64,000 bases of DNA from NCBI RefSeq assembly GCF_025526975.1, contig NW_026515693.1:310001-374000 (forward strand). The letters run 5' to 3'. Made by a program: the position numbers and the translations under genes. The notes under the pieces are model-generated. The model was not told where the DNA came from. It did no database searches and was given only the letters and a program-made list of their open reading frames with translations. How positions within the stretch are numbered: position 1 is the stretch's first letter; the number at the start of each line of letters is the position of its first letter. This document shows positions 1 to 64,000 of this stretch, one piece after another. Source of the stretch: Fimicolochytrium jonesii. Its lineage: Eukaryota.

Positions 1-1970
1 CATTTACATATCACTTTGACGATGCATTGATTGGCGGGTAACATATTAGCATATGCAGCTCAAAGCATCAAGGACCTTTCTTTGCCATCTCTATCAGCTT
101 CTTTGGCCAGATTGGGGCGTCAGGCGCTACTGAACTTATCGCATCAAGACTCAAGACAGGATTTCGTCAGTGACACGGCCACGAGGAGGAAACGGATTAC
201 TAGTTAAAAGCTGTTGAAGTCCTTTCTACAGGGGCTGACTGTGATAGGGACAGTACGCGCAAGTCCTCAGTGGGAGTCTTCTATGCACTAAACGAGAACG
301 AACTGCAATGATACGCCGGATCCTCGTTACGGTCCCAGTAAACAGGGTGACGTGAAGAGCCACGACGGGGGCCTGAAGGGCCGGCCCTGAGGGAAGGTCT
401 TAGGATGTGTTAGTCGTTCAATCATGCGCCAGTGTTTCCGAAAAGGTGCCAGTAGCGTAGGCTCCTCAGTTGCGATGAAGCCACTCCATATGTGCGTAAA
501 TCGGTGGCAGAACCTTAATCACGTCTTGCAGTGCAGTGGCCTCCTAATCGATTTGGAGGAAAGGACCACTCCATTTCGATTCGATCTCGTCCGGATAGTC
601 GCCTGCCCAAACTTGCAGGTCGATGTCAATGTAACCGGACACCGCCGCTCACTCCAATTCCTTCAGTGTCTTACCATGCACTTGTTTGTTATAGACCGGA
701 AACTTTCCGGCGGTTCCTGCTGAAAGCAAAGCGCCGCAAGCCATTTTCTCACGAAAGGGGTCCTCCTCTGCTCTGGCTTGCGGAACGCCCTTGCCAAGGT
801 AGCCTCGTAAACGGACACTAAAGACCCACCGTCAATCATGGCGGGAACGAACTGTGACAATATGCACCACACTTCGAGGTTCGTGAAGCGACCATCCAGC
901 TGTGGACTTATCCGCAGATCAGGACACCGGCCCAGCAATACACGCAGGGATCGATTCCGCTTAACCGATATTGATTCTCCATCGTTCTCATGGCGCTTTT
1001 CAACTCATTTAGAGCGAGCCTCGACGCCGCATATTCGATCGTGTCCCTGATTGCATTGGGATAGTGTGCGGAGAGTAGAGCATCTTTCGCGGCTCTACTC
1101 CTTGGACGGTGTTCACGGCCTGCCGATTTATCTGATCCGGCGGATCGCTGACCTCCGGTGCGCGATCTGCTCGACCTTCCGTTTCGGCCTTCATGGTGGC
1201 GATGTCCGCTTCCAGGATTTCGATCTCAGTGCCCTGAGATTCACTGTGTCGGCAAGTCACTGCATTTGCTCTCTGAGGTGCGCATGACTGCGTCTGCCAG
1301 TAGGTTCGCACGCTTCGCTGGATGCGTCTACTCCTTGTTACTCGGACATCGGTCATCGGCTAACGTCGCTGCGGTATGATTCAGGCCGGACGACGACTGG
1401 TTCGACCGCCACAGCTGGTCGCTTCTCTCGGTGCGCCATCCTTCACGTCCGTAGCAAGCATTGGGAAAGTCGAGCCCTGTTCCCACGGCCCCAGGAAAAT
1501 CGGACTGCGAATCGGACTTGATGCGAATCGGACTTTGCACATGAGGCTTGAGCTGCGACAGCGAGAAGAATTTTCGACATCAGAGCTGATTTTTGGCGGA
1601 CGCCTGTGAATGCACAAAGAAGCGCTCTTGTCCGGAAATCACCAAACTTCTTTGCTACTATGTACAGCATGTATGGCTACCAAAACTATCAAGAGCTACG
1701 CCGTTTCTTTCGTTTTTCTTTCCATAGCACAGGCGGGTGAGGGTACATATGCACACCGCTATCTTGAATGCAACAAATCGAACTTGAGATACTCTTCGCT
1801 TCCCCGGCGCTGTGAAGGCGCTAATTTTCGCTACCAGTGCGGGTAATTCTCGCAACACCGCAATCCCGCACAACGAGATAACCTCCCCCAAATCAACTTC
1901 CCTTACGTTTGGCGAGATAGCGGATTCGTGATTTCAATCAGTATATAATCCCCACGGTACAGCTGCGTGT

Positions 1971-3728
1971 TCAGCCAGACTTGATTCGATCATGGGTGGC
2001 GACGAACCCACGCAATTCGGACGCTCCGACAGGATCCTTTGCATAATCCACTTGGCATAGGAAGCATAACTGCTTCTCGCAGATGAGATAGATTCGCACT
2101 GCGGTATGGGTGCAGATGACCAAGTACGCATCCGCGACGATCGCCATCGCGAAGCGATAGTATGGATCGCACGCAGCTTCTGCACCTTCGATCCAGCTGC
2201 TGCGGCTTGAACGAACGGGGAAACGCAATAACTGCGAGACGGACCCGTCGCTAACGTCCATCACTTGCACGAGGCCTAGGTCCGAGTCTACGCCCGAGAA
2301 GAAGGCGAGATTTCCGCTGCTGCAGGAGGGAGGATTTTCTGAGGACCACGAGTTTGTCACATGATGGAAGGGACGTTACTGCTCTGGCGGGGGTACGTTC
2401 CAGGGGGGGTTTTTCGCAAACCATTGCTTCTGACGAGTGTGTTTGCTGATGCAAGATACGAAGGATGAGAATTCGTCGGGATAGTCATAGTCGTCCGTGT
2501 GATAGTCGGCCGTTCCATGCGGTCCATAGATGAGAAGGCGCTCCTCGGTTTGAACTACCATCTCTATTGTGCCGTCAACGAAGTCGAGGGATCGCCGGTC
2601 GGCCGTGGCGATGGGCCCGGATTCTTCTTGTTCGGCATCATTGAGTATCTTGTCACCATTCCTTACGACGCCGAAGTGACCCCTATCCGCCAAAGGGAAA
2701 ATAAGAATGCCATGGGAGTGCAGATCAAGATCTTTGATCCAGTACCCAGTGCGAAGGTTGAACAACCGCAACTCGTCATTTCTGCCCGGCGCAATGAAAT
2801 GGTGCCCCGATATCACCCCCTTTGCCGCCATAATGGGCAAGTCCCATTCGAACTCCCGCATCACCTTGATTGTCCACAGGTGCTTGTAAGGAGCTTGGGC
2901 ACTCCAAACGATATAGAAAGAAGGAAGTACGATTGTCAGTGCGAGTGAGAGAGAGGGAGTGCGAGTCCGATCACTGCATTCCGATGTCTTTGTCTGATCA
3001 TGAAAGCGTGGGCCTGTGAACAACGCTGCATCCAAGTCCGCGGGAGCAGGATCCTGGCCCTCGATAACCATGACAATATACGTGTCGCTGGCGGCGAAAG
3101 AAAGACTGCTTGCGTACAACCCCATATTGTCAAGGAGTTGCGTTTTCTGCGCCGCCAGCCTCCGCTCCATCAAGTTGACAGGACCGCCTGGAACATAGGT
3201 GATGACTCGATCGCGATCTTGAAACACTACGACGTATCGAGTCGCGTATTCATCAACGTCCGGCCAGACGTCCACCAGCCGGCTTCGTACTTGTACCGGC
3301 GACTTTTCCGACCACCTGCCCAGAAAAAGCTCGGCCCCAACGGCATGTCGATACCAGTTGCACGGGGGGTCGAAGAACGGCAGCTCGTACTGCTTTTCTA
3401 GGCGGTCGACCTGCGCTGCCGGGATGCGCGGTGCGCCGACGCTAGGAGTGAGGTATCCAAGGGTACCCGCATCAGGCGAGGGACCAGCCGGCGGGACCGT
3501 CGAAGAGCTATCGAAAACTCTTCGCCAGAGCAAGTCGTCGTCCTTGAGCAAGTGGTGGAGCGCGCGGGAAGCAAGGCTCAGACGACGAACAGAGGCTGCG
3601 TCGAGGTGGTCGGCTATGAACAGCGCGCAAACCGACACGACGTCAATAATAGTCGGATTGGCGGTTCCGCCACTCCGAAGCGTGACTAGCAGGCGCTCGT
3701 CTCTCGCAAGTTGTGGTTCCACGGACAT
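1971..3728 (-). CDS. F-box domain protein with a beta-rich C-terminal region; 3' end uncertain
   Basis: ORF 2376..3989 contains an F-box-like segment (ALFIADHLDAASVRRLSLASRALHHLLKDDDLLWRRVF). The first ATG in good context is at 3728. The same frame resumes after a TAA at 2376-2378 (ORF 1971..2360). Confidence 0.6.
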
Positions 3729-4292
3729 ATTTTGTTCTAGTGGACGTAGGGATGCTGTGGTGTTGGAAAAGTGACCGGAAAGCACTTGTCCTTTCCCAAG
3801 GGTGACTGCTTGGGCGTTCGGGCTCAGGCAAAAACCGAGTTCGAGCTGACTGTAAGGCGATCGTTCCTCGCAACTGATATTTTGTATGTTTATGAGTGCT
3901 GGCGCAAAAGAAGGGTTCACATCGCAGGCTTCGACCCGCTGTCGTCCCTTGCAATTGATAATTGTTTGGATATGAGTGCTGGAGCACACGAGGGCTCGCG
4001 GCGCACGCTTCGACCCTCTTTTAGTCCTTTTCGTCCGTTGCCTGCGGTTTTGGCTCTTTAGCGAGTAGATGGGAATTCGAAGTTGCCGAAATGCCAGTCG
4101 GCCCGGCCCCCGCAGAATGTTTCAAGCCCGTCTCTTTGACGGGTTTCGACAGCGCGTCTCTCAACAGGAGAACACGCCCAGTTGTTGAGCTTTTCACTCG
4201 GTCTGCGACTCGCACTTTCCGTAAAAGCTGATTTGCGATCGCGATTGACATGACATCGTGAAGGCAACCAACTTCCATCTCATCGCAGGCCG

Positions 4293-5552
4293 ATGCCGCT
4301 CTCGCCCCAGGCGACCGGATCCTCCCTCGATGTGGAACATTTCCTCGTGAGGTTCGGAGGACCGGGTGAGCCGCCACTCCCCTCCTACGAAGACTTTCAC
4401 ACCAACTACATGGCCAAGAACCGTCTTTGCGTCTTCTCATATCCGCTTGAACCCGCGTTTACCGAGTGGACGCTTGAGGACGCCGAGTCCGAGGGCGTGC
4501 AGGATGCGGTAGCAGGGCGGCGAGGAACGCGGCGACCGAACTATGATCTCTTAGCACGGCGGTACGGGGACATAGAGGTTCAGCCAGCCGGCACCACCCC
4601 ATCAACATTCCGCCACTTCCTCCATGGTATGCAAAACGGCGAGCAAATCTACCTCCGCGACTGGCATCTCGTCTCCCATCTCCGCTCCACCGGAAACCAT
4701 CAAAAACCGTACACAACACCCCTCTGGTTCAAAGACGACTGGCTCAACGCATTCCTCGACAGCGAGAACACGGACCCAGCTTCGCGTAGCGACGACTACC
4801 GCTTCGTCTACATGGGCGCCTCAGGCACATCCACTTTGTTACACGTCGATGTCTTCAACAGCTACTCATGGTCAGCCAACATCTGCGGGACGAAGAAATG
4901 GACGTTTTTCCCGCCGGAGCAGACTCGGTACCTCACCAACGCGAGGGGGGAGACCATCACGGATCTGCGGGATGTGACACCCGACGAGCATCCACAGTAC
5001 TTTGAAAACGCGACACCGGTTGTGATCCATCAGCATGCAGGGGAATTGATCTTCGTCCCCTCCAGCTGGTGGCACCAGGTTGAGAACATCGGGGAGACGA
5101 TGTCGATCAACCATAATTGGTGCAATGCGACCAACTTGCCAAACATCTTTGAGAACCTGGCATCGGATTTGGCGTACATTCGGGAAGCTATCGCGGAGCA
5201 TAGGGAGCAGATGGGCGAGAGGGAGTGGGGTGAGCATTGTCAGTTGATGTTGAAGGCGAATAATGCGGGGTTTGGGTATCGGATGCTCGGGCGGTTTTGG
5301 AGGTTCCATGCTCGGCGCTTGCTGGGTTTGATTGGACGGGGGACTGGCGATGGAGAGCTGGATGAGCACGCGAGTGATACTGATAGTGCCCCGTGGTTGA
5401 AACCCAAGCTCTTGATCGAGTCGTTGGCGGTGTTGAACGACGTCTGGCAGCTTTGGACAAGGGACGAATGGGTCCTATCCATACTCGAAGACGAGGATGC
5501 TGCACTGTCCGAACACATGCAAACAATACTGGCTCCCACCGTCGCTTCTTAG
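4293..5552 (+). CDS. JMJD4: JmjC 2-oxoglutarate/Fe(II) oxygenase, JMJD4-like
   Basis: Motifs YLRDWHL, DDWLN, DYRFVYMG, HVDVFNSYSWSANICGTKKW and FVPSSWWHQVEN supply the HxD...H triad. Intronless 419 aa ORF. Confidence 0.9.
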   Translation: MPLSPQATGSSLDVEHFLVRFGGPGEPPLPSYEDFHTNYMAKNRLCVFSYPLEPAFTEWTLEDAESEGVQDAVAGRRGTRRPNYDLLARRYGDIEVQPAGTTPSTFRHFLHGMQNGEQIYLRDWHLVSHLRSTGNHQKPYTTPLWFKDDWLNAFLDSENTDPASRSDDYRFVYMGASGTSTLLHVDVFNSYSWSANICGTKKWTFFPPEQTRYLTNARGETITDLRDVTPDEHPQYFENATPVVIHQHAGELIFVPSSWWHQVENIGETMSINHNWCNATNLPNIFENLASDLAYIREAIAEHREQMGEREWGEHCQLMLKANNAGFGYRMLGRFWRFHARRLLGLIGRGTGDGELDEHASDTDSAPWLKPKLLIESLAVLNDVWQLWTRDEWVLSILEDEDAALSEHMQTILAPTVAS

Positions 5553-5823
5553 GTTAGCACATAGACTTTAGAATAGGCGACTTGCAATATACCATGGTTC
5601 TTTCTAGCATCGAAAATCAAGTCTGACCCAAAACATCGAATTCAATCAGCGATGATGCGTGGACGAATGGATTGGACGAGACACTGTTCTAGCACGTAGC
5701 AAAGAATGAACTCCCTACATCATTCACTACCACTCTACAATGCAAGTTTTTCGTGTGATGTACAGCTAAAGAACACGCTTCCCTCTGCAGCCAAATGCTA
5801 TCTAAGACCTATGTAAACCCATC

Positions 5824-8812
5824 TCAAGCAACAACGGCCTCAGCACCCGCCACCGCCAACTTTCCCTTCTCCGTACCCGCCAGCAGATCATACAAAACCT
5901 TCGGGGCGCGGCGTTTGGCGCCGAGCGCGTCCTCGCAGGCGTGCGCGAGGCGGAGGAGGGTTGCTTCGTCCCACCTAGTGTGTTTTGTAGAGGGAAAGAG
6001 TTGAGACGTCGGGATAATAGGTGAATTGCGTTGGGATGAAGGCACACGGGGGGTGGAACGACAGAAGGGACATTGGTTAGTCACCGGAACCTGCCGCTGA
6101 TATCAACGGCAAAAACGCGTACCATTTAGCCTGGAACTGCAACCCAATAGGCAATTCGGCGCTGGAGTCGCCTCGCGGATCGGCCGGGCCGTATCCAACG
6201 GGGACGGTGACGGCGGGGATGCCGAGCAGGTTTGCAATGACTTTAAGGGGTCGAGCGAGAGTAACCGTTCAGTCCACAAAAGCCACCCAGTTTTCTCAAA
6301 CCATCACAGAAGTTTGCACTGTCATCCCACTTACAAATAAACCGCATAGCCTTCCCACTCGTCGTATAATCGCTGAACCCAGCAGCGGCTTTGACGACGG
6401 CGGGCGGGATGTACGGCGCGGTGATCCCCGTCGACGGCGTTGCGATCACGTCCACTTTCGCAAAGATCTCGCGGAGGGAGGCGATGCCGCGCGTTTTGGC
6501 GCGCGCGGCTTGGATGTAGTCCTATGAGGGGGCGGGTGCGTTAAGTGTTTTCGAGCACCCATAGCACAATGATACCACAACGGCGCGATTCAACTGTAGT
6601 AGCTTACAGTCGAAGTCAGCTGCGACTCAAACACCGCCAACCCCGTTCGTGTAGGATACGAGAACCCACTACGAGGGAATCCGCTCGTCGAAGCAAGCAT
6701 CTCGCACGCGATCGTATCGCTGTGTGCGACTCGGAGGAGTTCTAGGTCCGGGATGGGCACCTCGATGATCTCGGCTCCTCGTGTTCTGTGATTGCACGCC
6801 AAGTAGAGATGTTGAATGCGTCAGGGGTACATCAAAGGCATTCTCGCATTTGGACAACTTACACAAGCTCAGCAAGCATCTCTCGGCACGCCTTGACAAT
6901 CGCCGGGTCGGCATCCTCAAAGTACGGCGTGTAGACGCCAATCTTCAGGCCCTTCAGCGACGAAACTTCAGCGAAACCTTTCAGATGTGCGACAGGTTGC
7001 CGAATCGTGTTGACGTCCTATGTGCGTTCCTTATGTCAGCGAACTATGCTGGCAGTGGCGCGAACGTGGAGGGACCTTTTGAAAGCTCACCTCAGAATCG
7101 GGTCCGGCCATGAGGGCGTACTAGATGCAAGATGGACTCGTTTGTGAGATCTCTGGCCGTAAGTTTTCCAGATCTTGACATTGATGCGCGTCGGGAACTC
7201 ACCCCAATAGCAAGATCAGCGGCAGTCGCCGCGATAGGCCCAGCAACGGCAACGGTCGGAGCTAGCGGGAACGCGCCCGTCTCGCTGATCCGACCCGTAG
7301 TGGGTTTGAGACCGAACAGGCCACAGTACGCGGCAGGGATCCGGATCGAGCCTCCTCCATCTGTATTCGATCGTCGTGAGTTCAACCCCCGGCCTACATT
7401 TTATCTTGCACACGTTTCCACACCCCCGTCACTCACCGCACCCAACAGCAATGGGACACAACCCCGCAGCGACAGCCGCCGCGGACCCACCCGACGACCC
7501 CCCCGGGAAATGGTGCACATTATACGGGTTCCGCGCGGTGCCCGTCGTCGGATTACAGTTCGTCACGTCCAGTCCGATTTCATGCATGTTGGCCTTGCCG
7601 ATGATTAGCGCGCCGGCTTGTCGGAGTTTTGAGATGCAGAAGGCGTCGCGGGTTGGGTTGATGGATATTATGGACGTTCCCACGTCTGTGAATGTGAGGT
7701 GGTTAGAGGCGTTGATGTTTTGGTGATGGAATGAATGCGTGCTTTGTGGGTTGGGCTTGGTACGTACTGGTTTCGTAGGGAAGGGTGTCGAGTTCATCTT
7801 TCACCGCTGCGGAGGTTATGATGCACAGTCAGGATATCTTCCCGCTTCGCACTCTCGACCACTATTCTGAGTTTGAACGGGAGTCCTGGATCCACATACC
7901 GACAGGGACACCATCCAGAACTGACAACGTTTTGCCCGCGGCATGTCGCTCTTGAGAAGCTGCATGTACAATTTCGAGTCAGCCCAAAAAGTCCGCTCCG
8001 CCGCCCCAGCCGGTGAGTAGCACAACACGAGACGTTACCACGAGCTTGCTCCAAAACATCTTCCCGCTGCGACTTGATGATGGCCAGCAGCGGCAACCCG
8101 TTTGCGTCGTCATTGCTCGCCTCGATGGCTTTGAGGACCGCTTCGGCGACCTGGCGCATTCGGTCAAACGTTTGCTCGCATCAGGCACACTTCCCACAAG
8201 AGGCTTCCTCATCCACCCGTCACACATGATAACTTCAACAGCATCAACCAGCCAAACCCACCTCAATAACCGACACCCCCCTCTCATAAGCCCTCACAAA
8301 ATCCCCCACAGACCTAAACACCCTCCCCCCCACCCTCACACCCCCCGCAGGGGCGGCAACGTCCCTCAACCCCTTCTCCCCAATCTCGTCCTCCTCCTCC
8401 CCCTCATACTCAACCAACGGATAATAAGTCGGCGCGTCCAACAGGTGCTTGTCGCGCAGGTAGAAGAGGTTACTGTCGCGCGCGATTTTGCGGGCGATGC
8501 CGAAGGAGCCGAGGTATTCGATCAGGTGGGTTAGGAGGCGGAGGGGGAGGCCTGAGACTGAGGCTGCGGGGGTTGGGAGGGATAGGTTAGGCTGCCGTTC
8601 TTTGAGGGTTGGGGAGCCCTGCCTGGGCCCCGGCAAAAGAGAATCATTCCTCTCCCTTCGAGACTTACGACTTTTGAACGAATGGATGAAATAGCCGCCT
8701 CCCTCGGGTGTGATCTATAACGGAAAAAAAATCGTCCCAAGATGAGAAGAAGTGCCGTCAATTTACGTGCCGACAGAAAGTGACAGAAACTAACCTCGTT
8801 TGAGGCGGGCAT
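5824..8812 (-). CDS. Amidase-signature family enzyme (fatty acid amide hydrolase-like), multi-exon
   Basis: Exons encode [52 protein letters not shown] and [10 protein letters not shown]. The ATG at 8812 is followed by a GTTAGT donor. Confidence 0.88.
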
Positions 8813-9278
8813 GTCCGAGTCTTTCTGCCCTGGACTGGTATTGACTATATATTGTCTAGGTGCTTACTGCCTGTGTCTGCGTCCGGGGATGGCGGCACGA
8901 GGGTTTATATACGCAGCGCACGAGGCTTTTGCCACGGGCGCAACGGGCAGAGAAAAGTTGGGAGGTGGTGACAGCGTGACCCCGCACGAGCCCGCGGCCT
9001 TTCTTACGCGGCCTCCTCCTTTGATATCCCACACAGAGAGCTGAGAGAAGTCGTTATGGAGGAGGCTTCGGCCTCGGGAATACCACCACAGGCACCTCAG
9101 TGTTCTACGCACTTGTCGCCGTAAAGTGTTTGGTTTGCTTATAGTGTTTGGTTTTTGGTTGTATGATTTACACAGAAAATGAGGATGGCGACAGAGAGAG
9201 GGTTGGAGAGATACCAGAATGATACCACAAGTGCCTCATCGAACGACCATCAAAAGCTTATACAGATCGCCTCTACAT

Positions 9279-9727
9279 TCAAAGCACACCAGCACTGCCC
9301 AGCTCCTTGAACCCTTGCGTGCAACGAGCAATCATCCCCTTCTCGGCCTCCCTAATAAACACACGCGGGTCGTAGTACTTCTTGTTGGGCTTGTCCTCGC
9401 CTTCGGGGTTACCGATCTGGGTCTGGAGGTAGGCCTTCTTGGACTCGTAGAACTTGCGCAGACCGTCCCAGTAGGCCCATTGGGTGTCTGTGTCGATGTT
9501 CATCTGCGTAAATTGCGAGAGAAAGGATAATTTAGTATGACCAAGATGTGATGGAGTTTCATGGAGAGCAAGGACATACCTTGATGACACCGAATCCGAC
9601 GGCAGTCTTGATTTCCTGAGCGGTAGATCCAGATCCACCGTGGAAGACGAACCACACGGGCTTGTCGCTCTTCGCCTTGAGCTGCTCCTTGACGTGAGCC
9701 TGGTGCTTGCCCAACAACTCAGGGTGA

Positions 9728-9765
<38 letters not shown>

Positions 9766-10811
9766 TCCGAAAGCGGCGGCGATGGTGAAGAAGTCGGTGA
9801 TCTCGGTGAACTCGCGGTAGATGTCCCAGATGTCCTCGGGTTGGGTGTAGAGGGAGTTGTTGTCCACGTCCTCGTTGTTGACACCGTCTTCCTCGCCACC
9901 GGTGATTCCAATCTCCATCTCCAAGAGGCAGTTGATGGCGTGCATGCGCTTGAGGTACTTTTTGCAGGTCTGGATGTTTTCCTCCTTGGACTCCTCGCTC
10001 AGGTCCAACATGTGCGAAGAGAACAGTGGCTCGCCGTGAGTTTTGAAGTAAGCCTCGTCAGCCTCGAGCATGCCGTCGAACCAAGGCAGAAGCTTGTGCG
10101 CGCAGTGGTCGCTGTGGACTAATTATTACGAGATTGAAATTGTAAGTAAACAAGTAGGCGATGAGATGACGATCGTTGGGATGTCCATGAAATGGACGTT
10201 GGGATGGAAGGATACGCTGCTCGCTCCGCACGCGAAGGCGTTCGCCCTGGTCGACCTCGCTAACGCTCGTGTTCCCATCGCAAACCATGGCTCGCCTAGG
10301 TCTCGCCAGCCTCAAGCAACCCTGCGCCTCGCTTCGCTCGTCGCGGTCTGACTCCCTTGCGCGAATCAACGCTGCTCGCTATCGCTCGCTGGTTCAGATA
10401 CTCACTAACAACGGGAATGCCGTAGGACTTCGCAACAGTCCTGATATAATGGGCTCCAGCCACAGATCCCAGAATACTGGCTTCCTGGTTCTTGTTCTCC
10501 AATCCCTTCCCAGCAAAGAAAGCGCCACCACCGTTCGAGAACTGAATAATGACAGGCGATTTCGCATCCCTTGCAGCCTCAAGCGCAGCGTTAACGGTGG
10601 AGGTGGAGGTGCAGTTGAAGGCGGGGATGGCGAAACCGTGGTCGCGGGCGTAGTTCAAGAGTTTCCTAAAAAAAGAAAGGGAGTGGGAGAGTTAGATGGG
10701 ATGCGTTTTGAACAGTGTGAGATCGGGAGGTTGGGGTGAGAGATCCTTCTCCTACCTGAGGTTGTCGCCAGTGACGACACCAGCGGGAACGACGGAGAGA
10801 AGACCGGCCAT
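9279..10811 (-). CDS. FBA1: Fructose-bisphosphate aldolase class II, 4 exons
   Basis: Encodes GVVTGDNLR, FAIPAFN, HSDHC, FSSHMLDLSEE, LEMEIGITGGEEDGV, VFHGGSGS and KPNKKYYDPR. Intron 2 is 10119-10405. Confidence 0.97.
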
Positions 10812-13087
10812 GTTTTGGCTATGAGTGTTTTGAGAAGGGGGGGTTGAGTGTGTTGTGGGTAGTGGGATAGATGGAGGGGGGTTGTTCTCAGCGAGCGAGC
10901 AGGAAGGAAGGCTTGTTTTATGAGAGCGTCCCAAGCCCTAGTAATGATCGATGTCTCCTTTCCTGCGTGAATCGATGATGCTCGCAGCGGTGAGTCACGC
11001 GGACGCGTCTCTCGTGCGCTTGCCCCTCCCGCAGACTCCCGCCCCGGCTTCTTCCGACATTGACAGGCCGGCGGACTTTGACGGCATTCACTTTCCTACC
11101 TGGGCCTGAATCATCATCCTTTGCGAGATACCTTATTGCCGTCGTCGTTGATTCCTGGCATGGCACAAATGTAGCAGTTCGCAGTTGCTGTGCTTCGTCC
11201 ATGCGCTGCCACGGGCGTTGTCCTATCTTTAAAATTTACGTTCACATATTTCGCCCATTTCACGACCCTTCGCGCATCCACGTCTGTTCCGGTCATCGCT
11301 CGCGATATCGCACCTGCGAAAGCTTTTTGGTAGCCCCACCTTTTCCATCCCTACTTCTTCCTCGATTATTATGTCCTTCTTGGGTCACACATCCGCATCT
11401 GTCGACGACATACCGCTGCCTCGTTGGGAATTCACGCTGGCAATTGTTTCTGGCAAACGCTCGTCTACGTTCATCCCTACATCTGTCTCGGGGTTTGTCC
11501 TCTTGGAACCTTTCCGCAGTCAGCGTTCGCTGTATCCTCGTCTCAACGAGTGGGGCAATGTTGCCAAGCTCCATGTACTGCCAAGATGCTTCCGTGACTA
11601 ACACACCCACATTGGCCCCGAACGGACTTCTTTTTGCTAGGGGATGGCCATTTTCCTTCTTCGATCTCGCTGATTGTGTCTCAGATTCTCAGAGTCATTG
11701 AATGTAGCTCTGCCCGAAAGCTGTTTTTATTGTTTTGCAAGCCTGATATTCGATAGGTTTGCAACTTTTTGAACTTCAACTCCTTTTGCCTTCCGGCTTC
11801 CGGATTGTCGATGCTTGGTAAAAGGATTAGAAGACGGTCGTTTGCCGTAGTCGGCGGTTCGCATGTCGCGTACGGCGCACTCTGAGTTAATGATTATACC
11901 TATCTCTTTGGTGTGTGACACGAGTCGACCTACTCCTCTCACATTGTCCCGCCGCGTGCGTCGCTCCTCAATGCATTTTCCACCGGATATGGTCGTGGTT
12001 CCATCTTCCATCTCGAAAGCATTTCGTTTCATTTCCCGCATGGCTTATGCAATCAACGCAACCGCGGGGTCTCCTATGTACCTCGCGAGCCTGCCATGAA
12101 ATTCGCTAAAAAAACGTGTTGACATCCTCTTTCAACTGTGCGCCTTTAATCCGATTACCAATGGAAGCCGGTTGCATGTCGCCTCAGATCTGGCGCGCGT
12201 TTTGACGAGTGGTTGTATCTGAGCGGAAACTCAATTTGTGCGGGGGCTTTGCAGTTCGCCAACGTGGGATGCCGGAAAGTGATAGCGATGGAACTCCTTG
12301 ACTTCTACACTAATGTAGCATTGTTGTGGAGGACGCTATATATGTAGCTGCCATCTAGTAGGATGACGATGTGGGATCTTTATGTGTAGCCGACAAAAGG
12401 GAGGGTTGGGAGAAGGAAATGAGCGCCCTTTTCAAACGCGCCAGGTGGAAGTCCAGTTGCCGTCTGGTTATGTCATCAGGTTGAAAGCGCGGCGTGTACG
12501 TAAGCAGCGACTTACGACGGCAATAAGCGGGCGGAGCACCATGCGAATTAATTTGGGAGGTTAAACACGGTGTTCGAACGGGTCGCAACAGTTCGCGAGT
12601 GTTCGTTTGATGACGGGAGCCCTGTCGCCCTCCTCCTGTAAGTTCTCACCCCCTCCCTCCGGAAAACTCTTTTGGGCCCACCCAAGCATCCCCCCCCACA
12701 AGCACTTCCCGCCGTCTCAGCCGCTTCTCTCTGTCTATCTATTCATTCGTCGCACGCTACCCACTCGCTGCCCTCACTCGCTGCCAGAACCCATACCCGC
12801 CGCCCGCTTCCTCCTGCCCGGCCCGTCCTCTCCCGTCCTCTCCAGCTAGTGCATTCCTCGGTGTCGCACCGCACTCGCAAGTCACCGGGCACTCAGAGAC
12901 CATATATACCTACCTCCTTCCCCAACGTTGTTGTTCGGCCCGCTGGAACCCCTCTCGCACGCTGCTGCCACATACATAGCAGCCGCAAACCGTCCTTGCA
13001 CTCCCGTCTCCGTTCTCGAAAATTGGGGACGTCGCAACTCCCCAGCGACGAAAGCAAGCGTGGGATCCCACTCACCTGTCCGCAACA

Positions 13088-15329
13088 ATGCTGGTTGAAG
13101 CAGGTATGCATATGGCCCACGTTCCCTTCACCACCTGTGTATGACGCTTGTTGCTAAACGCCCACTCAATTCACCTCAACCCACCCTCTCAACTACAGAC
13201 ACCAAACACGGCGACCGCAACGCCCAAGCGTTCCAACTACCCGTCTTTGACTCCTCAGACGAGCAGGACCCGCCCATAGTCGACACCGAAGACGAGGATG
13301 AGGTCACTCGCTGTGTCTGCGAGCGTGTCGGTATGTTAACCCATACACTCCCACTTCGCAGGTCATGCACTCTTCCCTTGTCTCTTCCATTCTGACTCTC
13401 AATACGACTCCAACGCTTTAGACTCATTTGGTGTCATGGTGCAGTGCGAGGACTGTCTTGTATGGCAGCACTGTGAGTGCATGCATGTCAACCCGAAACG
13501 GCTGCCGAAACACTACTTTTGTGAGGAATGCAAGCCTGGGAATCATCCTAACTTTGAGTGAGTATTTTGAGCATGGAGGAGAGTCGTGGAGTGAGGGAGA
13601 GCGACCGCACGAAGAGCCACATTGCGTCAAAGGCGCAATACTCCCCTAACCACGACACCTAGCGAGCAGCAGCGAGCGTCAGATCTTTTGCGTCCGAAGC
13701 GAGCACCACATTGCGCCAAAGGCGCAAGACTCTCCTCACCTACGTGTTTGTTGCTGGTTGTTTGATGGTTGATGGCTTGATGAAGGTTGATGATGGGTTG
13801 ATGGGCTGCTGAAGGTGGATGGGTTGATGGTTGATGGTCAATGATCAATGGGTTGATGATGGATGGTTCATGGTCGATGATGATTGGGTTGATGGTTGAC
13901 GTTCCATGTTTGATGGTTAATAGTGCCATAAAAGCCGCCCACCAAGCAGCCCGCGAGTCACCACCAGAGCCAGTCGTCAACGTCTCCGGCAAACGACGAA
14001 GCACCATGAACAGCCGAGAAGCAGCACAACCGTACAGCGAGCTCTTGTTACTGAAACCGGGAAGCACTGTGCCGGCGGAACAACAACAACACGCGGGCAC
14101 CCTGTTTTCTGGACCTGAACGACCTCGCCGACGGAGTTCGGCTGATGTTGTGAACTACAGTGGATCGCGAATGCTAAGACGGCCATCGAGTAGTCTTGCT
14201 AAACCTGAGGGCAAGGAGATTGGTAAGTAGTGGCGATAAGTCGCGGAATTGAAAGTGAATTATCGATGTGTGCTGATGCATGGCTCCCGATGTTCCTCCA
14301 GATATGGCACCCAAATCCCAGTCCCCAACAAGTCTCTACAGCGTGGAAGAAAAGTCGTCCAGCAAGAACGGCAAGCGGAAACGAAAAAGCAGCGGCAACG
14401 TCGCTCTGCAAGACACGACCAGCCATAAGCGCCGAAACGATACCTCCGACGAATTCGTATACCCCGCCCGGCCCGAGAGCGGTTCTGGGAGACAAGACAC
14501 GGCAGAAACCACTTCCTCCCGAAAACGGCGAGACGCCCACGACGAGGCTGACGCCGTTCCACCGAAAGGCGGCAAACGCGCAAAGGGAGACTCGGCGAGG
14601 AGTCGTGCAAGTGCCAACAGTGCAACCACCGCACCACTACAATCATCGCACACAAAAGTCAACGGAGGCAGCAAGAGCACCCGCTTACCACGAAACGCAC
14701 AGAACGGGGGGTCGGCAGGTACGTCCTCACGCCGCCAACAAGCCCAAAACGGCCAATCCGCCGCCTCACAAGACCCCGATACCACCCGCACCCACCACCA
14801 CCACCACCACTCCTCTGCCACCCACTCCTCCACCCACCACGGCGACCAACACCCAGATCGACCCGTCAAGCCACGCATCCCACACGCCAAATCCTCCCTC
14901 GGCGAGATGAACAAACGCGTCAAGCATTTGTCGGACTACATCACCCGGCTGCAGATGGTCATGGCCTCGGAAACAAAGGTCGATTCCCTGCTCGTACCTA
15001 CGAAACCCAAGGTGGTGAACAACAACGATACCCCTACACCCATAACGCCCACGTCCCATTCTACTTCTTCTGCGGATGTGAATGGCCAAAACCGCGCGGA
15101 CACCAAACCCGCCGCCGCCGCCGCCGTCGACGGCCCAATATCACCCATCAGCCCTGCAAAATCATCATCACCGGCCGACGACCCGAAAACGGACCCATCG
15201 GCACCGTTACCGGATGCGATGAAACAGGAAACGAGCGTCCAAATGCTCGATCGGCTGAATCTGTCGTTGATCAAGTTTCAGGAACGGTTTGGGGCGATGC
15301 ATTCGGGGACGGGGCATTCTAAGCGGTAG
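13088..15329 (+). CDS. CTI6: PHD finger protein, Rpd3L/Cti6-like, 5 exons
   Basis: Spliced PHD finger reads VTRCVC..MVQCEDCLVWQHCECM..YFCEEC. Also KRRSTMNSREAA and C-terminal KPRIP..LGEMNKRV..YITRLQ..MLDRL..FQERFG. Introns approximately 13104-13198, 13331-13421, 13558-13923 and 14223-14301. Confidence 0.8.
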
Positions 15330-15803
15330 GAAAGATCTCCGATGGATTGTGTTGGGCAGGTGTGGATTTGAGGATCCTTGGGGAGACCCTTTTCTTTTCG
15401 GGGTGGTTTTGCAGAAGGAGGTTCCGGCCCACCATTGCGGCGTTGCGCACCCATCGCATCCCCCTTGCATAGTTGCATACACATCCCCCCGTCAGCTCAC
15501 TCGACTCCTGGCTCTGCTTGCTCTGTAAATTTTTTGGGGGGGTCTCAAATGAAACTGAATGAAAAAGGGCCAAAAGTCCGACCGTTTCCACCGTGCGAAA
15601 AATGCTGGGACTGTGGATGTCCGTGTGTTCATATGTGATCGCATTGCATTTGCGTTGGGTCAGGTCAGATACAGATACAGTACCATTGAAGGTAACACAT
15701 TCCTTGCATTCGTTGCAAGGACACATGGCGCACATCTTCCTCCCCCGACACATAACAAGATGGGTCACGAAAAGGTTTACGAAAAATAGGCACACGGAAA
15801 ACC

Positions 15804-18800
15804 TCACCCCCTCGCGCCGTTCACTCCCCACATCCTCCCCCCGACACCCACCACCCACGCGAACCACACCACCACCGCCACCGAGTGCGGCCCCCTCACC
15901 ACACCGACAGGCCACACTGCCCACCCCCTCTCATCATCGTCAGTCGTATCGATGTCGAACGGTAGACACCCCTCGACGGCCCCGATATACATCATGAGGG
16001 CCGTGAGGAGGGCGTGGAGGGTTGTAAACACTGCTGCCGTCAACCGTGTCCGTGGTCTAGAATCCATGTAGACAGGTGAGTGTGGTTTGTGATTGAGCTT
16101 TTTTTGCGAAGGATTCGTGGGGGAACTTACAGTATGCATTCGATGCAGGCGACCAGGAGGATGAGATGGAGGGTTGGGGAGGTTGGACAGAGGGTTCTTG
16201 TGGGGAGGACCTGGGAAGCGGGGTTGTTTTTAGCCCGTAAACGGCCGACATGTGCCATGTGATGAATGTAAACATACGGTAGCGGCGAAAACGAGGATCT
16301 TCGATCCCATGTCGCGCATATGCGGCGGGGGTTGCACGCTGTGTGGGTGCTGCTGTGACATGATGCTCGTTTCCTCCCCCATTGTGAGCATATCAGGTCC
16401 CGCGGAGTCCGCAGACGGCCTACGTGGGACCATCTGCTTTCCATCTTCGCGCTTCGGTTCTTGATCACCGTGGAGTTGCAATCCCTCCACACCCTTCGAG
16501 CGTCCACGGCCAATCGAAAGCGGCGGCGAGGGAAGTAGGGGGACGAGCGATAATGCGTCACGGTCTTTCGAGTCATCGGCGATCGCGATGGGTTTGGCGA
16601 TGGTGAATAACCTTGCGGATAGGTCCTATGCAGAAAGTGAGAAGCCAGCAGAAAAGCCAGGTTCACTTTGCGCGTTTGAGTGTGTGAGCTCAAGTGTGCC
16701 CGCGCTCCCCAGTTCGATCGTATCCCCGGTCTGTTTCATGCCCCGTACGGAACATATTTCGTACAATCACACGCTCTCCCACACTATTCTGTGTTTTTTG
16801 GCAATCGCGGCTCATTTTACGAAATCTCAAAAAGTCTACTTACATGATCCCCAACCTCCTCGACCACCCTGGCCCTCCCCTTCAATTCCGGCTCACTATG
16901 TCTGCGGGCAATCGCATACGCATTGTCCTCCTCCGTGGTATCAGGAGCCGACATCGTAACCGGAAACGTCAGCGTCTTGACCTGTTTCGGCGGCGGCGGT
17001 CGCATCTCGGGCGTGCCGGAGTACGTGTCCTCATTGGTGGGGTCATCTGGGTGCGGAGGTGAGTTGACGGGTGCTGTTCGCGGGCGTTTGTTATTGCGGT
17101 TGGGCGAGGCGGTGGATGGGTCGCAGATGTGGGATGCATTTTCGTAGAGGTGCGTGGTGGGTGTGGAGCAGTCGGGGGACATGGGGTGGAAGTGGGTGGG
17201 GCGCATGTGAGAGTATGTGCGGAGGATGTCTTCGACGGAGGGGCGGTCGCGGCAGTTTTTGGAGAGGAGGGCGATGATGAGGCCTTGGAGTTCTACGGAG
17301 ATGCGGGTGCCGTGGTCCGGGAACGTGACTCTGATAATAACAAAAGGGTCACCGGGATGCCATAATTGCCTGATATACTAAAGCAGCCATACCTCTCAAA
17401 CCCCACAATCTCATCCCTCAAAAGATCCACATCATCCGTCTGCGAATACGGCACCATCGAGTAACACAGGAAGTATAGCACGACGCCCAACGACCACATA
17501 TCCGCTTTCGGAGAATGGTCGTTCATGTAATGCCCCGCGCTGTCTTTGACCAAGAGCTCTGGCGGCATGAATTCCAATGTTCCTGATGGATTGGGAAGAT
17601 GGATGTGAGATCTGTGGGGAGAGTGTAAGAGATGTTCAGTTGGGGAAGGTTTTACCTGTTGCACCCGTTCGCTCGCGCTGACTCTCGTCCGATAGCACTT
17701 CGCATTCGCCAAAGTCGGAGATGAGGATTCGAGGGCTGTGTGGAAGAACATAATCAGATCTCAAAGGATAATGGGTAAATTAGGATCGGAGTATCAGCAG
17801 AACCCTTACATCTCATTCCGCTCATCCGGATCCGCATACCGAAGGAGCAAGTTTGGCGGTTTCTGTTCAAAGTAGTCTTCAGTAAAACGCCATCGCGCGA
17901 CACATACCAACACATCCCACACGAATGTTCAACCCACCAAATCCCGATGAATAATACCATGCGTATGCAAATGCGCCAACCCGCTACAAATATCCAAAAA
18001 CAAGCACCAAATCTCATAGTCCTTCAAATACCGCACTTTCTTCCCCGACGGCGCGCGTCCAATCCCTCCATACAGCTGCGCCTTCGACGGGCCCTGCGTC
18101 GATTGGAGCAACGACGTGCTGTGCACGGCCGAGAGGGTGTGCATGGGTTTCTTCCCCGCCGGGCCGGGGTTTTCGCTTTCTCGGCGTTGTTTCTCTTGGA
18201 GACGGCGTTTACGATCGCGGAGATGGATGGCGCGTTGTCTTGCGGTGAGTTTGGAGAGTTTGGAGTCGTCTTCGTCGGTGCCGTTGTCTGAGTCGGAGGC
18301 TTGAGTGGGGTCAGAGGCGGCGGTTGTTTCGGGTTGCCATTGGACGTAGATGTATTCTTCGAGGTTGCCGCCATTGGCGAGCTCCATGAGGATGAAGAGG
18401 CAGGGGACTTCTGGGCCTGTGCGCGGATGATTTGAGTATGTACGCGAAGAATGATGAGCGGCGATTGGCGGTGTTACCAAAGATGGTTAACTGTCGGTGT
18501 TCCAGCCAGGCATGTTTGTACTCAATGATGTTCGGATGTTTCAGGCGCTCCAACAGATGTACTTCCTTCAGCATGCGGACGAGCCAGGCATGCGACGTTC
18601 CAACGGGTATAGCTTTGACGGCAAATTGACCGAGGGGAACTTGATCCAGTACCTGCATACATTTCATTAGACTTGCAGAACAAGGCGAATGACACCTCAC
18701 AAAACCGGCAAGAATGACGGCTTCCATACATGCTGGCACAAGAAAACACTTCCACGTAATCCTCGGCCCAATTTGCGCTCCTCAACAAAGAATCGATCGT

Positions 18801-19798
18801 AGTAGCCTTGGTTGAAACTGCCTTCGCTCAACCCCGATGTGGCGCATTTGCCGTTGGAGGACTTGCCGGAAGAACCGGCCTCGGTGACGGGTTCGGGTTT
18901 CCCTGATGCTTTCGAGCCCGTATTGGCGTCATCATCGACGTTTGGCGGCAGTGGGGAGGATGATGCGACGGAGACACCGTCATCGTTTCCTTCTATGGCT
19001 TCCGGGCTGGGTTGCGTACATGTCAACAGTTGGTCTCCCAAACTCAACAATTGTTCCGTGGAATTCGGGTACTCACGTGATGGCGGACAGAACCTCGAAA
19101 TACTCTCTATCAATGAACGAGCTGTTTTCGGTCGATTCCTCGCCATCATCCGCCTGTCCAACATTCCCCTGCGCCCCCGGCGGACCCAACGACGGGGCTC
19201 TGCGCCTCCCGGTACTCTTCACCCACGGCCGCTGACAAAGCGGACACCTCCTACTCCCCATCTGCAGCTGCGAGTCTTCCGACAGCACAGGGCCCGATGT
19301 GCGCCGGACGACCAGCTTGCGTTCAGCGAGGTTGAACAGCACCGCGCGTTGGGAGCTGGCTTGGTAAAGGACCACGGTCCACGGTTTGGCGGGGACGAGT
19401 GCGGAGCCTTCTGCGCCGGACATGAGCGCTAGAAGGGGCCGGTTGGAGGAAGAGAGGTTGGAAAACCCGAGCCCGTCGCTTCCGGTTGGTGGGTTGCTGG
19501 AGCTTCCTGGATCGCTTGCTTGGAACTGGGACCCGCGACGGAGGTGTACCACTGCGTTTTGCAGGTTCCCGGCCTCCGTTCCTCCGAACAGATCCGAGAA
19601 TCTGCCTCGATTTTCATCCCGCCTTCCCTCGCTCTCCCCTCCACTCTCCACGCGGAACGTCTTGTGAGGCACAATCAGTTCCGATCTCGAAGTCGAGGGA
19701 GCCCATGTCTTTGCTCGTCGAGTCCGAGAGGCTGGAGAGGCTGGAGACAACTGCAGTGCCTGCTTTCCTTTTCCTTTCGAACCCTCTTGGTCTCCCAT
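15804..19798 (-). CDS. IKS1: Ser/Thr protein kinase, IKS1 family, with hydrophobic C-terminus; multi-exon, 3' end approximate
   Basis: Encodes FNQGYYDRFFVEERKLGRG, VPLGQFAVKAIPVG, PNIIEYKHAWLE, VPCLFILMELANGGNL, IIHRDL, GTLEFMPPE and DMWSLGVVLY. Confidence 0.85.
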
Positions 19799-19949
19799 CC
19801 TGCTCCCTGCCTTTCAGGTTTGTTTCACGTGTCACCACAATAGAGCTATACCTTCACAAATGCGTAGTCGAGCAACTGTCGAATCACTTCAGCGGACGTA
19901 CGATGTGTTCCCGATGGCAGCGCGTAAATGCTGTGCCAATGAACACGAC

Positions 19950-20165
19950 GGAGCGTCAATAAAGCACCGATGCACAGCTTGCGGACACGGGGGATAAAGC
20001 TGGGGGCTCTTGCAGCTTCAAGCTTCTTTATATAGGCGTGGGAAAGTGCGCCCATTCCCCAGTCCTACAGTACAAGTTGCCATCATCGGCGACGCCTCAG
20101 GCAGAGGTACAATGATGTGGATGGCAGATAACCACCACGGAAAATGGGATGGGGTGAAATCTAGA
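19950..20165 (-). ncRNA. Candidate Fanzor omegaRNA region (unverified)
   Basis: Lies immediately 3' of the Fanzor stop. Nested stems pair 19976-19981 with 20019-20024 and 19997-20002 with 20013-20018. A further hairpin lies at 20040-20059. Confidence 0.35.
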
Positions 20166-22549
20166 CTACCTACGGTTACGGGAGAATGCGTCTGGTCTGC
20201 GGCCATTGCCAAACACCACCGAACGCACAATCGAGAGGAAATTCTTGGTGCTTAGGACGTCCCGATTGTGCACTCTCATCCATAGTCGTAGTGGTCGTCT
20301 TCCAGGAATCTCAAATGGCGTCCAGTCTTGGTTGATACATTCGGGGTTGGGGCAACCCACCAATCCATGGACGAATTCCATTCTTCCCTTTCGAGCTTGC
20401 CACGGCCGAGGTGACAGCGGGCGTCGGATGTTTTTCTTCACACGCCCGTGGCAGTCTGGGCACAGGGAGGACGTTCGATACTCATCTAGCAAGTAGCATG
20501 GAATGCTGTTTCTTGCAAAGAGTGTGCGGAATCTGATTTCTCCCCATGAGTGAGCGTATTATAATACATAAAAAACAATGATGGTCACTCACCCTTTGGT
20601 CTTTGATGACTCCTGAAAGCGCATGGTTTTTCCAGCGTCGCTCCAATCACCCAAGATGACCAAAAAATGCTTTCCATACAGGCGTCGCATGTTCTTGATG
20701 AGCTTGCTCTCAGACTTTTGCCGCAGTGAGAACGCCTTGAATCCGCAAGCTACGTGAATCTCATCCTGGTAAAACTCATCCAGGGCGGGATCTGGGATAT
20801 GGATGTCAGCCTATGTATTACCAAATTTGAAGACAACGCATGATATATCATACCTGCATGTTCGTAATCCACGATGAACGCTGAGAACGCCTCGATGTTC
20901 ATGCTCTTGTGTGACGGAATATGTGATTCCATCTCTGCGATGCTGGCATTGATCTTTCGCTCCGTCATGTCTCGTTGAAAGTACCGAGACTTTATCTCGA
21001 CCGCCCGTTGATTGGATGTGTATCTGGTATGGGGTGGTGCATTGTGAGAACGCTGCAGCGGAATGTCGCCGCAACGGGGATGGTGGGGATGGTGATGGGG
21101 GGGATGGTGACGGGGGGGATGGTGGGGATGGGGGCGGGGACAGGGTTGAGGAGGGCGTTGGTGGGGATAGCGGCGACAGCGGGGACAGCGGGGACAGCGG
21201 GGACAGCGGGGACAGCGGTGACAGCGGCGACAGCGGGGACAGCGGGGACAACGGGGACAGCAGGGCAGTAGTAATCAACTGAAACGTACCGAAATTGCCG
21301 CTCCTTCTCGTTGTCTCGACAGAACAGGAGGTCACGCTTGCCCGGATCAATGCAGACGATGTTTGGAGCCTCCCTTAGTTCCGCGATGTGGTGCTCAAAA
21401 TACAGCTGCTTGACTTCTTCCTGCATTTGGGCCTTGCTGCGCTTCCGGGCCCGATGCCCATACTTGAGCCCTGGCATCTTGAAGTGGATGGTAGCGGAAT
21501 ACCCGTTTGTGCTGATTGACCCATCAAATTTGAGACCAAGCTTCTTTCGATCCTTGAAGACCTTGTCCTGCAATCCGTCATTCAGCCAGGTGAGGTGAGT
21601 GAAATAAGCGCAGAGGGATAGGGACTTACATTCGCGTTGATAAACTGCCCCCACAGCTCCCGCTTGCGTGCATTGGTGAATTTCCCCATGCGACTTTGGC
21701 CCAAGCCCAGGATATGAGTGCCTAGGATCAGCGTGTCGATCCGAACAGATGACTGGATTCGAGATTTGCGCAGCGAGATAGCGGAAAACAGGCGCATTCC
21801 ACGGCGCTCATAGAGGTGTGAGCTCACAATAGGCGCCTGTGATGAGGCGAGGCAGGTGCGGACCATGATTAGACAAAAGAGGAACGCGCGGGGAGGGGGG
21901 AGCCGGAAATATACCAACTCACCTAAATATGGCATTGCGTGCACCGCAAGGCTGTACGCAAGCGGCTCATCCTGGGGAGGAAACAGAGCCCATAGCTCTT
22001 CGAGGATGGTCCGCTCAAGTTGTGTGAGGCGCGCAAACTCCTCTTCGGTTGGAAACTCTTCAAACATCGCATACTTTGTAAATTGACGGACACGCCGATA
22101 ATACCGTTGGCGCTGCGCTCGGCTGACTCCGGCTCTACGGAGATGCAGTATGACTTGCTTCAAACCAAGCCTTTCATCGGCGTAGCGCAGAAACATTTGC
22201 ATGAAATGCTCTTGTACGTTAACTTTGAGGTTTGTGAGGATGCTCGTACCCGTGTACGCTGCGGTCTGTTGGCAATTTTGCATGCGGATGGGGGCGAATC
22301 CGTGAACATCACAGTAGTCTTGAACCCATGGACCCAACTCTTGCGTGATGTCCGGACTGCTGTTGTAGCCTGGATTGTTGAGCAGCTCAAACATCACACT
22401 GATGTGCTGGTCAGTGATGTCCAAATCGTGTAGAGGATGATCAGCTGTGGTGGGCCGACGTAGTAGTCAGGGCATTGTTTCATGGGAAATATACAGTTTA
22501 GCGCACCTCAAAAACTCACCAAGGTAGTACTTGAGAAAGAAGGTGGTGT
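20166..22549 (-). CDS. Fanzor (Fanzor1-type, TnpB-derived RNA-guided endonuclease), spliced; 5' end unresolved and may extend to ~23100
   Basis: Exons 22549-22520, 22444-21923, 21836-21630, 21567-21290, 21023-20854, 20791-20593 and 20532-20166 total about 590 codons. Motifs: TTFFLKYYL, FDGSISTNGY, RuvC-I CIDPGKRDLL, RYTSNQRAVE, QKSESKLIKN, VILGDWS, RuvC-II LLDEYRTSSLCPDC, HGLVGCPNPEC, RuvC-III HNRDVLSTKN. Confidence 0.92.
21070..21262. repeat. 9-bp minisatellites (GGGGACAGC)n and (GGGGATGGT)-like inside Fanzor intron 21024-21289
   Basis: About 10 tandem GGGGACAGC/GGCGACAGC units at 21163-21262 and degenerate GGGGATGGT units at 21076-21130. Confidence 0.9.
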
Positions 22550-22643
22550 CTGGGGAGAGGAGTACGTGAGTTAGTTGGTGTGAAGTAGATAGGCAGGTAG
22601 CGTGGGCATGGGAGTGGGAGTGGGTTTGGTAGAATGGTGGCAA

Positions 22644-22794
22644 CGCGAGTGCCCAAATCCAGGCTGCACCTCAAGCGGTTCCCAAAAAGCAACGAGAGCA
22701 TACCGCCAGTGCCCAAATCCAGGCTGCACCTCAAGCAATTGCGGAAGTTGGGAGAGCGTACCGCGAGTGCCCAAATCCAGGCTACACCTCAAGC
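22644..22794. repeat. Three-copy 33-bp hairpin direct repeat with variable spacers (CRISPR-like layout) in the 5' intron/leader of Fanzor
   Basis: CGCGAGTGCCCAAATCCAGGCTGCACCTCAAGC occurs at 22644-22676, 22704-22736 and 22762-22794, with one mismatch each in copies 2 and 3. The intervening sequences are 27 and 25 nt. Confidence 0.9.
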
Positions 22795-24747
22795 AATCGG
22801 TTTTGGTAATGTGTGCGGCTTCTAATTCTCACCTATAGTTTTACGGTCTGTTCCTTCCTTCCAGGTGTGGATGCACGGTGTGGACGTATCCCCAAGGTTA
22901 CCTGAGCGCAAGAGAGAGGGAGAGAGAGCGTGTGAGTGAGCGGGCATGGCATGGATCGGGTAGGGATTGGGAGTGAGAATGTGGATCCTGTTACCTTGAA
23001 GTTGAGGCGGTCGGTAGTACTGTAGGTAATGCCTGCGAGGGGAATGTCGGCACTGGACCCTGAAGAAAAAGTCCGGTTCACGCCTCCAGTGCAAAGTGTA
23101 TCCTTGTGAACGGTTAGAAAACACTGTTAGGAGATGTGTTTAGGCCTTGCGGTCGGGCTGCCTTCACGCTCGGCCTTACCCACGCTCGGCCTTACAGCCT
23201 TCACGCTCTCAGTGCCGTGGTTTGCCATTTGGAACGGCTGGTACGTAGGGGGTAGGCACTACTACCCCAGAATTCATTTCCCACAAATACTCATCATCCA
23301 AAAAACGAACCATGGCTTGAGTCCTGCAACATAGGGCACTCAGCTCTCCTCTTCCGCTTATGCAGATACCAATAGACGGACATGTGCAGTATTCGTGTTC
23401 GAGCTGGAGATGAGATATGGTGGGTGATCACTGAGGAGGAGGCTTTGCGACAAAGCGACAAACCGGATATGGAACTGTTTGGACGGAAAGGGGAGGAGAG
23501 GAGTGATGGTGGAGGAGAGGAGAGGTAGCTGGCAGGTTGTGCCGGGACTCCAGGACTCCCGCACTTGCAGAACATTCCCACTTGCGCATTCGTTTGCAGA
23601 CTAAGCGACGAAACGATTCTGAAGGGGAGGGGAAACAGACAAAGCGGGCCACAGCGGCACACGGATTCAGTCGTTTTAATACACTTCTGAAGCAAGATGC
23701 AGTCGGAATCATCTCACGCTTCAATCTCAATGTCGAATCTGCGGAGGAATATGCCACAACAATTGCGCACCCCGACACAAGCCGTATGCGGTGGGTAAAC
23801 GCCCAAAAAAAACATCTATATGACCAGCTCGGAGCGGAGAGAAGGAGGCGATCGAAGGGATTCCGTTGTCACCAACTCCAACTCCAACACCAGCCCATGC
23901 CCTCGACGCATTACTGAGCGCCGCGAAACATCTCCTCACTTACGCCGATTCCAGTATTGAATCCGGATTGTTTACCTTTGATCACACTACGGAGTGTGCA
24001 ACAGCAACAGGGACATCTCCGATGCTGTGTGCAATGCTTGGTGACGGGTCGGCTAAAGCTGATAATGTTTGTCAGCGAATTGAGACCCATTTTCGCACAC
24101 TTGCACGTAAGCTACATGCCATTGTCCTCATGCTCCGTGTGTCTGTCCTCGGCCACTAATCAGGGATATTATAGAAAACGCTTCATGCCCTCCCAAACGC
24201 CGCATGTACTTTACCTCCAGGGAGGATGTCGTTGCGTTTGTCAAAGAACGCTACAATCAGGCATTTGTGAAGGAGTGTCAACGAACACGTTTTCGCAAGA
24301 TATCGACCTTCCATGAGGGATACCCATATGCAAGCGGGTGTCCGCCATATCATCCATACTTTGCCGCGCTGGCCAAAGCAAAAATGGATCAAGGTCAGCA
24401 AGACATGTGGGGAATGTATGCCCCTTACCTGGAATTCAAGTGGCGCAAAAAGGGGCAGAAGCTGTCTCTAGGTAAGGCGACCGGACCGTGTTCCCGCATG
24501 CATTGACACAGCACACTCACCTACGTATCATACGACATTTTCGCCCCGGTTCTCCCAAATGACCCTCTCACTATGCGGCCCGGGGCGTGGATCCACCAGT
24601 TTGTTGACAAGGCTGCATGGGCACAGAACCGGGAAGGAGATCACCAGCCCACACCAACGCCTGGCCCAGCCCACACCACCACACCCAGCGCCATCTCAAA
24701 CCCCGACATTGGTTTTGCTTTCGGCGGAGTTGACGACGGCGGCGGCG

Positions 24748-24854
24748 GCGTTAAAATCGTGGCAAACAGCGACGACGGTGGCGGTGGAGTTGAAACCATG
24801 GCGGACAGCGGCGGTGGCGGTGGAGTTGAAACCATGGCGGACAGCGGCGGCGGC
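24748..24854 (+). repeat. ~36-bp coding tandem repeat (GGGVETMADSGG) that continues at 30736-30800 after the LTR element
   Basis: GTGGAGTTGAAACCATGGCGGACAGCGGCGG occurs twice before and once after the insertion. Confidence 0.85.
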
Positions 24855-25384
24855 TGTTATGGACGACGCGTCCATACCATGCGCTTACCTCATGACAGCA
24901 TCCCAACAGTCAGTCAATGTCAATTCCCTGTCAAAACCTGACATCTGCCAAACCTCGCAGCCGCACGCAGCCGCGCTACCCCACACCTGCCACTGCCTTC
25001 ATTTCTCCACGCAGCCGCACGTAGCCACACCTCCCAACACTCGGCGCTCACAAACCCTTCTCCATACTTCCCCACGTACCCGCCCACAGCCTCAGCGTAG
25101 CCACCCCATCCCCAGTCTTCTGTTTCTATGCTTCCCCACCCTTGGCGCTTCTCTTGGCTTCCCTCTCATTCCGTACCCTTCTGCTTCCCCACGCTTCCCC
25201 AGCCTTCCCAGAAAAACATAAATAGCCGCCTCCCCTGAGCTCCCCACTTCCTGATCCCCCAGCAGATCAACACCAGTTCTTCCTAGTCTTGTTCTAGTTC
25301 TTGTTTCGGTCTGAATACCATTACCTGTCAACAACCTGCACCACAAGTCGCCTCTATTTCCATCGGCTCCGCCCATTCATAACA
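24855..25384 (+). repeat. 5' LTR
   Basis: Identical by eye to 30201-30730 except C24956 versus T30302. Confidence 0.97.
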
Positions 25385-25435
25385 GTTTGATCTGCTCAAC
25401 AACCCCCAGCCGCTGTACCTCCACGCCAAATCACC

Positions 25436-26362
25436 ATGTCCGACGCCCTTCCCCTCACGGCCGAAGCCTGGCAAGCCATGTGCAATGCGATTGACGAACT
25501 TCGAGCGCAGAATACCACCCTACAAGCCGAACTAGCGCAAACCCAGACCACTGCCCCTGCCACCCACGCCCCCGAACCCAAAATCAGTCTCCCAGACAAA
25601 TTTGATGGCACCCGAAGCAAGTTCCGTGGGTTCCTCAACCAGATCCGGCTCATGTTCGCCCTTCAACCCAGGCGCTACCCCAACGATCAGACCAAGATAC
25701 GAACTATTGGCACCTACCTCACTGGCACCGCCCAGGCCTGGCTGGCGCCCCTTGTCGAACAAGACCATCATTCCCTTACGAACCTGGATGATTTCATCCA
25801 GCAAATGCAAGCAGTCTTTGGAGACAGCAACAGGATCCGCACGTCCGAAAACAAGCTCCAGAACCTTCGACAAACCCGTGCAGCAACAGAGTATGTAGCT
25901 GAATTCCGACAGCCGCAATGCGATGTGTCGTGGAATGACCAGGCATTGATTGCCACCTTCCGTCGCGGCCTCAAAGAAGACGTCAAGGACTTAATGCTCA
26001 CGATGCCCCCTACCGCCTCAATCGACACCGTGATGGAACAGGCCATCCAATGTGACAACCGATTGTTTGAGCGCCGTCTAGAGCGAAGCAGGAACCGACA
26101 GCCATATGTGCCAGTTACCACTAGCCCCACCCTCATGAGCCCCGACAACCGCCCAGACAACCCTATGATCATTGACGCTGCTCGTCCGCGAGGACCCCTC
26201 ACACCGCTAGAGCGCCAACACCGCATCACAAACAAACTTTGCCTCTACTGTGGTAAACCCGGCCACATAGCCAAACTCTGCCCAAACAAGATACGCACGG
26301 TGAATGTCGCGGTTAAGGAACCTGCACCCATCCAGGATTTTGCCCAAGTCCAGCTGCAGTAA
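25436..26362 (+). CDS. gag: Retrotransposon Gag with CCHC zinc knuckle
   Basis: Encodes EPKISLPDKFDG, LTGTAQAW, YVAEFR, FRRGLKEDVKD and CLYCGKPGHIAKLC. Confidence 0.95.
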   Translation: MSDALPLTAEAWQAMCNAIDELRAQNTTLQAELAQTQTTAPATHAPEPKISLPDKFDGTRSKFRGFLNQIRLMFALQPRRYPNDQTKIRTIGTYLTGTAQAWLAPLVEQDHHSLTNLDDFIQQMQAVFGDSNRIRTSENKLQNLRQTRAATEYVAEFRQPQCDVSWNDQALIATFRRGLKEDVKDLMLTMPPTASIDTVMEQAIQCDNRLFERRLERSRNRQPYVPVTTSPTLMSPDNRPDNPMIIDAARPRGPLTPLERQHRITNKLCLYCGKPGHIAKLCPNKIRTVNVAVKEPAPIQDFAQVQLQ

Positions 26363-29300
26363 AGGCCGAGCAGCTGGGCAACACCTGTCCTGGGCCTTCT
26401 CACCACGCAAGTACTGCCAAGGGAGAAGCCACAAAACCTTGCTCCGATCCTGGCATCTCCAGCAACACCCTTCTCCTGACCACCAACAATGTCAATCTCT
26501 GATCTGAGATACCCTCACCCATGCGGATTTTGGGCCCATCCCCACCATTCGAGTACCCTGTTACCCTGCAGATATCGGCCCAGTGAGCTCCAGTTCAGCT
26601 TTCAGCACTACTTGACACCGGTGCGATGTCGTGCTTCATCGACGAAAGTTATGCCCGCAAGCACCGCATCCCACTTGTCAAGAAGGAGGACCCCATTGCG
26701 CTTGAACTGGTTGACGGACGTCCCAGCCATGCGGGCTCCATTACCCATCACACCCAACCTTTGGGCATGTGGGTCAACGACCATTTTGAGGAGGTGGTAT
26801 TCCATGTGACATGTTCCCCGCATGCGCCAATCATCCTGGGGCTTCCCTGGTTTGAGCTCCATGATGTGGAGCTACACTGGAAGACTCGCACTCTTTGCGT
26901 CCGCTGCCATTGCGGTTTTGGACAATACGCCTCCTGGGATGCCCTGCCAACAGAACCTAGCCCGAAGCCCTCAAGAACCCCTGAACCTCTGATCCGTATC
27001 CATCAAGACGAGATTTCAGTCTCCCTAGCCCAGACACCCAACACACTGGACCCAGCACCCACACCGATCCACGTATCGTTTATCAGCGCCCCAGCTTTCC
27101 GTGTGGCGGCAAGGCATGACCAGGCATTCATTGCCTACGCCAATCCGACCAAGTCAGATTCCCAAGCCCTGGCGACCACTCCTCCAAAAGATCCGAAGGC
27201 CATCATTCCTGAAGAATACCAAGATTTTGCGGACGTCTTCGCCAAGAAGAACGCGGATACCCTCCCAGAGCACCGACCCTACGACTGTCCCATCGACTTA
27301 GAAGAGGGCAAACAGCCACCGTTCGGCCCGATCTATAGTCTCAGCGAGCCTGAAATGCAGGCACTCTGTGACTACCTTGAAGAGAACCTAGCTAAGGGGT
27401 TCATAAAGCACTCCAAGTCTCCCGCCGGTGCCCCAATCCTCTTTGTCAAGAAAAAGGACGGTTCCCTCCGTCTGTGCGTCGACTATCGTGGACTCAACAA
27501 TATCACCATCAAGAATCGCTATCCCTTGCCCTTGATTAACAGCATCATGGATCGTCTTCGAGGGGCACGCCGGCTCACCAAGATTGACCTCCGGGGAGCC
27601 TACAACCTTCTTCGGATCCGGCCAGGGGATGAATGGAAGACAGCGTTCCGATGTCGCTACGGCCTATTCGAGTATAATGTCATGCCGTTTGGGCTCACCA
27701 ATGCCCCTGGAGTATTCCAACACCTCATGAACGACATATTCCGTGACATTCTCGACGTTTTTGTTGTGGTCTACCTTGACGACATTCTGATCTTCTCAAA
27801 AAACCCAGAAGACCACCCCAACCACGTCCGAGAGGTGCTCTCACGACTCCGCCAGCACGGGCTGTATGCGAAACCGGAAAAATGCGAATTCAACCAGGAC
27901 TCTGTTGAGTTCCTGGGGTTTATTATCTCCCAGCAAGGCATTTCCATGGACCCAAAGAAGACGGCTGCCATTACCGAATGGGAACCCCCGACGAATGTCA
28001 AAGGCATCCAGCGCTTCCTTGGTTTTGCCAACTTCTACCGGCGATTCATCAAAGGGTACTCTGCGATCGTTGCACCCCTGACCACGCTCACTCGCAAAGA
28101 CTTGCCATTCAAATGGACCCACGCTGCACACCTAGCTTTTGAAACCCTCAAGAAAGCCTTCACCTCCGCACCTATCCTGACTCACCCCGACCCTGACAAG
28201 CCCTTCATTGTCGAATCCGATGCCTCCGACTTTGCCCTTGGCGCCGTCCTCCTTCAACCCGATGACACAGATCAACTCCACCCCGTGGCCTTTCACTCCC
28301 CCAAATTTACTCCTGAGGAAATCAACTATGAGATCTACGACAAGGAACTCCTGGCTATCCAAGACTCATTTGCTCAATGGCGACACCACCTCATTGGTGC
28401 CCGCCACAAGGTCATCGTTTACTGTGACCACAAGAACCTCCAGTACTTCATGACTACCCGTACCCTCAACCGCCACCAATCCCGCTGGTCAATCTTCTTT
28501 GCTGATTTTGACTTTGTCATCACATACCGCCCTGGTACCCAGCAACACCAAGCTGACGCCCTCTCTCGTCGCTCTGAATACGAGCTAAGGGAGGGGGAAG
28601 AAGCATTCCGCTCCCAGGAAACCACGATCCTCACCCCTGACCATCTCCGCCTGGCCGCCACTTATCTGACCCCACTGGACTCCTCGCTCCTTGACCAAAT
28701 CAAAGCTGCCCTGGCATCCGATGTGTTTGCGCAAACCATCCGGCGACAGCTTAGGGCCCCCATTGCCCAGCAATCTCAAGAAGACCAAGAACGGATAAAG
28801 CGATTCTCCGAGGAAAATGGGGTTCTGCTGTACGACAACCTTGTCTATGTCCCCACCAACAAGCTCCGTGCTGAGATCTGCCGGGACATGCATGACACGC
28901 GTTTGGCAGGACACTACGGCATGTCAAAGACCCTGGAGCTCATCTCACGCAACTACTGGTGGCCTAGCCAATGGCGTTTTGTCAAGTCCTACATCAGGTC
29001 CTGCGACGTATGTGCTCAAGCCAAGACCAGCAGACACAAGCCCTACGGTCTCCTCCAACCCCTGCAGGTCCCTGACCGCCCCTGGGGGTCAGTTTCCATG
29101 GACTTCATCACGGATCTACCCGCCAGTGATGGGGTTGATTCTGTGCTTGTTGTCATCTGCCGGTTCACCAAGATGGCGCACTTTGTACCGTGCAGGAAAA
29201 CTGCCACCGCTGAGTCAACTGCAGATCTGATCTGGCACCATGTCATCCGGCTCCATGGACTCCCCGACGATATTGTATCTGACCGTGGCCCACAGTTCAA

Positions 29301-30188
29301 CTCCCACTTCTGGAAACGTCTCTTCGCTCTCCTGGGAACCAAGGTCAACCTCTCATCGGCGTTCCATCCCCAGAGCGATGGACAAACCGAGCGGACCAAT
29401 CAGATTCTTGAGCAATACCTTCGCTGCTTTTGCAACTATCAACAAGATAACTGGAAGGAACTCTTGTCTTCTGCTGAGTTCTCTTACAATAACACCATCC
29501 ACTCCGCCACCCAGACAACCCCCTTCTACGCCAACTATGGGTTCCATCCTCGATTCAGTCTGGCTTCCGCCACCACAACCGAATCCCTTAATCCTGCAGC
29601 CGAAGCTCGTGCCAACCATCTCAAGGAAATCCATGAACAGCTTGCCACTGAGCTCGAGGAGGCCCAAGGACGCATGAAGCGCTTTGCCGATGCTAAGAGG
29701 GCACCTGGCCCAGACATGAAACCTGGGGACAGTGTCTGGCTCTTACAACGGAATCTCAAGACTCTCCGACCTTCCCAGAAACTTGATCACCGTAAGATTG
29801 GCCCCTTCACAATCACGGAGAAGATCAACTCGGTCACATATCGCCTCAAGCTTCCCCCATCCTACAAAATTCACAACGTCTTCCATGTCTCCCTTCTTGA
29901 ACCACGTTTCACCATTCCGGAGCGAACTGAGCCAGAACCCACCCCACCAGAAGAAGTCGAGGACAGGAGGAATGGATTGTGGAAGACATTCTTGACTCCC
30001 GTATTCGACGCACGCACCTTCAGTACCTCATCAAGTGGCAGGGTTGGCCAAGCTCGGAGAACACATGGGAGCCAGTGGAACACCTTGCCCGATGTCAAGA
30101 GCTTGTTGCCCAGTTCCACCAAAAGTACCCCGACAAACCCCGACCAAAGCCTGCCAACATCAAAACAACATCCGGACGCCGTGGCTAA
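26335..30188 (+). pseudogene. pol: Retrotransposon Pol (protease, RT, RNase H, integrase, chromodomain) with lesions
   Basis: Encodes ALLDTGA, LRLCVDYRGLN, YLDDILI, VESDASDFA, SMDFIT, IVSDRG, DGQTER and GPF. The chromodomain VEDILDSR..YLIKWQGW..NTWEP is in a shifted frame after ~29962. In-frame TGA stops lie at 26500 and 26584. Confidence 0.93.
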
Positions 30189-30200
30189 AGGAGGGGGTGA

Positions 30201-30730
30201 TGTTATGGACGACGCGTCCATACCATGCGCTTACCTCATGACAGCATCCCAACAGTCAGTCAATGTCAATTCCCTGTCAAAACCTGACATCTGCCAAACC
30301 TTGCAGCCGCACGCAGCCGCGCTACCCCACACCTGCCACTGCCTTCATTTCTCCACGCAGCCGCACGTAGCCACACCTCCCAACACTCGGCGCTCACAAA
30401 CCCTTCTCCATACTTCCCCACGTACCCGCCCACAGCCTCAGCGTAGCCACCCCATCCCCAGTCTTCTGTTTCTATGCTTCCCCACCCTTGGCGCTTCTCT
30501 TGGCTTCCCTCTCATTCCGTACCCTTCTGCTTCCCCACGCTTCCCCAGCCTTCCCAGAAAAACATAAATAGCCGCCTCCCCTGAGCTCCCCACTTCCTGA
30601 TCCCCCAGCAGATCAACACCAGTTCTTCCTAGTCTTGTTCTAGTTCTTGTTTCGGTCTGAATACCATTACCTGTCAACAACCTGCACCACAAGTCGCCTC
30701 TATTTCCATCGGCTCCGCCCATTCATAACA
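30201..30730 (+). repeat. 3' LTR
   Basis: Follows the PPT, ends CATAACA and is followed by the TSD GCGGC. Confidence 0.97.
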
Positions 30731-32495
30731 GCGGCAGTGGAGTTGAAACCATGGCGGACAGCGGCGGCGGCGGTGGCAGTGGCGGCGGTGGAGTTGAGGG
30801 AGTTGACGAGGACCAGGCGCGACAGATGATGAAGACTACCTATGATGAAAAGCGGCTGCTAGATTTCATCGCGCGAATGGCAGAGACCATCAACACACTC
30901 CGCACCCAGACAGACGACTTGGCAGTTCAGCTCTCTTTGGCAGCTCAGCTCTCTTTGGCAGAGCCCAACATCGAACCAGTCGAACCCGTCGCAGCCGCCA
31001 CTACTGAATCTCCTACGCACGCGCGTGTCAACAACAAAGAGCTAAACCCCGACCCCTCCGCAATGAATATAGTCGTTGACAGTTGGTGGAACCGGCCGCC
31101 GGCAATGTGGAAAGGCGAGCCGTGGCCAAAGGTGGATGAAAAGCATCTCATCTTCCTTCAACGTGTAATCAGGAGCAAAAATATGCCGGTGGGCCAGTGG
31201 GCTCTCGGTTGGGGCAGAAAGGAAGGAGAAGGAGACCTGAGGATACCGGCAGGGTTGTCGATCATTGAACCCGCCACCATTCGGCGGATTGTGAAAACCG
31301 ATAGCTGGCTGAACGATCAAGCTGTCAACAGGTTTGTTCCTGCTTTCCCGTGCGAGTGTGTGTCATTGTTGTCACTCACTGATGCTTGTGTCTGGATATA
31401 TAGGTGGTGCGTGTTGTTACAAGCCAGGTCATCACGGCACCCAACCATTTATCCGCCACTGCTAGCCGTCGGATCCACTTGGCTCCAAAGTGTCAAAATG
31501 GCACGGAGATCCAATGTCCCTATTCGGCTTGTTCCGGTAAGAAAAGTTACTTAACCGTACCGTACTTAACTAAACTAACTTTCCTTTTTTGTTTTATGTT
31601 AAGCGGTCGATCAATGTTGCAGAGTACAACATACTGCTATTCCCAACAAACCCAGATAATCTGCACTGGGTCCTGTTTGCAATACTTGTCGCGGTGCCGG
31701 CGCCCAAGTCCGCAAAACCCCTGGGCCCCCCTGGTTCGCCATTAACCAGACACGAAAACGTATCCCTCGTTTTATTTGACTCAAAGCCTCGCCCGAATGA
31801 CGGCGACTACGTTGATAAGATGGCCTATATCGGCTCCCTCTTGTGGGATTGGTACATTACGGCCACTGAAGCCCCGCTCAATCACACACTGACACCAACG
31901 GTTGACACCCTCTTCACGCCTCGACAGACCGATGACCAGAACTGCGGTACATTTGTGTGCATGATGGCTGATGCCATTGCCCGTGGTGCCGTGGGTGAGG
32001 TTTACGAATCATGGGTCAATCCGCAGACCGCCGTCAATGCCCGCCATAACATCGCACTGAGCATCGTGTTGGCCATGTTTCTTCACGATGGTGATGCTCA
32101 TCAGTATACGGATGTGACGAAGTGCTAGAGATGGAAGATGCAGATGCCGGGATGGAAGGTGCAGAGATGTCGGCGTAGGAGGAGGTGCAGAACGGGGTGC
32201 AGAACGGTGTTGTGCCGAAAGATGCAAGCTCCTAGTTGTGATAGGGGTAGAGTATAGTATATTATACGTATAGTACGCGCCTTCAGCCGAGTCGTGCTTC
32301 AAGTGGTGCCTCTGTGATGGCTTATTTTACGGCCACTTCGCCCTACTTCACATCTACTTCATATCTACCCGATTTTCACTTCCCGGTTCGACGTGCGGGG
32401 GACAAATTTCTCCCCAAAATCCATTGATGGCTGACTAGTACAAGTACTGACGCCTTCCTGTCAGTCGAGCAGCCACCTCAAGACGCATGGTTTGA

Positions 32496-33165
32496 AACCA
32501 AGCCGCCATCAAACTTGCAAACAATCCCGTGGATCATCAGCAAACGAAACACATTGACGTTCGACACCACTTTATTCGGGAACTTGTAGCTGAACGCAAG
32601 CTAGATATTCAGTATATCTCAACAAAAGAAATGATAGCGGACATCCAAACGAAAGCTCTTCCGAGACCGGCCTTTGTTTATTTACGGGAATTATGTGGGC
32701 TACGACAGTAAAGTCTACACTACACGCCGTATTGTTAAATAATGGCTCTTCGGAGCCAAGTGAGCGGCGGAGCGTCAAAAGCTACATGACACGACGGACA
32801 CCGAACTTGATTTGACGGGGGATGCCGAACAAGATAAATGGAGCATCAGTTGCATATGGTGCAGTTGCCACACGAGATCACCATGCGACACGAGATGGGA
32901 TTAGTGCCGCACATGCAGCACTGACGATTGTGCCGGTCCCGGGTTAAGTAAACTGGCCACGGGGCTCTAAGAGAAGCAATCAATACACGTTTATCAGTTG
33001 AATTACCTCCTCTCACCACTCACCGACAAACGCCACAGCGTGGGGCGTGCAATTGAGACACCATCTCCTGGACGATGCACGTACGGCAAAATAGGTGCCC
33101 GCACGGCCCGTTGTAGATGGCAGGGTTGACCATACAGATTGGGCAAGTTGGACCACCGTTCGGCA
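32496..33165 (+). mobile_element. Ty1/Copia 3' remnant: RNase H C-terminus, PPT and 3' LTR
   Basis: Encodes NQAAIKLANNPVDHQQTKHIDVRHHFIRE..MIADIQTKAL. PPT TTGACGGGGGA at 32812-32822. The LTR 32823-33165 is bounded by the 8-bp inverted repeat TGCCGAAC...GTTCGGCA. Confidence 0.88.
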
Positions 33166-33509
33166 TCTTGATGGATTGGTTGGATTTGGGTGTTGGAGAG
33201 AGAGAGTGTGTTGTTGATTGGAATGGAGCTATGAGCGGGAGTTGGACAGGCTGACTTTTGGACAGCTTGAGTCGGGGGAGTGTTGTGCAGAGATGCGAAC
33301 TATCCTGTCAGTTGCTGTCATTGCGTAAGCAGATGCGTAAGCAGTCTGGTCACGGTCAGAGAGACAAAGACCCCGACGCCAGAGTCCGAAGTATATAGAC
33401 ATACAACAAGTAATACAAAAAGACAACTAATGGTTCTACTCTTCATCGGCTACTTCCCAGTAATAATTCAACACGTTCTCCAATAAGACCGGACAACCCA
33501 ACACACATT

Positions 33510-33905
33510 ACACGTTTCCCCAAGAATGGGCCGCTCAGATGAATGATCAGCCCGTCGGGGGCTGTAACCGACTGATATTTCAGTGCATGCACCCCCTTAT
33601 GACAGTTGTAAAATTGCCGTTGCCCCTGTTTTGGCCGTGGGATTGGACGCACGGTGCCATCGATAAAACCGATACAGGTGCGGAGGGCGCCCGTTTTCTG
33701 GAAAACAGCATCAGCGTATTGACGCCGGCATTTTCCATCCATTCGCCTGCCATCAAAGTGGAAGAGGATGCGATATTCGCTGTAAAGCAGCAAGATGGTG
33801 TGATTGAAAATTGTCGAAAGCCACAGGATAGAGCGGCCAAAGATTGGTTCCAAATCCGGCCAGCGGCAAGGGTAGGCAAGCCGCCGTAATACAAGCAGCA
33901 GGGCC
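33510..33905 (-). mobile_element. PIF/Harbinger-type (DDE_Tnp_4, HARBI1-like) transposase fragment
   Basis: Encodes LRRLAYPCRWPDLEPIFGRS, CIGFIDGTVRPIPRP and YNCHKGVHALKYQSVTAPDGLIIHLSGP. Truncated at both ends. Confidence 0.85.
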
Positions 33906-33918
33906 TTACACAGTTGTC

Positions 33919-33988
33919 TGGGAGTGGGAATTGAACTCGCTACCTGCACGTCTGCAAGGAGAGCAATATTCAACTGTGCCAAAGCGCC
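33919..33988 (-). pseudogene. Degenerate tRNA-like sequence (possible SINE head)
   Basis: The minus strand has an A-box-like TGGCACAGTTG, a TTGCA loop and a B-box GTTCAATTC at tRNA spacing. The stems pair poorly. Confidence 0.4.
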
Positions 33989-34955
33989 AGTGTTGTCAGA
34001 ATGCAATTACAGTAGTACCAGAAGGGTGTACTGTACGGTACAGGTGGTCAAAAGAGCGTCCGAGAGAGCGTTCCATCACATGGGTTTCATCCCCTCAGGC
34101 CCCCTCACAAAAAGCGGCCTGTAAAAACCATGCTTGCAGACCGTGTGTGCTAACAAAACGTCCGAGAGGATTGGCGAACGACTGTTTTTCTCCCTGGAGG
34201 TACATTCAGAACAGTACTGGCATACCATACGCCAATGGACAGTCTGGGTCTAGTTTGAGGCTGTGTCAAACCGAAGGTGTATTGTAATGTGTTGCACAAC
34301 GATGAGAATTTGGATGGGAGGAGAGCCCAGGCCTGGTCGAGCTAACCCCAAAGAAGCTACCGCGCAAAGCTCAACTCTACGCGAACCGTGTCAGCCGTTC
34401 TATTGACCGAGAGCTTCGTTTGCTTGCTCTATAATAAAGCGTCTGGCTTTTCCAACCCTCTTTTTGAAACACTGGTTGCAATGCCCCTGCTGTGGCTGGG
34501 AGCTATGGGTTTTGAAGGAGGTCGCTCGCGTCCAACGCGTTTGCGCGTTGCGAGGGTGCTTACGTGAAGCAGTGATTACGTGAAGACTGAATCCATCTTA
34601 TGTCAGCGGGGATGGAAGCAACAAAGATGACAACGCGTTTGCTGGAGGGGGGCGGTGAAACACATACAGTACTGTACTATATGAAAACAAGTTGACGGAT
34701 CGTTATCACCCTCGCCCCCATCCATGCATGAGGCTGGAAATCGAGCGGACGGATGCACGGAAGGTCGCCGCCACCCCAGACCGCACTCCAAAGGGGATGC
34801 CCAAAAAGTGCACTTTTTCCCACTCGCAATTGAAGGCTTCATTTACACAAACAGGCCAGCAACAACACCCACCCGGCCAGCAACACTCAGGCAGGCCCTC
34901 GTCATCGGAAAGTCACCACCATACTCGATACGCTCACCGACCGGCACTTGCAACA

Positions 34956-36692
34956 ATGGCCGCCAAACTAACTGCAACCCTGGCCGTCCTTGTCGCCACA
35001 ACCGCAAACCTCGTCGCAGCCCAAAAGTACCCTTTCATGCCCACAGAATGGCCCAGTCAGGACCAGAACCAGTTCATCACTGGAAGACTCTTGGAGGCTC
35101 CCCTCATTCTCGACGGAATGAAGAAGGTTCAGGCCGCCGTTCCCGAAAATATCCTTGCCTTGCCCGTCGCCGAATTCCACAATTACTCAAACACCACTTA
35201 CCCTGGGTGTACCCCCTCTGAATTGCCTGCGGGAATGACTGTGAACCTCAATTCTAGTAAGTTTCCGTGCGATAGTTCCGAGCCATAGGAGAAGGCCAGC
35301 AATGGCGAGCCCCAACTGGGCCGTGGGCCTAGCAATGCTAGAGGCGTGAGCTATGCGAGCCGCGAGCGAAACGACCGTGGGTGTTGTACCACAACGAGCG
35401 AACGCCTTCTGGTTTGCGAGCCTCAGCGAACGTCAGATCTTTTAGCGAGCGAAGCGAGCTACGCTCCGCCCACCGCAATGGTCGATTATCGATGACGATT
35501 CGTCGATGGTTGATGGTTGATGGTCGATGGGTTTTGGTTGTTCGTCCGATGGGTTGATGGTTGTTGGTCGTTGGTTTGACGGGTGATGGTTTGCTGTCGC
35601 TCAAAGTGGCTTTCGCTCACGCCGCCTCATCTTCTTTTCTTAGCCCAAGCACAAGCCGCCTGCTGGTGGCCCAGCAACAACTGCATTCGCACGACCGCCA
35701 CCTCCTACTACCAACCGGACATTGTCCGCTGCAAAGGCCAAAACGTATGGGGTTTAACCTACGACGACGGACCAACAGTCGCCACCGCCGACAACGTCGC
35801 GACGCGGAATATCACGGACATACTAGGGCGCCTCGGCGCCAAAGCCACCTTCTTCGTAGCCGGCTCTGCTGTCTCCAACGCTCCAGGGGAATTGCGCAGG
35901 GCTTTCAGCGAAGGACATGAGATCGCCGTCCACACATGGACGCATCACCCGCTGACAACCCTCACGAATGCGCAGATTGTCGCGGAGATTCTGTACACTG
36001 AAGCGAAGATCTACTCTATTCTCGGTGTTGTGCCGCGGTTTTTCCGTCCGCCGTACGGCGATGTGGATGATCGGGTCCGGGGAATCATTTCGGCGTTAGG
36101 GTACGTTTTTCGAACCGCTGCTTGTATTGGCTTCATCTATAGACTCCGCTTACACTCTGCATTCCCAGATATCTTAACGTCATTTGGACAACTGAGCCGC
36201 TCAACAACCTGTACCGCGACACTCGAGACGCCGAGCACGTCTCGAGTGCCGCGGACATGGCCTCAGTGGTCACCGAAGTTGAAAAGTGGTTCGTCGAGCA
36301 GCCCGGGTTCATTTCCCTGGAGCACGACAGTAAGTCCCCTTCCCCGTCCCTCTCCCACATCCCACACCGCTCATCTAACTCCCATGTTTTTTCAAATCCT
36401 GCGCCAAAAAGTCAACCCAAACACCTCAACAATCGCCATAAATCTCCTCTCCAGAATCGAATCCATGGGTCCCGCCTTCCCGTTGAAACTCAAACCCATC
36501 GGCGAGTGCTACAACATCGCGCCCTACATGAACGTGCAGCCGGGGCAGGCGCTGCCGCCGTTGCCGGAGTATAGGGCGAACCCGACGGATGTTGCGAGTG
36601 GGGCGCTTGGTACGGGGGTTGGGGTGGCGGTTTGGAGGCGGGTGACGGTGGCGGTTGTGGCCGGGTTGGTGGCGGTTATGGCGTTGGTGTGA
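34956..36692 (+). CDS. Secreted/GPI-type chitin deacetylase (CE4 NodB domain), multi-exon
   Basis: Signal peptide followed by CWWP, WGLTYDDGP, KATFFVAGS, GHEIAVHTWTH, FFRPPYGDVDDRVR and ISLEHD, with a hydrophobic C-tail. Intron 1 is 35257-35643. Confidence 0.92.
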
Positions 36693-37287
36693 GGCGTGTG
36701 AAACCGGGTTCGGTTGGGTTCCCTTCGGCGTATTTCATCACGACGAACGCAAGATTTTGTTTCGGGCGCTAGTATATTCTAGATCTTCCAGAAGGCACCA
36801 AGACATTTTACAAATCAGTACATAGACACTTTCCACCCCCTTCTCCCATGTTCGGATCTGCGGCGTAAGAAAACAGTCAGTACCGTTACCTTTGTTTATA
36901 GATTTCTTTTTCCTTGTTGTGCATATCAGTACATTCCGGTTTTCTCAGTCGGCCCGTCCCTGTGACCCACGCAATCCGAGTCCACTACTTGTCAAAGAGA
37001 ATCTTGCGAAACGAGAAATAAATTACATGGGGACGTACGACGACGTAAAAAGGGGAACATAATCTATGTACAGGAGGGATGGAAATCAGACGATTGTTCT
37101 GAAAAGAACAGGTTGATTGGTTGGGGGAAGAACCATGAAGCGACATAGAAGCCGGACATGCAGAGACGAAAACCCCGATATGGATGCAAGAGCTGGGGGG
37201 ATCTCTGCATCCACACCTCGTCTCGGGCTCTATGGGGATCGTGGGAACTGCGGGTGATCCATGAAGGCCCACCATCCACAGTCCACA

Positions 37288-38578
37288 TCACTCCGGCCTC
37301 AAAAACCCCGCCTTCTTCCCCCCACTCAAGTCCTCCACCTCCCCCCGTACCCTCGCCTCCTCGGCCCGTTTCGCACTTCCCCTGAACCGCGTCGCCGTCC
37401 CCGGTCCCTCTCGCGCCGCGTTCGTCGTCGTCGTTGCTGCCCGTTTGCCGGTGGGGGGGGTGTCACCGCTTTCGGATTGGGCGGAGGCGGGCCGTTTGCG
37501 TTTACTGGATTTGGAGGCGCCTATTGTTTGGAACCGGTCGACCATTTCTTGTGCCGAGACGGATTCGCGGCCTTCGACTTCTTGCGCGCGTTTTAGGCGG
37601 GCGGATTTGGTTGCTTCTTCGTCTAGTTTCTGGTTGGGGGGGAGGGGGTTAGCGGCTCGTTCAAAGATGCGATCGTGAAAGCAGAGCGTTCAATCGGTCA
37701 ATTGATCCGTTGCGGCATCCACCGCCCTTTTCTCATCGTCGCTTCCCACACTGAACACTGAACACCAGTAGCCAGAGCGGGACCTGCATTCGCCCGGGAA
37801 GCACAATCAACACATAGAAATGACAGACAACATACCTCAATCTCCTTATTGAAACTTCCAAAGGACTTGCGGCCAAAGCTGGATTCCATGAACGGGACGT
37901 GGCTATTATCGTAATCGAACTGCACGCTGTTGATGGATGCAGAGACCAGGTAAGTCCCCTACCCAGCGGTTCGCCCAAAGCCCGTTCAAATTCCAGATGG
38001 CCGTCCCGCATCAACCATCCCAGCCCTCGCACAGCCGTCTCCCCCGTCTCTGCATTTTCGGACATACCTATCCCGCTCATCAAACCCAAACCCTTCAAGC
38101 ACCCACTGCGCCTCCTTCGCGGCCTGTTTCTGCTCCTCTTCGAGCTTTTGCCGCACTTTCGCTTCCTCCGCGCGGTGCATGAACTAATCAAGGTAAGAAG
38201 GAAGCGTGGCGGTTAGAGATCGTTGTCGTACGGGTCGTCGATACTTCGGGTATTCGCCAAATGCCGGACATGATCTTGTCCCAGGAGGGAACAGGCAGTC
38301 TCCGCCCCAGGCGTCTTCTTATCGCTCCTGCTCCTCTATCTTCGGGAGTACTCTCCCATTGACAGACAGCGGGGCTCGCTATGGCTCAACCGTTCCTGTC
38401 CCGCTCGACAGCTCGGTTTCCAACCCAATCACAGGTGCCCCTCGTCTGTATGACCTCCCCCGCAATGCCCACGGAAATGTCGCACTTCGATACATGCTCT
38501 ACCCCTCCTCAAAACGCTCGGCCGTACCTTGAGCGCTAGTACACTCGTTGAGAGCGCTTTCACTTCTTTCGATGCCAT
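37288..38578 (-). CDS. MPP6: M-phase phosphoprotein 6-like exosome cofactor, multi-exon
   Basis: Spliced LSTSVLALK|FMHRAEE and SFGRKSFGSFNKEIE, with a basic C-terminus. Confidence 0.7.
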
Positions 38579-38686
38579 GATTGCTATGCTTTTCGAAAAT
38601 TTGCTCGCCAGTCGGAAGTTGGAGTTCGATTTTGGTGGAGTGCAAGACAAGGCCCTGTATGCTGTGAGACCGGTGCCGGCGTGGTT

Positions 38687-38902
38687 GATAAATATTGTGA
38701 ATGACGAAGAAAGACTCCGGAGACTTCGTTGATGGTTTTTGTCGTTGGTGAAGTTGGCGAAAAGGGCGAAGTGCCTTCCTTACTTTCCTCACGCGATAAA
38801 TATTGTGAATGACGAAGAAAGACTCCGGAGACTTCGTTGATGGTTTTTGTCGTTGGTGAAGTTGGCGAAAAGGGCGAAGTGCCTTCCTTACTTTCCTCAC
38901 GC
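38687..38902. repeat. Perfect 108-bp tandem duplication in the MPP6/DHHC divergent promoter
   Basis: 38687-38794 is identical to 38795-38902. Confidence 0.95.
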
Positions 38903-39148
38903 GTACATACAGTACAGTAAGGTCCAACGAATTCGCACAAAAGCCCACGGCCGGTGAGCTGCTAGCCCGAACAGACAAGTAGCTCCTTCCTGTCGAGGCT
39001 CTTCAGAAGCAGTTGAAAGGCTAGCAGTCAAGCACCGTCCCGTTGGCACAGCTGTCTGCCTGATCTACATACAGTGTACTCGCCGTCAGCGACACTCCGC
39101 CCTCTGAGAAACAAGAAACAACGAATTCCGCCGTCACCGCACGCCGTT

Positions 39149-40333
39149 ATGCGAATCCTATGGCATTCGGCCGTCCACCGGCTCGAAGCCTGTGCCTACA
39201 ATTGCTTCAACGGCTTCGTCTGGGTCGCCGGGCCCGCCTTCATTCTGATAGCAGTGTCACTGGTCTCCGGCGTAGCTTACATATATTTCACCGTTAACCT
39301 CCCGTACCTTTTCCCCGCGGACACCACTCACCCGACACTGAAAGCTGCTAATGTCATATGGGCGATGTACCTGTTGGTGTGCTTGGCGTTTCACTATACT
39401 CAGTGTATACGAGTGAAACCGGGGAGTCCGCCATATCGGCCGGAGAAGAACGTGCAGCAGGAGCGGGGTGCGGAGGGAGGGGCGAGCAACGATGATTTTA
39501 GGATAGATGTGACGAGTGGGACGGATACGGAGCTCTTACTGCGATCGGACAATGCCTCATCGAGTACAGCGGTCGGGGACGGCGTGGGGTTACAAGGGAG
39601 GACGACATCATCCGGAATATCCCCAGTCGCAGCAAGTACAGTCAGCAGCAGCACACCTCGGCAAGACGAGCACCGACCACGAAAGCGGCACTGCAAAAAA
39701 TGCCACAACTGGAAGCCCGACCGAGCACATCACTGCAGCGTCTGCCAATCCTGCGTCCTCAAGATGGACCACCACTGCCCCTGGATCCACAACTGCGTCG
39801 GGTACCACAACCACCGCTACTTCTACCTCTTCCTTCTCTACATGTTCCTCGCGTGCGTCTACTACACCGCGATATCGGTCAGCATGTTTCGGTACGAGAT
39901 CTTGGATTTTGGGAAGTTTAACTGGCCATTTGAGGAGGCGCGCATGGGCTTTGTGTTTTCGTTTGTGCTGGCTGTTGCGATCGCTATTGCGATGGGCGGG
40001 TTTTTGGCCTGGCATACATTCCTCGTTGCGACGGCACAGACTACGATCGAGTACTATTCGAATCAGTACGAGGCGTATGAGGCAAAGGCCTGTGGAGAGG
40101 TATGTTGGCCTGCTGTCTGGGCGTTATGCCAATCGGGGACATGTGTTCTCACATTCCGGTTCCATCAGATATTCTACAACGAATACGACATGGGCCCTCG
40201 TCGGAATTTTGCAAACTTCTTCAACATCGGCCCACGGTACAAATGGTGGACCGTCCTTCTCCCCATCCCTATCCCGGCCCAGGGCGACGGCCTGCATATG
40301 CAAAGGGCTATGGATGTCGATTATTATCCGTGA
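39149..40333 (+). CDS. DHHC palmitoyltransferase
   Basis: Encodes [42 protein letters not shown] and four TM segments. A 69-nt intron is likely at 40100-40168. Confidence 0.95.
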
Positions 40334-40554
40334 TGTCGTTGACATGTTAGAGTGAGGAGATACTCGCCCGTTGGGCATCATTCTATCTAATCTATCTAGC
40401 TAGCAAACGCCTGCATCACTTTGACGTGCAAGAGTACGCCGGCCGTGGTATCTTGACGTAACCTAGGCGCAAAAAGGTGTGCAGCCATAATCTGTATATA
40501 GCTCATCCCACAATCAACATGCTCGCTCAGCTGGGCAGAGGCGTGCAGGTCACC

Positions 40555-43500
40555 TCAAATCTTTCCGGTATACCGATGATGTGCCTCCCAATCCGCAACC
40601 ATAGCCTTCAACAACGGCCTACTCCCTCCATGCGGGTCCAACGCCGCAAGCACAGCCTCCCGTCCATGGTCCCCACACAAATCCAGCAGCGTGTAGATCC
40701 CCTCCATAAGCGCCGCCTTGACATCTGCAGGAAAGGGGCGCACGGAGGCTTGGATGTGCAGGATGGTGGAGAGCAGGAACGGGGCGTGCTTCATGATGGG
40801 TTTCACGGTTGCTGAGGCGGCGGTTGCTGCTGACGCTGTTGTTGTAGTTGCGGAGGTGGATGTTGTGGCGCGTTCGGAAAGCTGGGCTTTCTGGCCGAGG
40901 GCGACGAGGATGCGGGAGAGGTCAGATGCTGATGAGGTGGGAAAGGGTGCGTATTGGGCGAGGAGGGACACGGTTTCTATTTGGATGATTAGTTTGGCGG
41001 GTGCACTTGTGGCGGTGAGTGACGATGCGTTGGGTAGCTGGGTTGTGGTTGTGAAGGGTTGGGCTACATCCCACGTTGTGGGTATGTCGCTTTTGGCATG
41101 ATGCCGAGCGGTTCGCGGTCCGTTCACTTCGCCTCCTGTTCGCTTGCGGAAACACTACATCGGAGAGTTGGGCAGATGTTAGTCAATAGATTCATGAGAA
41201 TATCCGAGGCATCGGCTGCTACGCACCATGAGCAAATCCCGTATCAACCCAATCAAGCTCGGAATGACAGGAACCAAAAGCTCCTTCCTGAACTTCAACA
41301 ACGCCAATAACAGCCGATACACAGCATCAAAAAGCTCCACCGCCTCCTTCGGCGCCGCCTCCCCACCCTTCCGCAACGGCATTGCATCTCTCAACCCCGA
41401 CGAGTTGGCCGTAATAGCGGCAACAGCGCCAAGAATGAACGCGACGTCCGAGTGCCGCATCTTCAGATACTTGTCCATGCTTGCCCGCGTCAGCAGGTGG
41501 AGGATTTCCATCGCTGTTGGGAAGGAGGTTGTTACCTGCAGCACCTGAGCGAGTTTGGCGAGAAGGTTTGGCAGGGCTTTTTTGACGACGCTTCGGCCTA
41601 CGGCCCGGTTCTCGCCGGTGAGGATGAGGTGGACTGCTTTGATTAGCGGGAGGGAGTCGGCGGCCGCACGGACTGGAGCGTCGTTGTCTGCCACGAACAC
41701 AGATATCCGAGATGGCTCGCGTTCCAGTTTGTCCAGGAAGTATGCCGTCAGAGCAAGGTACTGCTCTTTCGATGTTTCACGTACCAACGACCCCAGACAT
41801 TTAGCGCACGTCTCGATGGCCTCATCTGCCTGCGATGCTGAGGTCGACGCTGTACCCATGATGAACTCCAGAAGCTGACAGATCGACCGGATAGCGTCGC
41901 TCGTACCAAAGCTGGTCAACTCCTTGATGTTGGCAGAGAACACAGCGAGCAGGTCGGCGACCAGCAGAGTGATCTGTGCATGCAAGGCCAGGTCGCCAAC
42001 CGCCTCGGTCGGTGAAGCACGCAACAATTGCATCGCCCCAGTAAGCAACGGCGCAAGGAACATCATCAGCTTATCCCCATGCGCATCACCCTCAAAATGA
42101 TGATACTTAAGCACCAACTGGAACACCTCAAGAGCCGCTCGCGCGGTCTTGCATCCCTCCACATTGAGCGGTGGGCGATCAACCTCCATATCGTCTTCCG
42201 AGGGAATGGTCAACGCGCCCATGGTCTTGAACACCTCTGCCTCAAAGCCCTGCACGAGTGCCGAAAGCCCACTGTCCGTCTCTGCGTTCGCGAGCGGGGC
42301 ATCGCTCTTTGCTGATCGTTTCTTGCGGGCTTCGAGCCACGAGAGGATCGGTCGCATGACATGTGCTGCCAAGTTGAATTTCTCCATGTCATCGTATGTG
42401 GATTTCCATGCCGCTTTTACTGCCTCGAGGTACTCGGTTGCGGTGGGTCCTTTAGCTTGTGGTGTGGATCCGCGTTGTAACGCTTTTCGGCAGACTAGCT
42501 CCTCTATCATGAACGTCGTCTTAACAACATTGTCCATGCCGTGTTGCAAATCCGAAGCGCGATAAGCAGTTGCAGACATGAGATATACTCTCAGCATCGT
42601 GGGAGAGAACAGATTGACAGCCCGGTCTTCACGTGCGCGCATGTAGCGATATAGCAAAGATCGACATAAGCCGATGTATGCAATAGCCGTCTTTGTCGGT
42701 TGTTCTCGCTCGTACGTCGGCTTTTGCAAAACTGCAACGGAAAGCGGGAGTTCCAGATTTATGGCAATGAAAATCATTGCATCCCGCTCCGCAACACTGA
42801 AATACGACGACGGCAGTGCGGACAGCGCTGTAACTAGCGGAAGAGCCTCCTTTACATAGCGTTCCGGGTCGTCGACGAGTGGAGACTTGACGGACAAGAC
42901 ATTCTGCAAGTACTGCAGAGCCTCCTCCTCGCTCCGCTGACCGCTCCCAAATTCGACAGCTCCGCCCAGCGCAACCAAGAAATCCATATCGGTTGAGGGA
43001 TCGGCGAAGACCGTTTGAATGCGCTTGATTAGTCCGGGAACCAGGATGTTCCTGATCGCTCGAAGCTCGTAGAACGCTGTGCTTCGCAGTAACTCGAACG
43101 AGACGGATCGCATTGAATGTTGCGAAGGTCCCAAGGCGGAATTCTCCTCAGTGTGTTCAAGTGAATTTAGGATGGTATTCACGGCGAACTTGACGTCCTC
43201 TTCTCCTGCCAACCGGCTGATTGCCGGAAGATGGTTCGCAATAACGCCCCAGAGCGCAACTACAGCGTTTTCCTCCGTGATGGATGACACGCGCCCGTCC
43301 CACGATGCACCCTTAGGGCGATGGAACTTGGCCCGGCGGCTGAGTTCGGCATACTCCGCGATGATCTCCCGCACGATATCGTCACATCCCGCGACTCCTA
43401 GCGGATCAACACAGGTGCTCGCAATACGATCAACATGGCACAAGGCAATGTCGTCCTTCAGATACGCTATCTTGGGATGCTGTTTTGAGAGTGGTCGCAG

Positions 43501-45622
43501 CCTTTCCATCATCCGGGTCACACCGGCGGTGCTGATATGCTGACCCCAGTAATCGGGTGCGTACTTCACCAACGTCAGTTGGAGGGAGAGGGCTGGATAG
43601 AGCTCGTAGTCGCCGGATGAGCTCAGCATCCTCTGTATGAAGTTGAGATGCAATTCCGCGACGATCTGGTCGTATGCCGCTCGTTGCCCTTGGGATATTT
43701 GTGAGTGCTGCAGGATCGTGCACAGTAGCGATACCGGCAGTTCAGCCGATCTGCCGGACCCGTCCAGTGCTTTTTTCTCCGCCACCGCTTTCGAACCCTT
43801 CCCTGTCTTCCGTTTTTTGGTTGGCGGCTGGTCTTGTGTCGATGGAAGGTACTGTTGCATGAGGGTATCGGCTATCATTCGAATCAGCTCAATGGCCTGC
43901 ACTGGCAGTAATCGTTCGCTGCACCGCGCCAGCTCATCAAATACCGCCGAAGATGAGAACACGATGCGGTCAGCACCTTGACCGCTATCTAACTGGAGCG
44001 TGCGAATAGCACGAAGATAGTCCTCAATTAGAATATTCAGACTCCTCGCTTTCGTAAACGTCGCCAAAATGACGCATATGAACGATGATGCAGAGTCTCG
44101 GGCTTCGTCTGCAGGTGAGAGCACATGTGGCCAAATGTCGCGAATGTGCGTCTCAATGATCCCGTAGTCCAACAGCAGCAGTACACCCCATCCACGGAAG
44201 ACTTGCCCGTGATGCGAAGGCGGCAGACGCGCAATGAGTTCGTAGAGCTTGCCGAACAGGGTTTGGAAGTAGCTCAACTGTCTTTTGGAGGAGGCGTCGT
44301 TGGTCGATCGGTACACGTTGCAGTCCGCGAAGGACTCTAATAGGGTCACGGAGACGGTGAGTATCCTCTGCACGCGATCGGAGATTGTTGCGTCGTATTC
44401 CGTCCCCGCGGGTATGCCCTCGAAGATCAATTTCTGTAGCTGATAGAAGAGAGCAAAGGAGGGAGGTACGCTGCTGGTTCGGAGACTCGAGTAGCGCTCG
44501 CATGAGTCGGCAAAGAGTTTGAAAAGTAGCGGGAGTGCCTCCATCGTGGCATCGGCGTCTAATTCATTCCCTTCCAGAAGTTTCCGAATGTGGTCCAGCA
44601 GCTGCTTCGGATACCCAGCTTTCTCTAGATTGACACCTTTCTTCTCGAACAGCTGATCAAGGACAGTAGCGAACTCCGGCAGATGGTCCTTGTGGAATAG
44701 GGTTCGCTGTACAAGGATTCGAGCACTCGACAGCAAATCGCTCGTGGGAACTGCAGAATGCACCGGCCTTGCTGATAGGTTCTTATGCAGTGCAAACAGC
44801 GGCAGTAGCAGCTTGCCGATGCAAGTTGTGAAGACCTTCTTCTGATTGGGATACTGCACGGCAGAGCTTGTAAGCTCCTTCAATGCCCTCGCCAAGAAGG
44901 CAGCCGACGCGCTCTCGAGTGCTAGCGAAGACGATGTCTGGTCCTCCCCCGAGTTCCTTCTCGCCAGGAGGAACAATCGTATCGCAGAATTCGTCAAGGA
45001 GACGTGCAGGTCTAGCGTGGGACGCAACACCTCCGGGAGTTCACTCGCCAACAACTGCAGATTCTCGAGGCCCAGACGCAAGAGTTCGAACGTGGAGGGA
45101 GAGTCCAAGCTTTCCGCATCTGACTCCTCCAAGTCCGCAACATCATCCAGCAGCGCTATGAAGACATCCATCATCCGAGTTCTGACGTTGTACGTTCTCA
45201 GTGGTGTCGACGCCGCCGAGGCCCCTGCCGCCCAGTTGCCCAGTTTCTGCAGTTTGCGTTTCTGCGCCGCAAAGTGTTCTAATAGCGAGTGAAGGAAGTT
45301 CCAGAAAGGGATATGCAAGTGAGGGCACTCCTGCTGCTTCCTGCGAAAGTGAACACCTCGTTAGCGCTCGACGCTTGTTACAAAAGCTAACTTCCACTTG
45401 CTGCCGGACGTACCCCAACTCCTTCTTCTTGATCCCATTGAACATCTCCGAAGTCGTCCAATCCAATAGGAGGTCATCTTTCCCCGGAACGAAAGTTATT
45501 GTGTGCTCCCAGAGGTTCTTCGCAGTGGCCAGTCGTTCAGGGGAACTCCGTGAGGCATCCCTCAGGAGCTTTGTCACTGCCTCGGCGGAAGTCGCCTGCT
45601 CCTCCGCAACCGCCTTCGCCAT
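40555..45622 (-). CDS. URB2: Nucleolar pre-ribosomal protein Urb2/Npa2, 3 exons
   Basis: Large helical protein with N-terminal FVPGKDDLLLDW and C-terminal Urb2 domain KHAPFLL..EGIYTLLDLC..HRYTGKI. Confidence 0.8.
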
Positions 45623-45850
45623 ATTCCTAGTTTTTCGTCCGCCCTATGACTTGCGCCGCTGCAACGTTGCCTCCCTATCCTGTTGGCCGAATTTTATAGC
45701 CTCTTTCGTTATTTCTGCAAACTGTGGAAACGAAAAAAGCAAACGCGTTCATTTCTCGCCTGCGTTTTCCGGCACGGCCCACTCACGCTCAGACTCACGC
45801 TCGGGCATTTCAACCCCCAGCTGCCGACAACTCGAACAACCGCAAGAGCG

Positions 45851-46918
45851 ATGCCGCCAAAACGACACGCTTCGGAGGAGGTTGCTGGCGGGCCTTCAGC
45901 GAAAAAAGCCAGGCCCGCCGGTCAAAGAGGATCACAACAAGCCGTGGCCGCCGCGGGAGCAGCCTCAAATGAAGCCCGAAGCAAAAAGTCCCACCACAAG
46001 CACCCGAACCCATTGGCTCGCAAGTACGGCCATCACCTGAAACAGCAGGGAGCGAAGGAAGGCGATACAGCTGAAGCGTCTCTCGCAAAGCTGAAGAAGC
46101 AAATACGGGACGCTCAAAGAACCTTGCGACGGCCTAATTTGACCGCGACTCAGGAAAAGGAGCTGCAACGGAGGGTGAAGGCGCTGAACTTGAAGGTGGA
46201 GGAGCAACACCAACGGAGCAAGGAGGAAGCTCTGAAAGCGAAGTACAAATACCTTCGCTTTGTCGGTATGTCTTGGGAGTCATTTAGTCGGAGGTGCATT
46301 GAACTCGTCAAGTTTGGTCCCTCTAAACTGTGGTTTACCGTGAATGACCTTCCAGAGCAGAAGAAATGCGATCGCAAAATAGCGTCCCTCCAAAAAGAGC
46401 TTGCCGAAGTAGATGATTCGGAAGAGGGCTCGGACGAACATCAGCAGATCCTGGCGGAACTTAGAACCTACGAGACGAACGCAGCATACGTGAAATACTA
46501 CCCACTGGACATGAAGTACATAGCCCTGTTTCCGAAGGAAACAACGACGGACACGCCTTCGGATGTGAAGAGGGCGAAGATATTGGAGGCTATCAGAGAA
46601 CGGCTTGACAAGGGAACGGAGCCCATCGTGATCAGAGAGAAGGATGTCTTTGAAGCGGAGGGCGCAGGCGAACAGAGTGAGGACGAAGATGGCAGTTCCG
46701 GAGACGAAGGAAAGAAAGCTGGTGAAGAGCAGGAGGGTGGAGATGATGATTTCTTCTTGGATGGGGCTGAAGCTGGTGCCGAGGAGCGCCTTGATATCCC
46801 GCGAGAGGATTACGTTCCTCCTCCAAAACCTGCTCCTCAGCAGGCACCGAAGAATAGGAAGGAACGAAGGAAACTCCTGCAGCAACAGCAGCAGAAGGAG
46901 GAGGAAGCTGATGCGTAG
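45851..46918 (+). CDS. EFG1: rRNA-processing protein Efg1
   Basis: Encodes LKKQIRDAQRTL, KYKYLRFV|EQKKCDRKI and YVKYYPLDMKYIALF, with an acidic DDDFF tail. Intron 46266-46355. Confidence 0.85.
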   Translation: MPPKRHASEEVAGGPSAKKARPAGQRGSQQAVAAAGAASNEARSKKSHHKHPNPLARKYGHHLKQQGAKEGDTAEASLAKLKKQIRDAQRTLRRPNLTATQEKELQRRVKALNLKVEEQHQRSKEEALKAKYKYLRFVGMSWESFSRRCIELVKFGPSKLWFTVNDLPEQKKCDRKIASLQKELAEVDDSEEGSDEHQQILAELRTYETNAAYVKYYPLDMKYIALFPKETTTDTPSDVKRAKILEAIRERLDKGTEPIVIREKDVFEAEGAGEQSEDEDGSSGDEGKKAGEEQEGGDDDFFLDGAEAGAEERLDIPREDYVPPPKPAPQQAPKNRKERRKLLQQQQQKEEEADA

Positions 46919-47401
46919 GAGCAGTCCATAGCGATTAAGATAGCCAACGACACCCCGATACCGGTTACCCCATCACCGTTAGCTTATACGTAGATACAAG
47001 AACTTTATCTAAATTAACATTATCAGTTCACATATTCAAGCACAAGATCATCAACATTGAGTGAATCTGGAAGCAGCCGGCCCGTAGACACAGTATAGTT
47101 GAATGTCCACACTGTGCAGTGTGGATGGTCGCCTCCCCAGTCTGGATGCGTAAGTGAATATTGGGACCGCGCCACGTCAAGCCACGTGCTGCGCCACAGC
47201 TTTTCTTGCCCAACCCCACAACGGCAATTTCACTCGGTGCTTCTCGAGGTGATCTCCGAAGGGACAAACGGCCCATTTTCCCTCCCACGACTCGTTGACT
47301 CGACGTCGAACAACAACTAGCTGCGTCGCTTTGTATAGCCGTTTGGGTTTGAGTGACCCCCACATACACCTGTGGCTTGTTGGATCTTTCGAATCGACAC
47401 A

Positions 47402-49440
47402 ATGACCGTTGGCGAAGCACCTCGATTTGTCCTCCCGGAGGTTGTTGACAACCCAAAGGGATGGGGACCGTCGAACTTCCCGGACGAGCTTTTGCACGTT
47501 CCATATGCGCCATACTCCAAGGCTGACCGTCTAGGCAAAATTGCCGACTGGACAGCGCCCGCCGATGGGTACCAGGACCGCCGCTTCGAAAACAACAGAC
47601 GTCGCTTTGGTGCCCAAGAGGCATTCGGAAGCGGACTCTCATCACTTTTCGCATACACCGTTGCCGCTGACGATGAGGCCACCTTCTCCGTCGTCGACCG
47701 TCAAACAACCGTCCAGAAGAAGCCCGGATTCAAATCTGCGCGTGGTGGACGTGGTGGAGGTCGCGGAGGATGGCAAGCGGGAGGCCGTGGAGGCGCCGCT
47801 GGTGGCAGGAGAGACGACCGTCGTGGACCACATCCCGCAGGACCAAAGAGGCGGTATGGCGGTTATAACGACAAGCCTGCTCGCGTTCGGGAATCCAGTG
47901 TTGTGGCTGGTCCCGAGTGGAAGTTGTTGGAAGACCTGGACTTCCCTCGTATGAACAAGCTGTACTACGAGGTGGACGAACCACAAGACATGTAAGTTGA
48001 TCAAGCATGGAAGTTGAATTTCGAACCCCGCAGAATATTGTTTCCACTCGAATCGCGAGGAAGGGAGAAAAAGAAGGATGACTTTTAATTATGTGCTTGA
48101 CGAATGCTGGAGGCACAACTGTATTCACACTGTCTGACTGAACCCCCGAATTACTGGCACCCATTCACCACGATCCATAACATGAACGTGCACTGACGAT
48201 TTCTGTATCGTTACAAATTTCCAGCTCTGCTCACGGTCAACTGCACTACATCGACAAATCGTTCGACCGCATGAACGCGAAGTCCGAAAAGGCTCTGCAG
48301 CAAATCGACCGCAGCTTCCTTAACTCCACTGCCAGTGACGACCCGGTTCTTTTGGGCGATGCGAAGACCCGGTCGGAAGGAGTCACGGTTTACGCGACAG
48401 ACAACGTCCTGGCGACCATCATGTGCGCTACTCGCTCCGTGTACTCTTGGGATATCATCATCAACAAGCAAGACAACAAGATCTTCCTTGACAAGCGTGA
48501 TGGGGGTGTGTTTGACTTCGTCAGTGTCAACGAGAACGCTGCTGACCCACCAATGGAGGCACCTGAGAAGGAAAACATCAACTCTCCACAAGCCCTCTCA
48601 ATGGAAGCCACCTACATCAACCGCAACTTTTCCCAACAAGTTCTCAAGGAGAACGAGCGCGCATCTCTGCCGAAACCCAACCCCTTCGACGACAACAGCA
48701 CGTCCGAGCCACTGGCACCCGTCGCGTACAGGTACCGTCGGTGGAACCTCGGTAACGACATCACCCTCGTCGCCCGTACCCAAATCGATGCCCTCTTGCA
48801 CACTCCCGGCGCCGTCCAACAAACGGCAGCCACCTCGGGACCAACGAAACTGCGCACGGAAGTCCACCCGGCCAATGAGACCCTCTTCGTCAACGTCAAG
48901 GCCCTGAACGAGTTCGACTCGAAAAACGCCGGCTCCGGCGCACCTGACTGGCGCCAGAAGCTCGACTCCCAGCGCGGTGCCGTCATGGCCACTGAGATCA
49001 AGAACAACGGAAACAAGCTCGCCCGATGGACCACCGAATCCATCCTTGCCGGTGTCGATCAGCTCCGTCTTGGTTTTGTGTCGCGAGCTACGCCAAAGGA
49101 CAGGACCCGCCACGTCATCCTCGGCACCAACACGTTCAAGCCAAAGGACCTTGCGGCCCAGATGAACTTGAACGTTGGCAACGGATGGGGTATCCTTAAG
49201 ATGTTCGTCGACCTGTGCATCAACACCCTGCAGGACGGAAAGTATGTGCTGGTCAAGGACCCTAACAAGGTATGATTTGCCCTTTGTGTGCCGCTCAATG
49301 GTTTTACCCGACATTTGACCTAATCAAATCTCTTATCATAGGCTGTTCTCCACCTCTGGTCCGTCCCGGAAGACACCTTCGAGGAAGACGAAGGCGGCGA
49401 CGAGGACGATAGCGAGATGCCGGAGGACGCTGACCAGTAG
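47402..49440 (+). CDS. EIF3D: Translation initiation factor eIF3 subunit D, 3 exons
   Basis: Encodes DNPKGWGP, PYAPYSKADRLGKIADW, RSVYSWDI, DWRQKLDSQRGAVMATEIKNN and KYVLVKDPNK. Confidence 0.96.
48075..48137 (+). ncRNA. Intronic box C/D snoRNA (snR51/SNORD41-like)
   Basis: Box C-like AGGATGA at 48075 and box D CTGA at 48134. The guide TGTATTCACACTG (48120-48132) is complementary to the conserved LSU rRNA segment CAGUGUGAAUACA, recalled rather than searched. Confidence 0.75.
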
Positions 49441-49906
49441 AGGTTCTGAATCTCACATCTTCATCTGCGAAATCGACCCCACTCTCCAACAACCCTGTAC
49501 CTAGCTCACCCACTTTTACTCATTTGTTCTCATTAGATCAGCATGTGTGCGATATGCGATGTTAGTGTTATATATTTTATATACCATTTGATGATTGAGC
49601 GTTTGATTCGCATGGCGTGCTGGCTGTAGGATATCACCAGAATTATGGACGGATGAATTACCAAAAAAAAAAAAAGATGCGTTGATGTGGAATGTACATA
49701 TCGCAAGGGATGCGAAGCGAGTCTGTGTGTGATGCCATTACGGGGTATGTGGGCACGACATGATCCTCGGATAGTACGAGTTGACACACGTTCGTTGATG
49801 GCGTCTCGGGTATGCGTATCGTGTGCGTGTCGTGTCGCGGCGTCTATTCAGTCGCCTGTCCATCTGCCTTTCGAGTCTTGCCGTCCAGAAATCCCTCACT
49901 CAACCG

Positions 49907-52900
49907 CTACGCAATATGCGCCAACGCATAAATCAAATCCGAAGCCTTAAGCACGATACTCGGCAGCGGATTCGTAAATACAAACGGCAGCGTATTGCCG
50001 AGACCGACGTCGGGCGCGCGCAGCAGGCCGAGCGGGATCACGCCTTGGTTGAGGGAGAGCTCGTGGTAAAGGGATATGAAGGTTTGGCCCTGGGAAAATT
50101 GTGTGAATGAACGTTGGTTGTTTAGCTGAGGTCGATCAGGCGGTATGAGATCGGGATGTACACTTTGCGACATACCACGTAGTCTTCTGGAACGTCGATG
50201 TAGCAGAGGAACGAGGGATCTATTCCCATCTTGGCGTCCATCTCGGAATCGCGCTGGTGTTCGGAAGATGAAGAATATCGGTCGCTTGGTGAGTAAATGA
50301 ACAGCTGGCGCAAGTCAAAACCTCAGATGCCCGATCCGCGCCGGGCCATCACCTTACCTTATGCCTTCCACCGCACATGAGCTTGAATATATCCAAAACG
50401 CCTTCATTGAAGTACGTCTCAAACAAAATCGAATCCAGCATACTGGCCGATATCACCCGTCCAGCCGCATAGGTCGGCGAATACAGGTATCGGTCGATGC
50501 CGAGGTCGGCTTTGAAACGCTCTTCGCTGTGTACGGCTTTCTTGCGTCTGTGCTTTTTGCGGCGGTCGGCGGGTTGCAGGAAGCGGACGTGGCTGCGTTT
50601 TACTGTGGGAGGGATATTGGTAGATGGGAGGTTAGTCAATCGGGAGTGGGTGGGATGTGGTGTGGGAAGAGACTTACGCAGCTCGGTGACGGTGAATTTG
50701 TGGTCTCCTGTGTTTTGGAACCTGGTGAGGCCGTGGGAGTTGCGAGGTTAGTGATGTGTCTCTAAAGTTCATATTTTTGGCGGACTTCCTTACATGTGGT
50801 AGATATTGTGGCTGACCATGCTGGTTGGAGTGGAGAGCGCGTGAGTGGATATAGTCTGGTGAAATCCCAGGAAGGGAATGCGGGTACTCACATCGCAGCG
50901 CTGTCCGCGAAGGTATCAAACCCCTCCACGCCATCCGCATTCACCGATTTCCGATTCATATTCATGACCACAACCTTATCCGCACCATGTATCCCCGCCT
51001 TCTGCAACTCAGCCCTCTTCCTCGGATCCCCTTGAACAATGTACACCTCCGGAAACTGTCCAAAAAGCGAGATCTCATACGCATTAGGCAGTGTGCTGCA
51101 CAGCACCACCACGGTGCGGAACTCGTCGTCGGAGAGGTGCGCGGCGCGTAGCGTGCAGAGAAGGCGGAAGACATGTTTGTCACCGGTACAGACTAGGATG
51201 TGGTTTGTGAGGTGGGAGCCGTCTTGGAGGAGGAGCTCGTCGAGGTTGCGGATGGGGTGTTTGAGGAGGAGGCATAAGGGGACTACCAGGGGATATCCGA
51301 TGCGTTAAGTCACCGAGTCAGAGCGTTGAGTACGTTGCGTGATAAGGAGCCTGCACCTACGTTTCACCCCACCCTGTGCTACGACGGGAACGCCCACTCG
51401 CCAACCGTTCATGGTCTTGTTGCCGTCCTGACCTTTGTTTTCGCCTATCACGGCCTGCATCGACCCCTGCCGCACGCATCCGGGCTCGAGAATAAAACTG
51501 TGCGGGTTCGGCATTTGAAGGCAAAAGCCTAGCTCCTCACGCCCCTATAAGGCAAGAGCCAAGGATCAGATGCGGAGCTAGCGCATCAAGAACGCCCTCA
51601 ACCGGCAGTCAAGGAGCTATCAATCATACCAGATGGGCAATATCGTCGATATCCTCTTGCCGTTGCGCCACGTAGTAAAGGAGGTCTTTCTTTCCCAGCT
51701 TGTATCCGGCGGGATTCAGAATCAGATGCGTCTCGCCGTTGTCCAACACAGCTCTGACTGTTTCATCAAGAGAAGATGGTAAATCACAGGCTGAAAGATT
51801 CTCGAATGACTAGCCTCATCACGCACCAGCAAAGCATATCACTTGGTATTGACGGAACAGAAAGTACGATGCTCTTTGAAACTCGAAGCCGTAGAATACG
51901 GGATTGACGGGACCCTAGCAAAATAACAGTGTTCAGAAGAAGCACGACAGAGAATCGCCCCACACGCCAGATACTCACCGAGTAGAGCTCGTTTCCCAAT
52001 CCATCGCCTGCAAGGTACACATAGGTGCAATGAGCTTATTCAGCAAGTCGTACTCGGACAAGACGTACTTGCAAGTCGTACTCGGCATTACCGTATTGCG
52101 CCTCCCAAGGAGCCTCATACTCCCTCCTTGGCTTGGTTTGCACGAGGAGATTTAGCAAGACTGTCCCGATACCTCGGTAGATCAGGTTAAATCCGATGAG
52201 GATCTGCTTGAGGTTGTCGATGCATACGGCTGAGGGAGGAGGATAGAGAAGGATCGTTGGTAAGCTAGGCTCCTCCGCGCAACATGCTCGGTTTGCGAAC
52301 AGCAAGCTAGGCGATTGCCGTGCACGTACCTTCGTTGGCGGAGTGCGTTTGTAAGATCTATGAAAGACACAGGCTCAATAAAAGCAACAATCCCCAAACC
52401 AGTCAAGCCAGACTCTTTCCCATCTCTCCACGTTCCACCCCCCTTACCTCAGTCTCCGGCAAAAGATTATAAACAAACAACGGCACATCCGGCGCATGGT
52501 CATCTATCGCCCACGCCCTCAACGTGTTCTCATCATCTTCGATGAGATGATCGGGCGCGTTGCGGTCCGCGATGATGAAGGCGGCCGCGGCGTGTTGTAT
52601 TTGGGCTCGTTCCATGTCCTGGACTTCCTGTTAACGAATTACATGACTTTACTTCCTGGTGCTTCATTCTAGCAGTACGATGGGACAGTGGATGCCCAAG
52701 GCTTACGAGCACATTGCCCTGCAGATATGTACACCGATGCGTGAAGCCCTCTCGTCTGACAATAGCTTTCACGGCGGCAGAAGGTTCATCGCGGCCCATG
52801 AAGACCAAGTTCAGCGGGCGATCTTGTTCCTAGACATCACCGGAAGGTCAGAACCTTTTTGCGCTTCGCTTCCTTACTCGAGTGTACTTACTCGTGCAAC

Positions 52901-55237
52901 GAAGGTATGGATGATGTCGATCACTGAGATTGTTTTGGAGAAATTGCCCACGAACACAACCTAGAGCGAGAAAGAAGGTGTGAGGGTATGGAGAGGCAGC
53001 TTCTTCCATACTGAGGATTATTACGACTTACGAAAGGGCTCTTGCCCCTCTGATAGGTTCCGCGGCCCGAATTTCGCAAATGCAGGGTCTCGATCTGAAT
53101 GACGGCCAAGTTATGGAATTGACTCGGCACCTGGGGTCCCGAAAGAAGGGATTGCGGTTACCGTTTGGGAGATCAATCCAGGCAGGATTGAGATTGCAAG
53201 GATGATGAAGACGATGACGACGAATTGGCCGGGTATAGATTTTGGCGAAACGTCTCCGTAGCCGACCGTGGAAGCGGTGATCACTGTAAGAGGGGAAAGT
53301 AGGCCGGCCTTTCAGTTTCGATATGCCCTTCTGGCGCGGGGCAATAAAGAACGCACCGATGAAATACAAGGCCTGACTGAGGGTTATTTCCTGTTCGGCG
53401 AAGCGAGTTTCAAAGTACTAGTATAGAATGCGTTGGAGCGAGCGCATCTCAGTCCCGTGCATAAAGCAGCAACGGCCCATACCTGGAAGGCGCATGAGGC
53501 TACATACATCAGCGCCAGGATGGTCGAGATCAGAAACACCAAACGCTCGGTGTACGGTTCGACCCATATCCACTTCCTGCTGGCTATGAAGGAAAGGAAA
53601 TAGTGTTGGTTAAGTATGGGACAGCAACGATAGAAGGATAGAGGTCGCGACCAGCGCCTCACCAGCTAGTCTGATGACATTCTGTATGCGGTTCACGACG
53701 ACCACTGCTCGGAGATAAAAGGGTATATCTTTGGAGGACAATCAGACGAGTTCCCGAGTGTGAGTGGGTACGTTCATCAGGGAATGTACAAAAAGAGAAG
53801 AACTTACATACGTAGTGTCCGTACTCATACAAGGGAAGGAACAAAAACGGGGCACATATGAAGAGATCTAGAGCGATCCGGTGATTGAACATCGCCTCTC
53901 GCTTTGAGTCGGCCTGTCCATAGTGGGGGGTGTTAGAAACCTCGTATGGTCAAGCAGACAATCAAGAAAGCTTACGATTATGATCTTGTTGATTTGCGAC
54001 CAGACCATGTATGAGGAGCATGCTGAAATTTGATACGACAAATGGACTAGCGTCAGCCGCATCCTATCGACAAATGGACTAGCGCCGCATCAAACTGACA
54101 TAGTTCCATATTCCAAAGGGTTGAAGGGCGCTGCGAGAACGGATTGGAGACTAATGTCAGTGTCTAATGAGCACGCTTGCGTCCCGCGAACCAACAGATG
54201 TCCAGTACCGCAACATATAGCCAAGAAGGTGACAGATCGGCAACACGATCCCTATGATTTCGGTCAATCTCGAACTCTATCAGATACAGGATACAGAACA
54301 TCAGATCCACAAGGAGATCCTATAAGATGAATAAGAAAATGCCATATTCTGATCAATGTGCTGATCAAGAAAACCTGTACATCTACTGCTACTGGTTCAA
54401 GACTAACCAATGTTACGCCAAGGATGAGCCTTCGCCTTAGCGACCGAAGACTGTGTGCGTAGATCTCCTTCGCGACATATACGGCAGACAGCCATGTGAA
54501 GACAATGTTCCGAGTTGGCGATTGTCCAACGGATCTTTACAATTGTAAGTTAGAAGCTACTGACGAGGGCATGGGATGACGACCTCAACCCTACCTCTCT
54601 TGAACCCTTTAGATGTTGCCAAGGGACCAGCTGGTGTGAGAGAGAGGTCAAGTAAGACGGCATTCTGAGCATCTGACCTACCTTTGCATGCGATATGCGT
54701 CTCGAACGTCTGTGAAGTCTGCCTCTTTCTGTCCGAAGACATGCTCTAACAAGAATGCACGCATTTGAGTTCGCTGCGTAGGCCATCGTCGATCACATAC
54801 TTTAACTCACTGCCGAGTTTGAAAGCACCAGACCCTGTAGCGGCTGTGACTTCTGCAGAACTCTTATCCAACCCGTCTAAAGCGGACTTCTGATGAAGCT
54901 TCCGCTGCTTGCGGTGGTTCAGCGTTGCGGTGGAGCCGCCACTGTGATGGGAGTCAGGGCTACGGGCTGCTAACTCCTGTATAGAGTCCAGGGTGTCAGA
55001 GTATTTTCTCCTCGTGACATGTCTTCTCAAGCCGTTCATGCGAGCCACGGTGGTGGTCGACCCCGAAACAGTCGGGAAGCTCTGGAACTCGACCATGCGG
55101 ACGGCACCTTCTACTTCCGCTGGTTGTGCTTGCCCAGCTTCCAGCTCCATCATAAGGGCGTCGCTAGACCGAAAATCAGGGGTTCCCAAGTCGCCACGAG
55201 GGATAGCTTGCTCTGTATGTATATTTCGTGAACCCAT
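49907..55237 (-). CDS. Slo/BK-family potassium channel with RCK domains, many exons
   Basis: Pore motif ITASTVGYGD. RCK motifs YLQGNVL, EDDENTLRAWAI, YIVQGDPRKRAELQKAGI, YAAGRVISASMLDSIL and IPLGLLR..FVFTNP. Confidence 0.85.
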
Positions 55238-56342
55238 GGTCAGCAAAGTTTCGCATGGGAAGTTCGTTTTTCTCTGTGTTTTTCTCGGCCCAGGTCGATT
55301 GCAGCAGTAGGCTTCTGAAGATTGCGACTCATGAGGCACTGTACATGTACGGTTGCAACTGAATCACGGACTGGGGTGAGTGCAAAGGATTCTTGCTGAA
55401 GATGCCAATGAGAAAGGACGTGGAAATGCAGATCTTGCCCACGGATGGGCGCTGGGGAAACCTAAACGGCCCTGGGAAAAGTTGAGGTTTTGGCCCTGTT
55501 TTTGGCCGTCCGTTCGCCGCACAACAAACGCGTCGGCGGGTCGCGCTGGATCCAACAGAAATGCCGCCCGCAAAACGACGCCCATTCAGGCTGCTGTCAA
55601 TCTGGCTGTCAATGGTATTTATTGCTTCAGTGACTTCGGGATGAAAGTCGCCGACATGGCTTGAAAGGTTTGTCTATATATATATGTATGTAGGTTCCAA
55701 TGTTGACGTACTCTTTGCGAATGAAAGAAGGGAGGACTGCAAGCGTAGTGGCCAGAGTTCCGAGGTCTGGAGTGTCGGACAACATTGGACTCTTGCTCTC
55801 AGACTCTCCAGATCGCATGCACATCGTGCATACTGTATGTTTTGTCTGGGTTGGCAGCGTTGCCCTTATGGATGAGGTTGCAACTATCACTTTACCAAGC
55901 GAACACAGGCTTCTGGTTTCAGCATCTCTTTGACGCACACGCCATCGCCATATAAAATCGGGGGCGCTCACCATAACAGACAGGCACTGCGAACCGGAGA
56001 CCAGGGGATCGACGAGAGGCAGGATTCAAAATGACGACGTTCTTCCACGCACCCTCCACCAAAGTCGTTCGCCATCATCAGCAGTGTGAAGGTCGAGGAA
56101 GACAAATACAGTACCACAATTATTCCTCCCTCGGAGCGGTATTGTACGCGAATTCGACTAGGGGTAATAGCTTAACCCAATTTTCGTACAAAAAAGTCCC
56201 GGTCGGCGGAGTGTGAACCATTTAGGGACGCGTCGGACGCCTGTGACGCAGCGACTCCCCAGCGTTCAAAGTTTTGACATCGGACCGTCTCCCGGAAGAG
56301 GAGCAATTCTATCGACTGGCATACAACAAAGTAATAAACGAG

Positions 56343-57305
56343 ATGAACGTAGCAGGTCGTTGCATCGGTCTCGTCAGGCCAGCAGGCGTGCCGGCTTGCG
56401 GTTCTGTCTTTTCCAGAGGGTTTCTGTCGAGTTCTCCGCATTCAGCCGCACGAAGTGTTCCTCGCACCTTCGTCACTCCATCCAACGCATTTTACAACTC
56501 AAACGACTTCACCACCGTCTCTCAACCTGGCAAGACTGTTAGTTCTCTGGGACGGAGCGCTGGGTCCGGACAGGGTGCTGCAGGATGGCGTCAGCAATGG
56601 ACGCGATCGTATCGATCTGCCTTCCCGCGTGGCCAAAGTGAGGGCGGGTTTCGGAAGTCTCTAACCGCAATTGTCGGCTCTGCTGCGTTGTGTGCAGGAG
56701 CGGTATGGCTTTCCCCCGACGCCAAAGCCGGTGGTATGTGGTTGTGCTGTTCCGTATTGTGTCAATGAACCCCACGCTAACTCAGTATCCCACCATTCAG
56801 CGAAAACATCAACGCCGCTACCAAACCCACACACGGACGAAATCCCCGAGCTCGAAGTCATCCCACCTCCTCCACCAGGCTGGTTTCGTGAACATGTGCG
56901 GCCGGAGGTGCTGACGGTGGGAGGCGCCCTGGGTGCTTGTACCGGTCTCTTGACAAAGAAGCTCGGCAAGGTCGTTGCTTTTGGGGTTGGGGCCATCTTT
57001 GTCTTGCTCCAGGTGAATTACTGCGAGTTTAATTTGGCGCTGGGCTGCGAGGAAACTACAACGAGACTAACTCGCTCTCCCATTGTTATCATTCACAGTG
57101 GCTAAACCACTCCGGCTTCATTACTATCTCCTGGTCAGCCATCACCTCCTCCGTCAACAAAAAGCTGCACGCGAACGAACGTGGTGAACTGCCACCAGGG
57201 GCGGTATCGACGTTGTTCCGAAGATTGCTCAAATGGCTGACCGCGGACGTGCCGTTCACCGGGGCGTTCTGTGCCGGGTTTTGGGTTGGGTTTCGGTATG
57301 GTTAG
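56343..57305 (+). CDS. FUN14: FUN14-domain mitochondrial outer membrane protein, 3 exons; start uncertain
   Basis: Encodes GGALGACTGLLTKKLGKVVAFGVGAIFVLLQ|WLNHSGFITISW and AFCAGFWVG. Confidence 0.8.
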
Positions 57306-57529
57306 AGCTTGAGAGAGTGTTCCTTGCTAGTAGCGGGAAGTATGTACGATGGTACTGCTTTGTATATAGCATTGGGTTTATGGAAGCAGAGCATCATCGC
57401 AGCGAATCATAGCTCCAAATTTGCTGGACCTTCTCCTCCTCAGGGCCGGTCGCACGCAGAAAGAAAAAAGGCGATTGTAACAGCGGGAGAAGATTGAAGT
57501 CCCAGCTCAAGGTCAGGACCTCAATATTC

Positions 57530-57745
57530 CGGCGGCAGCCGAGGTTTCAAGTCAGGAACTCGATGCACAGGCAGCAGCTGAAGCCTACCTCGGGAGTAAG
57601 CTAGATTGAGAGGGCGGCAACTGAGATTTAGAGTCGGGATCTCCCGAGTAAGATAGGAGTGCCGGGCGGCCCACTGAGGTTTGAATCCAGGACCTCGGGA
57701 GTAAGATAATCTCGGCGGCAACCGAGGTTTGGCGTCGGGATCTTG
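57530..57745 (-). repeat. Tandem array of degenerate tRNA-Pro 3'-half copies
   Basis: Units at about 57530, 57612, 57665 and 57713 resemble GGCGGCAACCGAGGTTTGAACTCGGGACCTC (58084-58114). They are linked by GAGTAAG(A/C)TA. Confidence 0.7.
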
Positions 57746-58083
57746 CCAGTGGATGGAGAAGTGGGGGATCGGGTGGTGGGCTTTCCAGTCACTTAAGAGG
57801 GTTTGGTTGGGGTTGGGAATACATAGGATGGCAGTGCTATGTATATGTAAGCGTCCTAAAAACGACCAACTCGTAGCACGAAAACATGGAGGCCTATGTG
57901 TTCGGGTCTCAATAGGCGTAGGGAGCCAGAGGGAGCCAAGCGAGCTGTGGCGACCGTGCCGTACTTATAGCTGAAGGCTGGGCCTAGGCGCAGGGGTTAG
58001 GCGCAAGGCAGCGGATGCCCCGCAGACCTTGCCCAGTACGACATAAGAACAAAAAAAAGCGGAAAAAAAATTAAAAGCTGTAT

Positions 58084-58155
58084 GGCGGCAACCGAGGTTT
58101 GAACTCGGGACCTCCTGCACCCGAAGCAGGAATCATACCACTAGACCATTGCCGC
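58084..58155 (-). tRNA. tRNA-Pro(CGG)
   Basis: Acceptor GCGGCAA/TTGCCGC, D arm TGGTCTAGTGGTATGATT, anticodon arm CCTGC-TTCGGGT-GCAGG and T arm CCGAG-TTCAAAC-CTCGG. A poly-T tract follows downstream. Confidence 0.95.
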
Positions 58156-58206
58156 TTTTTGTTTTCCTTGCCTTTCTGCTGGACCTCAATCGTCATGCGG
58201 CCCTCC

Positions 58207-58255
58207 GCAGGAACTCATACCACTAGACCATTGCCGCTTTTTGTTTTCCTTGCCT
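58207..58255 (-). repeat. Duplicate of the tRNA-Pro 5' half plus upstream flank
   Basis: GCAGGAA(C)TCATACCACTAGACCATTGCCGCTTTTTGTTTTCCTTGCCT repeats 58126-58173. Confidence 0.85.
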
Positions 58256-58742
58256 GCACTGTGAAGAGTATCAAAAAGTGGGTAGTACTACCGCGAAAGA
58301 TCGAATGGTTTCGGCGTACGAAAAGTATGGCGTAAGAACGTTACGAGAAAAATACTCCCACCGTACGTAGATAGCTCAGTTGAACACTTGAATCGACTGC
58401 TTACAGACATCGCCGCATAGAAAAGACTGTATACAAACAAAATAGGCGCACAATTAGAAGATAGAATGACATTCGAAATGGTTCTAGTTATAGTATTATA
58501 CATAGATCGATTCTCATAACTAATGGCAATCTACAGATGATGAACACCTCGTTGGAGATATTTTCGTCTTAGTGCAACGCTTCTGCGACCTGTTCGCAAT
58601 ATATCCACCCTTGTGGAAAGATTCTGCCAGGCCCTCGCATATCCAGGATCCAAGTTTGGTGTGATAAGATTGTATGGTCTGCTCGTCCGTCTAACTACGT
58701 TCAACCCCCTTGAAGATACGGTGTGCCGTCAACGGCCGTTCC

Positions 58743-60675
58743 TTAGGCCCCCCCCCCTTCCCCCACGGAATAGTTCACTGGTGCAATGGTAGAATTCCGG
58801 TGGAGTGGAGGCAGAAGAGGTCCAGGTTCTGATCGCCAGCATTTAATACGCAGCGGCCTCAATCTCGTCAGGCGTTTCTGGGCCGGACTGAAAGAGGGTG
58901 ATGCCATGGCGAGCGAACTCGGCGACATTGACGTACGAGCGCGGGTAGCGTTTCGGTGTGTGGCGTGGACGCGGAAGCCCTTGGAGCATCTGACCATGGC
59001 GTAGAGACGGGCGGCAGGGTCGGGTGAAGTCACGTTCGAGAAAGCGGGAGGGGGGGTGAGGATGCACTCGTGATAGTCTGGGCGGCGATAAGGTTCAGCG
59101 AAGAAGCGAAGGGCGCGGGTGGTGGCATCGAATTCGACGCGCACGTATTCGCTGTCCCGCAGTCCCCACTCGATGTTGTAAGGCGCTTCCGTGGGAAGAC
59201 TGGAGGTCTGCAGGTTCCGCAGGAATCCTGAGCTCGAGAGCGCCCAGTACTGGATCACGTCTGGCAGCCGTGGATACCGGCGACGGCGATAAGTAGGACC
59301 AACACCAGCACCAACATCGTCGGCGCCGCCTGCTGTTGCTGCGGGGAACAAAGGAGGTTTGGCGGCCGCGACGCCGACGAGAATCTCGCCTTCATTGAAG
59401 ACTTTGGTGGTCCGAGTCTTGCCGGACACGGTGATCTTCCAGCCCCAAATGCCCGGCTCATCGAGAGGGATGAGGTGACAGAGTGTGACGCCTATCAAAC
59501 GAGTTGTGCTGGTGATGACCTCGTCGTGCGGGCCATAGTAGCCACCGGTGAAGGCATCGCCGAGGATAGTTCCATCGTTAATCTCGCAGCGCGCGGCGTA
59601 GTTGCACCCGCCCGCCACCCACGCGACCTCCGTGGAGAGGGCCGCCAGCCGGTATGCCTGTATCATTGCCGCATCGGGAACCAGACGCGTGGGCTCCACC
59701 TCCGTAGCAAGGACCGATGGCGGGATCCGCTCGATGGGCAGCGCGGCTCCGATGGCTTCTCGGGAGGACTCATCGTCGGTGGGAATGGAATGCGTGCGCA
59801 TCCACAACAGAACGAAGCGGACGAGATTCACTTGGTCGCTGGCGAGCGGACACGTCCGTACGGCTTGCAGGAGGGAACCCATGTGTTCCGCGGTCCGCAT
59901 GTACTTTGTGAGGGGCACGGCTAACACGGAGAGATAGGACGGCACCCGCTCAGCCAACGACCGCAGGATAAGATCGCCGACCTGCGGGCTCTTTGCGAAT
60001 CGAGGGATGCGGCGGAGCAACGCAGCCGCCAGCTGTCCTTCGAAAGCTCAGGCCCTGCACGGCGTCTCGCAGGCCAGTCTCAATGGCGTCGCAAACGCTT
60101 GGAACGATAAAGTAATCGGCCGTAGCATACAGCTCCAATAACGGCCTTAGCGTAACATCCTCGGCGTCATGACCATCCTCCTCCTCTTCTTCCTCGTCCT
60201 GCTCAAGCAAGCTCCCCAGGGACGGCACCACGGGCAGCTGCCCTTCGGATTGCAGTCGATCGACAAGAGCGCGAAAGCCCGTCGCCGAACACTCTTGTGT
60301 TGTCGAACGTGAACGTCCTCAGGTCCGGATCGAACGAGAACTGAGCCTGGAAGTAGCCACTCTTTGCCAACAAGATGGATCGTGGCACCATCGCTTCGAA
60401 AAGCGGTAGTGCGGAGGAAGAAGAAGCAACCGGACCATCACCACCACCACTCCCCTCCTCGAGCGAGGGCGGCGCAGTGAGTCGCAGAGTACGATCGCTT
60501 CACCCATGTCTTCACTGCTGCCGTGCTCTCTCACCGCAGCGGTAGTGGTGTGGTCTCCATTTTCGGCGCCGCTCTCACTCATCTGAAAGTCGTCGGTAGT
60601 GGTCGTCAGGGTCAGTCTCCTCTTCTTTCGGCTTCCGCTGGTGGGATCTATCGGGTCGAGTTCGTCCCTTTCCAT
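58743..60675 (-). pseudogene. BTB/POZ-domain protein (possible SPRY-like C-terminus) with three frameshifts
   Basis: VPRSILLAKSGYFQAQFS, VSATGFRALVDRL and LLELYATADYFIVPSVCDAIE are BTB-like but split by frameshifts near 60488, 60289 and 60043. Confidence 0.65.
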
Positions 60676-61292
60676 GGAACCAAACGGCTCTTCGTCTTGG
60701 GCACAGCTTCGGCGTCTGTGCTTCTGGCGCTTCTGGAGGTCTGATCCAATCCGTCCCTGACCCTAACCCGTCGGATGACAAGTCCCTAACCCTATCTCCT
60801 CGATTCCTGATCTTCACAAGTGTGGAATACCTAGGGGCGGCGTAGAATGACGCCATATACTGTCCCTTGCTGAGAGCCGGGCAGGAGTCCCTGCAAATCT
60901 CTTTGGCGGCTCCTCGGACAACGATACAGTATGTTGTGGATGACCTGGGGAGATCAAGGTAAGGCGAAAAGGCAGACCCAACAGTCATCAAATAGTTGAT
61001 GGAAAAGGCCTCCGTCAGCTGGCGGCGGTGAGTGTCACCACGCCCCCACGTTTTCTCGACCCAATCCCGACCATATGGAGGGTGCGCTGGAACGTCGGTG
61101 ACTCTCTCGCTTCGTGACGCTCAGCAGTGCACTGGCAGCGAGAGCCTGCGACACTGACATCGGGACAGGAGGCACAAGCGCAGGTGCACTTCCACTCATA
61201 CCCACTTCTACTGTACTTGCACGAGGACTTCACTAGGTGAAACTCCTGTGCGTCGCCAGCGTCATTTTACGGTCCATCAAGCGACAGTAAAA

Positions 61293-64000
61293 ATGTACAC
61301 CAGAAAGTACATCCCGCTCCTAAGCGGGATCCTTCTACCCATGGCAACCCTCTTCAACACCCAGTCTATCATCGTACCGGGTTGGCTATACCACGAGCGA
61401 AGTGCTCATTGGGGAACGCACGAAATTGTCAGCAGTGCCAGCAGCATCTTGACCAACCGTCCTCACCGGCCGCGCCTGCAATTCTATACCTTGCCACTTG
61501 TCACGGCTCTGGCTTCGGCGTCCCTTGGGCTTGGGTTGCTGGCTGTTGGCTGCTTATTTTTAAGGATGCTCGAGTAGGTACCGAAGTGGGGCGGAGGATG
61601 AGGATGTAGGATACTGAAGGATAGGCCCATGCTCACTCCGGTTTCCTTTTTTTTTCGGAAAAGGAAGAAGATCAAATGGTGCACCCGTCTTCTGATCCTC
61701 GGCGCCGCCGGCCAAGGCATCTTCGCCTTCGCGGCCGTCATCACCTTCTGGTCCTGGGTCTCGCTCTCCAACACCGACGGGCAATACAGTGAGGGCAGCT
61801 TCTACAGCGCCATCTGCGGGTTCCTCTCCCTCGCAGTGGCCGGGCTGAACGCGTATCATCATCATATGAACCGGATGCAGGTTTATTCGTATACGCTGTA
61901 TGAGCTGAGTGTTGCGCAGAGGCAGCTTGTGTTGTTGACGATTACGACGATTGTGTATATTGTGGCGATGGGGGCTTTGTATGCCACGCTGGAGGGATGG
62001 TAGGTATCGTTTGTATGGGGAGGTGTATAGTGCATCTAGAGTCTGTTTCGACCCTGCGCGGTCCGAACACAGTATTTACCCACGATTGCCTCTTAGGGAG
62101 TTTGATGACGGTCTATATTGTGAGTTTCCATTTCGCATTGCATACAGCAAAACGGTATTCTAATCAACCCATTTCATGTTTCTCCAGGGTGCGCCGCAAC
62201 ACTCTCAACAATCGGCTTCGGCGACCTCTACCCCCAAACCGTCCTCGGCAAGCTCCTCCTCCCCATCATGGCAACCGCCGGCGTCGCCCTCCTAACCGCC
62301 ACCGTCTATGCGATCCGCCAAGTTGCATTGGAGCTGCTAACCCACCAGCTCGCGACCGAGTATTCGAAATCGTTTGGGATACAGAAGGAGGATGCATCGA
62401 TGGATGTACCCGGTGGTGTGGGCGCGGGTGTACCGTTTGGGAGGAGGAGGACGGTGGATGTGGCTGTAACGCGGTCCCATCCGAATCTTTGGAGTGGGGG
62501 TAGGGAGACCTCGGATGGGATGTTAGGCGAGCGAGGGAGGGGAGCGACTGTGGCCGTGCCGCAGGAGATACCGCAGAGTGATAGGGACATATATACCGGT
62601 TCACGGGCAGCGTTTTCAGCACCGCACGGCGTCGTCACAGACCTGTTCCCGCCCCTCTCGCCCTCAAAACAACCCGACCTCGCCCGGCTCTCCGTCCCCG
62701 ACATGCGCATGAACACCCAAACCCCGTCCCGACATTTCGAAAACGATAATGGGGCTGGCGTGCCTTTCACCCACTCCGTCACAACCCCAACCCCCACCCG
62801 CTCCCGCACAATGGTCATCTCCCGCGGCGCCCACCTCCCCCAAGTAACAATCCAAACCACCCACCACGTCCGCCGCCACCACGTCGTCGAAGCCACCCGC
62901 CGCACCTTCCGCCACCAAATCACCTCCGCACTCATCGCCGTCATCGCCAACATGCTCATCTTTGGCGGTCTCTTCGCTTTCTTTGAACATTGGGCCTTTT
63001 TCGAGGGAATGTATTTCGTCGTCTGTGCCCTTTTGACGATCGGGTATGGCGATTACACTTTAACGACGGTGCAGTCCCGATCCGTGTTTGTGTGGTTCCT
63101 GTTTATCGGCATCGCGAGCGTTGCGTATCTGTTTTCGCTGTTGAGTGAACGGGCGTTGGATCAGTGGACCATGGAGGTGGGGAAAATTGCGAGTCGCGTG
63201 GATCGGTATGAGAGGAAGGCGAGGTTGAAGAAAATGTATAGGAAGGGGGACGTTTGGGCGGCGGGGAAGACGAGAAAGAGGGACGAAGGTGGACGTGGGG
63301 ATGTGGGTGAGCGACACCCGTTCGTGAGCACGGATTCGGATGTGTCAATGGAGGATCATCGAGATGTGGACAGTGATGAGTACCACGACGACCAACCTGC
63401 ATGGAGCGAGCATGAGGCGGGTGCTGGCCATGACGGTTATACGACCCAAGAGAACGAAAACGTCGATACGCAACTGATATGGGACAACGACGTCCCCCAA
63501 CACCGCTGCGGCAGCCCGCTCGACCTCACACCCGACCTCCAACCAACCTCCCCACCCCCACCGCCAGAAATCGGCCTGTTCACCACCTCCGAAGCCGAAG
63601 ACTCCGAAACCACCCCACTCCTAATCCCCCCACCAACACCCCCGACACCCTCCTCAACATCCTCCTCCCTGCATCCACCCTCTATCCTCGGCTCCCGTCA
63701 AACTCAGCGAAACAATCCACTTTCCTCTTCCGTCCACTTTGACCACTCTCCGACGCGATACGCCCCGACTTCTCCCACATCGCCGATAAGCAGCTTATCA
63801 CGATCGTATGTCCAGCCCCAGCCGCATCGGAGGACGCGGTCGTATGCTGTGCCGATTCGGAGACATGGGTCTGTCGACGTGCCCCACACTCAGGGGCTGG
63901 GGAGGCATGGGGCCACGACGTATGACCGGAGAGTTGAGAGTCATGTGCAGGTGTCACGGTCGTATGTCCCGACGAGGAACGTGGTTCGGTTGGAGATGCC
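61293..64000 (+). CDS. TOK1: TOK-type two-pore-domain potassium channel, runs off the window end
   Basis: Four N-terminal TM segments, LSVAQRQLVL, pore 1 TLSTIGFGDLYP and pore 2 LLTIGYGDY. Confidence 0.88.

Follow-up and report, generated by a model that had tools for sequence, protein, structure and literature searches.

Among the described eukaryotic RNA-guided nucleases, the family reported here lies close to SpuFz1, encoded by the SPu-1 element of Spizellomyces punctatus (PDB codes: 8GKH, 9CEU-9CEZ; PMC10432273; PMC3627910), which has been solved structurally and is used for editing. According to the accessible text of Saito 2023, no transposase was found for SPu-1 (PMC10432273). Intron-containing Fanzors have already been published, for example CrFNuc (Jiang 2023, PMC10530073, accessible text), and the accessible parts of Yoon 2023 treat the DPG motif and the shifted glutamate as common to Fanzor1, Fanzor2 and pro-Fanzors (PMC10711439). 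In the accessible part of Supplementary Table S2 of that paper, 33 rows name Fimicolochytrium jonesii as Fanzor HMM hits. Seven of the eight rows that were compared correspond to accessions also found here (e.g. KAI8816250 and KAI8818693), and these rows give no ends, RNA or TAM. The five longest accessions, including the paralogue model P0022 used below, are absent from the Table S2 file (PMC10711439), and F. jonesii is absent from the searchable supplement files of Saito 2023. The accessible texts of PMC10432273, PMC3627910, PMC10530073, PMC10711439, PMC11423790, PMC12247965 and PMC13565253 contain no account of the family's ends or RNA, and among the literature matches listed, Fanzor and Fimicolochytrium occur together in a single paper, where the contexts are unrelated.

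The enzyme type is already well known, and the copy in the 64-kb stretch of F. jonesii DNA analysed here (the window) is most likely a fossil; what is added is the right end of the element, a candidate RNA scaffold, introns that are not shared and a variable helix equivalent to the one that reads the TAM in SpuFz1. With high probability the locus is what remains of a six-intron Fanzor1 gene, frameshifted, truncated at the 5' side and in all likelihood dead. The gene belongs to a multi-copy, probably non-autonomous TIR transposon of this soil chytrid fungus, and its intact copies are predicted to be SpuFz1-like.

Exon-intron structure and lesions of the window copy

On the minus strand, positions 22549-20166 hold seven exons joined by six GT..AG introns, with lengths of 75, 86, 62, 266, 62 and 60 nt for introns 1-6. 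The features are as follows.

22520..22549, minus strand: exon 1, which reads TTFFLKYYL; family homology starts here
21923..22444, minus strand: exon 2, REC region, with the equivalents of SpuFz1 Q129/Q130 and with Ala as the equivalent of N133
21630..21836, minus strand: exon 3, REC/WED, in which the frameshift lies, a nearly invariant Pro is replaced by Ser, and a variable helix corresponds to the SpuFz1 R291 region
21290..21567, minus strand: exon 4, WED and RuvC-I, with the catalytic D at 21348-21346 equivalent to SpuFz1 D383
20854..21023, minus strand: exon 5
20593..20791, minus strand: exon 6
20166..20532, minus strand: exon 7 with the stop, carrying the RuvC-II E, the zinc finger and the RuvC-III D
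21024..21289, minus strand: intron 4, 266 nt long; a minisatellite with a 9-nt unit occupies 21163-21265
21808..21816, minus strand: frameshift and resulting stop; the single base 21816 remains of a codon
22550..22832, no strand: 5' break zone, whose sequence is foreign to the family; it has a good 3' splice site (22550) and contains a 58-bp tandem repeat

The joined peptides of the six junctions are present in 6, 8, 16, 24, 34 and 43 of the 48 paralogous models, counts that refer to gene-model predictions rather than RNA, many of the models being partial. Because these peptides recur and the intronless SpuFz1 aligns without interruption over all six junctions, the splicing pattern goes beyond chance. 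A repeat similar to the intron-4 minisatellite is read through in the paralogue model P0033. The catalytic motifs lie exactly where the original prediction had placed them: IDPGKRD of RuvC-I with its D at 21348-21346, DEYRTS of RuvC-II with its E at 20483-20481 (SpuFz1 E541), and NRD of RuvC-III with its D at 20261-20259 (SpuFz1 D606). The predicted zinc finger is formed by CPDC (20462-20451) and CPNPEC (20354-20337), after which the RuvC-III aspartate comes. The RuvC-II glutamate is shifted to six residues ahead of the first CxxC (E-YRTSSL-CPDC, 20483-20451).

The same prediction described an intact family member of about 590 codons, and of this the seven exons and six GT-AG introns stand while the open frame does not. 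Together the exons add up to 1773 nt, a length that is divisible by three and accounts for the count of 590 codons, yet no frame is open (4, 22 and 14 internal stops in the three frames). With the canonical donor 21922, the upstream frame ends after 192 codons at the stop 21810-21808. At this break in exon 3 nine paralogue models read YC[ED]LS[RH]LYE, and the reading of the window copy occurs in none of them; since only base 21816 is kept of the Arg codon where the paralogues read YCELSRLYE, the lesion amounts to a loss of 2 nt. The comparison with paralogues, made on protein models, bears out the junctions and at the same time reveals a deletion that had been overlooked. Read through with an X at the break, the product has 590 residues and is 87% identical to residues 170-761 of P0022. 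Besides the X, 25 residue changes are private to the window copy at columns covered by at least six models, among them the replacement of Pro375, nearly invariant in 78 sequences, by Ser.

The truncation at the 5' side had been missed as well. Position 22549 is not the start of the gene, as the long paralogues begin about 169 residues earlier, and a tblastn search of the whole 64 kb with family residues 1 to about 169, which include the first WED strand, gave no credible match. Upstream of exon 1 the family 5' exons and the left end are missing, and a 58-bp tandem repeat of 2.6 copies (22644-22797), perhaps a subterminal part of some other element, adjoins the break. Considering the exon-3 frameshift together with the missing N-terminus and left end, we regard the window copy as most likely a pseudogene that encodes no working nuclease.

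Further upstream, three exon-like pieces with good splice sites (22833-23228, minus strand) begin with an ATG at 23228 and continue in frame into Fanzor exon 1. The ORF in this region (22836-23126) gave no usable match in the Atlas, and the pieces are without likeness to the family.

Relation to Fanzor1 and the Fimicolochytrium jonesii family

Exon 7 alone matches SpuFz1 at E=4.6e-28 and exon 2 alone at 3.2e-21. The homology and fold search that had been proposed for the spliced protein was run on the full-length paralogue P0022, which matches SpuFz1 at E=4.6e-149, PpFz1 at 2.4e-37 and GtFz1 at 2e-4, and through which D383, E541 and D606 of SpuFz1 align to the three catalytic residues of the window copy. 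The AF2 model of P0022 has a pLDDT of 83 (78-row alignment), with low confidence for residues 1-125. According to a Foldseek search with this model of the paralogue, SpuFz1 ranks first (E 1e-51, TM 0.91 by target) and the top seven hits are Fanzor1 chains; the large REC lobe is present, and the homology of P0022 to Fanzor1 extends over the full length. In a tree built by a quick method from 34 selected rows, the window copy falls into an F. jonesii clade with 100% support, nested in a 98% clade with an S. punctatus Fanzor. In total 1841 representatives were found, the nearest named ones beyond F. jonesii belonging to Phlyctochytrium arcticum and S. punctatus; a search for relatives in viral contigs found none. 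Pfam gave solely sub-threshold matches to Cas12f1-like_TNB (E 0.05-0.08).

The kinship with Fanzor1 expected from the motifs is supported by sequence match, fold and tree, although the motifs themselves, which had been taken to define Fanzor1, are present without being specific to it (PMC10711439, accessible text). As the DPG and shifted-glutamate motifs are common to all Fanzors, the assignment is based on the homology to SpuFz1, and that the gene is a Fanzor1 is strongly supported.

A search with exon 7 returned 13 proteins, all from F. jonesii and 68-98% identical. Ten clusters were expanded to 48 members, of which three unrelated ones were dropped (P0030, P0043, P0047), and with three unexpanded representatives this gives 48 models. 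The element family is multi-copy, with 48 F. jonesii gene models, adjacent ones of which may be pieces of one locus; the copies were compared as protein models rather than as DNA alignments. Compared with the X-read product of the window copy, the longer models show 78-93% identity, and none of the 48 matches it completely. While P0022 (761 residues) and P0023 look intact, P0027 looks internally frameshifted. In general, the catalytic residues are well preserved, E656 being kept in 45/45, D731 in 40/40 and D497 in 24/25 of the models covering each. Three models, P0027 among them, combine the triad with junction 2/3 and the WED strand, the other 45 being without some tested feature.

The right end, the predicted omegaRNA and the neighbouring genes

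A fraction of 0.06 of the words was found in a soil metagenome run, X1, and three of five contigs from this run leave the window at 20070/20071 with other flanks. The minus-strand sequence just before the divergence reads ...CTTG-TA. One of these contigs matches 20070-20109 exactly, diverges on both sides and is without the RNA 5' motif, behaviour which suggests a left TIR. The evidence for the end comes from one metagenome run and short contigs, two of which were merged in a consensus at 0.7 agreement. The features at this end are as follows.

20071..20109, minus strand: right terminal repeat, a probable TIR of about 40 bp, which measures 39 nt or more when the TA (20071-20072) is counted in
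20071..20145, minus strand: predicted omegaRNA scaffold, 75 nt from the TTTTCCG motif (20145) to the terminal TA, delimited by comparison by eye
20056..20070, minus strand: predicted 15-nt guide in the host flank, by analogy with SpuFz1

The TA at 20071-20072 is a putative target-site duplication; it is called putative since no single insertion was seen with both ends. A second TIR or left end was sought in the 64-kb window and none was found. A Helitron-type CTAG end right after the stop was rejected, as the contigs continue to 20071. The X1 contigs are deeper over the end than over the gene, which would fit ghost elements; this was left unused because depth does not give a copy number. Some 630-650 bp separate the predicted guide, on the upstream side, from the probable start (19423) of a protein-kinase gene, which was recognized by its kinase-domain match.

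Could the 75 nt at this end be the omegaRNA of the family? Its length is that of the SpuFz1 scaffold. When it is compared by eye with the published SpuFz1 RNA, without gaps and starting from the TA, agreement is seen at 14 of the first 20 bases and at 29 of all 75 (binomial 3e-5 for the first-20 window, which was chosen afterwards, and 0.006 for the whole 75). Bases U5, C6, C7, U16, U18, C19, C32, U35 and A75 are kept, and G17, G20, G22, C34, G37 and A72 are changed. Stem 1 folds with pair probabilities of 0.63-0.86, three of its pairs being changed on both sides relative to SpuFz1, and a terminal stem 2 like that of SpuFz1 has a pair probability near 0. The scaffold as a whole folds no better than shuffled sequences (z between -0.64 and -1.04, with +0.61 in the longest window). 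Rfam returned no match for the scaffold, and an exact search of metagenome contigs with a 24-nt end pattern returned none either. By analogy with SpuFz1, we predict that the 75-nt right-end scaffold serves as the omegaRNA of the family.

As for a transposase, the original prediction recognized no cognate one beside the gene, and indeed none was identified, but a Harbinger-type fragment (DDE_Tnp_4, E=4.1e-8) lies at 33443-34006 on the minus strand, 11 kb from the Fanzor. Its best matches are oomycete and unnamed proteins at about 50%, and it is probably unrelated to the Fanzor. No end of an enclosing element was found around the two in the window.

The intervening region has features of its own. 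A recent Ty3/gypsy LTR retrotransposon occupies 24855-30730 (plus strand), with 530-bp LTRs that differ by one mismatch, a GCGGC target duplication and gag and pol domains. It splits an Ulp1 (Peptidase_C48) gene (23929-24854 and 30727-32128, plus strand), which is probably transposon cargo. Two F. jonesii paralogues of this gene, both almost complete, share one contig, and there is one partial match. A short frame at 32480-32712 (plus strand) is a copia remnant, resembling what we take to be the RNase H end of Ty1/copia pol. Further on, 38687-38902 holds an exact 108-nt tandem duplication that may be an assembly artefact.

TAM contacts, alternative readings and comparison with known systems

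The equivalents of Q129, Q130 and Y345 are kept in the family. On the other hand, the N133 equivalent is Ala in 12 of 12 sequences, R96 aligns to Gly in seven of nine and to Arg in two (the alignment is gapped here), and the position of R291 varies among the paralogues (R in eight, H in four, Q and C in one each). Residues 398-403 of P0022, equivalent to the WED helix that touches TAM position -4 in SpuFz1, form the most variable six-residue window among the paralogues, with 11 variants in 14 sequences (permutation p=0.0004; p=0.011 and p=0.005 with windows of eight and twelve residues). Part of this variability is due to Arg columns, which overall are about twice as variable, and behind which we infer CpG decay; residues 398-400, however, are not Arg and carry shared variants. 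The same helix varies between orthologues (Xu 2024, accessible text). Relaxed constraint is as plausible as selection for the variability of helix 398-403. The altered contacts, including the mostly lost R96 as the other -4 contact, suggest by analogy a TAM other than CATA, which could widen the targeting range. It is rather unlikely that the family represents a Fanzor1 transposon of recent activity in which the TAM has diverged between copies; if true, one genome would be a natural library of SpuFz1-like nucleases with one shared 75-nt RNA and different or relaxed TAMs.

How firmly do these data point to a dead copy of a mobile nuclease gene? The gene might instead be intact, with the frameshift an assembly error or bypassed via the weak donor 21914, and with three upstream exons (23228-23180, 23123-22995 and 22901-22833, with GT..AG introns and in frame from an ATG) supplying a new N-terminus. 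Splicing from 21914 to the acceptor 21836 does give 592 open codons, and every catalytic residue is preserved. This splice, however, swaps the conserved AYCELSR (AYCKLS in SpuFz1) for unrelated residues, the new N-terminus resembles neither the family nor the WED strand, the break lies outside any homopolymer, and the window copy carries private changes at conserved sites, so that we hold an intact gene to be very improbable. The opposite extreme, that the whole family has ceased to be a nuclease system, the right end being kept as a transposon end only and the proteins being decaying cargo, would agree with the 45 of 48 models that are without one of the tested features (mostly fragments), with the changed R96 and N133 equivalents and with the failure to predict stem 2. 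It is less easily reconciled with the retention of E656, D731 and D497 in 45/45, 40/40 and 24/25 models, and with a scaffold 5' part, outside the TIR, that keeps the protein-contacting U5, C6, C7, U16, U18 and C19, and we judge it unlikely.

The neighbourhood raises the question of whether a larger composite element carries the Fanzor as cargo, together with the Ulp1 gene, and is moved by the Harbinger-type transposase at 33.4-34.0 kb. Matches to Ulp1 (C48) and DDE_Tnp_4 do lie upstream, the Ulp1 paralogue KAI8818696 is three accession numbers from the Fanzor fragment KAI8818693 on one contig, and a Fanzor family with a Harbinger transposase, MCi-5, has been published (accessible text). With 48 models in about 11,700 accessions, though, such adjacency is estimated to arise by chance in a few per cent of cases without clustering, and the gypsy element and copia remnant are situated between them, an arrangement like that of a transposon cluster. 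A 3-bp TWA target site is typical of Harbinger elements, but the three flank readings have TA alone in common. Moreover, no left TIR was found anywhere upstream in the window, and none of the 29 matches to the transposase fragment (only lengths of 102-328 residues) is named as F. jonesii. We give this composite element very little weight.

The preferred reading remains that of a broken copy within a family whose intact members are SpuFz1-like. Intact copies such as P0022 (761 residues) would be spliced and translated, and the nuclease would, by analogy with SpuFz1, take up an RNA in which about 15 nt of host flank follow the 75-nt right-end scaffold. Its target would be a TAM ending in TA plus the flank, that is, the empty site after excision or on the homologous chromosome, and with the filled site as repair template the element would be regained. 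According to the accessible part of a review, such restorative homing has been shown for prokaryotic TnpB/IscB and, for Fanzors, only proposed. The filled site has TGTA at its end, a sequence that the TAM should therefore avoid; the left-end-like contig reads GGTA, a single contig being too little to call a TAM. Although the window copy would be unable to produce the nuclease, it may still provide a guide RNA, as the SPu-1 ghost loci do. Transposition would depend on a transposase acting in trans, and the TA and TIR end presumably points to one of the Tc1/mariner type, of which none was identified. An intact-looking paralogue, an element end and a candidate RNA are now at hand for testing, and the search for the transposase can start from the TA/TIR end.

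Compared with SpuFz1, the family is about 42% identical over the whole nuclease and has the same fold, the D-E-D triad and the conserved Q129, Q130 and Y345. Its element resembles SPu-1 in ending in TA with a probable TIR, in the predicted 75-nt scaffold, and in being multi-copy with no linked transposase identified. In contrast to the DPN motif of SpuFz1 the family has DPG, N133 is replaced by Ala and R96 mostly by Gly, the R291 position is variable, and the N-terminus is longer by about 115 residues, modelled with low confidence and containing a basic PRRKRRK stretch. The probable TIR is at least 39 nt long, whereas that of SPu-1 has 30-33, and its terminal sequence is unrelated; the window copy, unlike SpuFz1, is broken. 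CrFNuc, a Fanzor1 from Chlamydomonas, is likewise a spliced gene in several copies, but it sits in Helitron2 elements (PMC10530073, accessible text), while the F. jonesii family is SpuFz1-like and ends in TA with a probable TIR.

The Phlyctochytrium arcticum Fanzors (P0056 cluster) and a metagenomic locus, L001, the one locus to which 249 candidates of a metagenome protein scan reduced, are about 42% identical to P0022 and belong to the SpuFz1 clade of the tree. L001 (511-2787) encodes an intact, two-intron Fanzor of this clade with 717 residues and a DPN motif, which is 41.5% identical to P0022 and 47% to an S. punctatus Fanzor. An intronless ORF adjoining it (3720-5095) looks to us like a viral primase, for which Pfam gives no support. 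Similar to the F. jonesii family, L001 has a TTCC-plus-hairpin motif 25 nt past the stop; a clean TIR pair was sought in it and not found. Its two introns lie at positions outside the six of the window copy and, since they are not shared, independent gains are likely the simplest reading of the Fanzor introns, as judged from three lineages only. Whereas SpuFz1 is a single ORF with no intron, L001 has two introns and the family at least six, a series that suggests repeated intron gain inside a mobile gene.
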